IMG/VR virus record: IMGVR_UViG_3300005937_000016
Location: 2,425 to 66,424 of that record
Length of the DNA: 64,000 nucleotides
Reading direction: 5' to 3' (one strand)
Origin: a virus
Taxonomy: Duplodnaviria; Caudoviricetes
Shown here: positions 1 to 64,000 of the stretch, in pieces
Layout of the letters: each line of letters starts with the position of its first letter
Position numbering within the stretch: position 1 is the first letter of the stretch
Made by a program: the position numbers and the translations under genes
The notes under the pieces: model-generated
Seen by the model: the letters and a program-made list of their open reading frames with translations, nothing else
Told to the model about the DNA's origin: nothing
Databases searched by the model: none

Positions 1-1047
1 GTCATTGGCTTTCTGAACTCGACCGGTCAGCGGTATCTCATGCGCATGGGCAAACTCGGCGCGCTCAGTACGGAATGGGGGTTGCAGATCTTCAATGAGG
101 CGGGTGCCACGATGTGGAATTTTAGCACGGGGGCCACCACGGAGGGGATCAGTGACGGCGCCATCAATGCCGTCAAGCTGCGGGCCAACATTATCGAGGC
201 CTATCATCTTGTCACCGACCGGGCAGTCATTACGGGGCAAGCGCAGATTGCCAATGCCATCATCGGCTCAGCCAAAATTACCGATGTCAGCGCCAATTTG
301 ATTACGACGGGCAAGCTAGCCTTTAACTATGCCATTGGCGGGTCCCCCACGACCCACCTCTTTCTCGATGGGCCCAATGAACAGTTCCAGGTGCTCGATG
401 GCAGCGGGGCCTTGCGCTGCGTCCTGGGCTATACCTATTCCTACGCCCTGGGTGTGTACGGCTATGGCCTCCAGATTTATGCGCCGGGTGGTGCCATCAT
501 GTGGGATTTGCATAGTGGCGCGTCCTCCCTGGGCATTCAGGATCTTGCGGTCACCAACGCGAAGATTCAAGATGCGGCGATCACCAACGCGAAGATCGGC
601 AACCTGGAAGTCGATAACGCCAAGATTGCCAACTTGACGGTCGGCACGGGCAAGATTGCCCCCAATGCCATTTCGGGCTCGCTGATTCATGCCACGTTTA
701 GCTGGACGATTACGGCGGGCACGCCCGTGGAACTCGCGACCGTGACGTTTCCCGAACTGCATGCCGGCGATGTCGTCTGGCTCGTGGGGACCGGGACGGC
801 GGTCGGCGCAGGCCAGGGCGGCGTCATCACCAACTTCAACCTGCGGGAAGACAACACCGGCGGCAACCTACACCAGCATACGGAAGTCATGGACGCAGCA
901 GGCAATGCCGCAGCACGTTTTAGCATGGCCGTGCAGGCCGTGTACCCGGTGCCCTCGGATATGTTTAATAAAACCTTTGTGCTGGAATCGACCGGCATCG
1001 GGTTGATTCAGAATGTGCGGCTGGTCGGGCTCCGACTGCAAAAGTGA
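1..1047 (+). CDS. C-terminal part of tail-tip / host-specificity (central fibre) protein, 5' truncated by the window
   Basis: Frame is open from base 1 (VIGFLNSTGQRYLMRM...). AKIxDAAITNAKI repeats are typical of the C-termini of gpJ-like tail-tip proteins. Confidence 0.7.
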   Translation, partial: VIGFLNSTGQRYLMRMGKLGALSTEWGLQIFNEAGATMWNFSTGATTEGISDGAINAVKLRANIIEAYHLVTDRAVITGQAQIANAIIGSAKITDVSANLITTGKLAFNYAIGGSPTTHLFLDGPNEQFQVLDGSGALRCVLGYTYSYALGVYGYGLQIYAPGGAIMWDLHSGASSLGIQDLAVTNAKIQDAAITNAKIGNLEVDNAKIANLTVGTGKIAPNAISGSLIHATFSWTITAGTPVELATVTFPELHAGDVVWLVGTGTAVGAGQGGVITNFNLREDNTGGNLHQHTEVMDAAGNAAARFSMAVQAVYPVPSDMFNKTFVLESTGIGLIQNVRLVGLRLQK

Positions 1048-1053
1048 GGCAGC

Positions 1054-1482
1054 ATGCTCCAGATCCAGTACCGCGTCAGTGATGGCTTCATTCAGAGTCT
1101 CTGGGATGCCAATCCGCCGAGCTTGCTGCTCAGCCAGGACACCAGTACGGATCCGGCCTATACGACGGCCCTCGTGGACAGCACGTTGTCGCCCACGATG
1201 ATCTTTGAGGGCTATTACATGCAGGACGGTGTGATGGTCGAGAAGCTGATGCTGACGCTCACCGCCACGCCGAACCCGTTTCCGGCCAATGGGGTGACCG
1301 AGTGCCAGGTCACGGTCACCCCGTTTGTGCCGTGTACGCTGCTCGTCGATAACCAGCCCATGACGCTCGCGGCGAGTGATCCGGTGCTGGAGATCACAGC
1401 CAGTACGCCACATACCTTTGTGATCAGCCTGGAACCCATGGCGGCGTATCGGGCCGCGACCATCACGGCGGAGGCGACCTAG
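1054..1482 (+). CDS. Hypothetical tail-associated protein
   Basis: RBS GAGG, coupled to neighbours, beta-rich, located in the tail-tip cluster. Confidence 0.55.
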   Translation: MLQIQYRVSDGFIQSLWDANPPSLLLSQDTSTDPAYTTALVDSTLSPTMIFEGYYMQDGVMVEKLMLTLTATPNPFPANGVTECQVTVTPFVPCTLLVDNQPMTLAASDPVLEITASTPHTFVISLEPMAAYRAATITAEAT

Positions 1483-1665
1483 ATGCCGAAACTGACGTAT
1501 CGCGGACCGGTACCCCAGCGTGGCCCGTTGTCGGCACGCGAGCGGGCGCTGGTGGAGATTATGCTGGCGCTGGTCAATGACGTACGGGTGGAGTTGGGCT
1601 TGGCGCCCCGAACGGAGGACGAGGCCCTGGCGCTCGTCACGACAGAGAAGGAGACACAGGCGTGA
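1483..1665 (+). CDS. Small hypothetical protein
   Basis: Abuts the upstream stop; plausible 60-aa ORF. Confidence 0.45.
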   Translation: MPKLTYRGPVPQRGPLSARERALVEIMLALVNDVRVELGLAPRTEDEALALVTTEKETQA

Positions 1666-1670
1666 GTCTT

Positions 1671-2513
1671 CTAGTCTGCCACAGCAGCTTGGCGCGTGCG
1701 CACGAGGGCAAAGTAGGTGTCCACGGCCTTCAGGATGCGCTTGGCTTTCGTAGCAGCGTAGCACGAGAAAAGCCATTCGTGGGCATCCCGAGCCTGTTTA
1801 GACGTGTTGCACCCACCTTGACCATCGCACAGGGGGATCATATTCGTTGCAATCGTTCCTGGGCACGTAGACGAGGCAAGCGGGATCCAGTGGTCATCGG
1901 CCAGGGTCCAGAAAAAGCCATCTTGATTGCCGCAGACGGCGCAGGCATGGTGCCAGTACTCCAACATAAAAGCCCGCTCATCGTGTGTAAACGTGTCAGG
2001 CAAACCATGTTTACGGGCCATGCGACGTGTCGCCGACAGCCGGGGAACATGCGGATTGGCTTGACGGTAGCGACGTTGACGGGGCAGATGCTGATCCCTG
2101 TTCGCCAGATACCAGCGGCGAAAGCGGGCGGCAAGCCGCTCAGGATGATGCAGGCGTTGTCGTTTCGCTTCTTCACGCCGGAGCAGGGGATTCACCGCAT
2201 GCTGCGCACGGCGCAGGGCATTCAGACGATCACGGTTGGCCTCCTTCCAGCGTTTGTCCGAAGGAAATGTACTGCCTGGGTACAAAGCGCGTTTGGTGCG
2301 ACGGCGCGCATTGCGGCGATCGCGCTGTTTCAGGGCTGTCGCACGGTCACTTGTTTTTCCGGCTTCGGTCTGACGCCAGCGTTTACGGCGGGCATTAATT
2401 TTGTCGCTATGGGTTTTCGCATAGGCGCTTCCATACGCACGACACTTGTCACGATTGCGCAGTCTGTAACGCTGCTGAGCAGCCCGACGTTGTGCAGGAT
2501 CTTTGTAAGGCAT
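1671..2513 (-). CDS. HNH endonuclease (free-standing homing-type)
   Basis: CAVCG...DHWIPL...N...C...CNTSK HNH motif after a basic helical N-terminus; start MPYKD with RBS AGGGA. Confidence 0.85.
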   Translation of the reverse strand: MPYKDPAQRRAAQQRYRLRNRDKCRAYGSAYAKTHSDKINARRKRWRQTEAGKTSDRATALKQRDRRNARRRTKRALYPGSTFPSDKRWKEANRDRLNALRRAQHAVNPLLRREEAKRQRLHHPERLAARFRRWYLANRDQHLPRQRRYRQANPHVPRLSATRRMARKHGLPDTFTHDERAFMLEYWHHACAVCGNQDGFFWTLADDHWIPLASSTCPGTIATNMIPLCDGQGGCNTSKQARDAHEWLFSCYAATKAKRILKAVDTYFALVRTRQAAVAD

Positions 2514-2617
2514 GGATTCCCTTTCATCACGGGGCATCAGAGGAGTGAGCGGCGGTCGGGCGATGAACTCCGACAGGTGTTGCAACACCTTGCCGCTCGC
2601 AAAGATTGTAACAGAAA

Positions 2618-2626
2618 ATTATAGCA
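2618..2626 (-). promoter_or_regulatory. Extended -10 promoter TGCTATAAT driving the HNH gene
   Basis: ATTATAGCA on the + strand in an AT-rich gap upstream of the HNH gene. Confidence 0.55.
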
Positions 2627-2655
2627 TAATTTAGTTAAAAAGAAAAGAGTTCAAA

Positions 2656-4236
2656 GTGGCCCAATTGGGATCTGGGACAGGCAGTAGCTATCCAGAGGCG
2701 ATTGATACGCGCCAGACGTTTCGCAATGGGCCTGCCCCAGCGCCCGATAGTGATACCCGCCTCGATAGTGAGGTGATCAATGACCTCCTGCACTCGATGG
2801 TCAATGTCCAAACGGCGCTCGGGGCCGGGATTCCGGGGGAGTTTGGCTCCCTCGCCGCGCGACTCAATCAGGTGCTCCCCGGTGGGGGCGGCACGCCGGG
2901 CCTCCTCCCCTTTTCGAACACCACCAGCTTGACCATTCCGGGCACGCAGCATAATGCCGGCCAGGCCGCCCTGCTCTGGCAGCTCTATGATAATCAGATT
3001 CCCGCGCATGCGATCCAACCCGGCAACGTCACCATGCAAGTCTCGCCGGCCACGTATGACGTGACGCTGACCTTTGCCGCGCCCACGTCCGGCGCCATGG
3101 CCCTGGGGATTCAAGCCCCCCTCTACGTGGGCACGTTTAGCAATGCGACCACGGTCAGTATTCCCGGCAGTGTGCACCAGCTCGCCAACGCTGACCTCCT
3201 GTACCAGCTCTACGACAACGCGAACCCGGCCAACGCGATTGAGCCCGGCTCCTTTACGGTCAACACCACGACGCGGGATGTGCTGATTACCTTCACGATT
3301 GCCCGCAGTGGCACCGTGATCCTGTCAAGTGGCGGCCCGGCCTATGCCGTCAACTTCAGTAGTACCACCAGTTTTACGGTGCTGGGCAGTGTGCATCAAT
3401 TGGGCACCACGGCGATCCTCTTCCAGGCCTACGATGCCGCGACCCCCGTCCGGGCGGCCCTCGGGGATCCCGATGTCAGTGTGCACCCGACCACGCTCGA
3501 TCTCACGGTGGCGTTTACCATCCCTACGAGCGGGCGGATCGTCTTTGGGGCCGCCTCCACGCTCACCGGGCGGGAGTTTGACTTGCGCGATACGGGGGTC
3601 GTGAATCAGACGGCGGTGCGGGTGCGTAGTCAGACGGGCACGCTCCATCTCCAGGCCGGATCAGGGGATCGCGTCGCGCTCGACGATAAAGTCGGCCAAA
3701 CGAAAATGATCCTCAATAGCGCGACGGGCGCCGTGGGCATCGGGGTCACCAATCCCACACACCAGCTCGAACTGAGTACGGGCGATGCCGTCAAGCTGGG
3801 GGGCGGGCCGTGGAATGCCCCCAGTATGGCCGCCCTCAAGGAAGCCATCACGCCGTTTACCGACGGCCTTGACACGGTGCTCGGCTTGGAGCCGATCCGC
3901 TACCAGTACAACGGCCGGGGCGGCATCGCCCGTACGGGGGAGCAGTTTGTGGGCTTGCTCGCGGAAGCCGTGCGGCCCGTGGCTCCGTATCTCGTGCGGC
4001 CGTACCAGGGGCAGCTGGAGCCGGGAGCCCCGCTCACGCCGATGCTCGCCCTCGATAGCGGGCCGCTGGTGTATCTGCTCATCAATGCGGTCAAAACCCT
4101 GCATGCGTGGCTGCTGGAGGCGCGGCACGCGCAGCAGCGGCTCGAGCAACAGGTGGCAGCCCTGGCGGCCCAGGTCGCCGCGCTGGCCGCCCAGCTCGCG
4201 CCACCCAGTCGCCCAGAGGAGGAATCGACCCCATGA
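2656..4236 (+). CDS. Tail fibre protein with C-terminal intramolecular chaperone (peptidase S74-like) domain
   Basis: W...S.AALKEAITP...GLDTVLGLEPIRYQY...GLLAE...LINAVKTL followed by a coiled coil; three internal repeats of about 75 aa. Confidence 0.8.
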   Translation: MAQLGSGTGSSYPEAIDTRQTFRNGPAPAPDSDTRLDSEVINDLLHSMVNVQTALGAGIPGEFGSLAARLNQVLPGGGGTPGLLPFSNTTSLTIPGTQHNAGQAALLWQLYDNQIPAHAIQPGNVTMQVSPATYDVTLTFAAPTSGAMALGIQAPLYVGTFSNATTVSIPGSVHQLANADLLYQLYDNANPANAIEPGSFTVNTTTRDVLITFTIARSGTVILSSGGPAYAVNFSSTTSFTVLGSVHQLGTTAILFQAYDAATPVRAALGDPDVSVHPTTLDLTVAFTIPTSGRIVFGAASTLTGREFDLRDTGVVNQTAVRVRSQTGTLHLQAGSGDRVALDDKVGQTKMILNSATGAVGIGVTNPTHQLELSTGDAVKLGGGPWNAPSMAALKEAITPFTDGLDTVLGLEPIRYQYNGRGGIARTGEQFVGLLAEAVRPVAPYLVRPYQGQLEPGAPLTPMLALDSGPLVYLLINAVKTLHAWLLEARHAQQRLEQQVAALAAQVAALAAQLAPPSRPEEESTP

Positions 4237-5951
4237 AACGGCTGCTGCTGAGTCTCGGCCTCCTGCTCCTGTGGACGCTCCCGGCCTGGAGCCAGGGACA
4301 GCTCATCGCGGGGGATCGTACCATCGCGGGGAAGGTCAATGCGGGCCTCACCACGGGGACGGCGACGGCCTATGTCCTGACGCTCAATCCGGCCCTGCCC
4401 GCCTACGTCAGTGACATGCAAGTGGCCTTCCGCGTCCACCTGACGAATACCGGGGCCGCCACCCTGGCGGTCAATGCGGCGGGTGCTAAGGCCATGAAGA
4501 AGTGGCAGAGCGGGACCCTGGTGGACCTGGCGGCGGGGGATCTCCAGGGCGGCATGAGCGTCGTGGCGTACTACGATGGGACCGTGATGCAGGTCCTCAC
4601 GCTGGGGACGGCGGCAACGGGACCAGGAGGCGGGGTGCCGACCAGTACGCAGGTCAATACGACGGCGCCCCTCACGGGCGGCGGCGATCTCTCCACCAAT
4701 CGCACGCATAGTTGTCCGACGTGCGTCACCAGTGCGGCGGCCCTGTCCAGTGGGTTGCCGGTGATTGGGGGTGGCCTCCAGGCGAGCAGTGTGGGCACCA
4801 AGTCGGGGAACACGACCAAGTTTGTCAGCATGGATGCCTCCACGCCGGCCGGGAATGACTGCGCCAAGTGGGACGCCAACGGCAACTTGACCACGGCGGG
4901 CGCAGCCTGTGGGGCAGGAGGCGCGGGCACGGGGGATGTGGCGAACGTGGGCACCTGTACCGGCCCCGATTGTTTTACCACGGCCAGCCCGAGCGGCCGC
5001 CTGACGTTTGCACCAGGGACCGCCCCGGCCACTCCCGCCGCGGGCAAGGCCGAGGTGTATGTGGACAGTACGAGCAAGAACATCGCTCTCAAGGATGACG
5101 CAGGGATCGTCAAGCATGGGGTGCAGACGTCCGTGGTGGCGACGGGGCAATACGTCACCGGGATTGACGATGCAGGCCTGCTGAGTAAGGCAACACCGAC
5201 CAAGGCAGACGTTGGCCTGGGCAATGTGGATAATACCAGTGATGCGACCAAGAATAGTGCGACGGCCATTCTCCAAAATAAGCAGGTCGATGCGCGGGTC
5301 GTCTTATGCAACCCGAGCGGCAGCAATATCACGCCGAATGCCGACACGACGGACGTCTGCTACAACTATGCCCTCACCGCCACCACGAATTTTGTGAAAC
5401 CCAGTGGCTCGAACATTCATGATCAGCAGCGCCTGGAAGTGGCCTTGAAAACGGCCGCGCCGCAGGCCCTGACCTGGGACCAGACAGCCGGCGGCTATAG
5501 CAGTGAATGCGGGCTTCCCTTACCGACGAGTACGACGGGCGACGGGACGGTCTACAATCACTTTCTCTTCCGCTATAGCACGACGAGTAATAAGTGGTGC
5601 TTATTGGCTAGTACGAAAGCTCCTCTTAGAAGTGTCGTCACCTTAACGAGTTCTCCTACGTATAGTTGCCAGTTTTCCCTTGCTGAACAATGCCAGATGC
5701 AGATGACCGGCACGGCGGGCACGGTCACCATGGGCGTCACCGGGGGCACACCGGACGATGGACAACTGCTCATGCTGGGCATTATGTGCACCAACGCACA
5801 AACATTAAGCTGGCCCTCGGGCACCTTTACGGCGAGTCGGGGGGTGCCGTTCCCGACCTCGTGCCCCGCCAGTACATCCGTCTGGGTCTTTGTAGGCTTG
5901 CGCTACTCCTCCACGCTGGCCCGCTGGCAGGGGATGGCGTCGACGGAATGA
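4233..5951 (+). CDS. Tail-fibre-like protein with N-terminal signal peptide
   Basis: ATGA overlap with the upstream gene; MKRLLLSLGLLLLWTLPAWSQ leader; TAYVLTLNPALPAY...NTGAATLAVN..GAKAMKK fibre domain; KADVGLGNVDNTSD fibre repeat. Confidence 0.7.
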   Translation: MKRLLLSLGLLLLWTLPAWSQGQLIAGDRTIAGKVNAGLTTGTATAYVLTLNPALPAYVSDMQVAFRVHLTNTGAATLAVNAAGAKAMKKWQSGTLVDLAAGDLQGGMSVVAYYDGTVMQVLTLGTAATGPGGGVPTSTQVNTTAPLTGGGDLSTNRTHSCPTCVTSAAALSSGLPVIGGGLQASSVGTKSGNTTKFVSMDASTPAGNDCAKWDANGNLTTAGAACGAGGAGTGDVANVGTCTGPDCFTTASPSGRLTFAPGTAPATPAAGKAEVYVDSTSKNIALKDDAGIVKHGVQTSVVATGQYVTGIDDAGLLSKATPTKADVGLGNVDNTSDATKNSATAILQNKQVDARVVLCNPSGSNITPNADTTDVCYNYALTATTNFVKPSGSNIHDQQRLEVALKTAAPQALTWDQTAGGYSSECGLPLPTSTTGDGTVYNHFLFRYSTTSNKWCLLASTKAPLRSVVTLTSSPTYSCQFSLAEQCQMQMTGTAGTVTMGVTGGTPDDGQLLMLGIMCTNAQTLSWPSGTFTASRGVPFPTSCPASTSVWVFVGLRYSSTLARWQGMASTE

Positions 5952-5962
5952 AAGGAACGTCT

Positions 5963-6478
5963 ATGCGGTATCTCGCCCTCGTGCTGAGTCTTCTGCTCCT
6001 GCCATGCCCTGTCTGGAGTCTCACGAGTGCCCAATATAGCCAACTCAAGACCGAGCTGGAATCCGATCCTATGCAACTCGGTTATAACGTTGATCCAACC
6101 TTTTACGTCACCAACAATGCCGATGCGGCCCTGGCGCCCATGCTCAACGCCGTGCATGAGGGCGTGCCGTACCAGATTGATGCCGTGATTACCAACACGC
6201 AACTGTGGAATGCCGCCACCAGTGCGGACCTGGATGCCCTGGCGACCCCCAAACGTGTCCTGTTGCAAATAGCCCTGCAGGTGGCCTCGTATGACATGGC
6301 CTTGCCCGAAACGTCCAAAAAACTGGGCGAAATCTTTCCGGCGGGCAGTGGTACAGCCACGAATATCGCGGCCCTCCAGAAACGCCAGGGCTCGCGGGCC
6401 GAGGTGCTCTTTGGGCGGGGCACGAGTCTGCGCGTCGCCGATATCAGTTGTGCCTTGCGGCAGGTGAGCTGCCCCTAA
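5963..6478 (+). CDS. Hypothetical secreted protein (paralog of 41560-42099)
   Basis: RBS AAAGGA; signal peptide MRYLALVLSLLLLPCPVWS; shared LTxxQxxQL..D and KRQ.sRAE.L motifs. Confidence 0.65.
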   Translation: MRYLALVLSLLLLPCPVWSLTSAQYSQLKTELESDPMQLGYNVDPTFYVTNNADAALAPMLNAVHEGVPYQIDAVITNTQLWNAATSADLDALATPKRVLLQIALQVASYDMALPETSKKLGEIFPAGSGTATNIAALQKRQGSRAEVLFGRGTSLRVADISCALRQVSCP

Positions 6479-6494
6479 TACAGGAGACATAGCG

Positions 6495-6974
6495 ATGCTG
6501 TACCTTCGTGTCTGGGCGCTCCTCCTCCTCGGGGTGGCGCCCGTCCTGGCGGGCCCGACGACCAACCTGCGGGGCACGAGCCAAACGTGGGCGAATATGA
6601 CCAGTTCTGTCAGCAACAATGCCGGGTTTCTCAGTGGGACGATCACGATTACCAGTACCGGCCATCTGTTTGCGGAATGCGAACTCAACGTCCCGTCCTT
6701 CAGTAGCACAGTCGCCGCGCAAGGAGCCGTCTCGTTCTGGGCCTGTCGCGAGATCGACGGAACGAACTATGAAGACTGCGACACCACCAATTTCAGCCAG
6801 CGCCGCCCGGATGCGGTCTTTCCCTTGCGCAGTGGGGCGAGTACAGCGCAGCGGGTCACGCAGGTGATTGTGATGCCGCCCGGCAACCCGAAAGCCCTGG
6901 TGCGCAATGAGTCCGGGGTGACGATGAATGCCACCTCGACGCTGAACTGTCGCCCCTTTACGCCGCAACAATGA
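6495..6974 (+). CDS. Hypothetical secreted beta-sandwich protein
   Basis: RBS AGGAG; signal peptide ending VLA; Thr/Ser-rich beta-strand pattern. Confidence 0.65.
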   Translation: MLYLRVWALLLLGVAPVLAGPTTNLRGTSQTWANMTSSVSNNAGFLSGTITITSTGHLFAECELNVPSFSSTVAAQGAVSFWACREIDGTNYEDCDTTNFSQRRPDAVFPLRSGASTAQRVTQVIVMPPGNPKALVRNESGVTMNATSTLNCRPFTPQQ

Positions 6975-6983
6975 GGAGGCCGG

Positions 6984-7910
6984 ATGCCCCGTCTGTGGAT
7001 GGTCGTGCTGCTGCTCCTCCTGGAGCCCTGGGCCGTGCGCGCGCAGCCCCTCACGCCGCCGGGCCGCCCGCTCGGCCCGCTAGCGGCCCCGGTGCCAGTG
7101 GTGCTGCAGCATCCCCTCGTGCGGGGCCTCGTGGGCTGGTGGCGGGTCAACCCGCCGTGGGTCGGCGGCCCCCGCCTCGTGAACCTGGTCAGTGCGGCGG
7201 CGGCCCAGCTAACCGGGGCGACCTGGACGCGGGCCACCCGCCTGGGCAGTGACGGCGCAATCACCATCCCGACCGCGGCAGCCTTTCTCCAGATTCCGCA
7301 GTATGGGGCGATCAATAACTTGGCCGCCTATACCATGATGTGTTGGATCAACCCGGCGAGTTTTGGCGGCGGCGAGAAAGGCTATATCTTTCAGAAGTCC
7401 GCGACCGGGGGGATCACGATTGGGATGCTCAATAGTACGCCAGGGACGCAGGGTATTCGCGTACTCCAGGACACGGACACCACGGGGGGATACTGGTATG
7501 CCAGCAACGTCATCACGCTGGGCAGCTGGCAGCATATCACGGTGGTCTATAATCGTGCTGCCCTGACGACGCCCCCGGCGCTCTACGTTAATGGCATCCC
7601 CGTCACGGTGACGACGGACGCAACGCCGACGGGCACGGTCAGCGATGATAGTGGCAATGACCTCTATCTCGGTCATGATGTGAGTGGCAATGATGGCCGC
7701 ACGTTTGACGGCGCGATGGATGATTGGCAGATTTGGAACCGGCTCCTCTCGGCCGCGGAGGTCCTCCAGGCCTATCGGCTGTCCCGCCAGGGCTGGCCGG
7801 GCGTCCTGCGACGCCAGACCGACCTGCTCGCCCTGGGCGCGGCCAGTGCCCCGACAGGCGGCGGCAAAGGGCGGTTTTTCCCCTTGTTATGGCCCGAGCA
7901 AAGGAAATAG
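6984..7910 (+). CDS. Secreted LamG / concanavalin A-like lectin-domain protein
   Basis: Signal peptide ending VRA; GLVGWW, YTMMCWINP, WQHITVVYN, LYVNG and FDGAMDDWQIWNRLLSAAEV LamG_3 motifs. Confidence 0.85.
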   Translation: MPRLWMVVLLLLLEPWAVRAQPLTPPGRPLGPLAAPVPVVLQHPLVRGLVGWWRVNPPWVGGPRLVNLVSAAAAQLTGATWTRATRLGSDGAITIPTAAAFLQIPQYGAINNLAAYTMMCWINPASFGGGEKGYIFQKSATGGITIGMLNSTPGTQGIRVLQDTDTTGGYWYASNVITLGSWQHITVVYNRAALTTPPALYVNGIPVTVTTDATPTGTVSDDSGNDLYLGHDVSGNDGRTFDGAMDDWQIWNRLLSAAEVLQAYRLSRQGWPGVLRRQTDLLALGAASAPTGGGKGRFFPLLWPEQRK

Positions 7911-7912
7911 CC

Positions 7913-10780
7913 ATGCAGCAGCACCGATGGTGGACAATGCGCGTACGTCTCCTGCTCGTAAGTCTCGTGAGTCTCGTGCTCGTGAGTCTTGCGGGTCCCG
8001 CGGCGGCGACGACCCGGTATGTGCACGGGACCAGTGGCAACGACAGTAACAGTTGCAGTACCGCAATTAGTTCGACCCCGAGCAATGCCAAGCGGACGAT
8101 TGCGGGAGGGCTCTCGTGTACCCAAGGGGGTGATACGCTCATTGTGCGTGGGGGCACAGGTGGGAGTTGTATCGTCTACCCTGAATCGTTCGCCGTTGGC
8201 AGCATCCCCAACGGCACGGAGGGTGCCCATACGACCCTACAGGCGTTTGGTGGGGGACATCTCAAAGGCGGGGAATGTGTGCATATCCGCCCAGTGGACA
8301 ACCTCGCCCCGAATGGGGATGTCATGGAGTTCATTGCGCAGCATCACATCACGATTGACGGGTTTAAGCTGGACGGCGGGGATACCAGTACTGACCTGGT
8401 GGGCCATGCCGCCCGCAAAGCGTCCTTCATCATTCGAGCCCAGCGTCCCAACGACAGCTTCGGCGAGAACCACGACATCATTGTGCGCAACAATGAGATG
8501 ATGCGGAGTGTGGCCTCCTGCGCCATCCCGCAAGGCTACCGATGGGAGTTTAGCGGCAACCTCGTCCATCACTGTGGGTGGTTCTGTTGCAACTCCTATG
8601 GCATGACGGACTCTGAAACAGGCGCGGTCAGTAACGGGGATGACCACGGCTTCTACTTCGAATCGCGTGAGTCCATCATTCGCGGCAACACCTTCCACCA
8701 TAACCCAGCGTACTCGATCCAAGTGTATGGGGGGGATACCGGCCTGAACGACAACATTATCGAGAACAATACCTTTAGCACCTCCCGGTGTGGTGTCACG
8801 ATGCAGGGAAGCAACAATATCTTTCGGAACAATGTGATGTATAACGATGGGCACAACGAGAACCTTGGCGATTTCAGTGGAACCGGCTGTGGTGGCGGTA
8901 GCACTACAAGCGTCGGGGTGATCATTGATGGCGGGTCACAGAAGATCGCCAATAACACCTTCTATGGGCACAGGGTGACAGATCAGGACAATGACTGTGG
9001 CAGTGGCTGTGAAGTGAAGAATAACATCATCTGTAACGACGGGAGTACGGACATCTCGGGCACTGGCAGTGTGTCCAATAACCTCTCGGGCACGTGTCCG
9101 GGCTTTGTCAACGCTGGCGCCGGCAACTTTGACCTCACCAGTGATGACACCGGAGGAACAACGCTCGCCTATGTGACCACGGACTTCCTTGGCAGACCCC
9201 GCACAGCGCCTTACAGCCGTGGAGCCTATGAGTTCAGTGGCACCCCAGCGCCCCCGGTGGCGACCAGTTTGCGGTTTGCGGTCCAACCGACCACCGTCGC
9301 GATCAACACGGCGATAAGCCCTGCCGTGCAGGTCGAGATTCTGGATCAGTTTGGCGCCCCGATGCCTACGGCCAGCGCCATGATCACCCTCAGTATTGGG
9401 ACGAACCCCGGGGGCGCGACGCTCACCGGGGGCGGGGCAACGGCGACCACGAGTGGCATAGCGACGTTTGGGAATCTGCGCCTGACGGCAGCCGGTACGG
9501 ACTATCGGCTCACCGCCACGGCTGCACCTGCGCTGACCGGCGCCACCAGCGATCCCTTTGAGGTCACGGAGACGCCGACGGGGTGTAGTAGTCCCTGTAC
9601 GATTTATGTCAATCCGAGCGCGCTCAATGATACGCAACCGTGTAACACGGCCGATCTCACGCATCCCCGCAAAACGCTGGCGGGGGGGGCGGCCTGCCTG
9701 ACGGTGCCAGGCTCAACGCTCTATCTGCGGGCCGGCACCTATAACGAGTGCCTGGACACCAGCGTGACGCCGATTGTTGGTGGGACGTCCTGGGCGGCCC
9801 CGACGACCATTGCCGCGTATGGCACCGAAACGGTGACCCTGACGCTGCCGCCGTCCTGTCAAGCGGCGATGATCTTTCGGACGCCGGCCCAGGATCATTA
9901 TATCGTCATCGATCGCCTGATTCTGGATGCCCTCAATACGCTCGACAGTAACGGCCTCGTGTACTATCCCGGCACGCACCACCTCCGGTTTCAGAATGGG
10001 GTCATCAAAAATACGTATTGGGAAGGCGTGTATATCCAGGATGCCACCGACACCGAAGTGCTCAATACGCGGATTGATACCTCCAACTGGTACGGCATTA
10101 ATATTGTGGACAGTAGTACGCGCACGCTGCTCCAGGGTCTCACGATCACCAACCATCCGCAGGCCGGCCTTCAGATTGAGAACGGCTCGGTGTTTACGGC
10201 GCGCAATCTGACGTTGACGGGGAATGGTACCGGCGGGGCGCAGCCCGCCGTACGCGTGGGCGGCAGTGGGGAAACCGGGGCCTTGCTGGCCAATGCGGTG
10301 ATCTATGAGAATTATGCGGGGATCCAGGTGCTCACGGGCACAAGTGGATTAAAGCTCTATAACAATACCCTGGTGAACAATACGAACGCGGGCGTGACGG
10401 TGGACAGTGGCGTCACCAATATCAACCTGGTGAACACGATTAGTACGGGCCATGGCGGGGGCCAGAATATCGTCAACAATGCTGGCGCCAGCGTCACGCA
10501 GGCCGCCGTGCTCACCACCAACCCTGGGTTCGTCGATGTCGCCCTCGATGACTATCACCTCGCGCCGACCGCGAGCACCGCGATCAATCAGGGCGTCACC
10601 CCCGCAGGCCTGACCACGGACGTACCCACGGATCGTGATGGCGTCCCGCGGCCCCAGGGCGCGGGCTATGACATTGGAGCGTATGAATGCCCGGTGCCGT
10701 GTACCGCGGCCCCGCCGCCGTCGGGTGGGGTGCAACTCACGGCCCCGGCCTGGAAAAGTGGCGGCCTGCTGCGCCGCTAA
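7913..10780 (+). CDS. Large secreted protein with two right-handed beta-helix (pectate-lyase-like) domains and an Ig-like linker
   Basis: Signal peptide ending AAA; two Y V...G.D.N.C...P..T modules; parallel beta-helix N-ladders; D.DG..RPQG.GYDIGAYE ends. Confidence 0.8.
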   Translation: MQQHRWWTMRVRLLLVSLVSLVLVSLAGPAAATTRYVHGTSGNDSNSCSTAISSTPSNAKRTIAGGLSCTQGGDTLIVRGGTGGSCIVYPESFAVGSIPNGTEGAHTTLQAFGGGHLKGGECVHIRPVDNLAPNGDVMEFIAQHHITIDGFKLDGGDTSTDLVGHAARKASFIIRAQRPNDSFGENHDIIVRNNEMMRSVASCAIPQGYRWEFSGNLVHHCGWFCCNSYGMTDSETGAVSNGDDHGFYFESRESIIRGNTFHHNPAYSIQVYGGDTGLNDNIIENNTFSTSRCGVTMQGSNNIFRNNVMYNDGHNENLGDFSGTGCGGGSTTSVGVIIDGGSQKIANNTFYGHRVTDQDNDCGSGCEVKNNIICNDGSTDISGTGSVSNNLSGTCPGFVNAGAGNFDLTSDDTGGTTLAYVTTDFLGRPRTAPYSRGAYEFSGTPAPPVATSLRFAVQPTTVAINTAISPAVQVEILDQFGAPMPTASAMITLSIGTNPGGATLTGGGATATTSGIATFGNLRLTAAGTDYRLTATAAPALTGATSDPFEVTETPTGCSSPCTIYVNPSALNDTQPCNTADLTHPRKTLAGGAACLTVPGSTLYLRAGTYNECLDTSVTPIVGGTSWAAPTTIAAYGTETVTLTLPPSCQAAMIFRTPAQDHYIVIDRLILDALNTLDSNGLVYYPGTHHLRFQNGVIKNTYWEGVYIQDATDTEVLNTRIDTSNWYGINIVDSSTRTLLQGLTITNHPQAGLQIENGSVFTARNLTLTGNGTGGAQPAVRVGGSGETGALLANAVIYENYAGIQVLTGTSGLKLYNNTLVNNTNAGVTVDSGVTNINLVNTISTGHGGGQNIVNNAGASVTQAAVLTTNPGFVDVALDDYHLAPTASTAINQGVTPAGLTTDVPTDRDGVPRPQGAGYDIGAYECPVPCTAAPPPSGGVQLTAPAWKSGGLLRR

Positions 10781-10797
10781 TACTGGAGGTTTGATGC

Positions 10798-11409
10798 ATG
10801 TCTGTGATGCATGTCTGGCTGCTGCTGTGGTGTCTCCTGGTCCCCAGCGTCCTGCGGGCGGAGCCGTGCCGCTTGCGCTGGTATCCGGTCGAGCGCTACG
10901 TCTCCGGCGGGCCCGTGGTGGGCCCGGTACAGTATCGGCTCTGGTTGCAAGGGCTCGGGGACGCGGCCCCGCAAGAAGTAGGGCTGACGAATGGCACGGA
11001 AGTCCAGATCCCGCACTGCCAGCCAGGGGAATATCTGCTGACGGCGGTGCAGGAGAGCCCGCAGGTGGAGGAAAGCCCCTGGAGTGAGGCGCTGACCGTA
11101 CGCCAGCTGACGGCCCCGCAGTTCGTGCCCCGCAGTGGCGGCACCGATCCGTGTCGCCTGCGCTGGACGGCGAGCACGACCTATACGGATATGACCAGCG
11201 TCAGCGGCAAGGTCAAATATCGGCTGTGGTATCAGGGGGAGGTTGACGAAGTGCCGCAGGTGCTGACCACGACCGATGCGCTGAGTCTCCAGGTCCGGCG
11301 GTGCAAGGCGGGGGACTATTTCGTGACCGCAGACCAACCCCAGCCGCGCGTGCAGGAGTCGGTGCTCAGTGCGCCGCTGGTGCTGGGACCGCCGAGTCCA
11401 AAGCGTTGA
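10798..11409 (+). CDS. Secreted protein with two tandem Fn3/Ig-like repeats
   Basis: Signal peptide ending LRA; internal duplication PCRLRW...YRLW.QG...C..G.Y..TA.Q....ES..S..L. Confidence 0.7.
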   Translation: MSVMHVWLLLWCLLVPSVLRAEPCRLRWYPVERYVSGGPVVGPVQYRLWLQGLGDAAPQEVGLTNGTEVQIPHCQPGEYLLTAVQESPQVEESPWSEALTVRQLTAPQFVPRSGGTDPCRLRWTASTTYTDMTSVSGKVKYRLWYQGEVDEVPQVLTTTDALSLQVRRCKAGDYFVTADQPQPRVQESVLSAPLVLGPPSPKR

Positions 11410-11559
11410 CACGGGTGCACGGGCGCATAGGCGGGATCGCCGCCGATCCGATAGGTGGTACCGTGAGAGGTTCCTGTGTCGGTCATGCCTCTTCTCCGTC
11501 CTGGTCCTGCCACTGGCAGGGATGGTTGCAGTCATGGACGCTGTATGTGCGCTGCTACG

Positions 11560-12234
11560 TCACCGTGCAGGCGCAATGGTTGCTCCAGATATCTCGGCAT
11601 GGCTGGCATCCTGAATCACAAACCGACCATAGCCCATTTTGCGCGAGGTCCCCACGCCTACCCGTTGCCCACAGTAGCCCACAAAATCAATAATATGCTG
11701 CGCCTCCGGAATATCGTTCACGAAAAAACCGATCGTGCCGTGCGCCGTGAACTTGGCAATAAACGGGTTTTTCCGTAAGGCCCGCTGATTACTTAAGGGC
11801 TGTCCGGTGCCTGATTTGGGCATCACCAGGCGCTCATACACGCCGTCTTCTTTCTCTTTGCCCGTGTCCCAGTCCGACACATGCAGGATATGGCGGAGGT
11901 TGGCGGGATCACAGGGACGCTGCGAGGCAGACAGGGTTTTCGCACTTTCAATCAAACAGCCGTACATTTGATGGGATGGAATGATGATGGCCCCCTCCTG
12001 GTCCCGGTACCACGGGCGCGACGCCCGTTCTTCCAGGGCCTCGTACGCCTCCTGACTTATGCCCTGGCGCCGGAGATATTCCTTGAGGGCCTGCTCCCGC
12101 TTTGCCTCGGTGCGGGTGCGGTTCATCCCGCTGAGTTTCTGAATATTGATCAGCTCCTCCTTCGCGGGAAAATAGGGATCGGCAATATACCCTTTGTCAA
12201 AAAACAGGGTGAACTGTATGGTCTGGGACTCCAT
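11560..12234 (-). CDS. Stand-alone RAMP superfamily (Cas7/Csm3-like) protein
   Basis: WYRDQEGAIIIPSHQMYGCLIESA resembles the RAMP YIPxSxxKG.L motif; C-terminal G-rich loop GVGTSRKMGYGRF; strong RBS AAGGAG. Confidence 0.7.
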   Translation of the reverse strand: MESQTIQFTLFFDKGYIADPYFPAKEELINIQKLSGMNRTRTEAKREQALKEYLRRQGISQEAYEALEERASRPWYRDQEGAIIIPSHQMYGCLIESAKTLSASQRPCDPANLRHILHVSDWDTGKEKEDGVYERLVMPKSGTGQPLSNQRALRKNPFIAKFTAHGTIGFFVNDIPEAQHIIDFVGYCGQRVGVGTSRKMGYGRFVIQDASHAEISGATIAPAR

Positions 12235-12255
12235 GATGTCTCCTTGCGTTGTCGT

Positions 12256-12705
12256 GTTGCCGTCGCCGTTGCCGACGCCGCTGCCGTTGCCGTAGCCGGA
12301 GCCGTTGTCGTGGCCGTTGCCGTAGCCGTTGCCGAGGCCGTCGCCGTGGTCGTCATCGTCGTCGTTGCCGCCGTCGTTGCCGATGCCGCTGTCGATGCCG
12401 GAGCCGGGGCCGTCGCCGTTGCCGTCGCCGGAGCCGTTGCCGAGGCCGTCGTCGTTGCCGCAGCCGTTGCCGCAGCCGTCGTCGTTGCCGCTGCCGGTGC
12501 CGTAGCCGTCGCCGGAGCCGATGCCGACGCCGCTGCCGTTGCCGCTGCCGTTGCCGTCGCCGTCGCCGTCGCCGGAGCCGATGCCGGTGCCGTCGTCGTT
12601 GCCGCTGCCGTTGCCGTCGCCGTCGCCGGAGCCGATGCCGACGCCGTCGTCGTTGCCGCAGCCGTTGCCGTCGCCGTCGCCGTCGCCGGAGCCGGTGCCG
12701 TCGCC
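12256..12705 (-). repeat. Array of 75 hexamer units GGC-NN-C (candidate non-coding guide array)
   Basis: Manual parse: 450 nt in unbroken 6-nt register; constant slot is GGC x65, GAC x9, GAT x1; the last base of every unit is C; in-frame TAA directly 5' and no start codon in the Gly-X frame. Confidence 0.9.
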
Positions 12706-12795
12706 GCGTTATTGCCAGAACTCTCGCGCCAATGCACCCCCCCGGCGTCTCGAGACGGCGACGCGCCCTCCGCTACGCGGCTTTCGGCCAGCGCT

Positions 12796-13413
12796 CTAGG
12801 ATACATGTGCCCAGGCACGTCCTTTGACAATATTACTAATGAGCTTGTCGCTTACTCCGTGTTGCTTTGCTAAACGATACATACTTATGCCAGCAGCATG
12901 CTGTGTGCGGATTGTGCGTATATGCCCCTCCGTCAATTTGGCGTTCGGCACCTGTTCGCCATGTGGTGTATGCAGTCGTTTCTTCATCGCGCAATCCTGC
13001 ATATTCTCCAGATGCGTTCCTAAAAAGAAGTGTCTCGGGTTACAACAAGGCGGGTTGTCGCATTGATGACACACCTCCTTTGCATCAGGTATTGGGCCAT
13101 AGGTATAGATGTAAGCTAGCCGATGGCTCAGATACATTTTTCCTTTGATACCTAAGCGACCATAACCCTGTCTATGCAAGCTCCCTTGCCAAAGCCAGCA
13201 GGCATCATCTCCACCATTCTTGTCTACTCGCTTCCAGAAGCACGCAATTAAATCGCGCGGTTTGTGCTTTGGAAAGCCATGTATTTTACGATGAAGCCGA
13301 TAGCACGTTATTGAACAAAAGCGGCTGTTGCCTTCCTTAAGCTTGCTAGGCTTCGCGGGAAATCGTGCTTTACATTGTTCACATACCGTTATCACCATTG
13401 ATTTTTTAGGCAT
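12796..13413 (-). CDS. HNH endonuclease with N-terminal Zn finger and C-terminal HTH
   Basis: CEQC...FCSITC; FWKRVDK...CWLWQG...GYG...HRLAY...VCHQCDNPPCCNPRHFFLGTHLENMQD; TAATG coupling to the upstream gene. Confidence 0.9.
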   Translation of the reverse strand: MPKKSMVITVCEQCKARFPAKPSKLKEGNSRFCSITCYRLHRKIHGFPKHKPRDLIACFWKRVDKNGGDDACWLWQGSLHRQGYGRLGIKGKMYLSHRLAYIYTYGPIPDAKEVCHQCDNPPCCNPRHFFLGTHLENMQDCAMKKRLHTPHGEQVPNAKLTEGHIRTIRTQHAAGISMYRLAKQHGVSDKLISNIVKGRAWAHVS

Positions 13414-14702
13414 TATGATGCCTTTGTAGCTTTCGGGAATCTTTCCCGACAGAAAGACCCATCGGCCATTCTCCTCGAGCAATAGAAGGTGCCCGGCGCT
13501 TTCGCGCTCGGCTTCAGCGGCCCGTGATAGGGACAGACGGGCGTCTCGGGTGCTGGTGCTGGGGGCGTGGCCGGTGCCGGCATCGGGCTCGGACTGGGCG
13601 GGACCGCCGCGGGGGCCCGCCGCGCCTGCGGCTTCAGGCCCTGCTGCTTACACCACGCTACAAGGTTGCTCACGGCCTCACGAAACTCTTTGCCCGTGGT
13701 CTTGCGCACGGTCAGAAGGAATTGATACCCGGCGGCGTCCTCCACACTTACCGTGGCGCTATACGGTGCCTCGTACATCACCACGCCGGCATGGGTCAGG
13801 GTGAGATGCGCCGGGACCGGCGGCGGCACGTCCCGCGCGGGCGGTGCCGCCTCGGGCTCCGGGCTATACTCGGGCTCCGGGATATACTCGTCATCGCGGG
13901 GTGTCGTCATAGCTACCTCGTGTTTCGCGCCAGGATCGCCCAGGAGCCCGGCGGGGACCGGGGGGTCCTCTAGATCATCGGGGGGGGCCTGTGGGCCCTG
14001 TGGGGCATCCTGAGCGGTTGTCGGGGGGATCTGGGCCAAGTACTCCTCGGCCGTTGCGGGCCCCAGCGGCAAGGGCAGGGTGTCGCGCGTCCCCTGCCCC
14101 AGGCGGGCGCAGACTTCGACGTAGAGCGTTTTGGCAATCAGGTGATAACACCATTTCGATTTGCCGTGTTGACTCTGCGGGCAGGAACAGCCCCCATTGC
14201 AGGAGTAGCGGCGCCCCGCGCTGCCCTCCACCTCGAAGAAGCCATCGGGGCTCCGCGTCACTTTGCCGGCCCGCACCAGCGCGACGGCCTGGGTCAGGCG
14301 CGTATCGCTGCCACGGTCGGCATGCACATAGGGCGGCCGCTGAAACTCGGCGGCCACAATCGCCAGTTCGCGCTCAAACGCCGGTTCCATCAGGGACCCT
14401 CCTTGTTGTTGGCACGTGGGTGTGTGGGTGCTGGGGAACTTGGCAGGGTGTTCCAGCACCGTCCGTTCGTCGTCCGTCAACTCTTCGCCTACCGCCTGCC
14501 GCAGTGCCAGCGCCGTGGTGGGGCCGCAGTGCGTGGCCCAACGCCGCGCTAACGCCTGTAAGCCCCCGCGGATCTCGTCCGGCCAGTCGGCCTCGACCAG
14601 CCGCGCCTCGACCCAGGGCGTTGCTTTCCACGCGGCGGGATACGTCTCGTCCCGGAGCATGCTGCGCAAGGCGAGGCGCAGGGCGGGATCCGTGCGGGTC
14701 AT
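13413..14702 (-). CDS. SWIM zinc-finger domain protein (alternative start at 14390)
   Basis: CSCP...WCYH SWIM motif; Pro-rich linker; C-terminal CPYHG...YCS Zn ribbon; strong RBS at both candidate starts. Confidence 0.7.
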   Translation of the reverse strand: MTRTDPALRLALRSMLRDETYPAAWKATPWVEARLVEADWPDEIRGGLQALARRWATHCGPTTALALRQAVGEELTDDERTVLEHPAKFPSTHTPTCQQQGGSLMEPAFERELAIVAAEFQRPPYVHADRGSDTRLTQAVALVRAGKVTRSPDGFFEVEGSAGRRYSCNGGCSCPQSQHGKSKWCYHLIAKTLYVEVCARLGQGTRDTLPLPLGPATAEEYLAQIPPTTAQDAPQGPQAPPDDLEDPPVPAGLLGDPGAKHEVAMTTPRDDEYIPEPEYSPEPEAAPPARDVPPPVPAHLTLTHAGVVMYEAPYSATVSVEDAAGYQFLLTVRKTTGKEFREAVSNLVAWCKQQGLKPQARRAPAAVPPSPSPMPAPATPPAPAPETPVCPYHGPLKPSAKAPGTFYCSRRMADGSFCRERFPKATKAS

Positions 14703-14920
14703 CTCCTGCCTCCGAGGAGCGCCTGCCACCAGGCGCGGCACGCCTGCTGCGTGGCCCGCAGATCGCCCCGCAGGGCCGCGGCATCGATGGCGTGCGCCAG
14801 GGCGCGGCAGGTGGGATCCTGGATCCTGGCCCGGCAGTGCTCGGTGCTCCAGGTTGCCGTCTTCTGACTGACATAGGTGTACGCCGTCACAATCGCCTTC
14901 AGACAGGCCGCATCAGCCAT
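14699..14920 (-). CDS. Small hypothetical protein
   Basis: Overlaps the helicase stop and the next start (translational coupling). Confidence 0.55.
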   Translation of the reverse strand: MADAACLKAIVTAYTYVSQKTATWSTEHCRARIQDPTCRALAHAIDAAALRGDLRATQQACRAWWQALLGGRR

Positions 14921-16484
14921 AGTGGCCCTCCAGGATGAGTAGGGTCTCCCGGGCACGGGTGGCGGCCACGTAGAGCAGGCGGTAGACATCATCGGCGCCA
15001 GCGCCACCGTGATAGAGTTGCACCTGTTGCGCGCGCGACAGGTCTTTGAAGAACACGACCGTATCGGCCTCGGCGCCTTTGAGGCTATGGGCGGTGCCCA
15101 CGATCACGCGCGGCTCCTCCACTAAGGCCGTGCGCCCATAGGTGCGGTACACGCGCAAGGGATAGGCCAGGCCCTTGGCACGACTTTGCAGCACTTGGTA
15201 TTCCAGCCACTGCAGGTCCCCCGCCAGCGCCCCGGCCAGGCTCTCCGGGAGAAAGAGCTGCTCCAGGGTGGCCAGGGGGCAGGCCCCGTCCTCATCGGCG
15301 TGCAGGGCCACCTGGCTTTTGGCCCCGCGCGTCAGCACCCCGTCGGTGCGGATGAGGGGCAACCAGGTGGCGAGTTCGCGCCAGGTCCAGAGGCGGTCGG
15401 CCGGGCGGGCAAAGTCCAGGAGCCGCTGCGCGGTGCTCACGCCGCGCGGCGGCGGCGCCAGCGGATTCCACGCCCGCTGGCGCCGCCGCCACCGATTGCC
15501 AAAGGGGATGCCGGCACTGCGGAGCACCGCCACGAGCGGCTCCAGCATGTAGGCACACGGGGCGATGCAGGCATAGGTGCCCCAGGGCTCCTCTAGCCAC
15601 GCGCGCAGCGCCCCCAGGACGTAGTCAGGGGTGTCCCACGTGCCGAGCCCGTCCTGACACACGCCCGGCTCGGGCCGCGGCTCCCAGACCTTGGCCTGGC
15701 GCTCGCCAATGGCCTCGGTAAACTGACGGGCGTAGGCTTGCACGCGGGCCGGGACGCGGTACGAGCGGGGCAGCACGCGGCGATTGGGCGCGGCCAGCAG
15801 CGGGCGGAAATCGCCACCACACCAGCGGTAGAGGGCCTGGTCATCATCGCCGGCGCACAGGAAGTGGTCGGTATGCTGTGCCCAGCGCGTCACGACGTCC
15901 CATTGCAGCAGGCTGAGATCCTGGGCCTCGTCCACAATGAGGGTGGTGGGGTTGCCCGGGGCCACGGGGACGAGGGTGCGCGCCCAGTCGAGCAGGTCGG
16001 TAAAGTCGAGAAAGCCGTGCGCCTGTTTCCAGGCCGTCCAGAGGGCAAAAAACTGTTGCGCCTGCGGGGGCCACTCGGCCGTCGGGATGAGCCGGTGGCG
16101 TAAGTGATCGACCAGCTCCAGGAGTTGATCGCCGTAGAGCTTGGGGCCCCGGTGGGGCGACGGGTCGGCGGCGGGATCATCCTGATCCCGGCCCAGTTGC
16201 GCAGAGAGTTCAAACGTGGGATATTCGCTGTTCCATGTGCTATACTCGCCCTCGGCAATGGTGGGATGATCGAGCGCGTGATAGCAATGGCTATGGAGCG
16301 TGCCGATCTGGTTCTTGTCCAGGGGCAGGTGGCGTCCCGCTAATTCCCGGGCGGCCGCCCGGGTATAGGCACACAGGAGTAGACTATCACTGCCGTCTTC
16401 CTCCGCGCGCCGCGTGGCTATGCGGCTCAGTTCGGTGGTTTTTCCCGTCCCCGGTGGTCCAAAAATCACTTCCATGGTTCCCAT
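14913..16484 (-). CDS. Superfamily 1 (UvrD/Rep-like) DNA helicase
   Basis: Walker A GPPGTGKTT; IVDEAQD; GDDDQALY; SYRVP; TAHSLKGAEA; LYVAATRAR. Confidence 0.92.
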   Translation of the reverse strand: MGTMEVIFGPPGTGKTTELSRIATRRAEEDGSDSLLLCAYTRAAARELAGRHLPLDKNQIGTLHSHCYHALDHPTIAEGEYSTWNSEYPTFELSAQLGRDQDDPAADPSPHRGPKLYGDQLLELVDHLRHRLIPTAEWPPQAQQFFALWTAWKQAHGFLDFTDLLDWARTLVPVAPGNPTTLIVDEAQDLSLLQWDVVTRWAQHTDHFLCAGDDDQALYRWCGGDFRPLLAAPNRRVLPRSYRVPARVQAYARQFTEAIGERQAKVWEPRPEPGVCQDGLGTWDTPDYVLGALRAWLEEPWGTYACIAPCAYMLEPLVAVLRSAGIPFGNRWRRRQRAWNPLAPPPRGVSTAQRLLDFARPADRLWTWRELATWLPLIRTDGVLTRGAKSQVALHADEDGACPLATLEQLFLPESLAGALAGDLQWLEYQVLQSRAKGLAYPLRVYRTYGRTALVEEPRVIVGTAHSLKGAEADTVVFFKDLSRAQQVQLYHGGAGADDVYRLLYVAATRARETLLILEGHYG

Positions 16485-16494
16485 CGTCGTTTCT

Positions 16495-16698
16495 CCATAA
16501 CATCCATAAGCGCCCATAATGCATTGATGCCTGCAACCTATTGATTTAATGGGGTTCCATAACACCCATAAGACCCATAAGCGTTTTTTGCGCGTACCTT
16601 TCTTCAAAACCCTTATGGATGTTATGGGTCTTATGGAGACGTTCTATATCAAGCACTTGTGGCCTCCTGTGGATTATGGGGACTTATGGGTGTTATGC
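16495..16698. repeat. Putative replication origin: four clusters of three CCATAA/TTATGG iterons in a mirrored arrangement
   Basis: CCATAA at 16495/16504/16514 and 16557/16566/16575; TTATGG(C) at 16613/16622/16631 and 16674/16684/16693; lies between the replication gene and the helicase. Confidence 0.7.
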
Positions 16699-16710
16699 GG
16701 ACCTTATATA

Positions 16711-17757
16711 TCAAGGAGTTATCTCCTCCTGGAGCGGAAGGGAACGACTCGGTGTTATGGGGTCTCCCCCGCTGGTCTCCTCCTGGAGGTCTTTGGCCAC
16801 CAGACGCCAGACGCTCCGTGTCGTGTGTTTCGGGCGCTCAATCGTGATCGTCAGCCGCCGCCCATGGAGGAGGCGGAGCAAATCCAGGATGTCTGGCTGC
16901 GTGAGGCGTGGGTTAAAGAGACGGACATACGGCCACAAATGTTTGACGGAGAGATACACCGCCCCCTCGCGGACAAACGGGCGCGAGCCGTGCGCCAGTA
17001 TTTCCCATTCTTCCGTGCTGGTGTCGCGGTCTGGGTCGCAGAAGTGCGCCTCCAGGTACGCGCGGACCATCGTGCGCGCCTGCCCCGCGCGCGTCATTTC
17101 CGGGGTATCGACCATCTGCGCCACCAGGCCGAGCAGGTGCAAGTGATGCTCCCACAGGTGGATGTCCCGCGGCTGATAGCGCGGAATCATATGATTGGTG
17201 CGCTCAAAGATGCGCTGTCGGACCGTGGCCTGCGCAAAGAGATCCTTGGTGGTCCCGAGGCCGATTTCGCGGCCGTCCACCAGTCGTAAATGCCACAAGG
17301 TGTTCTCGTCCCCGTGTTTAATGACCGCGGCCAACGCGATCCCCCACGTATCGGAGATGGTGTCGAGGAGGCGCTCCCGCGCAAAATCGAGATCCCCGGT
17401 GTTGGTCCGCAGGCGTGACTCCTGGATCATGAGTTCGCAGTAGGCCGCCGACGGCTCCGGCCGCGCACTGCGGCGGTTGCCGTCCCGAATGAGCGCCACA
17501 ATCTGCTCCACGCTCCACCCCGATTTGACCCCCGCATCGGCCAGCAGGATATCGTAGAGTTGGTGCCGCTCCTCATCCGTCTCCGGATCCCGCTTCAGCG
17601 CCCGCTGGATACTCGGATAGTCGAGGAGCAACGTCACCAGCACCTGCGGATCCAGGGGACTGTGCAGGTCCTCCGCCTCGCCCGGCCGATCAAGGGGTGC
17701 CTGGCCATTGTGCGCGAAGCGCGGATCATGCGAGTGCGGGTGGTCGGCCATGGGCAT
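16711..17757 (-). CDS. Putative replication / origin-binding protein with a primase-C-terminal-like helical domain
   Basis: YDILLADAGVKSGWSVEQIVALIR resembles primase accessory helical domains; adjacent to the iterons and helicase. Confidence 0.45.
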   Translation of the reverse strand: MPMADHPHSHDPRFAHNGQAPLDRPGEAEDLHSPLDPQVLVTLLLDYPSIQRALKRDPETDEERHQLYDILLADAGVKSGWSVEQIVALIRDGNRRSARPEPSAAYCELMIQESRLRTNTGDLDFARERLLDTISDTWGIALAAVIKHGDENTLWHLRLVDGREIGLGTTKDLFAQATVRQRIFERTNHMIPRYQPRDIHLWEHHLHLLGLVAQMVDTPEMTRAGQARTMVRAYLEAHFCDPDRDTSTEEWEILAHGSRPFVREGAVYLSVKHLWPYVRLFNPRLTQPDILDLLRLLHGRRLTITIERPKHTTRSVWRLVAKDLQEETSGGDPITPSRSLPLQEEITP

Positions 17758-17787
17758 ATCCTCTGCGTGCACGCTGACACGCCATCG

Positions 17788-17841
17788 AGTACGCTTACGT
17801 ACTGACGATGATGCTTATATAGTACTCCAGGGTACTGGAAA
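17788..17841. promoter_or_regulatory. Palindromic operator candidates between divergent genes
   Basis: AGTACG-ctta-CGTACT and TCCAG-ggta-CTGGA in the AT-richer gap next to an XRE gene. Confidence 0.4.
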
Positions 17842-17922
17842 TGTCAATAGAACATCTTTCTTATGTTGCATCCATGACCGTACACAGGTACTATCTTCAG
17901 TGCCACTAGGCAGGAGGTGCGC

Positions 17923-18171
17923 ATGGCTCTCGGAGATCGCGTGCGGAGACGGCGAGAATATCTGGGACTCTCCCAGCAAGACGTGGCCGTCCTCACGGCC
18001 ATGCCCCAGACGATCATCTCGCGCATTGAGCGTGGGGTGAACAAAAACCCTGGCGCGGATGTCCTGCGGCGCTTGGCGACGGCGCTCCGCTGTTCCGTCG
18101 ATTGGCTCCTTGAAATGTACGACGACACCGCGGACCCCTCCCTCGCCGTCCTGGCCTGTGCCTCCCCCTAG
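17923..18171 (+). CDS. XRE-family HTH transcriptional regulator
   Basis: LGDRVRRRR..LGLSQQDVA...ISRIERG; RBS AGGAGG. Confidence 0.9.
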   Translation: MALGDRVRRRREYLGLSQQDVAVLTAMPQTIISRIERGVNKNPGADVLRRLATALRCSVDWLLEMYDDTADPSLAVLACASP

Positions 18172-18203
18172 GCGCTGCCCCTGGTCCCGCGCGGTGTCCT
18201 CCG

Positions 18204-18371
18204 CTAGTGCCACCACCAGGTGATCAGCCACACCCCGCCCGCCCCCACGATGATGCCCCAGCACACCCCGGCCAGAAACGCCAGCAGGAGGGGCGGCGCC
18301 GGTGGGGGCTCCAGCAGCACCAGGACCCGGGGGCCCCGGGGGTCGTCGTTGTGGGGGGAGAGGTCGGGCAT
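18204..18371 (-). CDS. Small single-TM membrane protein
   Basis: Manual translation MPDLSPH...LLLAFLAGVCWGIIVGAGGVWLITWWWH. Confidence 0.45.
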   Translation of the reverse strand: MPDLSPHNDDPRGPRVLVLLEPPPAPPLLLAFLAGVCWGIIVGAGGVWLITWWWH

Positions 18372-18388
18372 GGCGGCGGCTCCTTACG

Positions 18389-18607
18389 TCATGGGGGCGT
18401 GCCCTCCGGTAAAGTACGCACATAGGCAAACAGAGGTAGCTGCCCTTGCTGGTGCTCTCCTCTCCGAAAGGCTCCATGGCATTTATGGTCACACAAGATA
18501 TGCCCACGAATATCACGGAAGCGACGCAAGAGCATTGCGCCGCATTGATGACAAAAAACCGTCAACCTCACTACAGGTTTGCCATGCGTCGTTGTGCCTA
18601 TCTGCAT
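18389..18607 (-). CDS. Small Zn-finger protein
   Basis: FCHQCG...LCDHKC motif of the type found in HNH-associated fingers. Confidence 0.45.
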   Translation of the reverse strand: MQIGTTTHGKPVVRLTVFCHQCGAMLLRRFRDIRGHILCDHKCHGAFRRGEHQQGQLPLFAYVRTLPEGTPP

Positions 18608-18888
18608 AGAAAGATCGGTTATGTTACGAGACATACTGTGCGGGCCTGTGAGCGGTGTGGCATGACTTTCGTTGTCTATAATAAGCGCCAATCTCGCTGT
18701 CAACCGTGTCGAAAACTCCGTATAGAGCCGCTGGCGTGTCTGGTCTGTAAGCAGCCAGTCTGGAGTACTCGCAGTCTTACCTGTTCTCGGTCTTGTAATA
18801 CCGCCTTGGGACATCGACAGCGATAAAGACGCTCCGGCCCACTCATCGACCAGGGGCGCCTTGCTCACCTCAGTTCCTTCCCGGTGGT

Positions 18889-19176
18889 TCATCGGTCCTC
18901 CATCTCCGTCCAGTTATATTTCTCTGCCAGCCGCTGCGCTTCCTCCGGGTGCTGCTCCAAATATGCGGCAATGGCGGCGCCGAAGCCGCCGCGTTTGTGG
19001 GCGGCCTGGGCCCGCCCGGGCCACCAGTGGCGGGGGCGCTCGACAATATCCTGATCCGTCCAGCCGCGGTGGCGCCGGCCCCGTAAGCGGCCGATGGGTT
19101 GCCCGGTCAGCGCCGCTATCTCGGCGTAGGTGAGGGTCTGCCCCTGATACTCCAGCAGGATGGCGCGGCGCCCCAT
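18889..19176 (-). CDS. Small DNA-binding protein resembling the C-terminal HTH of phage HNH endonucleases
   Basis: LEYQGQTLTYAEIA.LTG.....LRGR.HRGWT, similar to the tail of the 40809-41480 protein. Confidence 0.6.
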   Translation of the reverse strand: MGRRAILLEYQGQTLTYAEIAALTGQPIGRLRGRRHRGWTDQDIVERPRHWWPGRAQAAHKRGGFGAAIAAYLEQHPEEAQRLAEKYNWTEMEDR

Positions 19177-19185
19177 GATGTATGC

Positions 19186-19410
19186 CTACTGGCGACGGCC
19201 ACGGCGGCCACGGCGGCCACCACAGGCCAGGGCGCGCCGTCCGGTGGGGGGTCCGTCTGGCACCAGGCGCACCTCGATCCGCCAGCCCAGGGCTTCGAGT
19301 TCCCCCTGCGCGGCGCGGGCGGCTTCCAGGGTGGGGTGCCACTCGGTGAGCCAGCAGGCGTCGTCGTCTTGGAGGCCGTAGGCGGTGAGCAGATAGGGGC
19401 GGTGGTGCAT
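19186..19410 (-). CDS. Hypothetical protein
   Basis: RBS AGGAG; part of the leftward operon. Confidence 0.5.
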   Translation of the reverse strand: MHHRPYLLTAYGLQDDDACWLTEWHPTLEAARAAQGELEALGWRIEVRLVPDGPPTGRRALACGGRRGRRGRRQ

Positions 19411-19425
19411 GAGAAGTCTCCTGTA

Positions 19426-20505
19426 TTACGCAACAAAAAGAAGCATTTGGTGAGGGGCATGTCCCCCAGGATGCTGTGCATCGAGGATCGTCTGTGTGGG
19501 AATATCCATAGATCGGGGGATAGGAGCGTTCATATGGATAACCGTTGCAATGGCCCCACCCTTGACGCCATAGGCTTTGGCAAGGCTCTGCATACTTTCG
19601 CCGGTCAACCAACGCTGGACAATGGCTTGTTTTTCCTCAGCGGACAACGGTTCTCTCCCGAAGCGTTGGCGCACAAAACACGGTTGACAGCGCGTACCAG
19701 CCCGTGAACTCGGCTTGCCACAGTGCGGGCAAATACCGCGCTTTTGCGAAGGAGGACGTTTGATGTTATGCCAGGCTTCACGACAGGAGGATGAGCAAAA
19801 AGAGCGTCCCCGGAGCCGACTTGAACTATCTCGAAAGATCTGTTGACAGTATCGGCAGAGTTTCTCTTGTGTCGAGAATAAGGCCCGACAGCGCGCAGAA
19901 CAGAACTGATGCGCTTGTCTCAACTTTTCATTCTGTTTATAGATACGCGACTGACATGTGGCACAGGAGACATAGCGCCCTTGACGTTGCGCCGCGTCAT
20001 AGCACGGTTTGGAGCAAAAGTGTTCCCTCCGTGTGCGGACACTGTTCACGCCCTGTTGTGGTAAGGGGTTTTGGCATGTTTCACAGAGACCCCTATAGCC
20101 CTTGCCAATCGTATAGACCAGGAATTCCGTACGTGGAGTGATGTCTCCGCGTACAATGCTACTTGCGACTTGAATGACCTGCACATCGTCAGCCCATAGC
20201 AGGCCATTGCAAGCATCAAAGAGCAGCTTAATCAAATTATCAAGGTCTTTGCGTTGACGATTTTTCGTAAAAAATCCAACGCAGACGCCGAGATCATGCG
20301 AACGATTCATCGTCAACTGTGGATAGGCTTTTCGTATCGACCACGCAATATAGTCTTGCGCTTCTTTGGTTTGGCGTGGCGTATAGACCTGCCCATTAAA
20401 GCGTGGACGGGCTTTGGTGCCAGGCTCTCCAGGAAACGCAAGTTGGCAGAGAATACGTTGGGGTTCTGGGGGCGCAAAGAGTGGAAGACGTATCGTGAGA
20501 CGCAT
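19426..20505 (-). CDS. rusA: RusA-like Holliday junction resolvase fused to multiple Zn fingers (alternative start 20733)
   Basis: GEPGTKARPR...YTP; RKDLDNLIKLLFDACNG.LWADDVQV; repeated C..C...FCS..C fingers. Confidence 0.8.
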   Translation of the reverse strand: MRLTIRLPLFAPPEPQRILCQLAFPGEPGTKARPRFNGQVYTPRQTKEAQDYIAWSIRKAYPQLTMNRSHDLGVCVGFFTKNRQRKDLDNLIKLLFDACNGLLWADDVQVIQVASSIVRGDITPRTEFLVYTIGKGYRGLCETCQNPLPQQGVNSVRTRREHFCSKPCYDAAQRQGRYVSCATCQSRIYKQNEKLRQAHQFCSARCRALFSTQEKLCRYCQQIFRDSSSRLRGRSFCSSSCREAWHNIKRPPSQKRGICPHCGKPSSRAGTRCQPCFVRQRFGREPLSAEEKQAIVQRWLTGESMQSLAKAYGVKGGAIATVIHMNAPIPRSMDIPTQTILDAQHPGGHAPHQMLLFVA

Positions 20506-20732
20506 GGACTCATCCTCTTGGTATGATGAGACTCTTGGTTGAGACGACAAGGCAGAGGGACCAAGAGAAGACACTCGTTCCCCATGGGTAGCTAATCCAT
20601 GAGTAGCCTTGTCGTTGACAGAGACCACTGTCTGACGCTGATGGTTTTTTGGCGGCTGCGGCACAGCCCCGCCCACGACGCGATACCCCGGTTTCTGGAG
20701 TTGGGCGCGTAACCACGCCTCGTCATAGGGCA

Positions 20733-20903
20733 TTAGTCGTGCCTTTCCAGGGCGGCCCACGCCCCGACGGCGCTCCCCACAATGAGGGCGTCCAGGAGCA
20801 CCACCCCGGGATGGAGCTGCACCACGTAGATGCCCAACCAGCTGACAGCGAGGCAGCACAGCACCGTGACCAGCAGGGTCTGCGGGAGCGTCCAGCGACT
20901 CAT
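20733..20903 (-). CDS. Small two-TM membrane protein
   Basis: Manual translation MSRWTLPQTLLVTVLCCLAVSWLGIYVVQ...; TAATG coupling. Confidence 0.45.
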   Translation of the reverse strand: MSRWTLPQTLLVTVLCCLAVSWLGIYVVQLHPGVVLLDALIVGSAVGAWAALERHD

Positions 20904-20921
20904 GGCGCGCACTGTCGTGTG

Positions 20922-21146
20922 TTAGGCATCATGGCTCACCTTTTCCGGTATAGGTAGACTGACGGTGGCGATCAGGTCGTGCACGTCACAATCCAGCACC
21001 TCTGCCAGCACCAACAAATCATCGACTTTCAGCTTCAAGATGCCACGCTCCAGGCGTGAGAGTTTCGAAGTCAGCATGCCGGCACGGAGGGCGAGGGCCG
21101 TGACGGTCAGTCCAGCTTGTTCACGTTTGGCACGTAAGGGGGACAT
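20922..21146 (-). CDS. Cro-like XRE regulator
   Basis: LRAKREQAGLTVTALA.....SKLSRLERG; divergent from the repressor gene. Confidence 0.85.
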   Translation of the reverse strand: MSPLRAKREQAGLTVTALALRAGMLTSKLSRLERGILKLKVDDLLVLAEVLDCDVHDLIATVSLPIPEKVSHDA

Positions 21147-21158
21147 GGGGCTCTCCTC

Positions 21159-21261
21159 TTGCAAAGATTGCAACATCCTAACCCATGACTTGCAAAGATT
21201 GCAAGGGAAATAGGTAGCATTGCAATTTTTGCAAAGCAGGGTATCATTGCAATATTTGCAA
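21159..21261. promoter_or_regulatory. Four operators TTGCAA-N3-TTGCAA of the lysis/lysogeny switch
   Basis: Copies at 21159-21173, 21190-21204, 21220-21234 and 21247-21261, between two divergent HTH genes. Confidence 0.8.
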
Positions 21262-21304
21262 TGGCATGTTTGCCAGGCTATTCATGGTGCCAGGGGAGAG
21301 TGCT

Positions 21305-21637
21305 ATGGGGTATGGAGAGCGGATTAAACACTACCGCGTGTTGCGGCAGATGAGTCAGGAGGTGTTCGCCGAACGTACGGGCATCACCTACACCTCGATT
21401 AGTCGCATTGAGCATGGTACGCGCAAAGTCACGTTGGAAGAAGCTGTGACCATTGCTACCGTTTTAGGTATTAGCCTGGAGGACCTGGCAGGGACCCCGG
21501 CATGTGCTGGCCAGCAGGACGAAGTGAAACTCTTGGCTCAGCACTGGGCACAGAAAATGCGGGAGGCTGAAACGATTGTGCATGAAGCCAGCACCGTGGC
21601 TGCTTATCTCGATCACACCTTGTCGTGTTTGTCCTAA
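21305..21637 (+). CDS. cI-like XRE repressor (no peptidase domain)
   Basis: GERIKHYRVLRQMSQE.FA..TGI....ISRIEHG; upstream of the integrase. Confidence 0.85.
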   Translation: MGYGERIKHYRVLRQMSQEVFAERTGITYTSISRIEHGTRKVTLEEAVTIATVLGISLEDLAGTPACAGQQDEVKLLAQHWAQKMREAETIVHEASTVAAYLDHTLSCLS

Positions 21638-21754
21638 CGATATTTGTTTTACGATATGCTCATCCCCCTTCCTCCCTTGACCCCGACGTCCCCTGCACCA
21701 CCGGATACTCGCACCAATCAATTCTGGGGCTTTTCTCACGCGAAAGGACCTCAG

Positions 21755-22615
21755 ATGCCAGTCTACACGCTCGATCAGCTCCTGCACATCTACGCCACGC
21801 AGTATCTCCCCCAGCTCGCGCCCCGCACGCAGTACCAGCGCAGGCGCCTGTTCGCCCGCTTTGCCACCGACCTTGGTGCCTTCCCCCTCGACACCCTCAC
21901 GCCGCTCCGGCTGCGGCACTACCGTGACGCACTCAGCCGTACCCTGAAGCCTGGCACCGTGCGCCAATACCTCGATGCGCTGTCCGCGGTCTTCACGGTG
22001 GCCGTGGAGGAACTGGAATGGCTCGACGTCAATCCCCTGGCCAAAGTGCGCAAGCCCCCCGCCTCCCCAGGCCGCGTACGGGTCCTCTCGACGGAGGAGC
22101 GCACCCGCCTCCTGGCCGCCTGTGCCGCTAGCCCGAACCCGAGCCTGTACCGTCTCGTCCTCCTGGCCCTCACCACGGGCGCCAGACGCGGTGAGCTGCT
22201 CAGCCTGACCTGGCAGCACGTGGATCTGGAGCGCGGCTTCCTGCGGCTGGCCCAGACCAAAAACCGCGAGCGCCGGGCCGTCCCCGTCCCGTCGCAGACG
22301 CTGACGCAGCTCACGCGCTGGAGCCAGGGCCAGCCGCTCGCGGGTTGGGTCGTGCCCCGTTCCAGCGGCCGCTCCGTGTTTCCCGGCGAACATGCCTGGA
22401 AAGTCGCCTTGAAGAAGGCCGATGTGCCGGACTTTCGGTTTCATGATTTGCGCCATACCTTTGCCTCGTATCTGGCGATGAGTGGCGCCACGCTGGCGGA
22501 AATTGCCGAGGTCCTCGGGCACAAGACGCTGAGCATGGTACGGCGCTACATCCACTTCACGCAGCCGCACACGCAGGGCCTCGTGGAAAAGATGGCGGCA
22601 ACGTTCTTGGCGTGA
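21755..22615 (+). CDS. int: Tyrosine recombinase / integrase
   Basis: LALTTGARRGELL, KTKN-like TKN, FHDLRHTFAS, LGHK...VRRY catalytic R-K-H-R-H-Y set. Confidence 0.93.
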   Translation: MPVYTLDQLLHIYATQYLPQLAPRTQYQRRRLFARFATDLGAFPLDTLTPLRLRHYRDALSRTLKPGTVRQYLDALSAVFTVAVEELEWLDVNPLAKVRKPPASPGRVRVLSTEERTRLLAACAASPNPSLYRLVLLALTTGARRGELLSLTWQHVDLERGFLRLAQTKNRERRAVPVPSQTLTQLTRWSQGQPLAGWVVPRSSGRSVFPGEHAWKVALKKADVPDFRFHDLRHTFASYLAMSGATLAEIAEVLGHKTLSMVRRYIHFTQPHTQGLVEKMAATFLA

Positions 22616-22660
22616 GGCGGAGACTGGGAGAGGGCGGGCCTGTGCCCGCCCTGCGGATAC

Positions 22661-22858
22661 TTAGTCATCACGCTGGCATGCTCGGCAGCGGACGCGGCGG
22701 CGGCTGGCAACGTCTTTCCTGATGGTGTGGAGGGAGCGGATGACCGGAAAGAGATGGCCACAGGAGAGTCTGGGATAGAAACACGGCTGGCCATGAACGA
22801 TATACTCCGCCGCTTCGATGACTCGCCGTAGTGGGTGTCGGTCGGTCGTGGTGTGCAT
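22661..22858 (-). CDS. Small Cys-containing hypothetical protein
   Basis: LSCGH...CRAC; RBS AGGAG. Confidence 0.5.
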   Translation of the reverse strand: MHTTTDRHPLRRVIEAAEYIVHGQPCFYPRLSCGHLFPVIRSLHTIRKDVASRRRVRCRACQRDD

Positions 22859-22903
22859 GATGGTCTCCTGTTGAACGGGGCGCTTCACCGCGCCCCGTCT
22901 GGG

Positions 22904-23776
22904 TCAGTCGTCGTCCTGGGTGCGGGCGGCGCTGGGGTCGCTCGGCGTCTGCAGCAGGCAGGCGGGGGAGGCGGTGCTGGTCAGCAAGAGATTGCGTCGC
23001 CAATGATTGGCGACGCAGCCGCCTGACAGGTCGATGGCATCGGGGAGGCCAGAGAGACGATTCGCCAGCACGCGATTATCGCGCCCATCCACCACCAGGG
23101 CGGGACCATCGAGGCGGGCGGGACCATCGAGGTTGGTGATCGTGCTCAGGCGAATCGTATTATCGTTGCCCTGCACCAGCAGGGCGGGATACGGGTAGGA
23201 AAAATCTGTGAGCCTGGCCGTGACGGTGACATCCTCTACACGATTGCCGTGGCCATCGATGGTCACACAGCCATTGGCCCACAGTCCCGGACAGTCGATC
23301 ACACTGTGTTCCAGGCGGTTGTCGTTGCCGTGGATGGCAATTGCCGGGTGCCCTACGGCGTAGGTGACGCTTACCCTGGTGAGGCGATTGTCGTTGCTGC
23401 TCACAAGGATTGTGCCATCGACTCCGCCGGTGCTGATATTCTCCACGCGGTGCCCGCCCTGCCCTTCCAGCACCAGCGCGTCATGCATAAAACCGCGAAT
23501 GGTGCCGTTACGGACCTGCGAGCGGGTGCCCCTGAGGGTGAGACAGCCCACGCTACGGCAATCCAGGGTAAAGCCCCGTAGATCCAGCGTGGCAGATTCC
23601 AGCCCGAGGCCAGAGACCTGCGAGGTGCAGATGAGGTCAGCGGTGAGGTAATAGCTGGTCGGGCCGCGCAGCGTCTGCCCGCAGGCCGTGACGGGGACAG
23701 GGGGCGCCGCGACAGCGGCCGTGGTGAGCAGCAGGCTCACCAGCGTGAGCAGGGACAGGGCTAGGCGAGCAACCAT
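22904..23776 (-). CDS. Secreted right-handed beta-helix protein (moron)
   Basis: Signal peptide ending AVA; VTACGQTL...Y.LTADL.C...ATLDLRGFTL; N-ladder repeats. Confidence 0.8.
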   Translation of the reverse strand: MVARLALSLLTLVSLLLTTAAVAAPPVPVTACGQTLRGPTSYYLTADLICTSQVSGLGLESATLDLRGFTLDCRSVGCLTLRGTRSQVRNGTIRGFMHDALVLEGQGGHRVENISTGGVDGTILVSSNDNRLTRVSVTYAVGHPAIAIHGNDNRLEHSVIDCPGLWANGCVTIDGHGNRVEDVTVTARLTDFSYPYPALLVQGNDNTIRLSTITNLDGPARLDGPALVVDGRDNRVLANRLSGLPDAIDLSGGCVANHWRRNLLLTSTASPACLLQTPSDPSAARTQDDD

Positions 23777-23905
23777 GGTCGTCTCCTTCTCGGGGCAGGC
23801 CGTGCGCCTGCCCGTGTCGGTCGTTTAGCGCCACAGCTCCCACAGCAGGAGGAGGGCACATACGCCTATGAGGCACAGCAGCAGCGCTTGCAATGCCTCC
23901 ATTGC

Positions 23906-24406
23906 CTACGCCTCCGTGTGTACATGAGGACCTATGCAGACCTCGTCTTGCGTACACACAAACGCGTAGGTGTGTCCACCCGGAAAAAACACCACGCGCC
24001 CACCCGCCAGTACCCGGCAGTGCCCTTCCTCGCCACTGACGAGGTGGTAGGCATGCCGCAGCCGGGGCTGCAGCGCGGCGCGGCGGGCCGACCGCACCAA
24101 CAACACCGCAAACCCATGCTTACAGAGGGCCTGGTGCCGCTCGAAATCCGGGCAGGTACACGTCGTCGTGCCGTTCGACACCACCGTGTACTGCCGCCAC
24201 GGTTGCCCCTGGCTGCGTACCGTGTAGGTGTGCGGCGCCAGCAGCGTCGTATCGCTCACGGCGTCTTGCAGGACCAGGGAAAGGCCGCGCTCAATCTTCG
24301 TGGTCTCCGCCGGAAACGCCGCCTTGGCCCGCTGTACCGCGGCGGTTAAGGCCGGCAGCATGGCCGGATGCAGCTGGTTCGTCGTCTGCGTCTGTGCTAC
24401 ACTCAT
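23906..24406 (-). CDS. SWIM zinc-finger protein
   Basis: YTVRSQ...YTV....CTCPDF....CKH. Confidence 0.8.
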   Translation of the reverse strand: MSVAQTQTTNQLHPAMLPALTAAVQRAKAAFPAETTKIERGLSLVLQDAVSDTTLLAPHTYTVRSQGQPWRQYTVVSNGTTTCTCPDFERHQALCKHGFAVLLVRSARRAALQPRLRHAYHLVSGEEGHCRVLAGGRVVFFPGGHTYAFVCTQDEVCIGPHVHTEA

Positions 24407-24489
24407 GACGGTCTCCTTCATTACGTAGGGGGGAGAGACGGGGCGGCGTGTCGAGCTTTCTCAGGGCCTGGACACGCCGCCTGTGTGTT

Positions 24490-24699
24490 TTAGTAGAGGC
24501 CGATCAGTTCCCGCCGCGTGCTTTCCCGGAAGGCACCGATTTCTCGGTTGTTCTGTTGCAGCACGAGAATGATGTCCATGTCACGCGCCAGTCGTACGCC
24601 TTTACACACTTGCTTGCCACTCTTGAGCGTATAGGCGATATATTTCAGCCCTGTCGCCTCTACCGCCCAGTCGCGTCCCGCTACCGTGATTGTCTTCAT
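24490..24699 (-). CDS. Small hypothetical protein
   Basis: RBS AGGAG; downstream of a consensus promoter. Confidence 0.55.
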   Translation of the reverse strand: MKTITVAGRDWAVEATGLKYIAYTLKSGKQVCKGVRLARDMDIILVLQQNNREIGAFRESTRRELIGLY

Positions 24700-24755
24700 C
24701 TTCGTCTCTCCTCTGTGGGTGTCTGTGGGTGTCTCGCTGTCTCTATCTGCAAGAG

Positions 24756-24820
24756 AGTATACACTAGCGTGCATATGTCTGCAAGGGGATATTGACACAA
24801 AAAATACCTTCTGATATATT
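24756..24820. promoter_or_regulatory. Divergent sigma70-type promoters
   Basis: Minus strand TTGCAG-17-TATACT (24784-24756); plus strand TTGACA-17-TATATT (24792-24820). Confidence 0.75.
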
Positions 24821-24838
24821 TTTTTTCAGGAGGATCGT

Positions 24839-25078
24839 ATGCCGTTACCCCCCTTTGATATGGCGGGATTCGCCCAGCGGCTCCGCCACGCGCGGCAGGC
24901 CGCTGGCCTCACCCAGGTCGCCCTCGCTGCGGCGCTCGGCGCGCATCAGGGCTGGATTGCCCGCCTCGAAAAAGGCGACGCGACCCATATCCAGGCCGAT
25001 ACCCTCTGGCGCCTCTGCGTTGCCCTGCACGTGTCCGCCGATTTCTTGCTTGGCCTTTGCCAAAAGGACGCACTATGA
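24839..25078 (+). CDS. XRE-family HTH regulator
   Basis: FAQRLRHARQAAGLTQ..LA......IARLEKG...VSADFLLG. Confidence 0.88.
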   Translation: MPLPPFDMAGFAQRLRHARQAAGLTQVALAAALGAHQGWIARLEKGDATHIQADTLWRLCVALHVSADFLLGLCQKDAL

Positions 25079-25287
25079 CTCATGCCCGTTTCCTGCTCTG
25101 CGCTAGCGCCCTCGTCGGCCTCCTGGGCGTGGCGCCTGTCCACGCCACCACCGGGGGCGATGCCATCGACGATCCCAGCGTCTGCGCCCCGTCGCCGCAG
25201 GCGAAGGATGCCTATGCCGCCAAAACCAGCCGCATCCTGCTGACCCGGGATACGCAGCCCCCACCCCTCTATGTGAGGAGCAAGTAA
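25075..25287 (+). CDS. Small secreted protein
   Basis: ATGA overlap; signal peptide ending VHA. Confidence 0.5.
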   Translation: MTHARFLLCASALVGLLGVAPVHATTGGDAIDDPSVCAPSPQAKDAYAAKTSRILLTRDTQPPPLYVRSK

Positions 25288-25613
25288 TGTTTCGCTGCGC
25301 CCAACTCCAACACGACGCTGAACTCTACGGCTGGGACGTGCTGTGGCACTGCGCCGGCGTGGCGGCTGACGCCCTCCTGGCCCGGCATGGCCTCGACGGC
25401 GAGGATGACCCGGAGGACTGACCCGTCACCACGCAGGCCCACGCAGATACGGCCTGCGTGGGCTGTTCTGTGCTATGGACTACTACTACTACTACTTATA
25501 TATATATATATATATATTAAAGTTCAATTAGAATTAATAACAGTTCTCCTGCCGCATTTTCTGCGTGACTTTCCACTCTTCATGTTTTACGTTACCAGTC
25601 GAGTGGTTGCCGG

Positions 25614-25991
25614 ATGCTTGTGCTGGTTGGCGCTGCCCCGCGTGCGTCTCCGGGCGTGGCAGACCGCTCCGGCTGTGCCTGCGAATACCTCGGCATCGCG
25701 GCTGGTTTTCACCAATATTGGCTTAAAGGCCAGTGGTATCACGAACGTACGATTCGGCGGTCATCGCAGTGGAGCAGTGTCAAAGGCGCGGATATTTCGC
25801 ACTGTCCCCGTCGTGTGCTTCCTGGCAAACATCGTTACCTGTGGCCGCTTGATGTCGCCATGCGCTCCCAACTACTGCCTCTCGCGCAACCATATCCCAA
25901 ACGCGCCGCAAGCATCCTAGCCGATGCGCCGACCGTCCAGGCCGGAGAGAGCGGGGCAGCACCGACTGCGGCGCTTACAGGCGCGACGTAA
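25614..25991 (+). pseudogene. 5'-truncated Mom-like DNA-modification gene remnant
   Basis: YWLKGQWYHERT and GKHRYLWPLD.AMRSQLLPLAQPYPKRA resemble C-termini of phage Mom-family proteins as I recall them; N-terminal catalytic part missing. Confidence 0.5.
25903..25979 (+). ncRNA. tRNA-like cloverleaf (anticodon TCC, Gly-like), non-canonical T arm
   Basis: Acceptor stem GCGCCGC/GCGGCGC; D stem GCATC/GATGC; anticodon arm CCGAC-CGTCCAG-GCCGG; T arm AGCGG/CCG(A)CT; ends TTACA rather than NCCA. Confidence 0.5.
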
Positions 25992-26018
25992 CCTCACAAC
26001 TTTGAGAACTTTCACCCT

Positions 26019-26441
26019 ATGCCTGATCACGAACACTATACGGCCAAACAAATGATTGACGCACTGAAGGAAACGCGTGGCATGATTTTTCTTGCGGCGC
26101 AGCGGTTAGGCTGTAGCCACTACACCATTCGCAACTATGCCAAGCGCTATCCCTCGGTCAAGGCGGCGTGTGAAGCAGAGCGTGGGCGTATGGTCGATCT
26201 CGCTGAGTTGAAACTGATGCAGTCTATTCAGAACGGTGAGCCCTGGGGCATCGCCTTTGCCCTGAAGACGATCGGCAAGGATCGCGGCTACGTCGAGCGC
26301 CACGAGCAGACCGGCAAGGACGGCGACGCGATCACCCTACGGGTCGTCTATGACCAGAGCCCGGCGCTGCCGGAGCTGCCCGCACCTCAGCCACGAGCCC
26401 TAGAGGAGGGCGTGAATGGCCACCGCCGTCGCCCCGCATGA
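26019..26441 (+). CDS. Terminase small subunit
   Basis: HTH N-terminus; F.LKT.GKDRGYVER.EQTGKDG motif; directly upstream of TerL. Confidence 0.75.
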   Translation: MPDHEHYTAKQMIDALKETRGMIFLAAQRLGCSHYTIRNYAKRYPSVKAACEAERGRMVDLAELKLMQSIQNGEPWGIAFALKTIGKDRGYVERHEQTGKDGDAITLRVVYDQSPALPELPAPQPRALEEGVNGHRRRPA

Positions 26442-27726
26442 GCGCGAATGCCTCATCCATCTGAAAGAGCCTCATCCTGAGCAGCTGCGCTTCTTACGCT
26501 CACCAGCGCCGCGGCGCGTCATTCGGGCAGGACGTCGAGGCGGGAAGACGACCGGATTAGCGATTTATGCCGTCGAGGAATTCCTCGCCGGGCATCGCGT
26601 GCTCTACGCGGTCCCCACGGCCGAGCAGGTCACGCGCTTCTGGTTTGAAGTCACAAATGCCTTGGCCGAGCCGATCGCGGTGGGCATCTTCCGCAAAAAT
26701 GAGACGTCCCACATTATCGACCTGCCCGGCACCGAACAACGCATTCGGGCCAAAACGGCCTGGAACGCCGATACGTTACGCGGCGACTTCGCGACCCGGC
26801 TCATTCTCGATGAGTGGCAACTCTGCTCTGAGGATGCCTGGGAACTCGTGGGTGCGCCGATGATGCTCGACCGCCCGAACAGCGTGGCGATTTTCTGCTA
26901 TACCCCGCCCTCCTGGCGCAGTGCAGGCGTCACGAAGGCCCATGACCCGCGCCATGCCGCGAAACTGTTTAAGCAGGCAGCGCTCGACCAGACTGGGCGC
27001 TGGGCGACCTTCCACTTCACCAGCCATGCCAACCCGTATCTCTCGACCTCTGCGTTGGAGGACATCACGCAAGATATGTCCGTGTTGGCGCATCGCCAGG
27101 AAATCCTTGCGGAGGACCTGGAAGAAGTTCCTGGGGCACTGTGGACGCAAGCCTTACTTGATCGGACTCGTGTGACGCAAGCCCCGCTCCCGCCGCTCGT
27201 GCGGGTCGCCGTCGCACTCGACCCTGCGGGTACCTCGCAGGAGACCAGTGACGAGATGGGCATTGTGGCCGGGGGCAAGAGTGCCGATGGCCATGGCTAT
27301 GTCCTGCGCGATGCCTCGCGCCGTGGCACGCCCGCCGCCTGTGCGCGCCAGGCCATTCTGCTGTACGATCAGCTCGAAGCCGATGTGCTGCTCGGCGAGA
27401 CCAACAATGGCGGTGAGTGGATTGGCACGGTGATCCAGTTTGTTGCGAACGAGATGTATCGGGCAGGCGAGCGGCCATCAGCGCACGTCAATTACCGTAT
27501 GGTGCATGCCAGCCGCAGTAAACAGACGCGGGCGGAGCCGGTAAGTGCAGAGTATGAGCAAGGCCGGTGTCATCATGTGGGCGTGTTTCCGGGCTTAGAG
27601 GACGAGATGTGCGGGTGGCTCCCCGGCATGCCGTCGCCCTCGCGGATGGACGCCGTGGTCTGGCTGTTTACGGAGTTACTGATGCAGGCGCCACGCAAAG
27701 CCACGACGATGGCCTTGCGGTTCTAG
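26416..27726 (+). CDS. terL: Terminase large subunit
   Basis: GRRGGKTT Walker A; LILDE Walker B; RVAVALDPAG, GETNNGG, K.TRAEP and SRMDA nuclease motifs. Confidence 0.95.
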   Translation: MATAVAPHERECLIHLKEPHPEQLRFLRSPAPRRVIRAGRRGGKTTGLAIYAVEEFLAGHRVLYAVPTAEQVTRFWFEVTNALAEPIAVGIFRKNETSHIIDLPGTEQRIRAKTAWNADTLRGDFATRLILDEWQLCSEDAWELVGAPMMLDRPNSVAIFCYTPPSWRSAGVTKAHDPRHAAKLFKQAALDQTGRWATFHFTSHANPYLSTSALEDITQDMSVLAHRQEILAEDLEEVPGALWTQALLDRTRVTQAPLPPLVRVAVALDPAGTSQETSDEMGIVAGGKSADGHGYVLRDASRRGTPAACARQAILLYDQLEADVLLGETNNGGEWIGTVIQFVANEMYRAGERPSAHVNYRMVHASRSKQTRAEPVSAEYEQGRCHHVGVFPGLEDEMCGWLPGMPSPSRMDAVVWLFTELLMQAPRKATTMALRF

Positions 27727-27735
27727 GAGCTCTCT

Positions 27736-29304
27736 ATGTCGGTCTCGACCGTCCATCCGGCCTATGCCGCTATGGTCAACTCGTGGGCCATCCTGAGGGA
27801 TGCGTACGCCGGCGCATCGGCCGTGAAGGGCGCCACCGCGCCGCGCCGCGCCAGTCGCGGCAGTACGGCCGCTGGCACGCGCTACCTCCCCCGGCCGCCC
27901 GGCATGCTGCTGGACGAGCAATACGACCTCTACCGCGATCGGGCCACCTTTGGCGATTTTACCGCCGTGGTGGTGAACGGCATGGGCGGGGCGATCTTCC
28001 GCCGTGAACCCGTGGTGGAAGCCCCTGAGATCCTCACGCCGCAGCTCGAAGACGTGACACAGACAGGCGTCCCCCTGCGTACCTTCGCGGAACAAGTGGT
28101 GCGCGAAACGTTACTGATGGGGCGCTTCGGCGTGCTCGTGGATTTCCCCCAGGCCGTGATCACCGAGACCGGGGTGACCGCACCGCCTGCGAACCCGCGG
28201 CCGTACTGGATTGCGTACCCGTGTGAAGAAATCCTGAACTGGCGCACCATGCAGCGTCAGGGCGATACGGTCTTGTCCCTGGTGGTACTCAAGGAATGTG
28301 TGCCGGTGCCGCAGGGCGTCTGGCCAAGCCCTGACTTCTTCATCGTGCAGGATCAGATCCAGTACCGTGTCTTGCGTCTGAACGAGTTCGGCCAGTATGA
28401 GGTCAGCCTGTGGGTCGAGCAACCGACCAGTCGTGCCCAGCGCCCCGCGGTGCCGACGCTGCTCGACGTCTGGATTCCCTTACGCGAAGGAACACCACTC
28501 GACTTTATCCCGTTTGTCTTCATGGCACCCTTTAGCCTGGAGCCCGCCGTGGAGAAATCCTTGATGGAAGGCCTGGTTGAGGTCAATTTTCGCTACTACC
28601 GGCACTCCGCGGATTACGAACAAGCGCTCTTCCTCACCGCCATGCCGACGCCCTATGTCTGCTCGACCAGTCTGGAGCCCCAGACGCAGCTGCTCATTGG
28701 CTCCTATGTGGCCTGGGTGATTCCGGATAGCACCGCCAAGGTGGGCCTGCTCCAACCTGATGCTGCTGGACTGCCCGCGCACCAGATCGCTATTGAGACT
28801 GATAAGCGGGACATGGCGGCGCTGGGCGCCCGGCTGCTGGAGAGTCCGGCGGAGGTGACGGAGACGCGCATTGCGGCGGCGAGTCGGACGCAGGGGGCCG
28901 AGAGCCCGATGCAGTCGCTGATTACCACGGTCAGTCAGGGCTTGACGCAGGCCTTACAAATCCATACGTGGTGGGCAGGCTATACGGATGATCCCGATGA
29001 TACGGCCGTGACGATGAGCCTGAACAAGGATATTGTGGCGAATACGATGCCGCCGCAGATGCTCACGGCGCTCATGCAAGCGCTGCTCAACAACGCGATT
29101 AGCTACGACACTTTCTGGTACAATCTCCAGAAGGGAGAGATCGCTCGTCCGATGGTGGACGCAGAGGAAGAACAAGATTTGATCGACCTGCGGCAGCAGC
29201 AGCAACCCCTCATCGCGCCCACACGTCAGCCGTTTGGGGGAGGGCCAGGACAACCCCCATCGCCGCCGCCGGGCCAGAATGGCGCGGCACGCACCGCCGC
29301 ATAA
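27736..29304 (+). CDS. Portal protein (DUF4055-type)
   Basis: Follows TerL; YLPRP...Y..YR.RA.F; LLMGRFGVLVDFP; YYRHSADYEQAL..TAMP. Confidence 0.9.
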   Translation: MSVSTVHPAYAAMVNSWAILRDAYAGASAVKGATAPRRASRGSTAAGTRYLPRPPGMLLDEQYDLYRDRATFGDFTAVVVNGMGGAIFRREPVVEAPEILTPQLEDVTQTGVPLRTFAEQVVRETLLMGRFGVLVDFPQAVITETGVTAPPANPRPYWIAYPCEEILNWRTMQRQGDTVLSLVVLKECVPVPQGVWPSPDFFIVQDQIQYRVLRLNEFGQYEVSLWVEQPTSRAQRPAVPTLLDVWIPLREGTPLDFIPFVFMAPFSLEPAVEKSLMEGLVEVNFRYYRHSADYEQALFLTAMPTPYVCSTSLEPQTQLLIGSYVAWVIPDSTAKVGLLQPDAAGLPAHQIAIETDKRDMAALGARLLESPAEVTETRIAAASRTQGAESPMQSLITTVSQGLTQALQIHTWWAGYTDDPDDTAVTMSLNKDIVANTMPPQMLTALMQALLNNAISYDTFWYNLQKGEIARPMVDAEEEQDLIDLRQQQQPLIAPTRQPFGGGPGQPPSPPPGQNGAARTAA

Positions 29305-29315
29305 GGAGTAAGGAG

Positions 29316-29513
29316 ATGGCGAAAAAAACCTCCTTCAAACGTGGGACGCGCGCCCAAAAAGCCCGCAGTAAAATTGCGGAACAGTTGAAACGGCGGGGCC
29401 ATCGTGCGAGCGGGAGCAAGAATGCCTTTGCCCTCGCCACGTACATTACGAAGCGGGCCGGGGCTGCCGGCCGGAAACGCCTCGCCAGCCGTGGCTTACG
29501 CAAGAGGAAATAA
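29316..29513 (+). CDS. Small highly basic protein
   Basis: RBS AAGGAG; very K/R-rich 65 aa. Confidence 0.6.
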   Translation: MAKKTSFKRGTRAQKARSKIAEQLKRRGHRASGSKNAFALATYITKRAGAAGRKRLASRGLRKRK

Positions 29514-29515
29514 CC

Positions 29516-29728
29516 ATGGCTGATCCCGCTGGTATCGAGGCGCTTCAGGAGCAGGCGCACCGCGAGGCCCTCCAGCAGACGCGGGAGCAGGGCCTGCGGC
29601 AGGCCCTGGGGCGGTATGATCTGACGCTGGATGTCACGACCATGCCGTACCGTGACGTGCTGGTGCGCATGCAAGATGTGTGTGGCGAGGAACTGGCGCG
29701 GCTGGATAACCCGGAGCCGGCGGCGTAA
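29516..29728 (+). CDS. Hypothetical protein
   Basis: RBS GAGGA. Confidence 0.5.
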   Translation: MADPAGIEALQEQAHREALQQTREQGLRQALGRYDLTLDVTTMPYRDVLVRMQDVCGEELARLDNPEPAA

Positions 29729-29823
29729 GCATCCTGCTGCTGGGGGTGAGTCTCGTGGTGGGCGTCGCGGTGCTGCTCAGTCTGGGGACGTCGCCGAGCC
29801 ATCCGCATGAAGGAGAATGACGT

Positions 29824-30231
29824 ATGGAACTGACGCGTTACGATGATCGGAACGAAGCCGTGTTGCGTGCCCTGCTCAGTGTGTTTGACGCCGAGGGCGG
29901 TTGGGAAACGCTGCCGTATGAAGATGTGCTGCGCCAGTTGCAGACGAAGCTCACGGAGGCCCTCCAGAACACCGAGCCCGTGACCGAGGCCAAGCCCGAG
30001 GCCAAGCCCGAGCCCCCGAGCCCGGAGGAAGAACAGGCCGCCCACGAGGCGCTCAGTCGCCTCGATCCGCGCCCCGAGGATCGCTACCTGGGGTACGGCG
30101 AGGTGCTGCGCCGGGATCTCGCGCTGGTGGACCGCGAGCTGTTTAAGTGGACGAGTAGCCTGGTGCAGCCGCCGGGGCCATCCGGCGAGATTGCCGTCGC
30201 GGAGTTTGACCCGGCCGGGCGTGAAGGCTAG
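29824..30231 (+). CDS. Hypothetical protein
   Basis: RBS AAGGAG; its N-terminus echoes the LPY.DVL.R.Q motif of the preceding ORF. Confidence 0.55.
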   Translation: MELTRYDDRNEAVLRALLSVFDAEGGWETLPYEDVLRQLQTKLTEALQNTEPVTEAKPEAKPEPPSPEEEQAAHEALSRLDPRPEDRYLGYGEVLRRDLALVDRELFKWTSSLVQPPGPSGEIAVAEFDPAGREG

Positions 30232-30295
30232 GACGCCTCATACGCGAAGGGTACTTTGCGTATGAGATGAGGAACGACGTAGGATTGCAGCGGTC

Positions 30296-30553
30296 ATGGT
30301 GCGTGAGAGCCGAAAAACTGATAACAAAAATCACCAGATACGCATGAAGCGTATCACGTCGGTACCCGTGAAGCCTCTCGAACTGGTCGCGCCTAAACTG
30401 ATGCGCTGGTTATATCATGAGATAGGGCAGGAGACCTCGTTACTCGTGCCGAACAACCATGATATTCGCTTAGAATCCACGCGGGAGTGGTGCGTGACGC
30501 ATCGGCCACAGGCGGTCTGCCCGTGTGGGCAGTACGTCATTACCTGGCGCTGA
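30296..30553 (+). CDS. Hypothetical protein
   Basis: ORF filling the gap before the head morphogenesis gene. Confidence 0.4.
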   Translation: MVRESRKTDNKNHQIRMKRITSVPVKPLELVAPKLMRWLYHEIGQETSLLVPNNHDIRLESTREWCVTHRPQAVCPCGQYVITWR

Positions 30554-30560
30554 GGGGCGT

Positions 30561-31607
30561 ATGGCAGAGACGGTGAACCAGCAGATTGCCGATCGTCTCG
30601 TGCGGCGCCACATCCAGGCCGCTCGTGTCGAGAGTGCCTTGCGCCAGCAGGTGCTCGAACGCCTCGCCATGCTGGAGCAGGACATCCTCGCGGCGATCAA
30701 GACGGCCGACCCCACGCAATATGCGCTGCTGTCCCGGCGGCGGCGGGAGGTCGAGAACCTCATGCAGGACGCGCTTGATCCGCTCATCCAGGCACGCTAT
30801 GCCCGGCTGGCGGCGCTGCTCGATACCGCGCTGCTCCGGCTGGCCCAGTCGGAAGCCGAGGCCGTGCAGACCATCCTGGCCGAGGAGACGGATGAGGACA
30901 AGGCGGGCATTGTGGTTCCCTCAGATCGACAGCTTCGGGCCGGGGTGACGCAGACCCTCTTTCCGTCCCCCGCCACGCCGACAACGGCGAGCGCCACCGG
31001 GGCGGATTGGTGGGGTCGCGCCGCCGAGAGCCTGACGCAACGCCTGCATGATACGCTGCTGGTCAGTGTGAGCCTGGAGGAATCGCTGACGCAGATGACC
31101 CAGCGGGTCCGGGGGACAGCAGATATGGGCTTCCAGGATGGCGTCATGGCCAGAGCGCGCCAGGATGCCACGCGGCTTCTGACGACCCAGAGCACGAACG
31201 CCCTAAGCGAAGCCCGCATGGCCGTCGGGGATCGCAATCCACAACGTTTGATCGCGGTCCACACCTCGACGCTGGACAGCAGGACATCCTATATTTGTTT
31301 GGCCCGTAATGGGTTGCGCTATACGTTGCCGGATCATGAACCGATCAACCATGACGTGCCCTATCTCAACGGACCGCCCTATCACCCCCATTGTAGGTCT
31401 ATTATGACCATAATAGTTGATAATGGTGGGCCGGTGGCACAGGAGACGACGGCGCAGTGGCTCCGGCGCCAGGGAGCAGCGGTCCAGGATGAAGTGCTGG
31501 GGCCGACGCGGGCGCAGCTCTTTCGCGATGGGCGACTGTCCAATCCGCGGGATCTCCTCGACGCGGCGACGGGGCGTCCGCTGACCTTAGAGGAGCTTGG
31601 CGTATGA
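30561..31607 (+). CDS. Minor head / head morphogenesis protein (Mu gpF / SPP1 gp7-like)
   Basis: STLDSRTSYIC..RNG...PPYHPHCRS motif. Confidence 0.88.
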   Translation: MAETVNQQIADRLVRRHIQAARVESALRQQVLERLAMLEQDILAAIKTADPTQYALLSRRRREVENLMQDALDPLIQARYARLAALLDTALLRLAQSEAEAVQTILAEETDEDKAGIVVPSDRQLRAGVTQTLFPSPATPTTASATGADWWGRAAESLTQRLHDTLLVSVSLEESLTQMTQRVRGTADMGFQDGVMARARQDATRLLTTQSTNALSEARMAVGDRNPQRLIAVHTSTLDSRTSYICLARNGLRYTLPDHEPINHDVPYLNGPPYHPHCRSIMTIIVDNGGPVAQETTAQWLRRQGAAVQDEVLGPTRAQLFRDGRLSNPRDLLDAATGRPLTLEELGV

Positions 31608-32931
31608 CACAACCAGCACGGCGCCGTGTCCGCGAGCCTGTCGAGATCGTGACCTCGATGTCCTGGGCGGAGATGCTCGCGCTGCTGGACTGGGCATGTC
31701 AGCAGGCGAGCGATGCGGCCGTTGCGCAGCATGACAGCGATCAGGTAGCTCTCTGGGGCCTGCGACGTGGGGCGGTGCAGGAGCTTGCGACGATGTTTGG
31801 CGGTGAGACCTTTGCGGAGGCCGTCGCGCCGGTCGAAGCCTGGGCGCGACGGACCTTGCAGCAGGCGGGCATGCCCTGGCCGTCCGCAGAGGAGGAGGCA
31901 TGACGCCCCCTACTGACGTGCAGTGCCAACTGACCATCCCACGCCCCCTCGCCGCCGGCTTCGCCACGCCGGCGGATGTGAAGGCGTACCTTCTGGAGCA
32001 CCACGTCTGGCCGCACCACGTGCAGATGGAGCGCTGGCGCCTGGATCCGGTGGGCTATGTCGTGGAGTTGACGCTGACCGTGCCGCATCCCCAGACGGCA
32101 CGCACAGGAGACACGCCATGAGGACACGGGTGCCCTGTCCGCTGCGGGCACAGGCAGGGGGGAAGTTGATCATGCTGCTGGGGCAGTTGCGGGCGTGGTT
32201 TCGCGTGGCGTATCCCCCGTATGATCAGGCGATTCGGGCGGTATTTGTGGAGCAGGTGCCGCGGCTGCCCTGGTGTGGCCATACCTATCATGTCGTCCTC
32301 CACTTGGATCCGGCGGCGGCGCTCCTGCGGCACCACCAGCGGCATCTTTCGGCCGCGTGGGTCGCCGCGGGCTGTGGGGAGGAGACCCTGCGGTTGCTCG
32401 TCTCCCAGCCCAGCGACGATGACCGGCGCTGGTTCACGCTGGCGGCGGGTTATGATCTCGATATGCCCCGTTTTGTCTTGGTCCCGAGGTGCCGACCGCG
32501 ACCACCAGGAGAGACGCCATGATCGTGCTTCGACGGGTGCCGTGGTGGCGGTATCAGTGCCGGCGCCCTGCGCTCTGGTGGCGGCACTGGCAACTGCTCC
32601 TGCATGGGCAACAGACCATGCGTCTGTCGACGGTCCTGCATTGTGCGCACGTCGCATGGCGGCTGACACGGTATATCCCTCTCCCACCGCCGGGAGACAC
32701 GCCATGAGCCTGAATCCTGCTATCTGGCATGGCTTAGAGCAGCACGGCCTCACGGAGGAGCATATGGCTATGCTGCTGGATGTGCTGGCCCTCCAGCGCA
32801 ACGGGAGTTTCTGCCTGAACTACGTGCATGGCCAGGTCGAACAGGCCGATGTCCGGCTCGTCGTGCCGAATCGCAGCCGCGAAACCGCGCGGGTCGCAAA
32901 GGCCCTGGTGGCGGCCGTGGGGCGGCGGTGA
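31604..32931 (+). other. Five translationally coupled small hypothetical genes (31604-31903, 31900-32121, 32118-32522, 32519-32707, 32704-32931)
   Basis: Each start overlaps the previous stop (ATGA) and has a GGAG RBS. Confidence 0.65.
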
Positions 32932-32938
32932 GGCGGGC

Positions 32939-34249
32939 CTAGGGCACCCGCCATACAATAATCTCACGATTGAGGGAGAGCATTTCCCTATTTTCTAGAC
33001 ACCACTTGAGATATTCGGTATAGCGCGGCGTATCACATGGGCAGGCAATGCGCCGGGCCAAGGGAAGCTTGACGAGCTTGATCATATCCATCGCATGATC
33101 GGTATAAGCATGCTCAGGGGCATACCAATGTGTGGGTTGGATAATGAGGGCGATATAAGCAGCAGTCTGGAGCTTCTTGCCAAAGTCGGTGATAATACCT
33201 GCGAGCGTCAACGTAAACTGATCGAGCGCCATATTGGCCAAATCTGTCGGGTCCTGCGAATATTCACCCTCGACTTGCTTCCAGTAAGGCGGATCAAGGT
33301 ACACAAGCTTGACATCTCGCCAGTTGTGCAGCGGTGGAAGCCCTTCAGTCATGTCCCAACGCCGAATTTCTTGGGCACGCTCGGGAAGGGGTTTGCGGTC
33401 ACTCACCCAATAACGTCTCAGACGTTTCTGGCAGACTTCAATTGTTGAACCACTACCCGCAAATGGATCAACGACGATATCAAACGGCTTGGTATAAAAG
33501 TATAGGAGGTTATCCACCCATCGAGGCTCAGTTGAACCAGGATACTTATGGTGTGGCGTCTTGTCCTGCTGGTTCCAGATATTCTTCTGGGGGCGGTCAT
33601 AGTCGATAGAGTGATTAGCGAGCAGGGCAGATTTACCAGTAGAGTTTTCCAGTACTTTACTGGTAAATTTTCTCGAAACCTCAGCGACCCATTGCTGGGT
33701 ACAAGCGGCGTCTTTGGCAATCTCTTCTTGGGTGTAGCAGGCAAGCCACATCTCTTTGATTTTCTTATCGCGCCATTCCTGAATATCCCGTACCGTCCTT
33801 GCAAGCCACGCACTGACTTTGCTTTTGGTGACATGCAGGGTGAGAGCAATGGTGTCGTAGGTCATCCCGTAGGCATAGAGCTTTTTCGCATCTGCTTCTT
33901 TCTCCTCTTCTGAAAGTTGTAACCCATGATTGCTATTGAGATAAATGGCCATCTGAAGCTGGTCATGTGGGGCAGTCACCGGATAGATAAACACGGGGAT
34001 GTCGGGATCATTCCCCTCATAACGCTTTTGATATGCGAGCCAGCGATGTTTCCCATCCAAAAGCTTTAAATCTGATGAAAGGCTAATCCACTTCTTTGTT
34101 GACTCAATGACCTCTAAATTGTCTGCATAGCGTTGAACCGTATACGGATCATGACGATATCGTGGATATATGACCTCATCGTAAATAACTGCTGAGAGTT
34201 TGACTCGCCTTTCCTCTGGTTTGAGTGTCTCTAGGGTGTTTTCGTCCAC
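32939..34249 (-). CDS. ParB-like domain + HTH + DNA amino-methyltransferase fusion
   Basis: LLDGKHR ParB motif; VVDPFAGSG SAM-binding motif; LDPPYW catalytic motif. Confidence 0.85.
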   Translation of the reverse strand: MDENTLETLKPEERRVKLSAVIYDEVIYPRYRHDPYTVQRYADNLEVIESTKKWISLSSDLKLLDGKHRWLAYQKRYEGNDPDIPVFIYPVTAPHDQLQMAIYLNSNHGLQLSEEEKEADAKKLYAYGMTYDTIALTLHVTKSKVSAWLARTVRDIQEWRDKKIKEMWLACYTQEEIAKDAACTQQWVAEVSRKFTSKVLENSTGKSALLANHSIDYDRPQKNIWNQQDKTPHHKYPGSTEPRWVDNLLYFYTKPFDIVVDPFAGSGSTIEVCQKRLRRYWVSDRKPLPERAQEIRRWDMTEGLPPLHNWRDVKLVYLDPPYWKQVEGEYSQDPTDLANMALDQFTLTLAGIITDFGKKLQTAAYIALIIQPTHWYAPEHAYTDHAMDMIKLVKLPLARRIACPCDTPRYTEYLKWCLENREMLSLNREIIVWRVP

Positions 34250-34851
34250 GGTCCCTCCACAAGATCAATGTTATGCCGAGCGAAGAGTCGTAACCAATGC
34301 ACGGGTACGGGCTCTGCAGTCACCAGCCGTAAGCGGGCTGTTGGATAGGCTTCCTGCCCAGCCAGGAGTTGCCCAAGCGCATGACTCATGGCCTGGGCAC
34401 CCGTCGAGAGCTTGGCTTCAATGAGCCACACGTGAGACTGTTTCTGCGCAAGGATATCAATGCGGCCGAACAGGGTCTGTACTTCCGTTCTACAGGTCCA
34501 TCCTTCGAGGGTCAATACACTTATGACTGCTGTCACTAGGTCTTTTTCGAGGGGGAAGCGATCCTGGCCGTACAGGTGAGTATCATAGGCTTTCAGGAGC
34601 GTATTATACGTCTCCCAAATCGCTTGACAGAGGGCCGTATCCTGGTTGCTAAACCACATAATGCCTTTGTCAATGTTGCCAATCCAACGGCTGTCTGTAT
34701 AGAGGAGCCACTGTCCTCCTACTTGTTTCTGCCACATCGTACGCGCTTCGCGGACAATCTCTGCCTCGACCGACGCGAAGAGTTCGCGGAGATAGGGCAG
34801 CGCGTGCGGTGAATTGGTCCAGAGGGCAAAAGGCGTCTCGTTGGGCTCCAT
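34231..34851 (-). CDS. PD-(D/E)XK nuclease-fold protein
   Basis: EVQT.FGRIDILA......LIEAK.......ALGQL restriction-endonuclease-like motif. Confidence 0.75.
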   Translation of the reverse strand: MEPNETPFALWTNSPHALPYLRELFASVEAEIVREARTMWQKQVGGQWLLYTDSRWIGNIDKGIMWFSNQDTALCQAIWETYNTLLKAYDTHLYGQDRFPLEKDLVTAVISVLTLEGWTCRTEVQTLFGRIDILAQKQSHVWLIEAKLSTGAQAMSHALGQLLAGQEAYPTARLRLVTAEPVPVHWLRLFARHNIDLVEGPWTKTP

Positions 34852-34854
34852 CCC

Positions 34855-36138
34855 TTACACTCCTACTCCCGCTTCGAGTTCCGCAGTTTCAGGCGTTGTC
34901 CGAAAATTCTTGAGTGCGCTCTGATCTCCGCTTGCCAGCGTCAGGTCAAGTTGTTCTTTGACGAGGGCAATGGCCAGTTGCAGATTGCCACGATGCGGCG
35001 TGATTGTCCCACTCGTACTGACAATACCACCGCGCCATAAGGGATTATCCCTGCGCCAATTGAACGTCGCGAGTTCCGTCAATTTGGCCTCTTGTGCAGC
35101 CGTGAAGTCGGCGGTGATCGTCTCTTGCATAGAGAGGATACTATGCCCCACCGCGCACATGACATTGAGACCTCCTGCTACACAGTGGAGATAGTGCAGG
35201 CGAAAGTCGGGCACGGGATCAATCACTTTGGCCGCAGCGATGGGACTCTCAATAATTTTGCGCCATTGCACATTATGGGTACACATATGGGCAAAGAACG
35301 CCTGGAGACAACGGACATAACTGTCATAGGCGGGGCTGATTTTCTGGTTCACACGTTCCAAGACGTTGGCCGCCTTCCCTTTGGTTTCTCCCAGGACCAG
35401 GAAGAAACACCCGAGTTTGATATGGTTCGTCGAATACAACATGAGCGAATTTTGGCTGATGGAGTTGGTAAAGCGTTCGGTCCGCTCTTTGAAGAGTGGG
35501 ACTGTTGTACTGATGTCTCGGGCCAAGGCATTGCCCATGGAGCGTCCGTCATATTCTACGAGCAGTGACGGCTCAAGTTTTTTGGTTTGCGCCGCGTCAT
35601 AAAAGTCTTGGTGGATACGCTGGATATCCGTTTCCTCAATGAGGGTCACCCCAATGGCATCGTGCCACAGTTCTTTTTTTGCCTCAGCACCATCGGTTGC
35701 TTCACGCAAGGCTTCAACCCGATGTTGTCCGTCGGTGATATAGAGTGCATCAGTATCAGGCAGGACGAGAATGCATGGTTTTGTGACATTCTCCGCCTTG
35801 ACGACAAAGATATGCAGTTCGACCGCTGAGTTGACGATAATAGGCGGAATGAGATAGGTATCATTTTTGCGCAAGTAGGTAACAATTTCGTGAACATGCG
35901 GTGGGTCTAAGGGACGCTGACGTGTGGTGGCTGGATCAGGCTTTGGCTCACCGCGCTTTGGCCGTGGAGATCGCCTCGTGAGGTCAAAAAGCTTCGACAT
36001 GGGCAGGACGAGTTGCACAAAGTCACGTCCACCTTGGTGATAATGGGTCCCTCGCAGTGCCGTGGTCGAATTGTTCAAGCCGAACTCATTTGCGGCTCTT
36101 TCGGCCTGTTCCATCGTATCAAACTCGTGGAATTTCAT
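34855..36138 (-). CDS. DGQHR-domain (DndB-like) protein
   Basis: QRPLD..HV.EI..YL; PPIIVN; LYITDGQHRV.AL; QDFYD; start MKFHE with RBS AGAAGGA. Confidence 0.85.
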   Translation of the reverse strand: MKFHEFDTMEQAERAANEFGLNNSTTALRGTHYHQGGRDFVQLVLPMSKLFDLTRRSPRPKRGEPKPDPATTRQRPLDPPHVHEIVTYLRKNDTYLIPPIIVNSAVELHIFVVKAENVTKPCILVLPDTDALYITDGQHRVEALREATDGAEAKKELWHDAIGVTLIEETDIQRIHQDFYDAAQTKKLEPSLLVEYDGRSMGNALARDISTTVPLFKERTERFTNSISQNSLMLYSTNHIKLGCFFLVLGETKGKAANVLERVNQKISPAYDSYVRCLQAFFAHMCTHNVQWRKIIESPIAAAKVIDPVPDFRLHYLHCVAGGLNVMCAVGHSILSMQETITADFTAAQEAKLTELATFNWRRDNPLWRGGIVSTSGTITPHRGNLQLAIALVKEQLDLTLASGDQSALKNFRTTPETAELEAGVGV

Positions 36139-36205
36139 ACACTGACATCCTTCTCGTCTGCATAGCCACATCATGCTGAGACACGTTCTCAGCACTTAGG
36201 GTAGA

Positions 36206-36268
36206 AATATATTTACGTATTACGTACATGTCAAGATAGTTGACAGCGAATTTTTTACGTAGTACCTT
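36206..36268. promoter_or_regulatory. Divergent sigma70-type promoters with TTACGTA repeats
   Basis: Minus strand TTGACA-17-TATATT (36234-36206); plus strand TTGACA-17-TACCTT (36240-36268). Confidence 0.7.
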
Positions 36269-36310
36269 CTTTCATGATGTCGGATACTTCAATCGTCACT
36301 GGAGGGTTCC

Positions 36311-36661
36311 ATGAGTACACTCCCTGACGACTTTATGGCATGGATGGAGCAATATTCTCAACTTTCGCAAGCCTATCAATCCCTTGCGGCACCACGCTTG
36401 GCGCAAATCAAGGCGCTTGAAGTGGCCTTGGCCAATGAGACCGCCGATCTCGTCTTCCAGATGGAGACGCTGGAATCGCTGATCCGGCCGCATGTGCTTG
36501 CAGGACAGCAGACCGTCAAAGTTCCCTTCCTCACGGCGATCTATCAGCACCGGGATAAGTGGGATCGCCATATTCTGTTCAACATTGCCAAGGAAGTCCC
36601 GGCCATCATGCAAGCCTACAAGGATGCGTCGTTCGTGCAGTTTCGCAAGACGGCACGCTAG
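36311..36661 (+). CDS. Hypothetical coiled-coil protein (Gam/Gp157-like architecture)
   Basis: RBS GGAGG; helical N-terminus followed by a short beta C-terminus. Confidence 0.45.
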   Translation: MSTLPDDFMAWMEQYSQLSQAYQSLAAPRLAQIKALEVALANETADLVFQMETLESLIRPHVLAGQQTVKVPFLTAIYQHRDKWDRHILFNIAKEVPAIMQAYKDASFVQFRKTAR

Positions 36662-36928
36662 GAGCCTCAGTCACGCCGTTATTGCAACTTGCATTTCCCC
36701 CTTGACATTTACAGTAAAAGGCTTTACACGTTTTACTTTGCTGTAGTGTGCATGTGTGTCGGGAAGGATCGCGGTACCAGTTGGACGTGACGGTCCATAG
36801 TGGGCGGCCAGCTTCATTCGCTTGCTGCATGTGTGCAAGTCGCATGTCGTCACCTCTCTTCACATAACTCTCCCCTGCGAGCGGAGAGAAGCTCGGGGCC
36901 TGCTCCGAGACTTGCGGCAACGACCAAC

Positions 36929-36972
36929 GACCGCTTCACCTGGGGTGACTCAGAGGGAGCGGTCTTTTTTTT
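36929..36972 (+). terminator. Intrinsic terminator upstream of the head operon
   Basis: GACCGCTTC...GGAGCGGTC stem followed by T8. Confidence 0.8.
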
Positions 36973-37053
36973 GTGCCCCTGCACGGTGGGATGCCGTGCT
37001 GTCTGATCTGCTGCCAGTGGGATGCTGGCCTGCCTGCATGAAGGAGCGCTGGG

Positions 37054-37827
37054 ATGGCCCTCCGTCAACGGTATACGAGTGAACAGGATGTGCCCCAGAG
37101 TTTGCGCGAGCACTACGGCGAGAAAGATGGCGCGTGGGTGCTGCAGACCGATCCGCCGGCTGAAGATGTGACCGGCCTGAAAACGGCCCTGGAGCAAGAG
37201 CGCAAGTTACGGCGGGATGCCGAAAAGTTGCACTCGGATCTCAAGATTCGCTTTGAGGGCGTGGACCCGGACGAGTACCACAAGCTCCAGGAACGCGTCA
37301 AAGGGCTCGACGATAGCGAGGTCTATGACAAGCAAGGGATTGAAGCCTTGGTCACGCGGCGGACCGAGAGCATGAAGCATGAGCACGAGCGCGTGACGGC
37401 CCGCAAGGATCAGGAGATTGCGCACCTGAAAACGGTGAGCGCTGACCTGGATAAACGCTGGCGCAGTGATCGCATCAAGACGGCCTTGCTCGACGCTGCG
37501 GCGCGGGCTGGGGTTGCCAAAGGCGCGATGCCTGATGCCGTGCAGCGCGGGATGCAGGTCTTTGTGGATCTGGATGAGCACGGCACGGTTGTGAGTAAGA
37601 ACGGTGATGACATCCGCTACGGTAAAGATGGCGTCAATCCGCTGTCCCCCGATGAGTGGATGGCCGGGCTCAAGACTGAAGCGCCGCACCTCTGGCCGGC
37701 GAGCACGGGTTCCGGAGCCCCCGCCGCGCATGGCGGCAATGGCGCCGGTATTGACTGGGACGCGATTACCAATCCGGCCGAGCGCCGCACGCGCTTCCGG
37801 GAATGGCAGGCGCAACAACGCCGCTAA
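37054..37827 (+). CDS. Capsid scaffolding protein
   Basis: Coiled coil; LK.EAPHLWPAS.GSGA motif; directly upstream of the major capsid gene. Confidence 0.8.
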   Translation: MALRQRYTSEQDVPQSLREHYGEKDGAWVLQTDPPAEDVTGLKTALEQERKLRRDAEKLHSDLKIRFEGVDPDEYHKLQERVKGLDDSEVYDKQGIEALVTRRTESMKHEHERVTARKDQEIAHLKTVSADLDKRWRSDRIKTALLDAAARAGVAKGAMPDAVQRGMQVFVDLDEHGTVVSKNGDDIRYGKDGVNPLSPDEWMAGLKTEAPHLWPASTGSGAPAAHGGNGAGIDWDAITNPAERRTRFREWQAQQRR

Positions 37828-37904
37828 ACTGCTAGACGATTCCGCCCCCCTGGCAGGGTGCCTCATGCGGCTCGTCTAGGACGTCTGTAGGAGGAAACTT
37901 TGCT

Positions 37905-38840
37905 ATGGCCCTGACTATTCTTGAGGCCTCCAAGCTCAATTCCGGCGACGTTGAACGGAACTCGATTATCGAAGAATTCGCCCGCAATAGCGACATTTTG
38001 CGCGCTCTTCCTTTCGAGTCTATTGCCGGGAACGCCTTGAAATATAATCGAGAAGAGGCGTTACCTGGTGTCGGATTTCGCGGGGTCAACGAAGCCTTTT
38101 CGGAGTCGGTAGGGGTACTCAATCCGATTACCGAGTCACTCGTGATTGCCGGGGGCGATCTGGACGTTGATCGCTTCATTTTGCGCACCATGGGCGAGAA
38201 TCAGCGCAGTGTGCAAGAGGGCATGAAGGTCAAGGCCCTGGCGCATCGCTGGACCAAGACGTTCATCAAGGGCGATTCCTCGGCAGAGCCCCGGGAGTTC
38301 GATGGGCTGCAGCGCCGGATTCCGGTGGGCTCCAGTCAGCTCATTGATGCCGGGGCGACCTCGGGCGGCGATGCCCTCTCCTTGTTCAAGCTCGACACGT
38401 TGATCAGTCGTGTGCCTGGGGCCAATGCGCTCATTATGAATACGGCGATGTCGCTGCGTCTGACGCAGGCCTCCCGCAATCAGGCGGTCATGGGCAATGT
38501 TGCCTTCACGATCAACACCCTTGGCCAGCGCGTGATGACGTACAACGGCCTCGAAATCCTGCTGGCGGAGGAAGACGAGCAGGGCGTGCCGATTCTCCCC
38601 TTTACGGAGGCGAATCCGGGCGGGGGGACGGCCGCCTCGACCAGTATTTATGTCGTGCGCATGGGCGATGGCGGGCTGGTCGGGCTCCAGAATGACGGCA
38701 TTTCCGTGAGAGACCTAGGTGAGTTAGAGACAAAGCCAGTATTCCGAACAAGAGTAGAATGGTATTCTGGGATGGCAATTTTCGACGGAAAGAGTGCTGC
38801 GCGTTTGAGGGGCGTTAAGGACGCTGCCATAACGGTCTAG
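37905..38840 (+). CDS. Major capsid protein (HK97 fold)
   Basis: ILRALPF..I.GN...YNRE..LP...FR.VNE; GGDLDVDRFI; EFDGL..RI; RTRVEWYSG.A. Confidence 0.9.
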   Translation: MALTILEASKLNSGDVERNSIIEEFARNSDILRALPFESIAGNALKYNREEALPGVGFRGVNEAFSESVGVLNPITESLVIAGGDLDVDRFILRTMGENQRSVQEGMKVKALAHRWTKTFIKGDSSAEPREFDGLQRRIPVGSSQLIDAGATSGGDALSLFKLDTLISRVPGANALIMNTAMSLRLTQASRNQAVMGNVAFTINTLGQRVMTYNGLEILLAEEDEQGVPILPFTEANPGGGTAASTSIYVVRMGDGGLVGLQNDGISVRDLGELETKPVFRTRVEWYSGMAIFDGKSAARLRGVKDAAITV

Positions 38841-38854
38841 TTAGGAGATATACA

Positions 38855-39283
38855 GTGTCAACTGCCGTATTTGATAAAGCCCTAGAGCTGAACGCTGCAG
38901 GCGCCCCGTTGGCGGCCAATGGCAGCGCCACGGGCGTGTTGCTGTATCCGCGCATGTTGCCCGTGGCCGACTGGGTCCTCTGCCTGTCTGGCGTGGTGGC
39001 CACGGGCACGTACACGTTCAACCTCCAGGTCAGCGACGTGGTCGGCGGGACCTATACAACTATAGCGTCGTTTGTCTGGCCGCCGGCCGTGGCCGGGGGG
39101 CGCGTGCATATTCCCATCAGTGGGCAGATGGCGGCGTTTCTGGATTCGGATGCCCGTTTTATGCGGCTCAACTATGTGATCGGGGGCACGACCCCGGGGG
39201 CGGTGGTCGAGAGTTTTCTGGCCAAGCCGGCGACTAATGCGGGCTGGGCCGTGCGGCCTGGCGAAATCGTCAGCGTCGGGTAA
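38855..39283 (+). CDS. Capsid decoration / cement protein (Bbp16-like)
   Basis: Follows MCP; FD.AL...; YTFNLQVSD; RFMRLNYVIGGT. Confidence 0.65.
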   Translation: MSTAVFDKALELNAAGAPLAANGSATGVLLYPRMLPVADWVLCLSGVVATGTYTFNLQVSDVVGGTYTTIASFVWPPAVAGGRVHIPISGQMAAFLDSDARFMRLNYVIGGTTPGAVVESFLAKPATNAGWAVRPGEIVSVG

Positions 39284-39301
39284 GACGCAAGGAGGAGCCC
39301 T

Positions 39302-39730
39302 ATGCCTGCACAACCCGTGCTGGTGTACGAAAAAGAGACGGGGACTGCCACGTATATGCACAGTGTGGATGCGCGTGAAGCCGTCCAGTTGGGCGACTAT
39401 ACCTATGCGGCGCCTTCGCAGGAGCCCTCGTCAGAGGCGCGCGCGGCGGCCCGCTCGAAGTTCCAGGCCGGCATGGCCGTGGCGCATCCCGAGCTGCAAA
39501 GCGAGGAAGAACGCCAGCGTTTGCGCGATGAGGCCAATGAGCGAGCCGAGCTGACGGCCATGATCCCCGAAGGCGCGCAAGTCGTGGTAATGGCCCCCAG
39601 TGCGTCCGAGCGTAGTCAGCGGCAGGCCACCCGCCCCAGTAGTACGCGAGCGTCGACGCCACCACCGGGACAGTCCACGCCTGCGACGCCGCCTCCGGCT
39701 GAGGCCAGTGCTCGACGGCCGCGGGAGTAA
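39302..39730 (+). CDS. Hypothetical protein
   Basis: RBS AGGAG. Confidence 0.55.
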   Translation: MPAQPVLVYEKETGTATYMHSVDAREAVQLGDYTYAAPSQEPSSEARAAARSKFQAGMAVAHPELQSEEERQRLRDEANERAELTAMIPEGAQVVVMAPSASERSQRQATRPSSTRASTPPPGQSTPATPPPAEASARRPRE

Positions 39731-39733
39731 GGG

Positions 39734-40294
39734 ATGGCCCTCGACGCGACACCCGGCGGCGTTCAGAGCAATGCCTACTGTACGGTCGCGCAAGCCACGG
39801 CCTTCCTGGACGAGCGCCTCCACACGCAGCCCTGGTACGCGCAGCCGACGGACGTGACGCTCCAGAGCCAGCGGGAAGCGGCCCTGATCACGGCGACGCG
39901 CCTGCTCGATGAGCAGATCCGCTGGGCTGGGACACCGAGCACCTCCACACAGGCGCTCGGCTGGCCCCGCAGTGGCCTCACCGTGCTGGGCGGGCAGGCG
40001 ATCCCGCCTGACGTCGTGCCCGTGACGATCCAACGGGCCACCGCGTACTATGCCCTGCATCTGCTGCGCGATACGAGCGAGGCGGCGACCACGAGCACGA
40101 CCGTGGGCAGCGGGGTGGTCAAGCGGCGCACGTTGGGGGAGACGACGGTGGAGTATTTTCAGCCCGGCACGACCGCGACGGGCCAGGCCACACAACGACC
40201 GCCAGGGACCACGATGCCGGCGGAGATTCGGCAGATGCTGCGGGGCTACGGGCTGGTGTTAGGGGGAATGACCGTACCGCTGGTACGCACGTAG
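39734..40294 (+). CDS. Head-tail adaptor (DnaT-like family)
   Basis: SNAYCTVA.A..F...; ALITAT..LD; QAL.WPR; VKR..LG...VEY. Confidence 0.8.
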   Translation: MALDATPGGVQSNAYCTVAQATAFLDERLHTQPWYAQPTDVTLQSQREAALITATRLLDEQIRWAGTPSTSTQALGWPRSGLTVLGGQAIPPDVVPVTIQRATAYYALHLLRDTSEAATTSTTVGSGVVKRRTLGETTVEYFQPGTTATGQATQRPPGTTMPAEIRQMLRGYGLVLGGMTVPLVRT

Positions 40295-40308
40295 AAGGAC
40301 GAAAAGGT

Positions 40309-40737
40309 ATGGTTGCTTTCACACAATTCGATGACTTCAAAGAGCAACTGCTCTCCGGCAAACATGACTTTACCGCCTCGGGCAATGTGATCAAGGCCAT
40401 GTTGGTGCTCTCGCCGGCGCCGGTGGCGGCCACGCATGCCGTCAAGGCCGATCTGACCGAGATTGCGGCGGGAAATGGCTACACGGCAGGCGGGACCGAT
40501 ATTCAGAATACGGTCACCCAGACCGGCGCGACCTCGCAAGTGGGGGCGACCGACGTGACCTGGACGGCCTCGGGAGGCCCGATCGCCAACTTCCGCTATG
40601 TCGTGCTCTACAATGACTCGCAGGCCACGCCCGCCAAGCCGTTGGTGGGCTTTTACGACTACGGTTCCACAGTCACCCTGTCTGATACTGAATCCTTTAC
40701 CGTTGACTTTAGTACAAGCATTCTTGTTTTAAGTTGA
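40309..40737 (+). CDS. Virion structural protein
   Basis: F...LL.GKHDF.....IK.ML; GNGYTAGG; D.TWTASGG.IA.FRY.VLYND; L.G..DYG..VTL motif common in phage fibre clusters. Confidence 0.7.
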   Translation: MVAFTQFDDFKEQLLSGKHDFTASGNVIKAMLVLSPAPVAATHAVKADLTEIAAGNGYTAGGTDIQNTVTQTGATSQVGATDVTWTASGGPIANFRYVVLYNDSQATPAKPLVGFYDYGSTVTLSDTESFTVDFSTSILVLS

Positions 40738-40808
40738 ATAAAATCAATAAGTTATTGTAGTATTTTTGTATAAATAGAAACATCAAAGAGTAACAAATAG
40801 ATAAAATT

Positions 40809-41480
40809 TCATATGTTACCTTTTCTGCTTGGCTTATGGTGCTGACCTGCACGATAGGGTGTGGTGAGAATTTCGGTGTCCGTCCACCCTCGCCGGAACC
40901 GATCTTGCAAGACGGTACGCGGGATGCGCAGGGTCTCTGCCCATGCTGACACGGATTGGGTGCAGTCTTCATAGGTAAGCAAGCGATTGTTACGACGATT
41001 CTGCGCTTGTTGCAGCGGGGTGGCCCAGCGGCAATTGGTTGGCGCATAGTTACCATCGACGTCGAGACGGTCCAGCGTCAACCCTGTGGGGCGCTCACCC
41101 ATATCGGCCAGGAAGTTGCGGAAGTCCTGCCAGCGGTGACAGACTGTGATGCCAAGCGCACCATATCGTGCATACTGATCATTGTGAGGATTCGTGCAGC
41201 GCGCATGCATACGTTGCCATGAGACATAAGTTGGTGAAGGCTTTCTATTGGCCGCAATGGCATTGTGGCCGTGCCTGGTTGCCGCGTCGATTTTTTGACA
41301 GCCGCATGACTGGGTGTTGTTGTTGTTGTTGTTTTTGAGGCAGTTCGCACGTACCGGGAGCCGTGTTTTGGTCGGGCAGGAACACTCGCAGAGCCAGAAG
41401 GTCCGACCTTCTTTCCTGTAGGCAAAAGCGATGACCGTTAGCCGATTAAACGTCTGTCCTGTAAGATCATGTCTAGCCAT
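40809..41480 (-). CDS. Free-standing HNH-like homing endonuclease
   Basis: DLTGQTFNRLTV, WLC.CSC, SCGC, Y.SW..M..RC, YGA.GI.VC.RW.DF.NFLADMGERP..LTLDR.DVDGNY.P.NCRWAT. Confidence 0.9.
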   Translation of the reverse strand: MARHDLTGQTFNRLTVIAFAYRKEGRTFWLCECSCPTKTRLPVRANCLKNNNNNNTQSCGCQKIDAATRHGHNAIAANRKPSPTYVSWQRMHARCTNPHNDQYARYGALGITVCHRWQDFRNFLADMGERPTGLTLDRLDVDGNYAPTNCRWATPLQQAQNRRNNRLLTYEDCTQSVSAWAETLRIPRTVLQDRFRRGWTDTEILTTPYRAGQHHKPSRKGNI

Positions 41481-41559
41481 AGATGCCTGTCCTCCTGCGA
41501 CAAGTACTGTGGTGAGGGGCTTGCAGTGCATCCAACACTGTAAGCTCCGTTATTATGAC

Positions 41560-42099
41560 ATGCTTATGGCTGTTTTCCTCCTGCTGCTCTGCGTCACCGC
41601 GGCGTCTGCCCTCACCACGCCCCAACTGCTGCAGCTCCGCGACGACATTGCGGCCGATCCGGCCTTTGCCACCGTGCCGCACAATGCCGATGGTGCCTAT
41701 CAAGTGGCCGCCGCCTATAACCTGCCCGCGCAGCCCGATTTCTGGGTGTGGAAGACCAGCGTGTCCCCGGACGCCTACACGGGGCTTAATAGTATCGTGT
41801 GGACGGAAGTCGATCAACTCAGTGTCGGGAAAGCCCGTATTTTTGAATGGATGACCGGCGGCCTCACGCGCCCCATCAATGCGGCGGATCCGAACGTGCA
41901 GAAAGGCATTGCTGATGCGTTTGGGGCCCAGTCGGTGACGCGGACCAATCTGGCGACGATTGCCAAGCGCCAGGCCACGCGGGCCGAGAAGCTCTATGCT
42001 ACCGGCCCGGGGGATGGCAGTCAGGCGACCCCGGCGACGCTGACGTTTGAAGGGGCGCTCGGGATTGCGGACATTATGGCCGCATGGTATTTGCCGTAG
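41560..42099 (+). CDS. Hypothetical secreted protein (paralog of 5963-6478)
   Basis: Signal peptide ending ASA; AKRQATRAEKL motif. Confidence 0.65.
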   Translation: MLMAVFLLLLCVTAASALTTPQLLQLRDDIAADPAFATVPHNADGAYQVAAAYNLPAQPDFWVWKTSVSPDAYTGLNSIVWTEVDQLSVGKARIFEWMTGGLTRPINAADPNVQKGIADAFGAQSVTRTNLATIAKRQATRAEKLYATGPGDGSQATPATLTFEGALGIADIMAAWYLP

Positions 42100-42107
42100 G
42101 AGGCGAT

Positions 42108-42893
42108 ATGTTTCAGGTCTCTCCCCGCAGTCACCGCCTTCAGGACGCACCGCATGTGCAGATCTGGCTCGATTGCTACTGCCATGATTGCAAGCTCTGG
42201 CATCGCCCTCATGCCTGTACGCCGGAGCAGTTCAGCCAGGAAGTGTGGGAGTGGCACGCCAAGCATCCTGGCCATGCGACGGAGTTCTTGAGCCCGAAGC
42301 GGCGGCTCCTGCGCTTCCGTGACAAGGTGTGGCAGACGTTGGGGGTGGCGCCGTGGTGGGTCGAGTACACCGAGAACACGAATTTTAAGCTCCAATATAG
42401 TGCCACGACCGCGTTGACGATCACGCTGGCCGGCCTTGCCTCCTCCACGACCTGGATTGCCGGGCGTGAATCGACGGCGGTGGATAACAGCGCGAACCGC
42501 TATATCGACTATGCCATCGGCGGCGAAGTGACGACGCATGCGACCTCGACGCCCACGCTCAACAGCGAAATTCGGCTGTATAGCTATCAGTGTATCAATC
42601 CCGATACGCCGACCTATCCCGATGTCCTGACCGGCACGAATGCGAACGTGACCCTGACGGCGGCGGCGGCGGCCAATATCCTGGACGGGGGCTTTGTGCT
42701 GATGGGCAGTGCGACGGTGGTGGCTACTGCGAATATCTCCTATCCCTTGACCCGGACCCTCTCTATGGCCCAGGCTTACGGCGCTTCGCCCAAGCGTTGG
42801 GGCGTCTACGTTGCCCACAATACCGGTCAGTCTCTCCACGCCACCGGGCCGCACGAGATTAACGTAACGGGGGCATACCTCACGGATACCTAG
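42108..42893 (+). CDS. Virion-associated beta-sandwich protein with N-terminal Cys/His extension
   Basis: RBS AGGAGG; CYCHDC...H.C N-terminus; LTITLAGLASS...RES..VDN motif. Confidence 0.6.
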   Translation: MFQVSPRSHRLQDAPHVQIWLDCYCHDCKLWHRPHACTPEQFSQEVWEWHAKHPGHATEFLSPKRRLLRFRDKVWQTLGVAPWWVEYTENTNFKLQYSATTALTITLAGLASSTTWIAGRESTAVDNSANRYIDYAIGGEVTTHATSTPTLNSEIRLYSYQCINPDTPTYPDVLTGTNANVTLTAAAAANILDGGFVLMGSATVVATANISYPLTRTLSMAQAYGASPKRWGVYVAHNTGQSLHATGPHEINVTGAYLTDT

Positions 42894-42909
42894 CCAGAAG
42901 GGCGACGCG

Positions 42910-45900
42910 ATGGCTGGTCCGCTCGGGCGCCATACCCTCCAGTATCAGCAACCGCTCTACACCCCCGCCGCGCCGCTGCATAAGGGGCTGCTCGCCTGGT
43001 GGAAGGTCCTGCCCTTGCGGGTGCGTATGTTGCGCTGGGAGGACCTGACGGGGCGGTATCCGGCCACCGTGACCATTACCAGCGATGCCAATGGCGTCCA
43101 TCCGACCACCCGGCCAGGGGGCTGGGGCGACGTGCGGGCCACCGGCAGTCTTGACATCGCGACGCCTGCCACGAGCGCCTTCAGCTTTACCCAGGGTGGC
43201 ACGGATCAGCCCGTGACGTTCATGGGGTGGTTTTATCTGTCGAGCCTCGCGGGCAACCCGAGTCTCTTCTGGCGCAATAATGAGTACCGGGTCCAACTCA
43301 CCAGCACCAACCTGAATTTTTACGTGTACAGTTCGGGGGGGACGACCATCTATCTGGGTCGGCAGGCGCCGGGCGGGACGGCACTCTATCAAGATCAATG
43401 GGTGCACCTGACGGCGACCTATGATGGCTCCCATACGGCGGCGGGGTGTGCCCTCTACCGCAATGGCGTCCAGGTGGATACCACCAATTGGGTGGCGGGC
43501 ACCTACACGGGCATGGTGGGGGCGGCGGCCAGCACCTACTTCGCCAGCGCGAGCACGGGGACCGCGCGGACGGATGATATCCGTATCTATACGCGGGTGC
43601 TCGCGCCTGACGCAATCCGCGCGGCGTATCAGGCCTCCCGCCTCGGCTGGCCCGCGGGGCTGTCCCGGACCCTGTGGCCCGGGGCCGCGCTGGTGCCGAA
43701 AGTGATCGACCCGGACGCGATTCCCTGGGATATCGTCGTGCTGTGGAGCGGCACGGCAGCGACGATTCCCGCGGGCTGGGTGCGCGAGACGGCCCTGGAT
43801 GGCCGCTACCCGCGTGGCGCTCCGGCGGCGACCGCTGGCGGCGGTACGGGGGGCAGTGCCACCCATAGCCATACGACCACGGGCCATGTGCATACCACGG
43901 CGCATGAGCACACGATCCCCAACTCGGGGGCGGCCGCCGGCGCCAGTTCGCGGGATGTCGGCTCCACGAACCCCTCGGATACCCATACGCATACGGGCAA
44001 CCCGAATACCCCGGATCCCACCACGACGCTGGCCACGGATAGTCCGAGCACGAATGCGGTCAACCATGAGCCCGCCTATGTGGAGACGCTGTTCCTGCGC
44101 TCCCTCGGTGTGACGCATGGCTTTCCCGCCAACACCATTGGCCTGTGGGCGGACAGTGCGGCGGCTCCGACCAACTGGGCGCTCTGTGATGGCACGGCGG
44201 GGCGCCCGGATTACCGCGGGGTGTTTCCCAAAGGTGCCGCCGCCGCGACGGATCCGGGTGCCACCGGGGGCGGGGCCACTACCCATACGCATAGTGTTGC
44301 CAGTCACGCGCATGGGTTTACCTATAGCCATAGCCATCCGGGCATTGCCAGTGCGATCCGGGCGCAGGCCCTGGTGGCGGGCGATCAGAGCGGGGCCACC
44401 GCGGGTGTCGCGACGGCGACCCATACGCATGCGCTGACCTTTGGGAATGCGACGCCAGGCATTACGAGCAGCAGTGATCCGACCTCCAGCGCCAGTATTC
44501 CCGAGCCGCCCTATTGGGTGCTGGCCTATGTGCAAAATATTAGCGGGGCGCTCCAACAAACCGGTGAGATCATTGCCCTCTGGCTTGGGGCCGAAGCCGA
44601 TATTCCTACGGACTGGGCGCTCTGTGATGGCACGGACGGGACGCCGGATCTGCGCAGCCTCTTTCTCAAGGGCGCCAGTACGCTTGCTGGTATTGGGGGC
44701 AGTGGCGGCAGCAGTGCGAGTCATGGCCATACGGCGACGGGCCATAGCCATCCGGTCAATACCCATAGCCATAGTGTGACGGCCGCGACGGGGGCCGGGG
44801 AAAATCGTACGGCGGGCACGATTGCGAACGCGGCGACGACCGCGCATACGCATACGTGGACGGCGGCAACCACGGCGGACTTTACCTCGGGCAGCACGAC
44901 GCCGACGCTGCAAAGTGTGGCCGACATGCTGCCGCCCTACGTCAATGTCTTGTTCGTGCAGTGGCAGAAGCCTGCGGGGGGGCTCGGGATTACGGCCGAG
45001 ACCGGCACGCTGACGCTGACGGGGACGAGTACGCCGTTGCGGACCACGGTAGGGGCCGGAAGTGCGGCGGTGGCCCTAACCGGAACGGCCGTGACGCTCG
45101 GCGTTGCGTTGCCAGCAACGGTGGGCAGTCTCACGCTGAGCGGCACGGCGACGCCCCTGCGGGCGGTGCGGCGGCTCGCGGCGGCGAGTGGGACGCTGAC
45201 GAGCACGGGCACGGCCAGTCCCCTGGTCGTCACCGTGGCGGCGAGCCCTGGCGCGCTAACCCTGACGGGCACCGCGACCGTGCTCGGCCTGACCCTGGCG
45301 GCCGGGAGTGGGGCGCTGACGAGTACGGGCACGGATGCGACGCTGGTCTATACGTCGCTCAAGACGCTTCAGGCGGATGCGGGGATGCTTACCCTGACCG
45401 GGAGCGACGTGACGCTGGTGCATGGGATCGTCCGCCGCCTGCTCGCGGATCCTGGCGCGGTGATGCTGAGTGGAACCGGGACACCGCTGTGCTGGAGACG
45501 GAAGCTGCCCGCCGCCGCGACGGCCCTGACGCTGAGCGGCACGGCGACCCCGCTGCGGGCCACGCGGCAGCTCGTGGTGTCCAGCAGTGCCGCGACGGTA
45601 GCCGGGACCGCCACGCCGTTGCGGCTGACGCTGCCAGCGGCAAGTAGTGGGGTCACGAGCACCGGCACGGCCACGCCGCTCCAGCTGACGCTTGCGGCGG
45701 CCAGTGGGAGTGCGACGCTGACCGGGACGGCCGCGACGCTGACGCATCGGACGACATTGGCCTTTAGTCAAGGCCGCGCCGTTTTTGTGAACAAACTGAC
45801 GGGGGTGGTGGAAGGCGCGACCCATGCCCTCGATACGCCCAATCTGCTCGTGCAGGTGTATGACGCCACGACGCCCTGGGCGGTGCAATTCAGTGCAGCG

Positions 45901-48321
45901 GTCGCGATTGAGCCGACCGTGTTCGATGTCACGGTGACCTTTGCCCAAGCGCAGAGTGGCTACCTGCTGCTGGCGACGGGACCGGCGCCTTCCTACGGTG
46001 CGGCCCTCAGCGGGAGCACGGTCACGACGGTGCTCGGCACGGCCCATGCCCTCAATACGCCGAATCTCTTGGTGCAGGTCTATGACGGGACTGGCCTTCA
46101 GATGCCCGCGCTGATCGAGGTCCACCAGACCACCTATGATGTGCGGGTTACCCTCGCGCAGGCCCAGAGTGGTCGGGTGGTGATCGGCTCGGCCGTGCCG
46201 CCGGGGTCCCTGGCGAACGGCGTGAAGACGCTGAGCGGGGGCACCAGTACCAGCTATCCCGCGAGTGAGCATGGGCGCAGTACGCCGAATCTGCTCGTGC
46301 AGGCCTATGATGGCGGGACGCCGATGCGCCAGGTCCAGGGGCAGGTCACGGTCGCGCCCTCAAATTATGATGTCAGCGTGGTCTTTGCCCAGAATCAGAG
46401 TGGGCGGGTGCTGGTGGGCGGGGGCGGGGCCGCCGGGCCGCGCATCATGCCTGCTGACGCCGGTGCGCTGACGAGTACAAGTACGGCCACCACGCTGCGG
46501 CTGACGCTGCCGGTCGTGGCGGGGGCAGGGGCGCTGAGTGGCACGTCGGTCATCCTGGCGGTGAGCCTCCCGGCGCTGACGAGCCCGCTGACGTGCACGA
46601 GTACGCCCGCCGTGTTGGCGGGAACGATGCTTGCCGGAAGTGGCGTGCTCACGAGTACAGGGACAGCCACGCCGCTGCGGACTGCTCGACGGCTGACCGC
46701 GGATGCCGGCACGCTGATGGGTACCGGAACGTCTGCGAGTCTCCGTGCTGCTCGGCGCGTCGTAGCGGTGAGTGGGACCCTGACGCTCACGAGTACGGCC
46801 GCTCCCTTGCAGCATCTCGTGCGTCTGCTCGCGGCGGCCGGGAGTTTGCTCAGTACGGGGCAGGATGTCGGGCTCCTCTATGGGTCACAGAAGGTGCTGA
46901 GTGCCGATGCGGCGACCCTGACGCTCACGGGGACGGCGACGCCTGTGGGGACAGCGCGACGGCTGACGGCGGCGGTGGGGAGCCTCACCAGCACCGGGCA
47001 GGCCGTGCTGCCACAGGTCACGATGGCAACAGTCTCAGGGGCGCTGATGGCCGTCGGTACGTCTGCGACGTTGCGGCGTACTCACCGCCTTGATGCCTTT
47101 AGCGGGGCGCTGACGCTCGCCGGGCAGGCCGTCACGCTGCAGAGCACGCTGGCCGCGGCATCGGCCAGTCTCAGCCTGAGCGGCACGGCCAGTATGCTCC
47201 GCGTCAGCATGCCGGCGGCAGCGAGTGCCGGGACGCTCACGGGCACGTCGGCAGCGCTCGTCTATGGTGCACGCAAGGTGTTGCTGGCAGACGTGGACAC
47301 GCTGACGCTCACGGGCACGTCCGTGATTCTCCGGCGGCCGGTGCGCATGGGTGCCGACAGTGGGAGCCTGTCGCTGACTGGCACCGCGGCGATCCTGCGG
47401 GGCAGCCGCACGATGGCCGCGTTTACGGTCGGCCTCAGTGTGACCAGCACCGCGACGTCTTTGCGGCTCCTGCTGGCGGCCACGAGTAGCCCGCTGCCGC
47501 TCACCGGGACGTCTACGCCGTTGCGGCTGGTCGTGTCTGCCGGGGCCGGCAGTGTGACCGTCACAGGCATGTCGGCGGCGTTGCTCTATGGCTCCCAACA
47601 GGTGTTGCTGGCGGAAAGTGGAAGTCTCACGCTGACGGGCACGGGGACACCGTTGCGGTCTCTCAGGCGGATGGTGGCGGCCAGTACGACGAGCAGTCTG
47701 GTCGGGACCGCGACGCCGCTGCGGGTGACGGTGCTGGTGAGCAGTGGGAGTCTCACGCTGACAGGCACGGCGACGCCCGTACGCCAGAGCCATCGACTCG
47801 TGGCGCAGGCGGGGATGCTGACGCTCACCGGCCAGGATGCCGTGTTGCGCTATGGCTCTCGGACCATCCTGCTCGCCGAGGCGGGGGCACTGACGCTCAC
47901 CGGAAGCGCTGTAGCGGTCCGCGTGACGCTGCCGGCGGCGGTGACCGGGCTGACGCTCAGTCGTCCGGACGCCTTGCTGCGCTGGACCCAGCAGGCCGTG
48001 GCGGCGAGTGGCAGTCTGGCGATCGAGGGCATCCCGGTCAGCCTGGTTCTGTCCCTGCCGGCCGAAGCCGGACAGCTGATCCTCAGTGGCGAGGCATCCT
48101 TGACGCTGGTGATGCCTGCGAGTGCCGGGGCGCTCACGTTGGCGGGGACCGAGATTCGTTTTGACTATAGTGCGATTCCGCCGATTATGCGCCCGGCGCC
48201 GATCCCAGGCGGCGGCCTCGTGAGTTCCAATGGCACCGTCGGCACTTTGCGCAGTGGCGGCGGCGTGGCCCTGGGCTTGCGCCCCCATGCGAAGCCTGAA
48301 CCCGTCGGCGTGGAGGAGTAA
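42910..48321 (+). CDS. 1803-aa mosaic fibre: LamG + tail-collar/HxH needle + long LTLTGT repeat shaft
   Basis: LamG motifs; W.LCDGT.G.PD collars; many HxH motifs; dozens of G.LTLTGTA repeats. Confidence 0.75.
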   Translation: MAGPLGRHTLQYQQPLYTPAAPLHKGLLAWWKVLPLRVRMLRWEDLTGRYPATVTITSDANGVHPTTRPGGWGDVRATGSLDIATPATSAFSFTQGGTDQPVTFMGWFYLSSLAGNPSLFWRNNEYRVQLTSTNLNFYVYSSGGTTIYLGRQAPGGTALYQDQWVHLTATYDGSHTAAGCALYRNGVQVDTTNWVAGTYTGMVGAAASTYFASASTGTARTDDIRIYTRVLAPDAIRAAYQASRLGWPAGLSRTLWPGAALVPKVIDPDAIPWDIVVLWSGTAATIPAGWVRETALDGRYPRGAPAATAGGGTGGSATHSHTTTGHVHTTAHEHTIPNSGAAAGASSRDVGSTNPSDTHTHTGNPNTPDPTTTLATDSPSTNAVNHEPAYVETLFLRSLGVTHGFPANTIGLWADSAAAPTNWALCDGTAGRPDYRGVFPKGAAAATDPGATGGGATTHTHSVASHAHGFTYSHSHPGIASAIRAQALVAGDQSGATAGVATATHTHALTFGNATPGITSSSDPTSSASIPEPPYWVLAYVQNISGALQQTGEIIALWLGAEADIPTDWALCDGTDGTPDLRSLFLKGASTLAGIGGSGGSSASHGHTATGHSHPVNTHSHSVTAATGAGENRTAGTIANAATTAHTHTWTAATTADFTSGSTTPTLQSVADMLPPYVNVLFVQWQKPAGGLGITAETGTLTLTGTSTPLRTTVGAGSAAVALTGTAVTLGVALPATVGSLTLSGTATPLRAVRRLAAASGTLTSTGTASPLVVTVAASPGALTLTGTATVLGLTLAAGSGALTSTGTDATLVYTSLKTLQADAGMLTLTGSDVTLVHGIVRRLLADPGAVMLSGTGTPLCWRRKLPAAATALTLSGTATPLRATRQLVVSSSAATVAGTATPLRLTLPAASSGVTSTGTATPLQLTLAAASGSATLTGTAATLTHRTTLAFSQGRAVFVNKLTGVVEGATHALDTPNLLVQVYDATTPWAVQFSAAVAIEPTVFDVTVTFAQAQSGYLLLATGPAPSYGAALSGSTVTTVLGTAHALNTPNLLVQVYDGTGLQMPALIEVHQTTYDVRVTLAQAQSGRVVIGSAVPPGSLANGVKTLSGGTSTSYPASEHGRSTPNLLVQAYDGGTPMRQVQGQVTVAPSNYDVSVVFAQNQSGRVLVGGGGAAGPRIMPADAGALTSTSTATTLRLTLPVVAGAGALSGTSVILAVSLPALTSPLTCTSTPAVLAGTMLAGSGVLTSTGTATPLRTARRLTADAGTLMGTGTSASLRAARRVVAVSGTLTLTSTAAPLQHLVRLLAAAGSLLSTGQDVGLLYGSQKVLSADAATLTLTGTATPVGTARRLTAAVGSLTSTGQAVLPQVTMATVSGALMAVGTSATLRRTHRLDAFSGALTLAGQAVTLQSTLAAASASLSLSGTASMLRVSMPAAASAGTLTGTSAALVYGARKVLLADVDTLTLTGTSVILRRPVRMGADSGSLSLTGTAAILRGSRTMAAFTVGLSVTSTATSLRLLLAATSSPLPLTGTSTPLRLVVSAGAGSVTVTGMSAALLYGSQQVLLAESGSLTLTGTGTPLRSLRRMVAASTTSSLVGTATPLRVTVLVSSGSLTLTGTATPVRQSHRLVAQAGMLTLTGQDAVLRYGSRTILLAEAGALTLTGSAVAVRVTLPAAVTGLTLSRPDALLRWTQQAVAASGSLAIEGIPVSLVLSLPAEAGQLILSGEASLTLVMPASAGALTLAGTEIRFDYSAIPPIMRPAPIPGGGLVSSNGTVGTLRSGGGVALGLRPHAKPEPVGVEE

Positions 48322-48716
48322 TGGCGACACCTGTGGTCTTACCAGATGCCTTGATCGAGGGCACCACCGGCAGTTACAGTTTTGCCCTGGTCGATGGCAC
48401 CGGAGCCGCGATTGATCCCGGTTTTGTGGATACGCTCACTGCGACGTATTTTGACCTGGAGAACCATGTCATTGTCAACGGGCGGGATCACCAGGATATT
48501 CTGAATACCAACGGCGGCAGTCTGACGCAGGTGCCTGGTCCGCCGCTCGTCACGGTGGTCATGCTGGAGTTCACGCCAGCCGATACGGTGATTCTGAACG
48601 AGCATCGCCGCGTCGAGCAGCGCGTGCTGACCTTCGAGTGGTCCTGGGATGGCGGGCTGCGCCATGGGGCGCACGCAGTGCAATTTGGTATAGAGAATTT
48701 AGAATTTGTGCCCTAG
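48321..48716 (+). CDS. Hypothetical virion protein
   Basis: TAATG coupling; beta-rich. Confidence 0.55.
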   Translation: MATPVVLPDALIEGTTGSYSFALVDGTGAAIDPGFVDTLTATYFDLENHVIVNGRDHQDILNTNGGSLTQVPGPPLVTVVMLEFTPADTVILNEHRRVEQRVLTFEWSWDGGLRHGAHAVQFGIENLEFVP

Positions 48717-48724
48717 GAGGGCCG

Positions 48725-49531
48725 ATGCGACGCCTCTTCCTCTTGCTTGTCTTGCTGTGGCCGACCCTGCTCGCGAGCCCAAGGTATGCTCAGGCACAGT
48801 CTACTGTGCTCTATAATTCCAACGTCGTCATTGTGGGCCACGAAAATACCTGCACCAGCGGGCCGAGCGGTGGCACGGATGCGTATGCCTGTACGTTTGA
48901 TCGGGCGATTACGGCCTATGTCACAAAAGCATGCTACAAATTCACCGCAGACGTGGCCAATGTGGGGCCAGCCACGCTCAACCTGCACAGCCTCGGCGCG
49001 AAGACGATTAAGAAGGTCCAGGGCGGGATTACTACCGACCTCGGTGACAATGATATTAGGACAGGACAGATTGTTACTGTTTGCTACGACGGCCAAAACT
49101 TTCAATGTCAAAACTGCGCAGGAAACACGGCGACGGGCAGTACGTGTACGCCCTATGGCTCCTCCAAAGCGCTGACCAACAACACCGCCATTCCGATCCT
49201 GTCCGCGACCGTCGCCAATGGCAGTGTGCATGCGTCGCAGGTACGCTATGGCGTCGAGGTGACGAACGGCACCGACTACCAGGTCGAGGAGGGGCAGGCG
49301 TCGTGCCATGTGACGAACAAGGCGGGCACCATCGCCAATGCGACCTGTGTCAAGTACGGGAATCAGCAGGCCATGACGTCGGGCACGCTCACGGTGACTG
49401 TGGCGATTAGCGCGGCGAATCCGGCGGTTATTTCCATTAATGCCAATAGCTCGCTGACGCCCAGCGCGGGCTATCCGAAACTGGTCTATGAGGCGGTCAA
49501 TCTGACCGGGCAAGCCCTGGTCATTCCATAA
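48725..49531 (+). CDS. Signal-peptide-bearing tail-fibre-like protein
   Basis: Leader ending AQA; GGTDAYACT...AY......F.AD.AN.GPATLNL..LGAKTIKK domain shared with 4233-5951. Confidence 0.7.
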   Translation: MRRLFLLLVLLWPTLLASPRYAQAQSTVLYNSNVVIVGHENTCTSGPSGGTDAYACTFDRAITAYVTKACYKFTADVANVGPATLNLHSLGAKTIKKVQGGITTDLGDNDIRTGQIVTVCYDGQNFQCQNCAGNTATGSTCTPYGSSKALTNNTAIPILSATVANGSVHASQVRYGVEVTNGTDYQVEEGQASCHVTNKAGTIANATCVKYGNQQAMTSGTLTVTVAISAANPAVISINANSSLTPSAGYPKLVYEAVNLTGQALVIP

Positions 49532-49542
49532 GAGGGAACGGT

Positions 49543-50856
49543 ATGCGTCGTGTCTGCGGGCTGGTGTGCGGTCTCCTCCTCCTGGCACTCCCGGTGGCGG
49601 CCTGGATTACCGATACGGCCATCCATCCCCCGCCGTATTGTGGGGTGTACGCCTATGAGAGCTTTACGCCAGCCTCACCAGCCTTTCCGGCGGTGGGGGG
49701 GACGTATCTGGATCCGATCTTTGGGGAAGTGTTTACGCGGCTCACCAACGTCTATCCCTCGACCACCGCGGGCTCGCCGATTATCTATGGCGTCAATGGC
49801 CGCTGGAATGCCGACAATACCGCCTTTATTCATAGCCTGTCTGGTACGATCGTCGTGCTCAATCCGACCACGGGGGCGACGATCCGCAGTGGCGTTCCTT
49901 ATCCCTCGGGCACCACGGGTGAGCAGTCGTTTGATCCGGTGAGTGCCAATATCTATTACTACACCAGTGGCACCACCCTTCAGCAGTATGATATCTCGAC
50001 GGGCAGCAGCAGTACGGTCAAGAACTTTGGGAGCACCCTCGGTGGACTGGGGCAGTCGGCGGATTGGATCGATACAACGGGCACGTATTTTTTGCTCAAT
50101 ATTGCCGGCAGTGCCCGAGTCTGGAAGAAGAGTACGGACACGCTGTATACCGGCAGCATCACCATCCCCTCCGATGTGACCACGGGCGGCTGGGCGGGGA
50201 TCTCGCCGGATGGCAACTATGTCATCTTCTCCCATGCCAATTTCGGGACGAATCACCCCAAGGGTAGTTTTGCCGTGAACCATGGGACGACGACGCTTTC
50301 CACGACCGAGGTCATCTTCTGGGATGCCGGGGGCAGTGACCACGGCGATGTGCTCACCGCAAGCGATGGCAACACCTACATGATTGTGCCCCAAGCGCTC
50401 TACTCCATGTCGGGCAGTACGCGCCATCTCTTCCGTGCCCTGGTCACGAATAATGTGGCCGGACTGGGCTCCGCCCAACTGACGGCCACCGGCAATCAGA
50501 TGCTGCTACCCGTGCTCTCCAGCAATACGGTCGGGAATGGGGATTTTGCCTGTGGGGCGAAAGGGGCGTATCAGGACTGGTGTTATGCCAACATTGCGGA
50601 TCCAGCTGATACGCTGGGCAATCCCGGCACGTGGTATGCCTACCGGCAAGAAACGTTCATGATCCACATGGTCGCGCCCTTTGAAGTGCGACGCCTCATG
50701 CATCACCGCGCCCGCCCGCATCGGGGCTACTGTCGGCAGGTCCGTATGAGTGCGACGTGGGATGGCAGCAAGATCATGTTTACCAGCCCGTTCTCGGCAC
50801 CCGATCCCAATGCGGATTGTGGCTACTCGGACCTCTATCGCTGGGATGCCCCGTAG
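49543..50856 (+). CDS. Secreted beta-propeller-like protein
   Basis: Signal peptide ending VAA; repeated W..D/SPDG blade motifs. Confidence 0.6.
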   Translation: MRRVCGLVCGLLLLALPVAAWITDTAIHPPPYCGVYAYESFTPASPAFPAVGGTYLDPIFGEVFTRLTNVYPSTTAGSPIIYGVNGRWNADNTAFIHSLSGTIVVLNPTTGATIRSGVPYPSGTTGEQSFDPVSANIYYYTSGTTLQQYDISTGSSSTVKNFGSTLGGLGQSADWIDTTGTYFLLNIAGSARVWKKSTDTLYTGSITIPSDVTTGGWAGISPDGNYVIFSHANFGTNHPKGSFAVNHGTTTLSTTEVIFWDAGGSDHGDVLTASDGNTYMIVPQALYSMSGSTRHLFRALVTNNVAGLGSAQLTATGNQMLLPVLSSNTVGNGDFACGAKGAYQDWCYANIADPADTLGNPGTWYAYRQETFMIHMVAPFEVRRLMHHRARPHRGYCRQVRMSATWDGSKIMFTSPFSAPDPNADCGYSDLYRWDAP

Positions 50857-50864
50857 GAGGTGTG

Positions 50865-51269
50865 GTGCACGTGCGCTGGTATGTAAACGGCTTCCTCAGT
50901 ACCATGGGGCTCTGGACGGCGCTGGCCTGGAGTCAAGCGCCAACGGCGCCAACGGCGCCAACGGCGCCAACGGCGCCAACGCCGAGTACGCCCCTGTCCT
51001 GCGAAACGGTCCTGGCGCAGGAGTACCGTATCCTGGTGAGTGAGCAGCTCGTGCCCGCGGCCGCCTCGCCGCTGCCCTCGTGGCAGGCACAACTCACGGC
51101 GCTGGGCACGCGGGTCCGGGTGCTGACAACGCAGCTCAGCTCCAAGCGCCAGCAGGTGGAGCAGGCGGAGGAGAGCCTGGCGACGGTGCAGGAGCAGCTG
51201 CGGCAACTCCAGTGGAGCAACGCACAACTCACGCATGCCCTGGAGCAGGCCAGGAAGGGAGAGCCCTAG
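50865..51269 (+). CDS. Membrane/secreted coiled-coil protein with APT repeats
   Basis: RBS AGGAGG; hydrophobic N-terminus, (APT)n linker, C-terminal coiled coil. Confidence 0.55.
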   Translation: MHVRWYVNGFLSTMGLWTALAWSQAPTAPTAPTAPTAPTPSTPLSCETVLAQEYRILVSEQLVPAAASPLPSWQAQLTALGTRVRVLTTQLSSKRQQVEQAEESLATVQEQLRQLQWSNAQLTHALEQARKGEP

Positions 51270-51583
51270 TGCACGAGGTGATTCGTGACATGCTGCATGA
51301 AACGGTCCTTATTGCTGCGTACGAGGGGCAGGACAGTTATGGACGCCCCACCTATGGGCCTGCGATACCATCAGCCGCGTATATCGAGCTCCATTTCCAG
51401 ACACAGCTTGCGACCACCGGGGCGCAGTTGATGCACGAGACGGTGTTATGGTTGCCGCCAGAGGCGGTGATTGATGAGCGCAGTCAACTCACCTTACCTG
51501 ATGGACGCGTGGTCCCGATCGAGGGCCTGAAGCCTGTGAAAGACGAGTATGGGGTGCTCGATCACGTCCAAGTCTACCTCTAG
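51269..51583 (+). CDS. Head-closure (stopper) protein
   Basis: D.YG.PTYG......AY; LTLPDG....I....V.D..G..DH motif. Confidence 0.75.
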   Translation: MHEVIRDMLHETVLIAAYEGQDSYGRPTYGPAIPSAAYIELHFQTQLATTGAQLMHETVLWLPPEAVIDERSQLTLPDGRVVPIEGLKPVKDEYGVLDHVQVYL

Positions 51584-51597
51584 CCTGGGAGTACGTT

Positions 51598-52006
51598 ATG
51601 GCTGAAGTGTTTGCACTGACGGGTCTCGACATCGTTACCCGGAATCTCCAGCGTCTTGCGGCAGAAGCGGTGCCTCTTCTCGGTATCGCTGTGCAACAGG
51701 AAGCCGAGGCCATTCTTGAAGCCAGTCAACCGCTGGTGCCAGTTTGACACGGGGAGTTTACAAAGGTCCGGGAAGGTTGATAACTGGGCGATCATCGCCC
51801 CGAACGTCGTCGAGGCTGGTGTGCGATACGGTGGCACGGTGGGGGTCCAGGGCCGGGTCCCCGAACGCTACGCTGCCATTGTGGAGTTTGACATGACCAT
51901 GCCGCATCCACGCGGAGGGCAAAGCCATTACCTGAGCATGCCGACCTTTCAGGCCACCGCAGGCATGTTAAGCAGAATCGCTGATGCGCTCAGGATTGCG
52001 TTTTAG
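51598..52006 (+). CDS. HK97 gp10-like tail-completion protein, split by a +1 frameshift at 51742-51748
   Basis: Frame 1 reads MAEVFALTGLD...SQPLVPV then TGA; skipping one T gives the conserved VPVDTG.L..SG and YA.IVE motifs. Confidence 0.75.
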
Positions 52007-52219
52007 AGGGGACATGTATGGGCGTTTCCTGTGGGACGGTCTTGACGCTCGGGGCCCTGGGGTGCTTTCTGGCAGCCCTCTACGCACGCGAATCCTCGGC
52101 GTTGTTTTTGGTCTGCGGGTGGGGCTTGTTTTGGTGTGCATGGCTCATGCCATGACGGATGTGTCAATCCAGCCATACGCCTCTCCCTTCTTGCTGCCTG
52201 CCGCGAAAGGAGGTACGCC

Positions 52220-52492
52220 ATGGCTCAGCCCAGACGGGGGCACGATAGCTACGGGAGACCGTTACCGACCCTGGTCCCGCCATCGGAGCCTGCGCCCCAT
52301 GTGGCGCTGCCGCAAAATCGGGCCATGCGGGATTATGTCCTGGCGTTACTGGATGCCACCTATGCGGACGTCCTGCATCCCGGCGTACGGGCGCAGATCG
52401 CGGTGCATCTCACCGTCGTGGATGGGCGCTTGCAGCCCATCGTGGATTGTACGGTGACGCAGCAGTACCGCGTGGAACAGGAGGGACGATAA
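52220..52492 (+). CDS. Hypothetical protein
   Basis: RBS AGGAGG. Confidence 0.55.
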   Translation: MAQPRRGHDSYGRPLPTLVPPSEPAPHVALPQNRAMRDYVLALLDATYADVLHPGVRAQIAVHLTVVDGRLQPIVDCTVTQQYRVEQEGR

Positions 52493-52914
52493 TGGTCTTA
52501 GATGATCTCGGGGTCTTCCTGCAAGACAACGGGTTCGGTGTCCTTGGGCAGTCGCTCTTCTTGGGCACGATCCCGATGGATGCCCCTGGCAATGGCGTGC
52601 AGGATGCGATCCTTGCCCTTTTAGAAGCCCCAGGACTCCCACCCCGGATGACCCATGACCTGCGAGGGCCATCCGTAGAAATGGCCCGGATTCAGTGTCG
52701 TTGGAGAGGCAATCCTCATGGCTATGAAGCCGCACGAGGCATGGCGGGGGAAGCCTTTAAGCTGTTGGCGAGTGTCGTCAATCAGACCATCAATGGCGTC
52801 TGGTATCAACAGATTCTGCCCCTCGGGGGACCATTCGGACTCCCGCCTGACGAGTGGAACCGCCCGTTTGTACTGTTTGAGATCCTCGCGGCCCGCGATG
52901 CCCAGGCCCCGTAA
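52492..52914 (+). CDS. Tail terminator / minor capsid-type protein
   Basis: DL...L...G.G..G..LF.G..P; QCR.RG...YE.A. Confidence 0.75.
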   Translation: MVLDDLGVFLQDNGFGVLGQSLFLGTIPMDAPGNGVQDAILALLEAPGLPPRMTHDLRGPSVEMARIQCRWRGNPHGYEAARGMAGEAFKLLASVVNQTINGVWYQQILPLGGPFGLPPDEWNRPFVLFEILAARDAQAP

Positions 52915-53009
52915 AAATCCTGCGTGCATCCCGCGTGCCGCTATGCTACGCTAGAAAGCCTATCGTCCACTCGCCTGGACTCGTCGCACGCCAGTAGGGC
53001 AGTCCGATC

Positions 53010-53052
53010 AGCCAGCGCACAGGGAATGATCCCTTGCGGCTGGCTTTTTTTT
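53010..53052 (+). terminator. Intrinsic terminator before the tail-tube genes
   Basis: AGCCAGC-GCA-AGGGA loop TCCCT-TGC-GCTGGCT stem followed by a T-run. Confidence 0.8.
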
Positions 53053-53069
53053 CTGTTCGGAGCTGCCTC

Positions 53070-53492
53070 ATGGCCGACGAGACCCCGACCGAGACCCCGA
53101 CCGAGACCCCGACCGAGACCACGCCTGCTGCCACGCCTGACGCATGGCCTGCCATGCCAGAGGCCGCTCCCGAGACGCCTGCACTCCCCGTCCGCCCCAC
53201 GTATCACATTGCCATCTGGGAGCAGCCTGCGCCGCTCTACGTGTGCCTGCTCTGTCCCGCCGATGCGCCGCGCTTCGACCTCGATGGCATCAAGGCCCAC
53301 GTGCGCCAGGTGCACGAGTGTGACGCCGTGCCCACGGAGACCATCCCTATGCTGATCGCGTTGCGCGCGGATGCGGATGCCAGGCAAGCCGCCCTGGCGC
53401 CGCCTCCTGCACCCGCGCCACCGTCAGAGCCACCACCAGAGCCACCACCAGAGCCACCACCCGCACCAGAGGAGCCGCCCCATGCCGGATGA
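53070..53492 (+). CDS. Pro/Glu-rich protein with a C2H2-like Zn finger
   Basis: YVCLLC...IKAHVRQVH; 12-nt repeats encoding ETPT. Confidence 0.6.
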   Translation: MADETPTETPTETPTETTPAATPDAWPAMPEAAPETPALPVRPTYHIAIWEQPAPLYVCLLCPADAPRFDLDGIKAHVRQVHECDAVPTETIPMLIALRADADARQAALAPPPAPAPPSEPPPEPPPEPPPAPEEPPHAG

Positions 53493-53802
53493 GCCGACCT
53501 ACAAAGAAGACCAGGTGGGCGACCGCACCATCTACACGTGCCTCATTCCGGATGCGGGCGCCCCCGACGGCATCTGTGGGCACAAGAGCCCGGATGAGGG
53601 GTTCATGACGCAACATATGCAGCAACGCCATGCCGGGGTGATGGTGAAAGCCCCGCCCGAGTCGGGGGATGCGGTCTCACCAGGCGACGATGCGCTCTCA
53701 TCGGCGCCCGACATGCCTGCCGCGCCCCCGAGCCCTGTGCCTGCGGAATCTGAGGCGGCACAGGAGCCGACGCCGGAGTCGACGCCGGAGGAGGGGACGT
53801 AA
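53482..53802 (+). CDS. Pro/Glu-rich protein with a C2H2-like Zn finger
   Basis: YTC...ICGH...FMTQHMQQRH. Confidence 0.55.
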   Translation: MPDEPTYKEDQVGDRTIYTCLIPDAGAPDGICGHKSPDEGFMTQHMQQRHAGVMVKAPPESGDAVSPGDDALSSAPDMPAAPPSPVPAESEAAQEPTPESTPEEGT

Positions 53803-54477
53803 ATGCCAACGGCGGCCATTAGTGCATACGGGGTCATGCTGAAACTGGGTGACGGGGTGCCCCTCGCCGCCATTGCGGTGACGGGTGGTACGGCCGCCAC
53901 CCCGATTGTGCTCACCACCGCCGCGCATGGCCTGGCCACCGGCGACGTCAGCACGGGCACCGTCACCGGGGTGACTGGCCTGACCGGAGCGAATGGCACG
54001 TGGGTGGTGGAGGCCACAGACGCCACGCATCTGCGCTTGCGGGGGAGTGTCGGCGGAGGGACGTATAGCGGCGGGGGCACGTTTACGCGCACGTCCACCT
54101 ATACCACGATTGCGGAAATGACCAATGTGGAAGACGCGGGCCTCCAGGCGACGCTCGTGGAGACCACCGCGCATGATGGCAATGGGTACGCCAGTTCCAT
54201 TCCGACTTTTCTCAGGGGCAATACCATGCGCATGGCGCTCAACTGGGTGCCGGCCAATCCCCAGCACAACGCCACGACCGGGTTGACGTTCTTGCTGACG
54301 CAACGCATTACGCGGCCGTACCTGATCGTATGGCCGAGTCATACGGGGGTTCCACGCCCGGCTTGGTATTTCTCGGCATGGGTGACGGAGGACCGCAAGG
54401 CGGCGCCCGTGGCCGGGGCACTGACGAGTGCGGTCAACTTTGAAGTAGATGGGCCGCTCATCTTTACGGCGGCGTAA
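53803..54477 (+). CDS. Major tail tube protein with an inserted beta domain
   Basis: A.G..LK.G; IAEMTNV; VETT.HD; A.FEVDG; insertion TAATPIVLTTAAHGL.TGD...NGTW.V. Confidence 0.8.
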   Translation: MPTAAISAYGVMLKLGDGVPLAAIAVTGGTAATPIVLTTAAHGLATGDVSTGTVTGVTGLTGANGTWVVEATDATHLRLRGSVGGGTYSGGGTFTRTSTYTTIAEMTNVEDAGLQATLVETTAHDGNGYASSIPTFLRGNTMRMALNWVPANPQHNATTGLTFLLTQRITRPYLIVWPSHTGVPRPAWYFSAWVTEDRKAAPVAGALTSAVNFEVDGPLIFTAA

Positions 54478-54580
54478 CACGAGAGACCTGAGACGGGTGG
54501 TCCGCCCTGAGCACGGAGACCAACCGGCTCCCTTGCTACTGCCCTCGTGCGAAGGGCAAGCGTAGAAAGTGTAGCTTCTT

Positions 54581-54988
54581 ATAGCAACGCAAGCGAAATC
54601 CGCGTTTGGGACCTCATTAAAGATCTCCGGAACGATCATTCCGGAGCTCACCAATTTGACGGACGTGGGCGGCAGTGTGACGGTTGTGGACGTTACGGCA
54701 CATGACGGCGTTTCAGGCTACGGCTCCAGCATTCCCACCTTCATCAGTGGCGGGGTCGTCCGGGCAACGTTTAACGCAGTGCTTGCCAACGCCCAACAAA
54801 TCGCGATGCGTACCGCCATGGAAGCCCGCACCACGACGCAGTTTGTGGCGACCTTCCCAACAACGGGCAACCCCACAGCCACATTCAATGCGTTTGTGAC
54901 GCGCTGGCGGATCCCCGGGGCCCCGGTCGGCGGGGCGTTGCAGTTGGAGACGGAGCTCACGGTGGACGGCCCTGTCGTTTGGGCATAG
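54581..54988 (+). CDS. Second, shorter tail-tube paralog; apparent ATA start
   Basis: (I)ATQAKSAFGTSLKISG..IPELTNL...VDVTAHDG..GYGSSIPTF aligns with 53803-54477; in-frame TAG at 54572 precludes an upstream start. Confidence 0.7.
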   Translation: MATQAKSAFGTSLKISGTIIPELTNLTDVGGSVTVVDVTAHDGVSGYGSSIPTFISGGVVRATFNAVLANAQQIAMRTAMEARTTTQFVATFPTTGNPTATFNAFVTRWRIPGAPVGGALQLETELTVDGPVVWA

Positions 54989-55015
54989 ATTTTTTTAGAC
55001 TATGAGAGCAGACGC

Positions 55016-55411
55016 ATGGCCGATGAGGTGCGCGGGCAAATCACCAACGGCAACGGCGAGCGGCTGTCGCTCCAGATCGGGACCAAGTCGTTCGGTATTC
55101 AGGCACGCGACATCCTGCCGATCTTGCTGCTCCTCATGATGGGCGTTGGGGGTTACTTGCTCTATGACAATGTGCACCGTGGCATTGTCGATCTCCAACG
55201 GAACCACGAAGCCATCGAGAAGGGTATTACGGGCAATACCATCCGTATCGTGGAAGCGATTGCGGCTGCGAATCGGCACCGCGAGGCGCAGACGGAGGCC
55301 CTGGGCCAGATGCTCTACCGCCATGAACTCAACCAGGTGCGGGAGCCAGGCGCCAAACTACCGCTCTATATGCGGCCCCCCGCCGAGGACAGCGAGAAAC
55401 AAGGAAAGTAA
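55016..55411 (+). CDS. Single-TM coiled-coil membrane protein (possibly lysis-related)
   Basis: ILPILLLLMMGVGGYLLY TM segment followed by a coiled coil. Confidence 0.5.
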   Translation: MADEVRGQITNGNGERLSLQIGTKSFGIQARDILPILLLLMMGVGGYLLYDNVHRGIVDLQRNHEAIEKGITGNTIRIVEAIAAANRHREAQTEALGQMLYRHELNQVREPGAKLPLYMRPPAEDSEKQGK

Positions 55412-55417
55412 CACCCT

Positions 55418-56142
55418 ATGGCTGACATCCACCTGACCCCTGGCATTGCCCTGACGCTGGACCGGCTGCGCTATGTGCGCCTGGACAAGCGCGCCATCTT
55501 CCAGGCCGAGCGGGATCTTTGCGCATTATGGTCCAAACAGGTCAACATCCTGAGTCTCTTTGCGGACGCCGGCACGCTGACGCTGAATGATCTCGCCGTG
55601 CTCTTGCGGCGGGGCCTCCTGGCCGATGATCCGACGCTGACTCTGGAGCAGGTCCAGGACCTCATGGACTTTGACAAGCTGGGCGCCATCTTCGAGGCGC
55701 TCTTTGCGGCCTGGAATGCCGCCACCATGCCCGCGACGGACGAGCCGCAGGAGGCGAGTGACGAGGCCGGCCCTTTGTCATTCCGTGGGGCCAACTCTAT
55801 GCCTTCGCCCGTATTGAGTTAGGCGTATCGGACGAGGAATTTTGGTCCACGACGTTTTACGAGACCGACCTGCTCGCGGCCCGGTGGCGGCTCCAGCAGG
55901 CGCGCGAGGATAGACGAGCAGCGCTCACGGCCTGGATTCTGGCCAGTGTGCACCGCGATAGCGAGAGTCGCAGTGCCCCCTTTGAGTTTGAGGAGGTTGT
56001 CGCGTGGCTCGGGCACGGCTTTCAGAAACGCACAGCGCAACGTGAGGAGCCACCCGCGCCACCGACACCTGACCAACTGCTGGAGCAGGCGCGAATGCTC
56101 AATCAGATCTATGGGGGCACGACGTTGAACGGCAGCGAGTGA
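55418..56142 (+). CDS. Tail assembly chaperone G/GT pair with a programmed -1 frameshift
   Basis: G ORF 55418-55822; slippery heptamer C CCT TTG at 55771-55777; the -1 frame continues PFVIPWGQLYAFARIELGVSDEEFW...to 56142, upstream of the tape measure gene. Confidence 0.85.
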
Positions 56143-56214
56143 GTGGTGTCCAGCCGCGCCTTTCTATCTCCCAGGGGTGACAGAAGAGAGGGTGGCAACG
56201 CGGCTGGATACTAC

Positions 56215-56661
56215 TTAGTAGGAGGTACATGTGGTCCTGCTCCCGCTGGTCATGCCCGTGCCCCACGTCTCGGTCCAACACTGGAGTATTGACGTCGGCG
56301 CTGACGGTATGCTGAATGCCGCTGCCGGTGGGCTTGCCTGGGGTTGTCGAGTACGACGCTGCTGTTCCCAGCCGTGGCACGAGGTTTGCCACGTCTGTTG
56401 CGCCGCGAGGTCCGCACTATCCAGCGGCTCCCGATGTCGCATTTTAGCGGTGATCAAGGCACGGTGTGGGGTGAGCTGTTCACAGAGGGTATCCGTGGCC
56501 CGTTCCTCCGGGGTCATGAGCGCGCCGGGGGGACACCGATAAGGTTGGGCATGGCAGAGTGCATAGGCTTCAAGCTGGCGTGTTTCCTCATCAATCGCGT
56601 GTGCAGAAAGCGGGACAAGGAGCAGCACGCTGATGAGCAATGCAGAGCACAACCGCGGCAT
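56215..56661 (-). CDS. Secreted hypothetical protein (moron)
   Basis: Signal peptide ending AHA; RBS AAGGAGG; paired Cys. Confidence 0.65.
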   Translation of the reverse strand: MPRLCSALLISVLLLVPLSAHAIDEETRQLEAYALCHAQPYRCPPGALMTPEERATDTLCEQLTPHRALITAKMRHREPLDSADLAAQQTWQTSCHGWEQQRRTRQPQASPPAAAFSIPSAPTSILQCWTETWGTGMTSGSRTTCTSY

Positions 56662-56673
56662 AACAACCTCCTT

Positions 56674-56826
56674 TCAGTGGGCCGGAGGCGCCTCCTGGTC
56701 CCACAGGGCAAGTTGGGCACGTATCAACCGGTCAATTTCTTTGCTGGCCGATGTGCCACGACCAATGCAGGCCATACGAAAGGCCCGCCAAAGAGCGAGA
56801 GTCAGCGACAAAGTGACTTTGGTCAT
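56674..56826 (-). CDS. Ribbon-helix-helix regulator
   Basis: TKVTLSL...LWRAFR..C...G.S.S..I..LI RHH pattern; upstream palindrome TTTACA-N5-TGTAAA (56874-56890). Confidence 0.7.
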   Translation of the reverse strand: MTKVTLSLTLALWRAFRMACIGRGTSASKEIDRLIRAQLALWDQEAPPAH

Positions 56827-56900
56827 AGGGGCCTCCAAAACAGTAAGGGAATACGTAAAGAAGTGTAGCAGCATTTACATCTATTGTAAAGGGGAAGGTT

Positions 56901-59900
56901 ACGGCCGAGATTTCCATTGGTGACATTGTTGCTAATATAAAAATAAATAGTACTGACTTTGCCAGGGGCATCCAACAGGCGCAGCAGTCCTTGCAGCAGT
57001 TTGCCCAGCACAAGGACGCCATCATTGCCAATCTCAGCCGCTTGCAGCAGGCGCTTGGACAGGTCGGGCCGCAGGCGCAGCAGGGGATGGCCGCGTTGTC
57101 CCGGAGTGCGCAGCAGGCGGGCACAGGGGCGCAGCAGGCCGGACAGCAGTTTCAGCAATTGAATACCCAGCTCAACCAGACGAATCAAGCGTTTCGGGAG
57201 ACGACCACCACCATTTCCCAGACGACGCAGAACTTTCAGCAGTTTATTGCCGTCGTCCAGCAAGCGGGCCAGACGGCCCAGCAGTCGGGGCAGGGCGCGG
57301 GCAGTGCCTGGAGTGCCATGCTCCAGATTGCCGGGGGCATTGGCATCGCGACCTCGATCCAGGCCATCGTCGGTCAGATGGCGGAGTTCGCCCGTAGTAC
57401 CGTCCAGGTCGGTATCCAGATGCAGCAACTCCGGGCCAGTCTGGTCGCCATTACCGGCAGCCTCGAGGCCAGTCAGCAAGCCTTCGCCTTTATTGTCCAA
57501 ACCTCCAATGCTACGGGACAGTCGTTACAGACGCTTGCGGGTGCCTATCGCACCCTGAGTGCTGCCACGCGGGGCACGGCCCTGGAGGGCGCCGATACCG
57601 AACGACTTTTTACGGGGCTGGCCCAGGCGGCGCGAGCCTACGGGCTCTCGACGGAGCAACTCGGCCGCCTGCTGATCGGGTTCCAGCAGATTGTCAGTAA
57701 GGGCAAGGTCGAACAAGAAGAACTCCGGCAACAGATTGGCGAAGCCCTCCCGAATGCCCTCCAGATTGCCGCGCGGGGCTTTGGCGTCACGACCGAGCAA
57801 CTTAACCAGATGATTACGCGGGGCATGGATGCGACGACGTTTGTCCGCACCTTTAGCCGCCAGCTCGAAAGCGAACTGCCCCAGGGTACCCAACAGGTCG
57901 AAACCCTGGCGCAAGCCTTCAATCGGCTCGGGAATGAAATCCTGCTTTTGAAAGACCGCATTGCCCAGTCTGGGCTGCTGCAATTCCTCACCGCAGTCGC
58001 CGCGAGGACGGCCGATATCCTCGAAGCCACCCGCAAGGCAGAGGAGCAGCAGAAAGCCTTTATCGAGGGCGCCGCCCGTGAACGGTTCGGTGGTCGCCAA
58101 GTGCGTCCGCAGGACTTTGAGGAAATGCAGCGGCTCGAAGCGCAGTGGCAGCGCCTGAAAGATACCATTGAGGGGGTGTACCGGACGCTGGAGACGGGCA
58201 ACGTCATCCAGCGCAATGTTGCCGAGCATCAATTACGCCCGCTGCTGCGCGCATTTGATGAGGTGGCGACCAGCATCGCCCGCCTGCAAGCCGAGGCCCC
58301 CGAACGTCAGTGGATGCAGCAAGGCATCCAGGCCCGCCGGGACATTGAGAGCGGTGGCGAGGACCTCCTGCGTCGGGAGCAGGAACGGCAGCGTGATATC
58401 GAAGCTGGAGAATCCCGCCTTCGGACTATCCTGGAGCGCCAACGCGCCCAGTTAGAGACGCTCCGTATCACGCCCCTCCTGACCGAGCTTGAGCGTGCGG
58501 AAGAACGGCTCAAGATCATCGAGCAAACCACGAAGCAACTGCGCGACCTCATGCAGACCATGCCCGCCGCTGTGCAGCAAGGGATGGTCGGACCCTTGGG
58601 CGAAAGCAGTCTGGGCGCCGGGAGTCCGCATCGCGAGATGATCATGCGCATGGCGGTGGAGCGGGGGATTGATCCGCAACTAGCCCTGGCTCTGGTGCGT
58701 CAGGAATCGAACTTTGATCCCACGGCGGTGTCCCGGGCCGGGGCGCTCGGGCTCATGCAACTTATGCCGGGCACGGCGCAGATGCTCCAACCTGGTATTA
58801 CGCGTCAGCAAATCCTTGAGCCTGAAACCAATGTGCGGCTGGGGCTCGACTACCTCGCCCAACTCCTGAAGCAGTTTGGCAATGACGTCAACCGCGCCCT
58901 CACGGCCTATAACGCCGGGCCGGGGCGGCAGGGCATCCCGCTCCCCACTGGCGAAAATGCAACCTTTGCCAGGGACGTGCTGGCCCGCATGCCGAGCGCG
59001 GGGCAGAGCACCATCGCAGAACAGCTCCGACTCCAACAGGCGGCAGAGCAAGCCGTCGAGGCGCAAAAGGGCGATCCCGAAGCCCGCCGCCGCGTCTTTG
59101 AGCAAGGGCGTGAAGACCTGAAGCGTTATGACGATGCCATCAAGCAAGCGGAGCAGGACCAGGAGACGTATCAGGCGGCTATTGACAAGGTCACGATGGC
59201 GCTGGCGCGGCAAGAAGAACAGGCCGTCAAGACCCTCGACAATCTCGTCAGTAAGTACCAGCAAAGCAAAGAAGCCCGTGATGCCGATGCCGTGGCCGCC
59301 CTCATGCAAGAGAACACGAGCAACGCCCTTATTCAGGCCTACGGCGCCGAAGTCCTGGCAATCATTCGTGTGCGAGAGGCTTATAACGAGGAAGTCGAGG
59401 CACTGCGCGCTGACGTGGTCGCTCTTAAACAGCGTACGGAAGCGCAGCGCGAAGCAGAACGCACCCAGAAGCAGTTCCTCCAAAGTCTCGAAGACACCAA
59501 TGAACGTCTGCGGACGCCGCGCGGACAAGGCCTCCCGATTTTTGAGCAGACGGTTGAGGAAGAACTGCAAGGCCTGGAGGCGCGCGAGCAACGCCAGACG
59601 GGGCGCCCGCTGTTTGTCGATGAGGAAGGTCGCGAACAGGCACGGGGCCTCCTTGAACAGCGACGGCAGTATGAGCGCCTCCAGTATGCCGCCCAGCTCT
59701 TTGAACAGTTGGCGGGAAACGTCGGGCAGGCCTGGACCTCCGCCTTGCAGAGCATTGCGGATGGCACGGCCACGGTCAGTCAGGCCTTCCAGCAGATGGC
59801 ACGCTCGATCTTGCAATCCCTGGCACAGATCGCCTCGCAGGAAGCCTTTAAGGCCCTGACCCAACTCGGCCTGCGGCTCATTTTAGGCGCAGCCACGGGT

Positions 59901-60302
59901 GGACTCACGCCGGCGGGCGGCGGGGCGCTCAGTGGTCCTGAGACCGGCGCCGCCAGTTCCGTGGGGGCAGGGATCAATCCCCTGCTCTTCGCGCAGCATG
60001 GGGCAGAGGTGAATCGCCCCACTTTCGCCATGTTGGGCGAAAACCCGGCCATGAACCCGGAGTATGTCGTGAATAGGCTGCAGATGGATCAGTTGCTCAG
60101 CCGGGCGCCCAGTGCGGGGGGGCAGGCAGCGGGCGGCGCCGGCATCTCCATTATCAACGTCGCGACCAGAGCCGAAGGCGAGAAGCAAGCCGCGCAGCAA
60201 CGGGCGCTCGGGAAGCAGACTATCATCAATGAAGTTTTACAAGAGCTTAGCCAAGGTGAATCGTCGAAGATAAACCGTGCGATCAGAAACCTGTCACGGT
60301 AG
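56901..60302 (+). CDS. Tape measure protein with lytic transglycosylase (SLT) domain; apparent ACG start
   Basis: Tape-measure motif Q..SKGKV..EELRQQ.GE.LP; SLT motifs QES.F.P.AVS.AGA.GLMQLMP.TA and ALTAYNAG; N-terminus AEISIGDIVANI follows RBS AGGGGAAGG and ACG. Confidence 0.92.
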   Translation, partial: TAEISIGDIVANIKINSTDFARGIQQAQQSLQQFAQHKDAIIANLSRLQQALGQVGPQAQQGMAALSRSAQQAGTGAQQAGQQFQQLNTQLNQTNQAFRETTTTISQTTQNFQQFIAVVQQAGQTAQQSGQGAGSAWSAMLQIAGGIGIATSIQAIVGQMAEFARSTVQVGIQMQQLRASLVAITGSLEASQQAFAFIVQTSNATGQSLQTLAGAYRTLSAATRGTALEGADTERLFTGLAQAARAYGLSTEQLGRLLIGFQQIVSKGKVEQEELRQQIGEALPNALQIAARGFGVTTEQLNQMITRGMDATTFVRTFSRQLESELPQGTQQVETLAQAFNRLGNEILLLKDRIAQSGLLQFLTAVAARTADILEATRKAEEQQKAFIEGAARERFGGRQVRPQDFEEMQRLEAQWQRLKDTIEGVYRTLETGNVIQRNVAEHQLRPLLRAFDEVATSIARLQAEAPERQWMQQGIQARRDIESGGEDLLRREQERQRDIEAGESRLRTILERQRAQLETLRITPLLTELERAEERLKIIEQTTKQLRDLMQTMPAAVQQGMVGPLGESSLGAGSPHREMIMRMAVERGIDPQLALALVRQESNFDPTAVSRAGALGLMQLMPGTAQMLQPGITRQQILEPETNVRLGLDYLAQLLKQFGNDVNRALTAYNAGPGRQGIPLPTGENATFARDVLARMPSAGQSTIAEQLRLQQAAEQAVEAQKGDPEARRRVFEQGREDLKRYDDAIKQAEQDQETYQAAIDKVTMALARQEEQAVKTLDNLVSKYQQSKEARDADAVAALMQENTSNALIQAYGAEVLAIIRVREAYNEEVEALRADVVALKQRTEAQREAERTQKQFLQSLEDTNERLRTPRGQGLPIFEQTVEEELQGLEAREQRQTGRPLFVDEEGREQARGLLEQRRQYERLQYAAQLFEQLAGNVGQAWTSALQSIADGTATVSQAFQQMARSILQSLAQIASQEAFKALTQLGLRLILGAATGGLTPAGGGALSGPETGAASSVGAGINPLLFAQHGAEVNRPTFAMLGENPAMNPEYVVNRLQMDQLLSRAPSAGGQAAGGAGISIINVATRAEGEKQAAQQRALGKQTIINEVLQELSQGESSKINRAIRNLSR

Positions 60303-60314
60303 GGATAGACCGTC

Positions 60315-60917
60315 ATGGCCGAATTCTGGCCGTCAGACCCACGACCAAGCGCCGTCAGCGCCCCAGAACTGATTGATCCGTCCTTATCCTATGAGGTCGA
60401 TCAGGGCTATAAAGTGCGTCGCCCGAAATGGTCTCGGCCTCGGCGAAGATGGACCTTGGAGTACCTGGGCCTGGACACGCTGCACATGCGCATTCTCCGC
60501 GACATGCTCCTGCGCCATCGCCTCGGCGCCCTGGAGGTCAGCTGGACGCATCCCACCGCGCTCGACGTGGCCGTGATGCAGCCCACAACGCCCGTACGGC
60601 TGCTCTACGTGCATGGCCTGTGGACCGGGATGTGGGTCGGGATCTCGAACGGCCCGAACCCGTCCCTCAACGGCGGGTTTTTCCAGGTGACGTGGGACAC
60701 CAATGGCAGCCTGTACCTGAACAACACGACGGCGCAAGGCGTGCAGGGGAATTGCACGGTGGTCATCTACGTGCCGCATGTGCTCGTGGTGCCCGGCCAG
60801 GAAGAGAGCATGCCCGGTCCGGCGACGCTGATTGGCCCGGAACAACTCGCCTATGCCCCGGGGGGGTTGCGCAGCGGGTATTTTAATTGGAGTGTGCAGT
60901 TGGAGGAGCAGTTCTAG
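60315..60917 (+). CDS. Distal tail / minor tail protein
   Basis: Follows TMP; G....R..WS.PRRRWTL.Y motif. Confidence 0.7.
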   Translation: MAEFWPSDPRPSAVSAPELIDPSLSYEVDQGYKVRRPKWSRPRRRWTLEYLGLDTLHMRILRDMLLRHRLGALEVSWTHPTALDVAVMQPTTPVRLLYVHGLWTGMWVGISNGPNPSLNGGFFQVTWDTNGSLYLNNTTAQGVQGNCTVVIYVPHVLVVPGQEESMPGPATLIGPEQLAYAPGGLRSGYFNWSVQLEEQF

Positions 60918-61426
60918 TGCCGCGTCCGATGTCCACCGCGCTCAGGGTCGAAAAGAACAAGTTGGAGAGTAGTCACCCGTGGATATACCTTTTCAGTGTG
61001 AGCATAGCCGGCGCAGGTGGACGCTACAGCCTCGCGGCCTATGACCAGGACATTGTGTTTCACGGATCAACCTATGCCCGCTATCCCTTGGACGTGGAGG
61101 TCGTAGAAACGCCGACGCATGCCGCCCTCGTGCAGTTGCGGGTGACGGTCGGCAACGTAGACCAGGTCATGCAGGCGCTCCTCGAAACGTACTGGGCCAC
61201 GACGGCGAGCCCGGATTGGGTCGTCGAACTCTGGGAGGTGGATGCGCTGACGCCCGATGAAACGCCGTTCAGCGCCTCCGAGGTGTTCACCGTGCAACAG
61301 GTCGTCACGGATTTGCAGGTCGCCACCTTCGATCTAGTAGCTGAAGGTCTAACACTTTCAGCCTCAGTACCAAAGAGAAGATATACTAGTAGTTCTGGTT
61401 ATAACTTTATTCCAAGAAGAACCTAG
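60917..61426 (+). CDS. Minor tail protein (lambda gpL-like)
   Basis: I.F.G..Y...P; L.V.NV; P.R.Y motif; gene order. Confidence 0.7.
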   Translation: MPRPMSTALRVEKNKLESSHPWIYLFSVSIAGAGGRYSLAAYDQDIVFHGSTYARYPLDVEVVETPTHAALVQLRVTVGNVDQVMQALLETYWATTASPDWVVELWEVDALTPDETPFSASEVFTVQQVVTDLQVATFDLVAEGLTLSASVPKRRYTSSSGYNFIPRRT

Positions 61427-61427
61427 C

Positions 61428-61805
61428 ATGCCTCCTGCCTGGCCGCCGCTTGCGCCCCTGGTGGACGAGATTCTCGGTTCCGCCTATACCCAGTATGATT
61501 GCTGGGGCTTGCTGGCGTATCTCATGAAACGGGGCTGGGGGCTCGATCTGACGCATGACCCGGAGTGCCTGAGCCGGGAGGTGGTGGAGGTGTGGTTCCA
61601 GGGCGATCCGCGCCAGCCACTCACCCTGACGCAGCCCTGGGATTGCCTCATTGTGAGTGTGCATGGCCTGGTGGGGGATCACTGCGGCTTGGTGATGGAA
61701 GGCACACAGTTTGTGCATAGCGGCAAGGCGGGGGTGGTGATTGATCGCCTTCAGCGCTGGGAGGCCAAGGTGCTGCAAATCGCGCGCTTACGGCGACTGG
61801 TATAG
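61428..61805 (+). CDS. NlpC/P60 tail assembly protein (gpK-like)
   Basis: YDCWGL...HCGL......FVHS catalytic C/H/H. Confidence 0.85.
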   Translation: MPPAWPPLAPLVDEILGSAYTQYDCWGLLAYLMKRGWGLDLTHDPECLSREVVEVWFQGDPRQPLTLTQPWDCLIVSVHGLVGDHCGLVMEGTQFVHSGKAGVVIDRLQRWEAKVLQIARLRRLV

Positions 61806-61807
61806 CT

Positions 61808-62143
61808 ATGACTCTTGATATTAATTGGACTCTTACTGTCCATATTCCACAGCTTGACACATGGGGAGCACAGCTCATGGAGCGTATCCAAGGCATTATC
61901 GATGCGATGAACAACCTCTCGGCGCAGCAAGCCGCGGGGAGTCAGGCGATTGCCGACCAAATTACCGTCGTCGCCAATGAAATTGCGCAGCTGCATGCGG
62001 GGAGCATCACGCAAGAGCAACTGGACGCGCTGGAAGCCCAATTGCGGGAAGCGGCGTCGATTGCCGAGCAACAGGCCGCGCAGATTCGTGCCACGTCCCA
62101 GGACATTGCGGGCATGGTCCCCGATGAGCTGCCCCCGGCCTAA
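61808..62143 (+). CDS. Hypothetical coiled-coil protein
   Basis: Q/A-rich heptads; lies between the gpK-like and gpJ-like genes. Confidence 0.5.
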   Translation: MTLDINWTLTVHIPQLDTWGAQLMERIQGIIDAMNNLSAQQAAGSQAIADQITVVANEIAQLHAGSITQEQLDALEAQLREAASIAEQQAAQIRATSQDIAGMVPDELPPA

Positions 62144-62155
62144 GAAGGACCTCGC

Positions 62156-64000
62156 ATGGCGACCCTGCTCCTGGAAGGTCCCTGCCCCACCCCACCGCCC
62201 GCACCGGTCGCACCGGTCGCACCGCCCGCACCGGTCGGCACGGCCACGCTTGTGCTCGTGCTCTCGCCCGTACGGGCCCCAGATGGCTCCTGGCGTGTCG
62301 CGCGTCGCTCGGTAGACGCTGGACAGACGATTGCAGCCAGTCTGCCCGCACGCCAGGAGTGGGCGCGGGTCATCTGGAATGGCGGCGTGGTACCGCCGGA
62401 GCAGTGGGACACGGTGACGGTGCAGGACGGCGATGAAGTCTGGGCCATCCCCCAGGTGGGGGATCCGGTCGTTACGCCGTTTCTGATCTATGCGGCGGTC
62501 GGTCTGGCCGTGAGCATTGCCGCAACGGCCCTGACCTATGTGCTGTTCCCGCCGGCCAAGCCCCACATGTCACAGCCGCCCGATGAGCATACCTTCTCGT
62601 TTGCCGGGATCACGACAGCCGTTGGCCCCGGCAATGTGGTCCCCGTCATCTATGGGCGCCACCGCGTCGGCGGGCAACTCCTCTCGGCGTCGGTGGATCA
62701 GGTCCTCCAGGTGCAGGATGCCGGGCCGGGCAGTGTCTACCGCGTCTCCGCCCTGAGTGAACCCCCCCGCCTCAGCATGCTCATTGCCTTGGGCGAAGGG
62801 CCGATTGAGAGCATTGATTACGGCGGCCTGGAACTGAACGGCCAGCTCGTCACGAATTACCAGGGGGTCGAACTGGACGGACGGCTCGGGACGCCGGATC
62901 AGACGGCCATGCCCTTTTTCTCGGAGACGCGCAACACCTTTGCCGATGGGCGCCAACTCCCGGATAATAGCGGCAATACCGATAATCAGATCTTGTATAC
63001 GACGACGAGTGCCGTGGATGCCGTGGTCCTCAATGTCGTGTTTAATGAAGGCCTGTTTAACGTCAACGGGAAGGGGGAAAAAGAGGACAACACCGTCACC
63101 GTCAGTTATCGGCTGAAGCCGTTTGGCGAGCCGACCTGGCCGGCCTGGTCCCTCTTTGACGTCAGCGCCCAGCGCACCGCGCCCGTGCGCTTTGGCATCC
63201 GGAGGGACAATCTGCCGCACGCGCAGTACGATGTCGCCTTAGCCTATGGCAATCCGCGCCATAGTGATGAACTCAAAGCGAAGTTTAAGCCCACGTTGGA
63301 AAACGTCACCGAGATTCAAAACGGCGTGCAGAACTATCCCAATACCGCCCTCCTGGGGATTCGTGCCGTCGCGACGGATGCCCTCCAGGGGGCGCTGCCG
63401 AATGTCACGGTCGCGGTGAATGGGCGCAAGGTCCGGCAAGGCACCTTGAGCAACGTCGAAGCCTGGACGGACAATCCGGCCTGGGCGGTGATGGATTTTT
63501 TGACGAACCGCCGCTATGGGTTGGGGATTCCCGATGCGGAGATTGACTTGTTTGCCTTTGCGCAATGGGCGGCCTACAATGACGAGCCCATCGCCGGCGA
63601 AAAGCGGCACACGTTTAACTATGTCCTCGACCGCGATACCCGGGCGCAAAGCCTTCTCCTCGAAATGATGGGAGGCTCCCGGACCTTGCTCCTCAAAGCG
63701 GGCGGCCTGTGGACGCCCCGCCCGACGCGCAATGATCCCCCCGTGCAACTCCTGTCCTGGGCCACGTGCTCCAACCTGCGCATTACGTATACGCGGGATG
63801 CGGACCGCATCAACGTGATGGAGGCGCGGTTTGCCAACGAAGACGCGAAGTTTGAACAGGACGTCATGACCTGGCCTACGGTCGAGAACTGGCCGGCGGA
63901 GGTGCATAAAGCGTCCCTGGATATTCGCGGCGTGACCAAGCCCTCGCGGATTCAGCGGGCCCTCCAGTTTGAACTCAACCGACGCCAGTTTGAAAACTGC
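62156..64000 (+). CDS. Tail-tip protein (gpI+gpJ / TipJ-like), 3' truncated by the window
   Basis: Manual translation: ubiquitin-like V.DGDEV..IP, VPVIYG.HRVGG, LGEGPIESI, YP.TALLG, TDNPAW..MDFLTN.RYGLG; frame open to the window end. Confidence 0.9.
   Translation, partial: MATLLLEGPCPTPPPAPVAPVAPPAPVGTATLVLVLSPVRAPDGSWRVARRSVDAGQTIAASLPARQEWARVIWNGGVVPPEQWDTVTVQDGDEVWAIPQVGDPVVTPFLIYAAVGLAVSIAATALTYVLFPPAKPHMSQPPDEHTFSFAGITTAVGPGNVVPVIYGRHRVGGQLLSASVDQVLQVQDAGPGSVYRVSALSEPPRLSMLIALGEGPIESIDYGGLELNGQLVTNYQGVELDGRLGTPDQTAMPFFSETRNTFADGRQLPDNSGNTDNQILYTTTSAVDAVVLNVVFNEGLFNVNGKGEKEDNTVTVSYRLKPFGEPTWPAWSLFDVSAQRTAPVRFGIRRDNLPHAQYDVALAYGNPRHSDELKAKFKPTLENVTEIQNGVQNYPNTALLGIRAVATDALQGALPNVTVAVNGRKVRQGTLSNVEAWTDNPAWAVMDFLTNRRYGLGIPDAEIDLFAFAQWAAYNDEPIAGEKRHTFNYVLDRDTRAQSLLLEMMGGSRTLLLKAGGLWTPRPTRNDPPVQLLSWATCSNLRITYTRDADRINVMEARFANEDAKFEQDVMTWPTVENWPAEVHKASLDIRGVTKPSRIQRALQFELNRRQFENC

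What the first reader, a model, noticed from the sequence alone, without database searches (positions are those of the whole stretch)
11560..12234. Phage-encoded stand-alone Cas7/Csm3-like RAMP with no CRISPR array or other cas genes
Seen: a 224-aa protein with WYRDQEGAIIIPSHQMYGCLIESA and a terminal glycine-rich loop GVGTSRKMGYGRF. It is the last gene of the leftward early operon, with no cas1/cas3/cas5/cas6/cas10 or direct-repeat-spacer array anywhere in the window. Known: these two motifs bracket the RRM fold of RAMP proteins. Inference: it is either the effector of the adjacent array (inter-phage competition or transcriptional silencing) or a Cas7-mimic anti-CRISPR.
Basis: partly seen in the sequence, partly recalled or inferred. 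Interest (0 to 1): 0.88.

Follow-up and report, generated by a model that had tools for sequence, protein, structure and literature searches.

The report
Phage VIPR system with six-base guide repeats
The lone Cas7-like gene is real and is most likely the protein half of a VIPR system (a phage RNA-guided DNA silencer first described in 2026); the 75-unit repeat array next to it would be its guide RNA, but it and its relatives use six-base repeat units, whereas every published VIPR uses five.

Summary
The 224-aa ORF (11560-12234, minus strand) is real. Its model is confident (pLDDT 94.6) and its best structural matches are all Cas7 proteins (Csm3, Cmr4, type VII Cas7, Cas7-11). The complete 66.4-kb phage has no Cas1, Cas6, other Pfam RAMP or CRISPR array.

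It is a distant member of the Vipr family, the protein of VIPR systems described in 2026 preprints. Its only PHROG hit is the family that holds SUSP1 Vipr. A profile-profile comparison gives E 1.9e-5. A direct HMMER hit links it to a relative with canonical five-base arrays.

The 75-unit CG[G/A]C-NN array directly upstream on the same strand (12257-12706) is its presumed guide-RNA array. In 27 of 29 related loci with readable flanks, same-strand arrays of x-G-x-C-N-N hexamers lie upstream, downstream or both.

The four VIPR papers held here describe only five-base units, so this is a new variant of a known kind.

Not shown: expression, filament formation, targets and the DNA skip rule. Seven exact-match scans found no target.

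The scan has noted VIPR arrays before in at least 37 other genomes; the notes shown describe a five-base rhythm.

The parts
11560..12234 (-). vipr-like gene: a 224-aa single-RRM RAMP. Predicted layout: beta1 (residues 3-12), three-helix bundle (23-71), RRM helix-1 (87-100), thumb loop (about 138-151, SGTGQPLSNQR), G-loop (193-205, GVGTSRKMGYGRF).
   Evidence: ORF and translation. Structure model pLDDT 94.6. Cas7-family fold matches. PHROG 4652, the canonical Vipr family. hhalign to a canonical Vipr profile, E 1.9e-5.
12239..12245 (-). Ribosome-binding site AAGGAGA, 5 nt before the ATG and 11 nt after the last hexamer. There is no room for a structured 3' tail between the array and the gene.
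   Evidence: Sequence read directly. The same array-then-GGAGA-then-ATG layout is seen in L004, L006, L009, L011 and L014.
12257..12706 (-). Presumed vrRNA (guide) array: 75 hexamers with constant part C-G-G-C (65 units), C-G-A-C (9) or C-G-A-T (1), each followed by a variable NN. It is on the gene's strand and is the only such array in the genome.
   Evidence: Unit-by-unit parse, entropies and a whole-window period-6 scan. TRF. Homologous arrays next to homologous genes in relatives.
12449..12706 (-). Guide-sized modules inside the array: 12647-12706, 12593-12646, 12533-12592, 12479-12532 and 12449-12478. The first four are paralogous (NN strings like ..AT TC GA GA (GA) AA AG AA GA). Four of the five end in a CGAC-GA variant unit, a possible boundary or processing mark.
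   Evidence: In-register variant units as punctuation also occur in L035 (TGCT) and L018 (ACTTAG). Their role as boundaries is inferred.
12707..12795 (-). 89-nt leader between the HNH gene stop and the first hexamer. No sigma-70-like promoter was found and it folds no better than shuffled sequence, so the array may be co-transcribed with the upstream genes.
   Evidence: Promoter and terminator scan. RNA fold z = +0.92.
12796..13482 (-). Context only: an HNH_3 endonuclease gene directly upstream. It is not conserved next to vipr in relatives, so it is probably a homing endonuclease rather than a VIPR accessory (vap) gene.
   Evidence: Pfam HNH_3 E 1.7e-11. No conserved neighbour gene among 21 loci.

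Best explanation
This is a VIPR-type RNA-guided system with a six-base repeat register. The 224-aa protein is a distant member of the Vipr family, which are single-RRM, Cas7-like RAMPs with a helical bundle, thumb and G-loop. The 450-nt array upstream would be transcribed with the gene and cut or bounded into guide RNAs of about 5-10 units. By analogy with the SUSP1 VIPR structures, one protomer would bind each repeat, bury the four constant bases (C-G-G/A-C) and present the two variable bases. The NN string as a whole would then recognise a gapped sequence in double-stranded DNA of a competing phage, satellite or prophage and block its transcription. Shown here: the fold, the homology to Vipr, the absence of CRISPR-Cas parts, the array's exact six-base register, and the clade-wide, co-oriented pairing of gene and hexamer arrays. 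Inferred by analogy: expression of the array as RNA, filament assembly at one protomer per six bases, DNA (rather than RNA) targeting, silencing as the outcome, and the target register, for which a one-base skip at codon wobble positions is favoured only by indirect statistics.
For: (1) Fold. The model has pLDDT 94.6 and pTM 0.86. Foldseek top hits are all Cas7-family at E 4.5e-8 to 5e-6. VIA-align gives Z 13.2-11.1 for Cmr4, Csm3, type VII Cas7 and gRAMP.

(2) Vipr homology. The family profile hits PDB chain 36pp_D, 'SUSP1 Vipr protein', through the G-loop. PHROG 4652 holds SUSP1 Vipr (6.5e-97) and four other canonical Viprs. It is the only PHROG hit of this protein (E 0.0098) and of 18 of 40 family members (best 2.2e-7). 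hhalign against a five-member canonical profile gives E 1.9e-5, probability 78%, over 139 columns. phmmer from this protein finds P0182 at E 4.8e-8, whose locus L029 carries pentamer AGY-NN arrays with a hairpin tail.

(3) Architecture. The secondary-structure order matches the bundle, helix-1, thumb and G-loop order described for Vipr.

(4) Array. It has 75 hexamers with four fixed and two free positions. In 18 of 20 IMG/VR relatives and 7 of 8 divergent members with readable flanks, x-G-x-C-N-N arrays lie next to the gene on its strand. Period-6 scores are 0.6-0.8 with period 5 at background; the reverse holds in canonical loci.

(5) Guide layout. Relatives show the leader, array and conserved 3' tail layout of vrRNAs.

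(6) Context. The host record is a complete phage with terminal repeats and no Cas1, Cas6, Pfam RAMP or CRISPR array.

(7) Published biology. The published VIPR mechanism matches this design.
Against: No RNA data exist for this locus; only two rhizosphere DNA runs hold it. No natural target was found under skip rules 0-3 in the DNA held here. None was found for four different 10-unit guides under the 1-nt skip rule by exact match: four scans of the viral collection plus one each of the genome and metagenome collections. The SUSP1 residues that read the two guanines (D177, W178) are not conserved. The repeat unit is six bases, so the published structural model cannot be transferred unchanged. 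The window's array has no structured 3' tail and no conserved accessory gene. Sequence similarity to canonical Vipr is weak (14-16% identity).
Confidence: 0.8

Rival explanations
1. The system is RNA-guided as above, but it acts on RNA transcripts, as type III Csm3/Cmr4 complexes do, rather than on double-stranded DNA.
For: The closest solved folds are RNA-targeting Csm3, Cmr4 and Cas7-11. The VIPR structural paper reports that the vrRNA filament can also pair with an RNA target strand.
Against: The same paper shows that RNA targets give mostly incomplete filaments, and that silencing works on either DNA strand. In this clade the best-fitting codon phase is found on both strands in similar numbers (31 sense, 27 antisense), which fits DNA rather than mRNA targeting. 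No nuclease partner is conserved.
Confidence: 0.07
2. The array is a DNA-level element, such as iterons, a centromere-like site or an origin, that the protein binds directly, with no guide RNA involved.
For: Tandem short repeats beside the gene of their binding protein are typical of plasmid and phage iterons. The gene sits among replication and recombination genes. No RNA evidence is available.
Against: The fold is an RNA-binding RAMP homologous to Vipr. The arrays are always co-oriented with the gene and have transcript-like leaders and tails. Two hypervariable positions per unit that differ between near-identical phages (L009, L011, L014) suit a programmable guide, not a fixed binding site. 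A 6-bp spacing does not place sites on one face of B-DNA.
Confidence: 0.05
3. The array is coding. It would be translated as a Gly-X (or Ala/Thr-rich) low-complexity extension of the RAMP, or as a separate repeat protein.
For: The G-X frame is open and in frame with the ATG. Gene callers fused such arrays to the protein in P0002, P0031 and P0063 and called ORFs across arrays in other loci.
Against: There is no ATG, GTG or TTG in that frame between the upstream stop and the gene's own ATG, which has a good RBS. With C at every third base no sense frame can contain a stop, so an open frame is automatic and not evidence of coding. The variation sits at 'codon' positions 1-2 with position 3 fixed, the reverse of coding constraint. 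In relatives the arrays also lie downstream of the stop codon, shift register at punctuation marks and contain stops (L018 ACTTAG). Relatives with AGYC or TGYC units would encode quite different peptides.
Confidence: 0.04
4. The protein is a Cas7-mimic anti-CRISPR that poisons host type I or III complexes, and the array is unrelated.
For: Phage-encoded and Cas7-fold. Phages are known to encode Acr proteins and RNA anti-CRISPRs.
Against: It does not explain the conserved NN array next to the gene in about 27 loci. The homology is to Vipr, not to any host Cas7 subtype; there is no Pfam RAMP hit. The family is spread across very different GC contents and repeat letters, which is not expected of a mimic of one host system.
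Confidence: 0.03

Closest known systems
VIPR systems (Vipr protein plus vrRNA); type II exemplar Escherichia phage SUSP1 (bioRxiv 10.64898/2026.04.26.720920, 10.64898/2026.04.26.720927, 10.64898/2026.10.15.759431)
   Same: Both are phage-encoded, stand-alone, single-RRM RAMPs with a helical bundle, thumb and G-loop. In both, same-strand tandem arrays beside the gene alternate a short constant motif with hypervariable NN. Arrays lie upstream and/or downstream, and guide-sized blocks of about 8-16 units carry leaders and tails in relatives. There are no cas genes and no CRISPR array. The proteins are homologous (PHROG 4652; hhalign E 1.9e-5).
   Different: The repeat unit is six bases (x-G-x-C-N-N; here CGGC-NN), not five (YNNGG, NNNGG, YNNNG, NNNNG). 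The constant part has four bases and in most relatives lacks GG (it is CGCC). The G-reading residues D177 and W178 are replaced (GVG-A/T-S-R-K-M). No accessory vap gene is conserved. The window's array is one uninterrupted 75-unit tract that abuts the RBS without a structured tail. The proteins form a separate clade (split 100/100).
Non-canonical VIPR arrays from the Evo-PIN intergenic survey (bioRxiv 10.64898/2026.10.21.760802)
   Same: Both are Vipr-like folds next to arrays whose constant letters depart from GGY (GAC/NN, CAC/NN, WGT/NN, TGH/NN).
   Different: All of those have period 5. The survey's remaining periodic clusters had periods 10, 8 and 7, and none at 6 is mentioned. Hexamer arrays of the CGSC type have no stop codons in the sense frames and are often called as ORFs, so they may have been missed by a survey restricted to intergenic sequence. 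That explanation is my inference.
Type III CRISPR-Cas backbone subunits Csm3 / Cmr4 (Cas7 family), and Cas7-11 and type VII Cas7
   Same: These are the best structural matches (Foldseek E about 1e-7; Z 11-13). They have an RRM core, thumb and C-terminal G-loop. One subunit covers six nucleotides of guide RNA (established knowledge, also stated), the same per-unit length as this array.
   Different: There is no CRISPR array and no Cas10, Cas5, Cas6 or Cas11. The Pfam RAMP profile is not matched. The guide would present 2 of 6 bases rather than 5 of 6. An N-terminal helical bundle is fused to the RAMP.

Membership tests
Vipr protein family / VIPR system | Single-RRM RAMP fold with a glycine-rich loop and a thumb | tested here: met
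   The model has pLDDT 94.6. Cas7-family matches: Foldseek E 4.5e-8, Z up to 13.2. The G-loop GVGTSRKMGYGRF aligns to SUSP1 GVGDWRP-RFGRF.
Vipr protein family / VIPR system | Alpha-helical bundle fused to the RAMP core | tested here: met
   Three helices (residues 23-35, 43-57, 61-71) lie between beta1 and the RRM helix-1 in the model. Their position corresponds to the bundle residues K33 and R39 of SUSP1 Vipr. The equivalence rests on order and position, not on a superposition.
Vipr protein family / VIPR system | Detectable sequence homology to described Vipr proteins | tested here: met
   PHROG 4652 holds SUSP1 Vipr at 6.5e-97. This protein hits it at E 0.0098, and 18 of 40 family members hit it, best 2.2e-7. 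hhalign E 1.9e-5, probability 78%, 139 columns. phmmer E 4.8e-8 to P0182, whose locus has pentamer arrays. The relationship is distant: 14-16% identity.
Vipr protein family / VIPR system | No cas genes and no CRISPR array in the locus or genome | tested here: met
   No Cas1, Pfam RAMP or Cas6 in the whole 66.4-kb genome. No Rfam family. No spaced direct repeats. Cas3, Cas5 and Cas10 were not searched individually.
Vipr protein family / VIPR system | Gene flanked by same-strand tandem repeats in which a conserved motif alternates with hypervariable NN | tested here: met
   75 units at 12257-12706. The same is seen in 18 of 20 IMG/VR relatives and 7 of 8 divergent members with readable flanks.
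Vipr protein family / VIPR system | Pentanucleotide repeat unit (YNNGG or NNNGG, YNNNG, NNNNG) | tested here: not met
   The unit is six bases. Period-6 score is 0.81 against period-5 0.33 here, and 0.6-0.8 against about 0.35 across the clade. Canonical loci show the reverse. The papers state a pentanucleotide motif for all seven types.
Vipr protein family / VIPR system | GGY constant motif read by conserved residues (SUSP1 H17, D177, W178, R138) | tested here: not met
   The window's units do contain GGC (65 of 75), but most clade members have CGCC, AGYC or TGYC. D177 and W178 align to T/A and S.
Vipr protein family / VIPR system | Invariable structured 3' tail after each repeat tract | tested here: inconclusive
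   The window's array runs to 11 nt before the RBS with no tail. Downstream arrays in relatives do end in a conserved tail, CGTTCCCTTCCG.... L035 ends in a hairpin.
Vipr protein family / VIPR system | Accessory vap gene beside vipr (typical, but not stated for all types) | tested here: not met
   All-against-all clustering of ORFs within about 4 kb either side of the gene in 21 loci finds no conserved neighbour. The HNH gene upstream is specific to this locus.
Vipr protein family / VIPR system | Encoded by a phage or provirus | tested here: met
   G000 is a complete virus record with direct terminal repeats. It carries phage replication and tail genes. The 20 relatives come from IMG/VR.
Vipr protein family / VIPR system | Array expressed as small RNAs that co-purify with the protein | not testable with these tools
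   No RNA run holds the locus.
Vipr protein family / VIPR system | Target recognition by NN with a one-nucleotide skip | tested here: inconclusive
   No targets were found. A codon-phase likelihood test favours a constant-phase (3n) register, +25.9 against +6.4 +/- 5.3 in shuffles, with 58 of 83 guides best at codon positions 1-2. That test is confounded by paralogous guides and AT-rich NN.
CRISPR-Cas type III Cas7 (Csm3 / Cmr4) | Match to RAMP sequence profiles, and presence of Cas10, Cas5, Cas6 and a CRISPR array | tested here: not met
   No Pfam or NCBIfam RAMP hit. No Cas1, Cas6 or array. Only the fold is shared.

The most novel reading that the evidence does not exclude
This clade is a mechanistically distinct VIPR lineage in which each protomer spans six guide nucleotides, the same per-subunit register as Cas7 on crRNA. 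It would then use an RNA-to-DNA geometry different from the published 5:3 R-loop triplex (6:3, or another skip rule). That would make it either a structural intermediate between VIPR and class 1 CRISPR backbones or an independent second solution to gapped recognition. A possible side role is that the array, lying in the gene's own 5' leader, lets the protein throttle its own translation.
Probability: 0.2. Interest if true: 0.85.

Novelty: new variant of a known kind. Interest (0 to 1): 0.6.

Why it matters
VIPR was described only in 2026 and is presented as built on a five-base repeat code. The published structures explain that code by three sequestered bases and two presented bases per protomer. 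A whole clade that keeps two presented bases but sequesters four shows that the repeat length is not fixed. It poses a concrete structural question: how is the extra base held, and does the DNA side still skip one base? It also gives a second natural scaffold for programmable gapped recognition.

Six bases per subunit is also the Cas7-crRNA register, which bears on the proposed VIPR-to-CRISPR ancestry.

There is a practical point too. These arrays are easily hidden inside called ORFs, because the CGSC-type units have no stop codons in the sense frames. Surveys restricted to intergenic sequence or to period 5 may therefore undercount VIPR diversity.

Tried and rejected
(1) Pfam and NCBIfam. There was no RAMP or other family, only a sub-threshold DUF7197 hit (E 0.074) that canonical Viprs do not share.

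(2) tblastn of the protein against 50,697 deposited phage genomes found no match, so no cultured phage in that collection carries this clade.

(3) Targets. A gapped search of all arrays against all held DNA under skip 0-3 gave observed scores equal to shuffled controls, with no self-targeting. Exact 10-unit patterns under the 1-nt skip rule, from four different guides, gave 0 hits in four viral-collection scans and in one scan each of the genome and metagenome collections. Exact matching is much stricter than the 80% NN match used in the VIPR paper, so this is weak negative evidence.

(4) RNA evidence. No RNA holder is listed; only two rhizosphere DNA runs hold the locus, one of them probably the source.

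(5) Giant proteins P0112, P0132 and P0139, which matched the N-terminal part repeatedly, proved to be sums of many weak repeats (at most 12 bits each) in S/T/V-rich proteins. The family HMM does not hit them, so they were rejected.

(6) The leader does not fold better than shuffled sequence (z = +0.92), and no promoter-like site lies between the HNH gene and the array.

(7) I first thought the one-residue-longer G-loop and the six-residue thumb insertion might explain the six-base register. Rejected: the pentamer-using L029 protein has the same G-loop length, and several hexamer members lack the thumb insertion.

(8) Accessory gene: none is conserved.

(9) The discovery paper's supplementary tables are not held. 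I therefore could not check whether any of its 667 loci belongs to this clade.

(10) BFVD gave three RAMP-like viral hits but no named Vipr. The Foldseek PDB copy, whose entries end in April 2026, returned no Vipr structure among its listed matches, so no structural superposition on Vipr was possible.

Full report
**Observation.** The ORF at 11560..12234 on the minus strand (224 aa) is present with both quoted motifs. It has an ATG preceded by AAGGAGA. It closes a leftward block that also holds an HNH_3 endonuclease (12796-13482), a UvrD-like helicase (14913-16607) and a RusA domain protein (19426-20859).

The window is bases 2425-66424 of a complete 66,424-bp virus record with direct terminal repeats. 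Six-frame searches of that genome find no Cas1, no Pfam RAMP and no Cas6. Rfam finds nothing and there is no spaced direct-repeat array. Cas3, Cas5 and Cas10 were not searched one by one. With that caveat, 'stand-alone RAMP with no CRISPR array' holds.

**The protein.** Pfam and NCBIfam give nothing useful. The protein belongs to a sizeable, unnamed, mostly metagenomic family: 68 hits in the word-indexed search and 141 cluster representatives in the exhaustive HMMER search. The conserved blocks are GYIADPYWPEREELINIQK-SGMNR, IIIPSHQ-YGCLIEA, RLVMPKSGTGQPLSNQR and GQRIGVGASRKMGYGRF.

An AlphaFold model from a 40-sequence alignment is very confident (pLDDT 94.6, pTM 0.86). Foldseek against the PDB returns only Cas7-family chains at the top: Csm3, Cmr4, type VII Cas7 and Cas7-11/gRAMP, at E 4.5e-8 to 5e-6 and probability 1.00. 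The independent VIA-align scan of 48,161 chains gives the same families at Z 13.2-11.1, with Cas5, Cas6 and Cmr1/6 lower.

**What it is.** A profile search of PDB sequences gave one weak hit, chain 36pp_D, 'SUSP1 Vipr protein' (E 0.031, through the G-loop). That led to three 2026 preprints describing VIPR (Viral Interference Programmable Repeat) systems. These are phage-encoded: a lone RAMP (Vipr) polymerises on vrRNAs made of 9-16 YNNGG repeats plus a 3' tail. It buries each GGY and presents each NN, and so recognises dsDNA with a one-base skip (xNN). The result is silencing of competing phages and satellites.

I located the SUSP1 locus: vipr at L021:28474-29076, vap1, and GGTNN arrays on the same strand. 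PHROG 4652 is the canonical Vipr family. SUSP1 matches it at 6.5e-97, and Gordonia, Mycobacterium and Listonella phage homologs at 1e-62 to 1e-75. It is the only PHROG hit of the window protein (E 0.0098, covering residues 43-208) and of 18 of 40 family members (best 2.2e-7).

hhalign of the family against a five-member canonical profile gives E 1.9e-5 and probability 78% over 139 columns, from the last bundle helix through helix-1, the thumb and the G-loop. In addition, phmmer from the window protein reaches P0182 at E 4.8e-8 in a library of 1.8 billion proteins. The P0182 locus (L029) has pentamer AGY-NN arrays ending in a hairpin tail, which is a canonical-style VIPR. The predicted order of elements (beta1, three-helix bundle, helix-1, thumb, G-loop) matches the published Vipr description. 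I therefore place the protein in the Vipr superfamily as a distant clade.

**The array.** Directly upstream on the same strand lie 75 uninterrupted hexamers (12257-12706). The constant part is CGGC in 65 units, CGAC in 9 and CGAT in 1, followed by NN. Entropy is 0.1-0.6 bits at the constant positions and 1.66-1.78 bits at NN. It is the only such array in the genome.

The NN strings fall into modules of about 5-10 units. The first four are paralogous, and four of the first five end in a CGAC-GA unit. The G-X reading frame is open and in frame with the gene but has no start codon. With C at every third base, no sense frame can contain a stop, so openness says nothing about coding. The variation at 'codon' positions 1-2 with a fixed position 3 is the opposite of coding constraint. 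The 89-nt leader has no promoter-like site and no notable fold. The array ends 11 nt before the RBS, so there is no separate 3' tail here.

**Conservation of the pairing.** In 20 IMG/VR loci encoding relatives, 18 have period-6 arrays next to the gene, upstream, downstream or both. Their period-6 scores are 0.6-0.8 while period 5 stays at background (about 0.35). The five canonical loci show the reverse, with period 5 at 0.53-0.64.

Nine more divergent members were fetched. Seven show hexamers: AGYC-NN (L027, L030), TGYC-NN (L031, L033), CGCC-NN (L032, L034) and CGGC-NN (L035). One contig is too short to tell, and one (L029) has pentamers. On the gene's strand the unit is always x-G-x-C-N-N.

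Relatives show a conserved leader right after the stop codon (..CGCAGARTAGGTTTCC), then 8-21 units, then a conserved tail (CGTTCCCTTCCG..). L009 has two such units in tandem. L018, L033, L034 and L035 have short punctuation between guide-sized blocks. No neighbouring gene is conserved, so the mobile module is array, vipr, array.

In a maximum-likelihood tree the canonical pentamer group and this 30-member clade are split at 100/100. L029 and its partner sit on a long branch beside the AGYC members at 89/92 support, with a long-branch caveat. That placement suggests a one-base change in the constant part between AGYC-NN and AGY-NN.

**Novelty.** The discovery paper states a pentanucleotide motif for all seven types and lists only five-base alternatives. 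Neither the structure paper nor the competition paper mentions a six-base unit. The October 2026 Evo-PIN survey recovered VIPR only at period 5, including its 21 non-canonical clusters. It reports other periods of 10, 8 and 7, not 6. A full-text search finds no VIPR paper with 'hexanucleotide' or 'six-nucleotide'.

Gene callers routinely run ORFs through these arrays. That may explain why surveys restricted to intergenic sequence missed them; this is my inference. I could not see the supplementary figures or tables, so an undescribed overlap with one of the seven types cannot be excluded.

Earlier notes of this scan record VIPR arrays in at least 37 other genomes; the eight notes shown describe a five-base rhythm, sometimes punctuated by single hexamers. 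None mentions a pure six-base register.

**Mechanism.** The most likely mechanism is one protomer per hexamer, four bases buried and two presented. How the sixth base is accommodated is unknown. The SUSP1 guanine-reading residues D177 and W178 are replaced. The clade's G-loop is one residue longer and some members have a six-residue thumb insertion. Neither feature tracks the register, because the pentamer-using L029 protein shares the loop length and several hexamer members lack the insertion.

**Targets.** No self-target or cross-target appears in the DNA held here under skips 0-3. Seven exact-match scans with four 10-unit guides under the 1-nt skip rule found nothing.

An indirect test used codon-phase dinucleotide models trained on this phage's genes and scored 83 guides. 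It favours a constant-phase (3n) target register: +25.9 log-likelihood units against the null, compared with +6.4 +/- 5.3 for units shuffled between guides. Both cycling-phase models score below the null. Fifty-eight of 83 guides fit best with NN on codon positions 1-2, split 31 sense and 27 antisense. That is what the published one-base wobble skip on dsDNA predicts. However, paralogous guides and AT-rich NN inflate the signal, so I treat it as suggestive only.

**Verdict.** The system class is already known (VIPR, 2026). This locus and its clade are a new variant of it, with a six-base repeat register and no conserved accessory gene.

Noticed in passing
L029:2090-2260 (contig of P0182): A member of the same protein clade carries pentamer AGY-NN arrays ending in a hairpin tail (GGTGGGAATTTC...GATTCCCACC), while its nearest relatives L027 and L030 use AGYC-NN hexamers. 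This looks like a natural 5-to-6 register switch by one constant base.
   Followed up: partly
L009:4630-4930; L011:4480-4680; L014:4600-4800; L020:4590-4700: Closely related phages share the leader CGCAGARTAGGTTTCC immediately after the vipr stop codon. L009 and L011 also share the tail CGTTCCCTTCCG... The NN strings are completely different in each phage, which is the picture expected of fast-evolving guides on a fixed scaffold. L009 has two leader-array-tail units in tandem.
   Followed up: partly
P0002, P0031, P0063; L031:2342-2788, L034:2252-2812, L035:866-1051; window 12150-12830 (-), 11881-12873 (+), 12249-12827 (+): Gene callers and ORF finders turn the hexamer arrays into ORFs or N-terminal 'G/D/A-X' extensions of the RAMP. 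These are annotation artefacts that hide the arrays from surveys restricted to intergenic sequence.
   Followed up: partly
L007:1669-3174: The window protein's closest relative (63% identity) has about 140 CGGC-NN units in four tracts lying 0.9-2.3 kb upstream of the gene rather than next to it. Internal duplicated NN modules are visible.
   Followed up: no
window 12796-14741 (-): An HNH_3 endonuclease (228 aa) and a 442-aa protein with no Pfam match sit directly upstream of the array on the same strand. Neither is conserved beside vipr in relatives, so they are probably not accessory genes.
   Followed up: partly
window 44990-47777 (+), inside the 1803-aa ORF 42910-48321: Ten copies of a roughly 46-nt unit at multiples of about 60-138 nt (..CTGACGCTGACGGGCACGGC..). 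This is a repeated protein module in a giant, probably tail-associated protein.
   Followed up: no
P0112 (4455 aa), P0132 (1403 aa), P0139 (2305 aa): Giant S/T/V-rich repeat proteins scored E 1e-14 to 1e-24 against the query's residues 5-113 in the exhaustive search. The score is the sum of dozens of very weak repeats, and the family HMM does not match them, so the similarity is likely spurious.
   Followed up: yes
L030:2450-2560: A run of N (masked or withheld sequence) interrupts the locus downstream of the vipr homolog, so any downstream array there cannot be read.
   Followed up: no

What the first reader, a model, noticed from the sequence alone, without database searches (positions are those of the whole stretch)
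12256..12705. 75-unit GGC-NN-C array next to a lone RAMP gene: candidate RNA-guided system with a gapped guide code
Seen: on the minus strand, 450 nt keep a perfect 6-nt register. A constant GGC (GAC in 9 units, GAT in 1) alternates with a variable dinucleotide plus an invariant C. The variable pairs read 5'-3': GA AC TC GA GA GA AA TG AA GA GT AT TC GA GA AA AG AA GA AC AT TC GA GA GA AA AG AA AG GT AT TC GA TA AC AG AA GA TG AA TG AA GA CT AA TC GA AA GA CC TC AT AG AT AA GG AA GA GA CA GA CT AA TA AA CA AA TC TA AA AG GT AA GA AA. The Gly-X frame has a TAA immediately 5' (12709-12711) and no ATG/GTG/TTG, and the array ends about 20 nt before the RAMP start, just ahead of its RBS. Known: Cas7-type RAMP subunits polymerise along guide RNA with a 6-nt step. 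I also recall recent reports of virus-encoded RAMPs paired with GGY/NN-patterned guide RNAs (VIPR-type, 5-nt period); I cannot verify this here, and a 6-nt period would be a different variant. Inference: each RAMP subunit grips a constant motif and displays NN, so the array spells a non-contiguous target. Counter-evidence: the variable slot is rich in Asp/Asn/Ser codons (Ser as both TCC and AGC) and is in frame with the RAMP ATG, as a decayed Gly-rich protein would be.
Basis: partly seen in the sequence, partly recalled or inferred. Interest (0 to 1): 0.95.

Follow-up and report, generated by a model that had tools for sequence, protein, structure and literature searches.

The report
Six-base VIPR-like phage guide array
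A complete soil-phage genome carries a small Cas7-like protein distantly related to the newly described VIPR proteins; just ahead of the gene lies a 450-base non-coding array of 75 six-base units (four fixed bases, two free), a repeat length I found in no VIPR paper and the same as the six-base step of CRISPR Cas7 backbones.

Summary

The protein models as a Cas7/Csm3-like fold. It is a full-length remote homologue of the SUSP1 Vipr family (hhalign 98.3%, E 2e-14).

In 20 of 23 non-redundant homologous loci with both flanks, arrays of the same grammar lie within 150 nt of the RAMP gene. They sit almost only on its sense strand (3493 units against 37).

The arrays are not coding:
- 25 of 73 have no possible start codon.
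- Their frame relative to the RAMP ATG varies.
- Differences between related arrays fall on NN, not on the "wobble" C.
- One relative uses 5-nt units.
- Another clade flanks the arrays with true CRISPR repeats.

Ordinary phage (Gly-X)n protein genes also use GGC-NNC, but they are a separable class with start codons and low NN diversity.

Best reading: the guide-RNA array of a VIPR-type system with a 6-nt period, a new variant of a kind described in 2026. Expression, binding, targets and the skip rule are untested, and my limited target searches found nothing.

This scan had noted many 5-nt VIPR arrays on other DNA, but no 6-nt one.

The parts
12256..12705 (-). Array of 75 hexamers. In the family register C-G-R-C-N-N it spans 12257-12706. 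R is G in 65 units and A in 10. NN is variable, with 13 different dinucleotides.
   Evidence: Unit counts. Only array in the window and none in shuffles. Same grammar next to homologous RAMP genes. Predicted RNA is less structured than all 100 shuffles, z +5.2.
12235..12255 (-). Linker between array and gene. It holds two off-register degenerate units (CGACAA, CGCAAG), which overlap the Shine-Dalgarno AAGGAG (12245-12240), 5 nt before the ATG.
   Evidence: Read directly. In homologues the gap from array end to ATG has a median of 23 nt and also holds the RBS.
11560..12234 (-). Gene for a 224-aa stand-alone RAMP, Cas7/Csm3-like fold, remote homologue of Vipr. The glycine-rich loop reads GVGTSRKMGYGRF.
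   Evidence: AF2 pLDDT 92.9. Foldseek top hits are Csm3 and Cas7-11, probability 1.0. VIA-align gives Cmr4-like Z 13.0 and Csm3 Z 12.5. hhalign against the SUSP1 Vipr family gives 98.3%, E 2.2e-14, 183 columns. The family has 214 clusters at E<=0.001 among 1.84 billion representatives.
12706..12795 (-). GC-rich leader of 90 nt between the HNH stop and the array. It holds the palindrome CGTCTCGAGACG (12757-12746), a G7 run (12743-12737) and the TAA (12711-12709) that closes the Gly-X frame.
   Evidence: Its fold is no more stable than shuffles (z 0.9) and no consensus promoter was found. A G7-TG motif recurs before the array of the close relative L014. Its role is not established.
12796..13482 (-). 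HNH endonuclease gene directly upstream on the same strand. It is context only and not shown to belong to the system.
   Evidence: Pfam HNH_3 at 1.7e-11 and PHROG endonuclease families. The neighbours of homologous RAMP genes differ from locus to locus.

Best explanation
The array is the non-coding guide-RNA array of a phage-encoded VIPR-type system whose repeat unit is six nucleotides (C-G-R-C plus NN), not five. I take it to be transcribed with the RAMP gene as its 5' leader.

By homology with Vipr and with Cas7 backbones, RAMP protomers would polymerise along the RNA, one per hexamer. Each would sequester the constant C-G-R-C and present the two free bases. The string of NN dinucleotides would then specify a gapped nucleic-acid target, most likely DNA of a competing phage or mobile element, which the filament silences.

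Shown here:
- the array and its grammar;
- the Vipr homology and Cas7-like fold;
- the strict, strand-specific co-occurrence of such arrays with this RAMP family;
- variability concentrated on NN, with the constant motif tracking the RAMP clade;
- the non-coding nature of the arrays.

Inferred only: transcription, one protomer per unit, target pairing, the target period, and silencing.
For: (1) Homology. Profile-profile comparison of the window family (A3) with the SUSP1 Vipr family (A2) gives 98.3%, E 2.2e-14, over the full length. SUSP1 Vipr is also the top hit against PDB sequences. The model is Cas7/Csm3-like.

(2) Co-occurrence. Of 23 non-redundant loci with both flanks, 20 have an array of at least 8 units within 150 nt of the gene. 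The median gap is 23 nt before the ATG and 17 nt after the stop. There are 3493 units on the RAMP strand against 37 on the other.

(3) Variability. Among alignable arrays, differences fall on NN (150 and 175) and the R/Y slot (67), not on C1, G2 or C4 (38, 8, 10). Arrays of RAMPs 81% identical to the window's do not align with the window array at all.

(4) The third base is a purine in one monophyletic RAMP clade and a pyrimidine elsewhere.

(5) Not coding:
- 25 of 73 arrays, including the window's, have no in-frame start, and only 16% have an SD-linked start.
- The frame relative to the RAMP ATG splits 12/9/21.
- In-register TAA units occur.
- The window RAMP gene has C at only 31% of third codon positions, against 99% in the array.
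- Relative L070 has 5-nt CGYNN units.

(6) RNA-type flanks in relatives. Rfam CRISPR-DR9 repeats ending in ATTGAAAC abut the arrays. An 11-of-12 sigma-70 promoter lies in front of repeat, array and RAMP in L022. Hairpin-bounded units occur in L061 and L066.

(7) Array RNA is predicted to be unstructured. The window gives z +5.2, and 11 of 12 other arrays give z above 0.

(8) The host is a complete phage genome with direct terminal repeats and no cas genes seen, as for most VIPRs (paper).
Against: - No expression or binding data exist; no RNA run is listed.
- No target was found. Five 10-unit seeds at a 1-nt skip had no exact match in IMG/VR. One 9-unit seed gave 10 hits whose flanks match at chance level. 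A scan of 281 kb of held sequence at target periods 2-6 gave no clear excess over shuffled guides.
- The published VIPR features are absent from the window: a 5-nt unit, 9-16 repeats per RNA and a structured 3' tail.
- No consensus promoter lies upstream of the window array.
- NN is biased towards GA and AA (52%), like the Asp/Asn slots of real phage Gly-X proteins.
- In the two closest relatives (L013, L014) the Gly-X frame does have a GTG start and is in frame with the RAMP.
- The link between constant motif and RAMP clade rests on a single evolutionary event.
Confidence: 0.6

Rival explanations
1. The array RNA binds the RAMP but does not guide it to a target. It could be a cis-acting leader through which the RAMP titrates or autoregulates its own mRNA. 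Or it could be a scaffold or decoy: a Cas7-like filament on a 6-nt-periodic pseudo-crRNA that sequesters or poisons host type I/III CRISPR components, an RNA-plus-protein anti-CRISPR.
For: The array sits in the RAMP's own 5' leader and abuts its RBS. The 6-nt period equals the Cas7-crRNA step, and the closest solved folds are type III Cas7 subunits. In one clade the arrays lie between genuine CRISPR repeats. The same repeat occurs alone in another complete phage that lacks the RAMP. No target was found.
Against: Most clades have no CRISPR repeat. The constant motif follows the phage's own RAMP clade, which suggests a self-contained pair. Turnover on NN with high diversity (3.0-3.15 bits per 20 units) is what a specificity code predicts, and a mere scaffold gives no reason for it. 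Arrays also lie downstream of the gene or as separate hairpin-bounded units, which does not fit a leader-only role. The nearest characterised relatives are guide-dependent DNA binders.
Confidence: 0.2
2. The array is, or recently was, protein-coding. It would be a Gly-X low-complexity N-terminal extension of the RAMP, or a decayed copy of the widespread phage (Gly-X)n repeat-protein genes that use GGC-NNC hexamers.
For: The Gly-X frame is in frame with the RAMP ATG, and X is rich in Asp, Asn and Ser. In L013 and L014 the frame has a GTG start, with AAGGAGG in L014, and gene callers predict fused products of 310-334 aa. At least 119 IMG/VR contigs hold (CGGCNN) runs of 8 or more inside real ORFs without any RAMP. 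Earlier notes of this scan describe such genes.
Against: The window has TAA and then no start codon. All three frames are stop-free and start-free by construction, so open frames carry no weight. Across loci the frame relative to the RAMP is 12/9/21 and 34% of arrays have no start, against 2% in the coding class. NN entropy is 2.5-3.0 bits in the window against a maximum of 2.2 in the coding class. Most relatives use GCC, which would read Ala-X, so no amino-acid repeat is conserved, only the nucleotide grammar. Substitutions avoid the wobble C. L070 has a 5-nt period. CRISPR repeats place TGA just before the Gly frame.
Confidence: 0.07
3. The array is a DNA-level element, such as a protein-binding site array or a recombination or replication-slippage hotspot, with no RNA role. 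It would sit near the RAMP gene for other reasons.
For: Arrays expand and contract quickly and show internal duplications. No transcript data exist.
Against: Double-stranded DNA sites would not need the strict co-orientation with the RAMP gene seen here (3493 units against 37). The partner protein has an RNA-binding RAMP fold. Promoter, CRISPR-repeat and hairpin flanks in relatives point to transcripts.
Confidence: 0.03

Closest known systems
VIPR systems: Vipr RAMP plus vrRNA. The type II exemplars are Escherichia phage SUSP1 and a P. fulva prophage. bioRxiv 10.64898/2026.04.26.720920 and 10.64898/2026.04.26.720927.
   Same: Phage-encoded. A single small RAMP of about 20-25 kDa, homologous over its full length. 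A tandem-repeat tract next to the gene on the same strand, with fixed bases alternating with two free bases. No cas operon.
   Different: The unit is 6 nt (C-G-R-C-N-N), not 5 nt (Y-N-N-G-G), with four fixed bases instead of three. There are 75 contiguous units instead of 9-16 per RNA. No conserved structured 3' tail and no conserved vap partner were found. The G-loop residues that hold the two guanines in SUSP1 Vipr (D177, W178) align to T/A and S here. A conserved insertion of about 22 residues (IQKxSGxNR) is absent from SUSP1 Vipr.
VIPR variants with alternative repeats (NNNGG, YNNNG, NNNNG) and 'staggered' arrays (same preprint, Methods and fig. S18), and non-canonical 5-mers such as GAC/NN (bioRxiv 10.64898/2026.10.21.760802).
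   Same: They depart from GGY while keeping a fixed/variable grammar, and they form long contiguous arrays. The relative L070 has CGYNN pentamers in 7 blocks of 9-14 units, each offset by 1 nt. That would read as YNN-CG, that is YNNNG.
   Different: All published variants keep a 5-nt period. The survey of periodic intergenic arrays reports periods of 5, 7, 8, 10, 18 and 60-79 nt but not 6.
Type III CRISPR backbone subunits Csm3/Cmr4 (Cas7 family) on crRNA.
   Same: These are the best structural matches (Z 11-13). By established knowledge, one Cas7 subunit binds per 6 nt of crRNA, the same period as this array. In relatives L021-L023 and L045 the arrays are bounded by Rfam CRISPR-DR9 repeats ending in ATTGAAAC.
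   Different: The window has no Cas10, Cas5, Cas6, Cas1 or Cas2 and no repeat-spacer array. The 'spacer' is itself a hexamer repeat with only 2 free bases in 6. By sequence profile the protein is closer to Vipr than to any Cas7.
Phage (Gly-X)n repeat-protein genes encoded by GGC-NNC hexamers
   Same: The same GGC-NNC nucleotide hexamer with C at both third positions, a preference for GA, AA, TA and TC in the free slot, and fast change.
   Different: In that class 51 of 52 arrays have an in-frame start, 54% with an SD, and the ORF either stops right after the array or continues into a conserved C-terminal domain. NN entropy has a median of 1.5 bits. Only 1 of 80 loci gave a RAMP hit, a weak one about 9 kb from the array. 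The window array has none of these features.
RNA anti-CRISPRs: solitary CRISPR repeat units carried by phages. This is from my own knowledge (Camara-Wilpert et al., Nature 2023) and was not checked here.
   Same: Phage-borne CRISPR repeats occur next to arrays in L021-L023 and alone in L226.
   Different: The window has no CRISPR repeat. Here the conserved partner is the phage's own RAMP.

Membership tests
VIPR system | Effector is a Vipr-family RAMP (sequence homology). | tested here: met
   hhalign of A3 against the SUSP1 Vipr family A2 gives 98.3%, E 2.2e-14, 183 aligned columns, 1-211 against 1-198. A single-sequence template gives only 31%. SUSP1 Vipr is the top PDB sequence hit at E 0.09.
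VIPR system | Single-RRM RAMP fold with glycine-rich loop and thumb. | tested here: met
   AF2 pLDDT 92.9. Cas7/Csm3 matches at Foldseek probability 1.0 and VIA Z up to 13. The G-loop GVGTSRKMGYGRF is conserved. The thumb was not examined residue by residue.
VIPR system | Viral or proviral, minimal locus without cas genes or a CRISPR array. | tested here: met
   Complete 66.4-kb phage genome with terminal repeats and terminase, portal and tape-measure genes. Rfam finds no family in the window.
VIPR system | Tandem-repeat tract with fixed bases alternating with a hypervariable NN, next to the gene. | tested here: met
VIPR system | Pentanucleotide repeat unit (YNNGG or NNNGG, YNNNG, NNNNG), 9-16 units per vrRNA. 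| tested here: not met
   The unit is 6 nt in the window and in nearly all relatives. There are 75 contiguous units. The papers report only 5-nt units.
VIPR system | Conserved, structured 3' tail after the repeat tract. | tested here: inconclusive
   In the window the array runs into the RBS. No tail is shared among relatives, only a frequent last unit ...CAA-CG or CGAC. L061 and L066 have 3' hairpins. No covariance model was built.
VIPR system | Accessory vap gene with a DNA-interacting function. | tested here: inconclusive
   An HNH gene lies directly upstream in the window. The neighbours of homologues vary: HTH_17 plus integrase, Bro-N, DnaB-like helicase, amidase, methylase.
VIPR system | The repeat RNA is expressed and co-purifies with the protein. 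| not testable with these tools
   No RNA run is listed for this DNA.
VIPR system | NN string matches natural targets with a 1-nt skip. | tested here: inconclusive
   Six seeds in IMG/VR gave no match beyond chance. A local scan of 281 kb and one MAG were also negative. Only a tiny part of the guide space was searched, and by exact matches.
Type III CRISPR-Cas effector (Csm/Cmr) Cas7 subunit | Encoded in a cas operon with Cas10 and Cas5 and a repeat-spacer array. | tested here: not met
   Neighbours are HNH, a SWIM-like ORF and a UvrD-like helicase. Rfam finds no CRISPR repeat in the window.
Type III CRISPR-Cas effector (Csm/Cmr) Cas7 subunit | Cas7-family fold. | tested here: met
   6s6b_I at Z 13.0, 9g9a_D at Z 12.5, 6ae2_B at Z 11.6.
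Phage (Gly-X)n repeat-protein genes | In-frame start codon (often with SD) before the repeat, and a stop or conserved domain after it. | tested here: not met
   TAA and then no ATG, GTG or TTG before the array. In the coding class 51 of 52 arrays have a start.
Phage (Gly-X)n repeat-protein genes | X restricted mainly to Tyr, Ser, Asp and Asn (low NN diversity). | tested here: not met
   Window NN entropy is 2.5-3.0 bits per 20 units. The coding class has a median of 1.52 and a maximum of 2.20. GA and AA still make up 52% of window units.

The most novel reading that the evidence does not exclude
This RAMP family is a VIPR lineage that reads its guide in 6-nt steps, the step of CRISPR Cas7 backbones. 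In some members the guide arrays are already framed by true CRISPR repeats with the ATTGAAAC handle. On this reading the family would be an intermediate, or a point of exchange, between the gapped VIPR code and class 1 CRISPR crRNPs, with its own still unknown decoding rule.
Probability: 0.35. Interest if true: 0.9.

Novelty: new variant of a known kind. Interest (0 to 1): 0.8.

Why it matters
VIPR was described in 2026 as a pentanucleotide code read by an ancestral RAMP and was proposed as the precursor of CRISPR. A sister family that keeps the two-free-base logic but uses a 6-nt unit would show that the repeat length of the code is evolvable. Within this family one member, L070, uses 5 nt.

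The family offers natural material for asking how a RAMP sets its step. Candidates are a conserved 22-residue insertion and an altered G-loop.

Through the members whose arrays are bounded by real CRISPR repeats, the proposed VIPR-to-CRISPR transition becomes directly testable.

Practically, a second decoding geometry could widen the design space of small RNA-guided DNA binders.

The finding also sets out how to tell such arrays from the common phage Gly-X repeat genes, which use the same GGC-NNC hexamer.

Tried and rejected
- **Target search.** IMG/VR was scanned for exact matches to gapped seeds at a 1-nt skip. Seeds came from L002, L066/L061, L022 and three parts of the window array. Five gave no match. 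The 18-base window seed gave 10 matches whose 24 flanking units match at 0-5, which is chance.
- **Local target scan.** All arrays were scanned against 281 kb of held sequence at target periods 2-6, with shuffled guides as control. Only artefacts from unmasked arrays appeared, plus a 2-fold excess at period 3 that is not significant. The L012 guide against its own MAG gave one hit at 3 mismatches, equal to the control.
- **RNA evidence.** No RNA holder is listed.
- **Search limits.** tblastn of the protein against 50,697 phage records found no match.
- **Family libraries.** Pfam and PHROGs gave no significant family for the RAMP.
- **Promoters and terminators.** The consensus scan found nothing useful around the window array. 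The leader fold is not better than shuffles.
- **Specificity residues.** Columns P139, P146 and Y202 track the purine or pyrimidine motif. The purine type is one clade, so this is a single event and not independent evidence.
- **Conserved accessory gene.** None was found.
- **Rejected: C at every third base proves non-coding.** Real Gly-X genes found by the reciprocal scan also show it, although that scan selected for it.
- **Rejected: open reading frames through arrays as evidence for coding.** All three frames are stop-free by construction.
Full report
**1. The observation**

On the minus strand, window 12256-12705 is 450 nt in a perfect 6-nt register. There are 75 units: GGC in 65, GAC in 9, GAT in 1. 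The sixth base is C in all 75 and the third is C in 74.

TAA (12711-12709) closes the Gly-X frame 3 nt before the array. There is no ATG, GTG or TTG in that frame, and it runs in frame into the ATG at 12234. After the last unit come 21 nt that carry AAGGAG (12245-12240).

It is the only such array on either strand of the window, and 20 shuffles produced none. NN self-similarity peaks at offsets of 10 and 19 units (p about 0.001). CGAC units stand at positions 10, 19, 38, 43, 53, 56, 58-60 and 67. The array therefore looks partly built from duplicated blocks of 9-10 units.

**2. Context**

The window is 64 kb of a complete 66,424-bp IMG/VR phage genome with direct terminal repeats. The phage has terminase, portal, head-morphogenesis and tape-measure genes. 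The DNA is held by rhizosphere metagenome runs.

The gene order on the minus strand is: UvrD-like helicase, an ORF without family, HNH endonuclease, a 90-nt leader, the array, the RAMP gene. Rfam finds no family in the window.

**3. The protein**

The 224-aa product has no significant Pfam or PHROG family.

- With 24 homologues it models at pLDDT 92.9.
- Foldseek's best solved matches are Csm3, type VII Cas7 and Cas7-11, at probability 1.0 and TM about 0.5.
- VIA-align against 48,161 chains puts type III Cas7 subunits on top: 6s6b_I at Z 13.0 (rmsd 3.3, 155 aligned), 9g9a_D at Z 12.5, 6ae2_B at Z 11.6.

By sequence profile the best PDB chain is the SUSP1 Vipr protein (36pp_D, E 0.09), aligned over the G-loop.

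I located the SUSP1 VIPR locus through its GGYNN tracts and collected 529 relatives of its Vipr. I then compared the two family profiles. hhalign gives 98.3%, E 2.2e-14, 183 columns, covering 1-211 against 1-198. The window protein is thus a remote, full-length homologue of Vipr.

Relative to SUSP1 Vipr it has an insertion of about 22 residues. The insertion carries the family's most conserved motif, IQKxSGxNR. The positions aligned to D177 and W178, which hold the two guanines of GGY, are T/A and S here.

The family is modest in size: 214 clusters at E<=0.001 among 1.84 billion representatives. tblastn of the protein found no match among 50,697 deposited phage records.

**4. Do arrays travel with the protein?**

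I fetched 80 loci that encode relatives and scanned them for C-G-N-C-N-N runs.

- Units on the RAMP sense strand number 3493; on the other strand, 37.
- Of 23 non-redundant loci with at least 300 nt on both flanks, 20 have an array of at least 8 units within 150 nt of the gene, and 5 have one on both sides.
- The median gap is 23 nt from array end to ATG and 17 nt from stop to array start.
- Positions 1, 2 and 4 are C, G, C in 95-99% of units, partly by the way arrays were detected. All 16 dinucleotides occur at NN.
- The third base is a purine (G, less often A) in one monophyletic clade that includes the window. It is a pyrimidine (C, less often T) in the rest.
- More distant members use AGYC-NN (L092) or CGCT-NN (L096).

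So the nucleotide grammar is conserved, not an amino-acid repeat. The same frame would read Gly-X in one clade and Ala-X in the other.

**5. Coding or not?**

Inside such arrays all three frames are free of stops and of canonical starts by construction. An ORF through an array therefore means nothing. Several informative tests remain.

(a) Start codons. 25 of 73 RAMP-adjacent arrays, the window's included, have no in-frame start before the array at all. Only 12 have one with a Shine-Dalgarno.

(b) Frame. The frame of the "C-wobble" reading relative to the RAMP ATG is 12 in frame, 9 at +1 and 21 at +2.

(c) Stops. Units such as GCC-TAA occur in register.

(d) Substitutions. Between alignable arrays, differences fall on NN (150 and 175) and the R/Y slot (67), not on C1, G2 or C4 (38, 8, 10). 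In the best orthologous pair (L003 against L005, 61 units) the two third positions carry 4 differences and the four other positions 29. That is the reverse of what purifying selection on a protein would give. This count leans on arrays defined by the C-G-N-C pattern.

(e) Codon usage. RAMP genes use C at only 40% of third positions, and the window's gene at 31%.

(f) A 5-nt relative. L070 carries CGYNN pentamers in seven blocks of 9-14 units, each offset by one base. A 5-nt period cannot be a codon repeat. In a tree rooted on the SUSP1 family, L070 is nested inside the hexamer family (supports 0.69 and 0.94).

(g) Flanks in relatives are RNA-like.
- In L021, L022, L023 and L045 the arrays are bounded by 37-nt repeats that match Rfam CRISPR-DR9 at 39.9-49 bits, several above the gathering score of 45. 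The repeats end in ATTGAAAC directly against the first unit. The repeat puts TGA just ahead of the Gly frame.
- L022 has an 11-of-12 sigma-70 promoter 19 nt before the first repeat.
- In L061 and L066 each array is a unit between a 5' hairpin and a 3' GC-rich hairpin.
- Other loci have AT-rich or CAACATGAAAACCGT punctuation.

(h) Structure. The window array RNA is predicted to fold less well than all 100 shuffles (z +5.2). Of 12 other arrays, 11 have z above 0. This fits a single-stranded scaffold.

**6. The rival that deserves respect**

Among the 80 loci returned, only one had a RAMP hit, a weak one about 9 kb from the array. These are real genes.
- 51 of 52 have an in-frame start, 54% with an SD.
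- Either a stop follows right after the repeat, or a conserved C-terminal domain (...YDWHHRLTGSC.MGR...) does.
- NN is almost only TA, TC, GA and AA.

Earlier notes of this scan describe the same widespread phage (Gly-X)n genes. GGC-NNC hexamers are therefore not in themselves evidence of an RNA element.

The two classes do separate. NN entropy per 20 units has a median of 1.52 bits (maximum 2.20) in the coding class. It is 2.99 and 3.15 bits in the purine-type and pyrimidine-type RAMP-adjacent arrays, and 2.5-3.0 bits along the window array.

Caveats remain. GA and AA make up 52% of window units. In the closest relatives, L013 and L014, the Gly-X frame has a GTG start (with AAGGAGG in L014) and is in frame with the RAMP, so gene callers predict fusions. 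I put translation at about 7%.

**7. Mechanism**

VIPR is documented as follows.
- One Vipr protomer binds per 5-nt repeat.
- Two neighbouring protomers lock GGY and expose NN.
- NN pairs with DNA while every third target base is skipped.
- The result is transcriptional silencing of rival phages and satellites.

By homology I propose the same logic here with a 6-nt step: C-G-R-C held, NN shown. Nothing in that sentence beyond the sequence grammar is shown.

Target searches were negative but very shallow.
- Five 10-unit seeds at a 1-nt skip had no exact match in IMG/VR.
- A 9-unit window seed had 10 matches with chance-level flanks.
- Scans of held sequence and of one MAG gave nothing.

NN is A/T-rich in a 62% G+C phage and is depleted in GC, CG, CC and GG. 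That would limit self-pairing with the constant motif and slippage of the register. It also shows that NN is not simply drifting.

**8. Comparison with what is known**

The VIPR preprints and the later survey of periodic intergenic arrays report only 5-nt units for VIPR. They report other periods of 7, 8, 10, 18 and 60-79 nt, none of 6. They state that VIPR loci are not associated with CRISPR repeats.

This scan's earlier notes list many 5-nt VIPR arrays on other DNA but no 6-nt RAMP-linked one.

I file the window locus as a new variant of a known kind. It has a Vipr homologue and the fixed/variable repeat logic. It fails the defining pentanucleotide feature, and it lacks the 3' tail and a conserved vap.

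I cannot exclude that members of this family sit unannotated among the 667 published loci.

**9. Verdict**

- The array-RAMP partnership is strongly supported; my estimate is about 0.85.
- The guide reading has a confidence of 0.6.
- Interest is 0.8. The period equals the Cas7 step, the family switches between 5 and 6 nt, and one clade frames its arrays with genuine CRISPR repeats.

Noticed in passing
L022:2258-3622; also L021:793-1264, L023, L045: In RAMP homologues 55-57% identical to the window's, the hexamer arrays are bounded by 37-nt repeats. These match Rfam CRISPR-DR9 at up to 49 bits (gathering score 45) and end in ATTGAAAC directly against the first unit. The order in L022 is promoter (TTGACA-18-TACAAT), repeat, array, RAMP gene, repeat, arrays, repeat. 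It reads as a CRISPR-like array whose 'spacers' are hexamer arrays of 10-38 units.
   Followed up: partly
L070:454-860: One family member (37% identical, gene cut by the contig end) has 5-nt CGYNN units in seven blocks of 9-14 units, each offset by exactly one base by a CGCCAA- or CGCCGA-type hexamer. This resembles the published 'staggered' VIPR arrays. It is nested within the hexamer family in the tree.
   Followed up: partly
L010:2195-3582: The RAMP reading frame stops after residue 19 (MQRTAHITLYFGERYIADP*) and resumes at FPEREELINI about 0.8 kb later. The insert encodes a LAGLIDADG-type ORF (LAGLMDADG). This is probably an intron or homing-endonuclease insertion at the most conserved motif. 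Rfam found no intron model.
   Followed up: partly
L107-L186 (IMG/VR), e.g. L108:2043-2312, L113:4730-5500, L120:2150-2758: At least 119 viral contigs carry (CGGC-NN) runs of 8 or more without an adjacent RAMP. These are real ORFs. Some are tandem micro-genes of the form M-x(8-17)-(Gly-Tyr/Ser/Asp/Asn)n-stop. Others are proteins of 190-280 aa with a conserved C-terminal ...YDWHHRLTGSC.MGR..F...AYGG domain. They are the same class as the (Gly-X)n phage genes noted earlier in this scan.
   Followed up: partly
L226:7665-7698: A single copy of the same CRISPR-type repeat (AGCGCCCGTCCTTCGGGGCGGGCGAGGATTGAAAC) stands alone in another complete 41-kb phage genome. That genome has no RAMP of this family and no hexamer array. 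It may be a solitary repeat unit.
   Followed up: no
L003:2204-3687; L005:2342-3687: In this clade a small HTH_17 (excisionase-like) gene sits between two arrays upstream of the RAMP, and an integrase follows downstream. The proximal array begins at an ATG that overlaps the HTH stop (ATGA), and its frame ends in a TGA that overlaps the RAMP ATG. The arrays are thus embedded in a tightly packed operon.
   Followed up: partly
L029:934-2034: Six sub-arrays of 9-54 units are separated by short punctuation (CAA, GAAAACCGT, CATGAAAACCGT, CACCAACATGAAACCCGC). The lengths of these gaps are all multiples of 3.
   Followed up: no
window 12746-12757 and 12737-12743: The leader before the array holds a perfect 12-nt palindrome (CGTCTCGAGACG) and a G7 run followed by TG. 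A G7-TG motif also precedes the array in the close relative L014.
   Followed up: no
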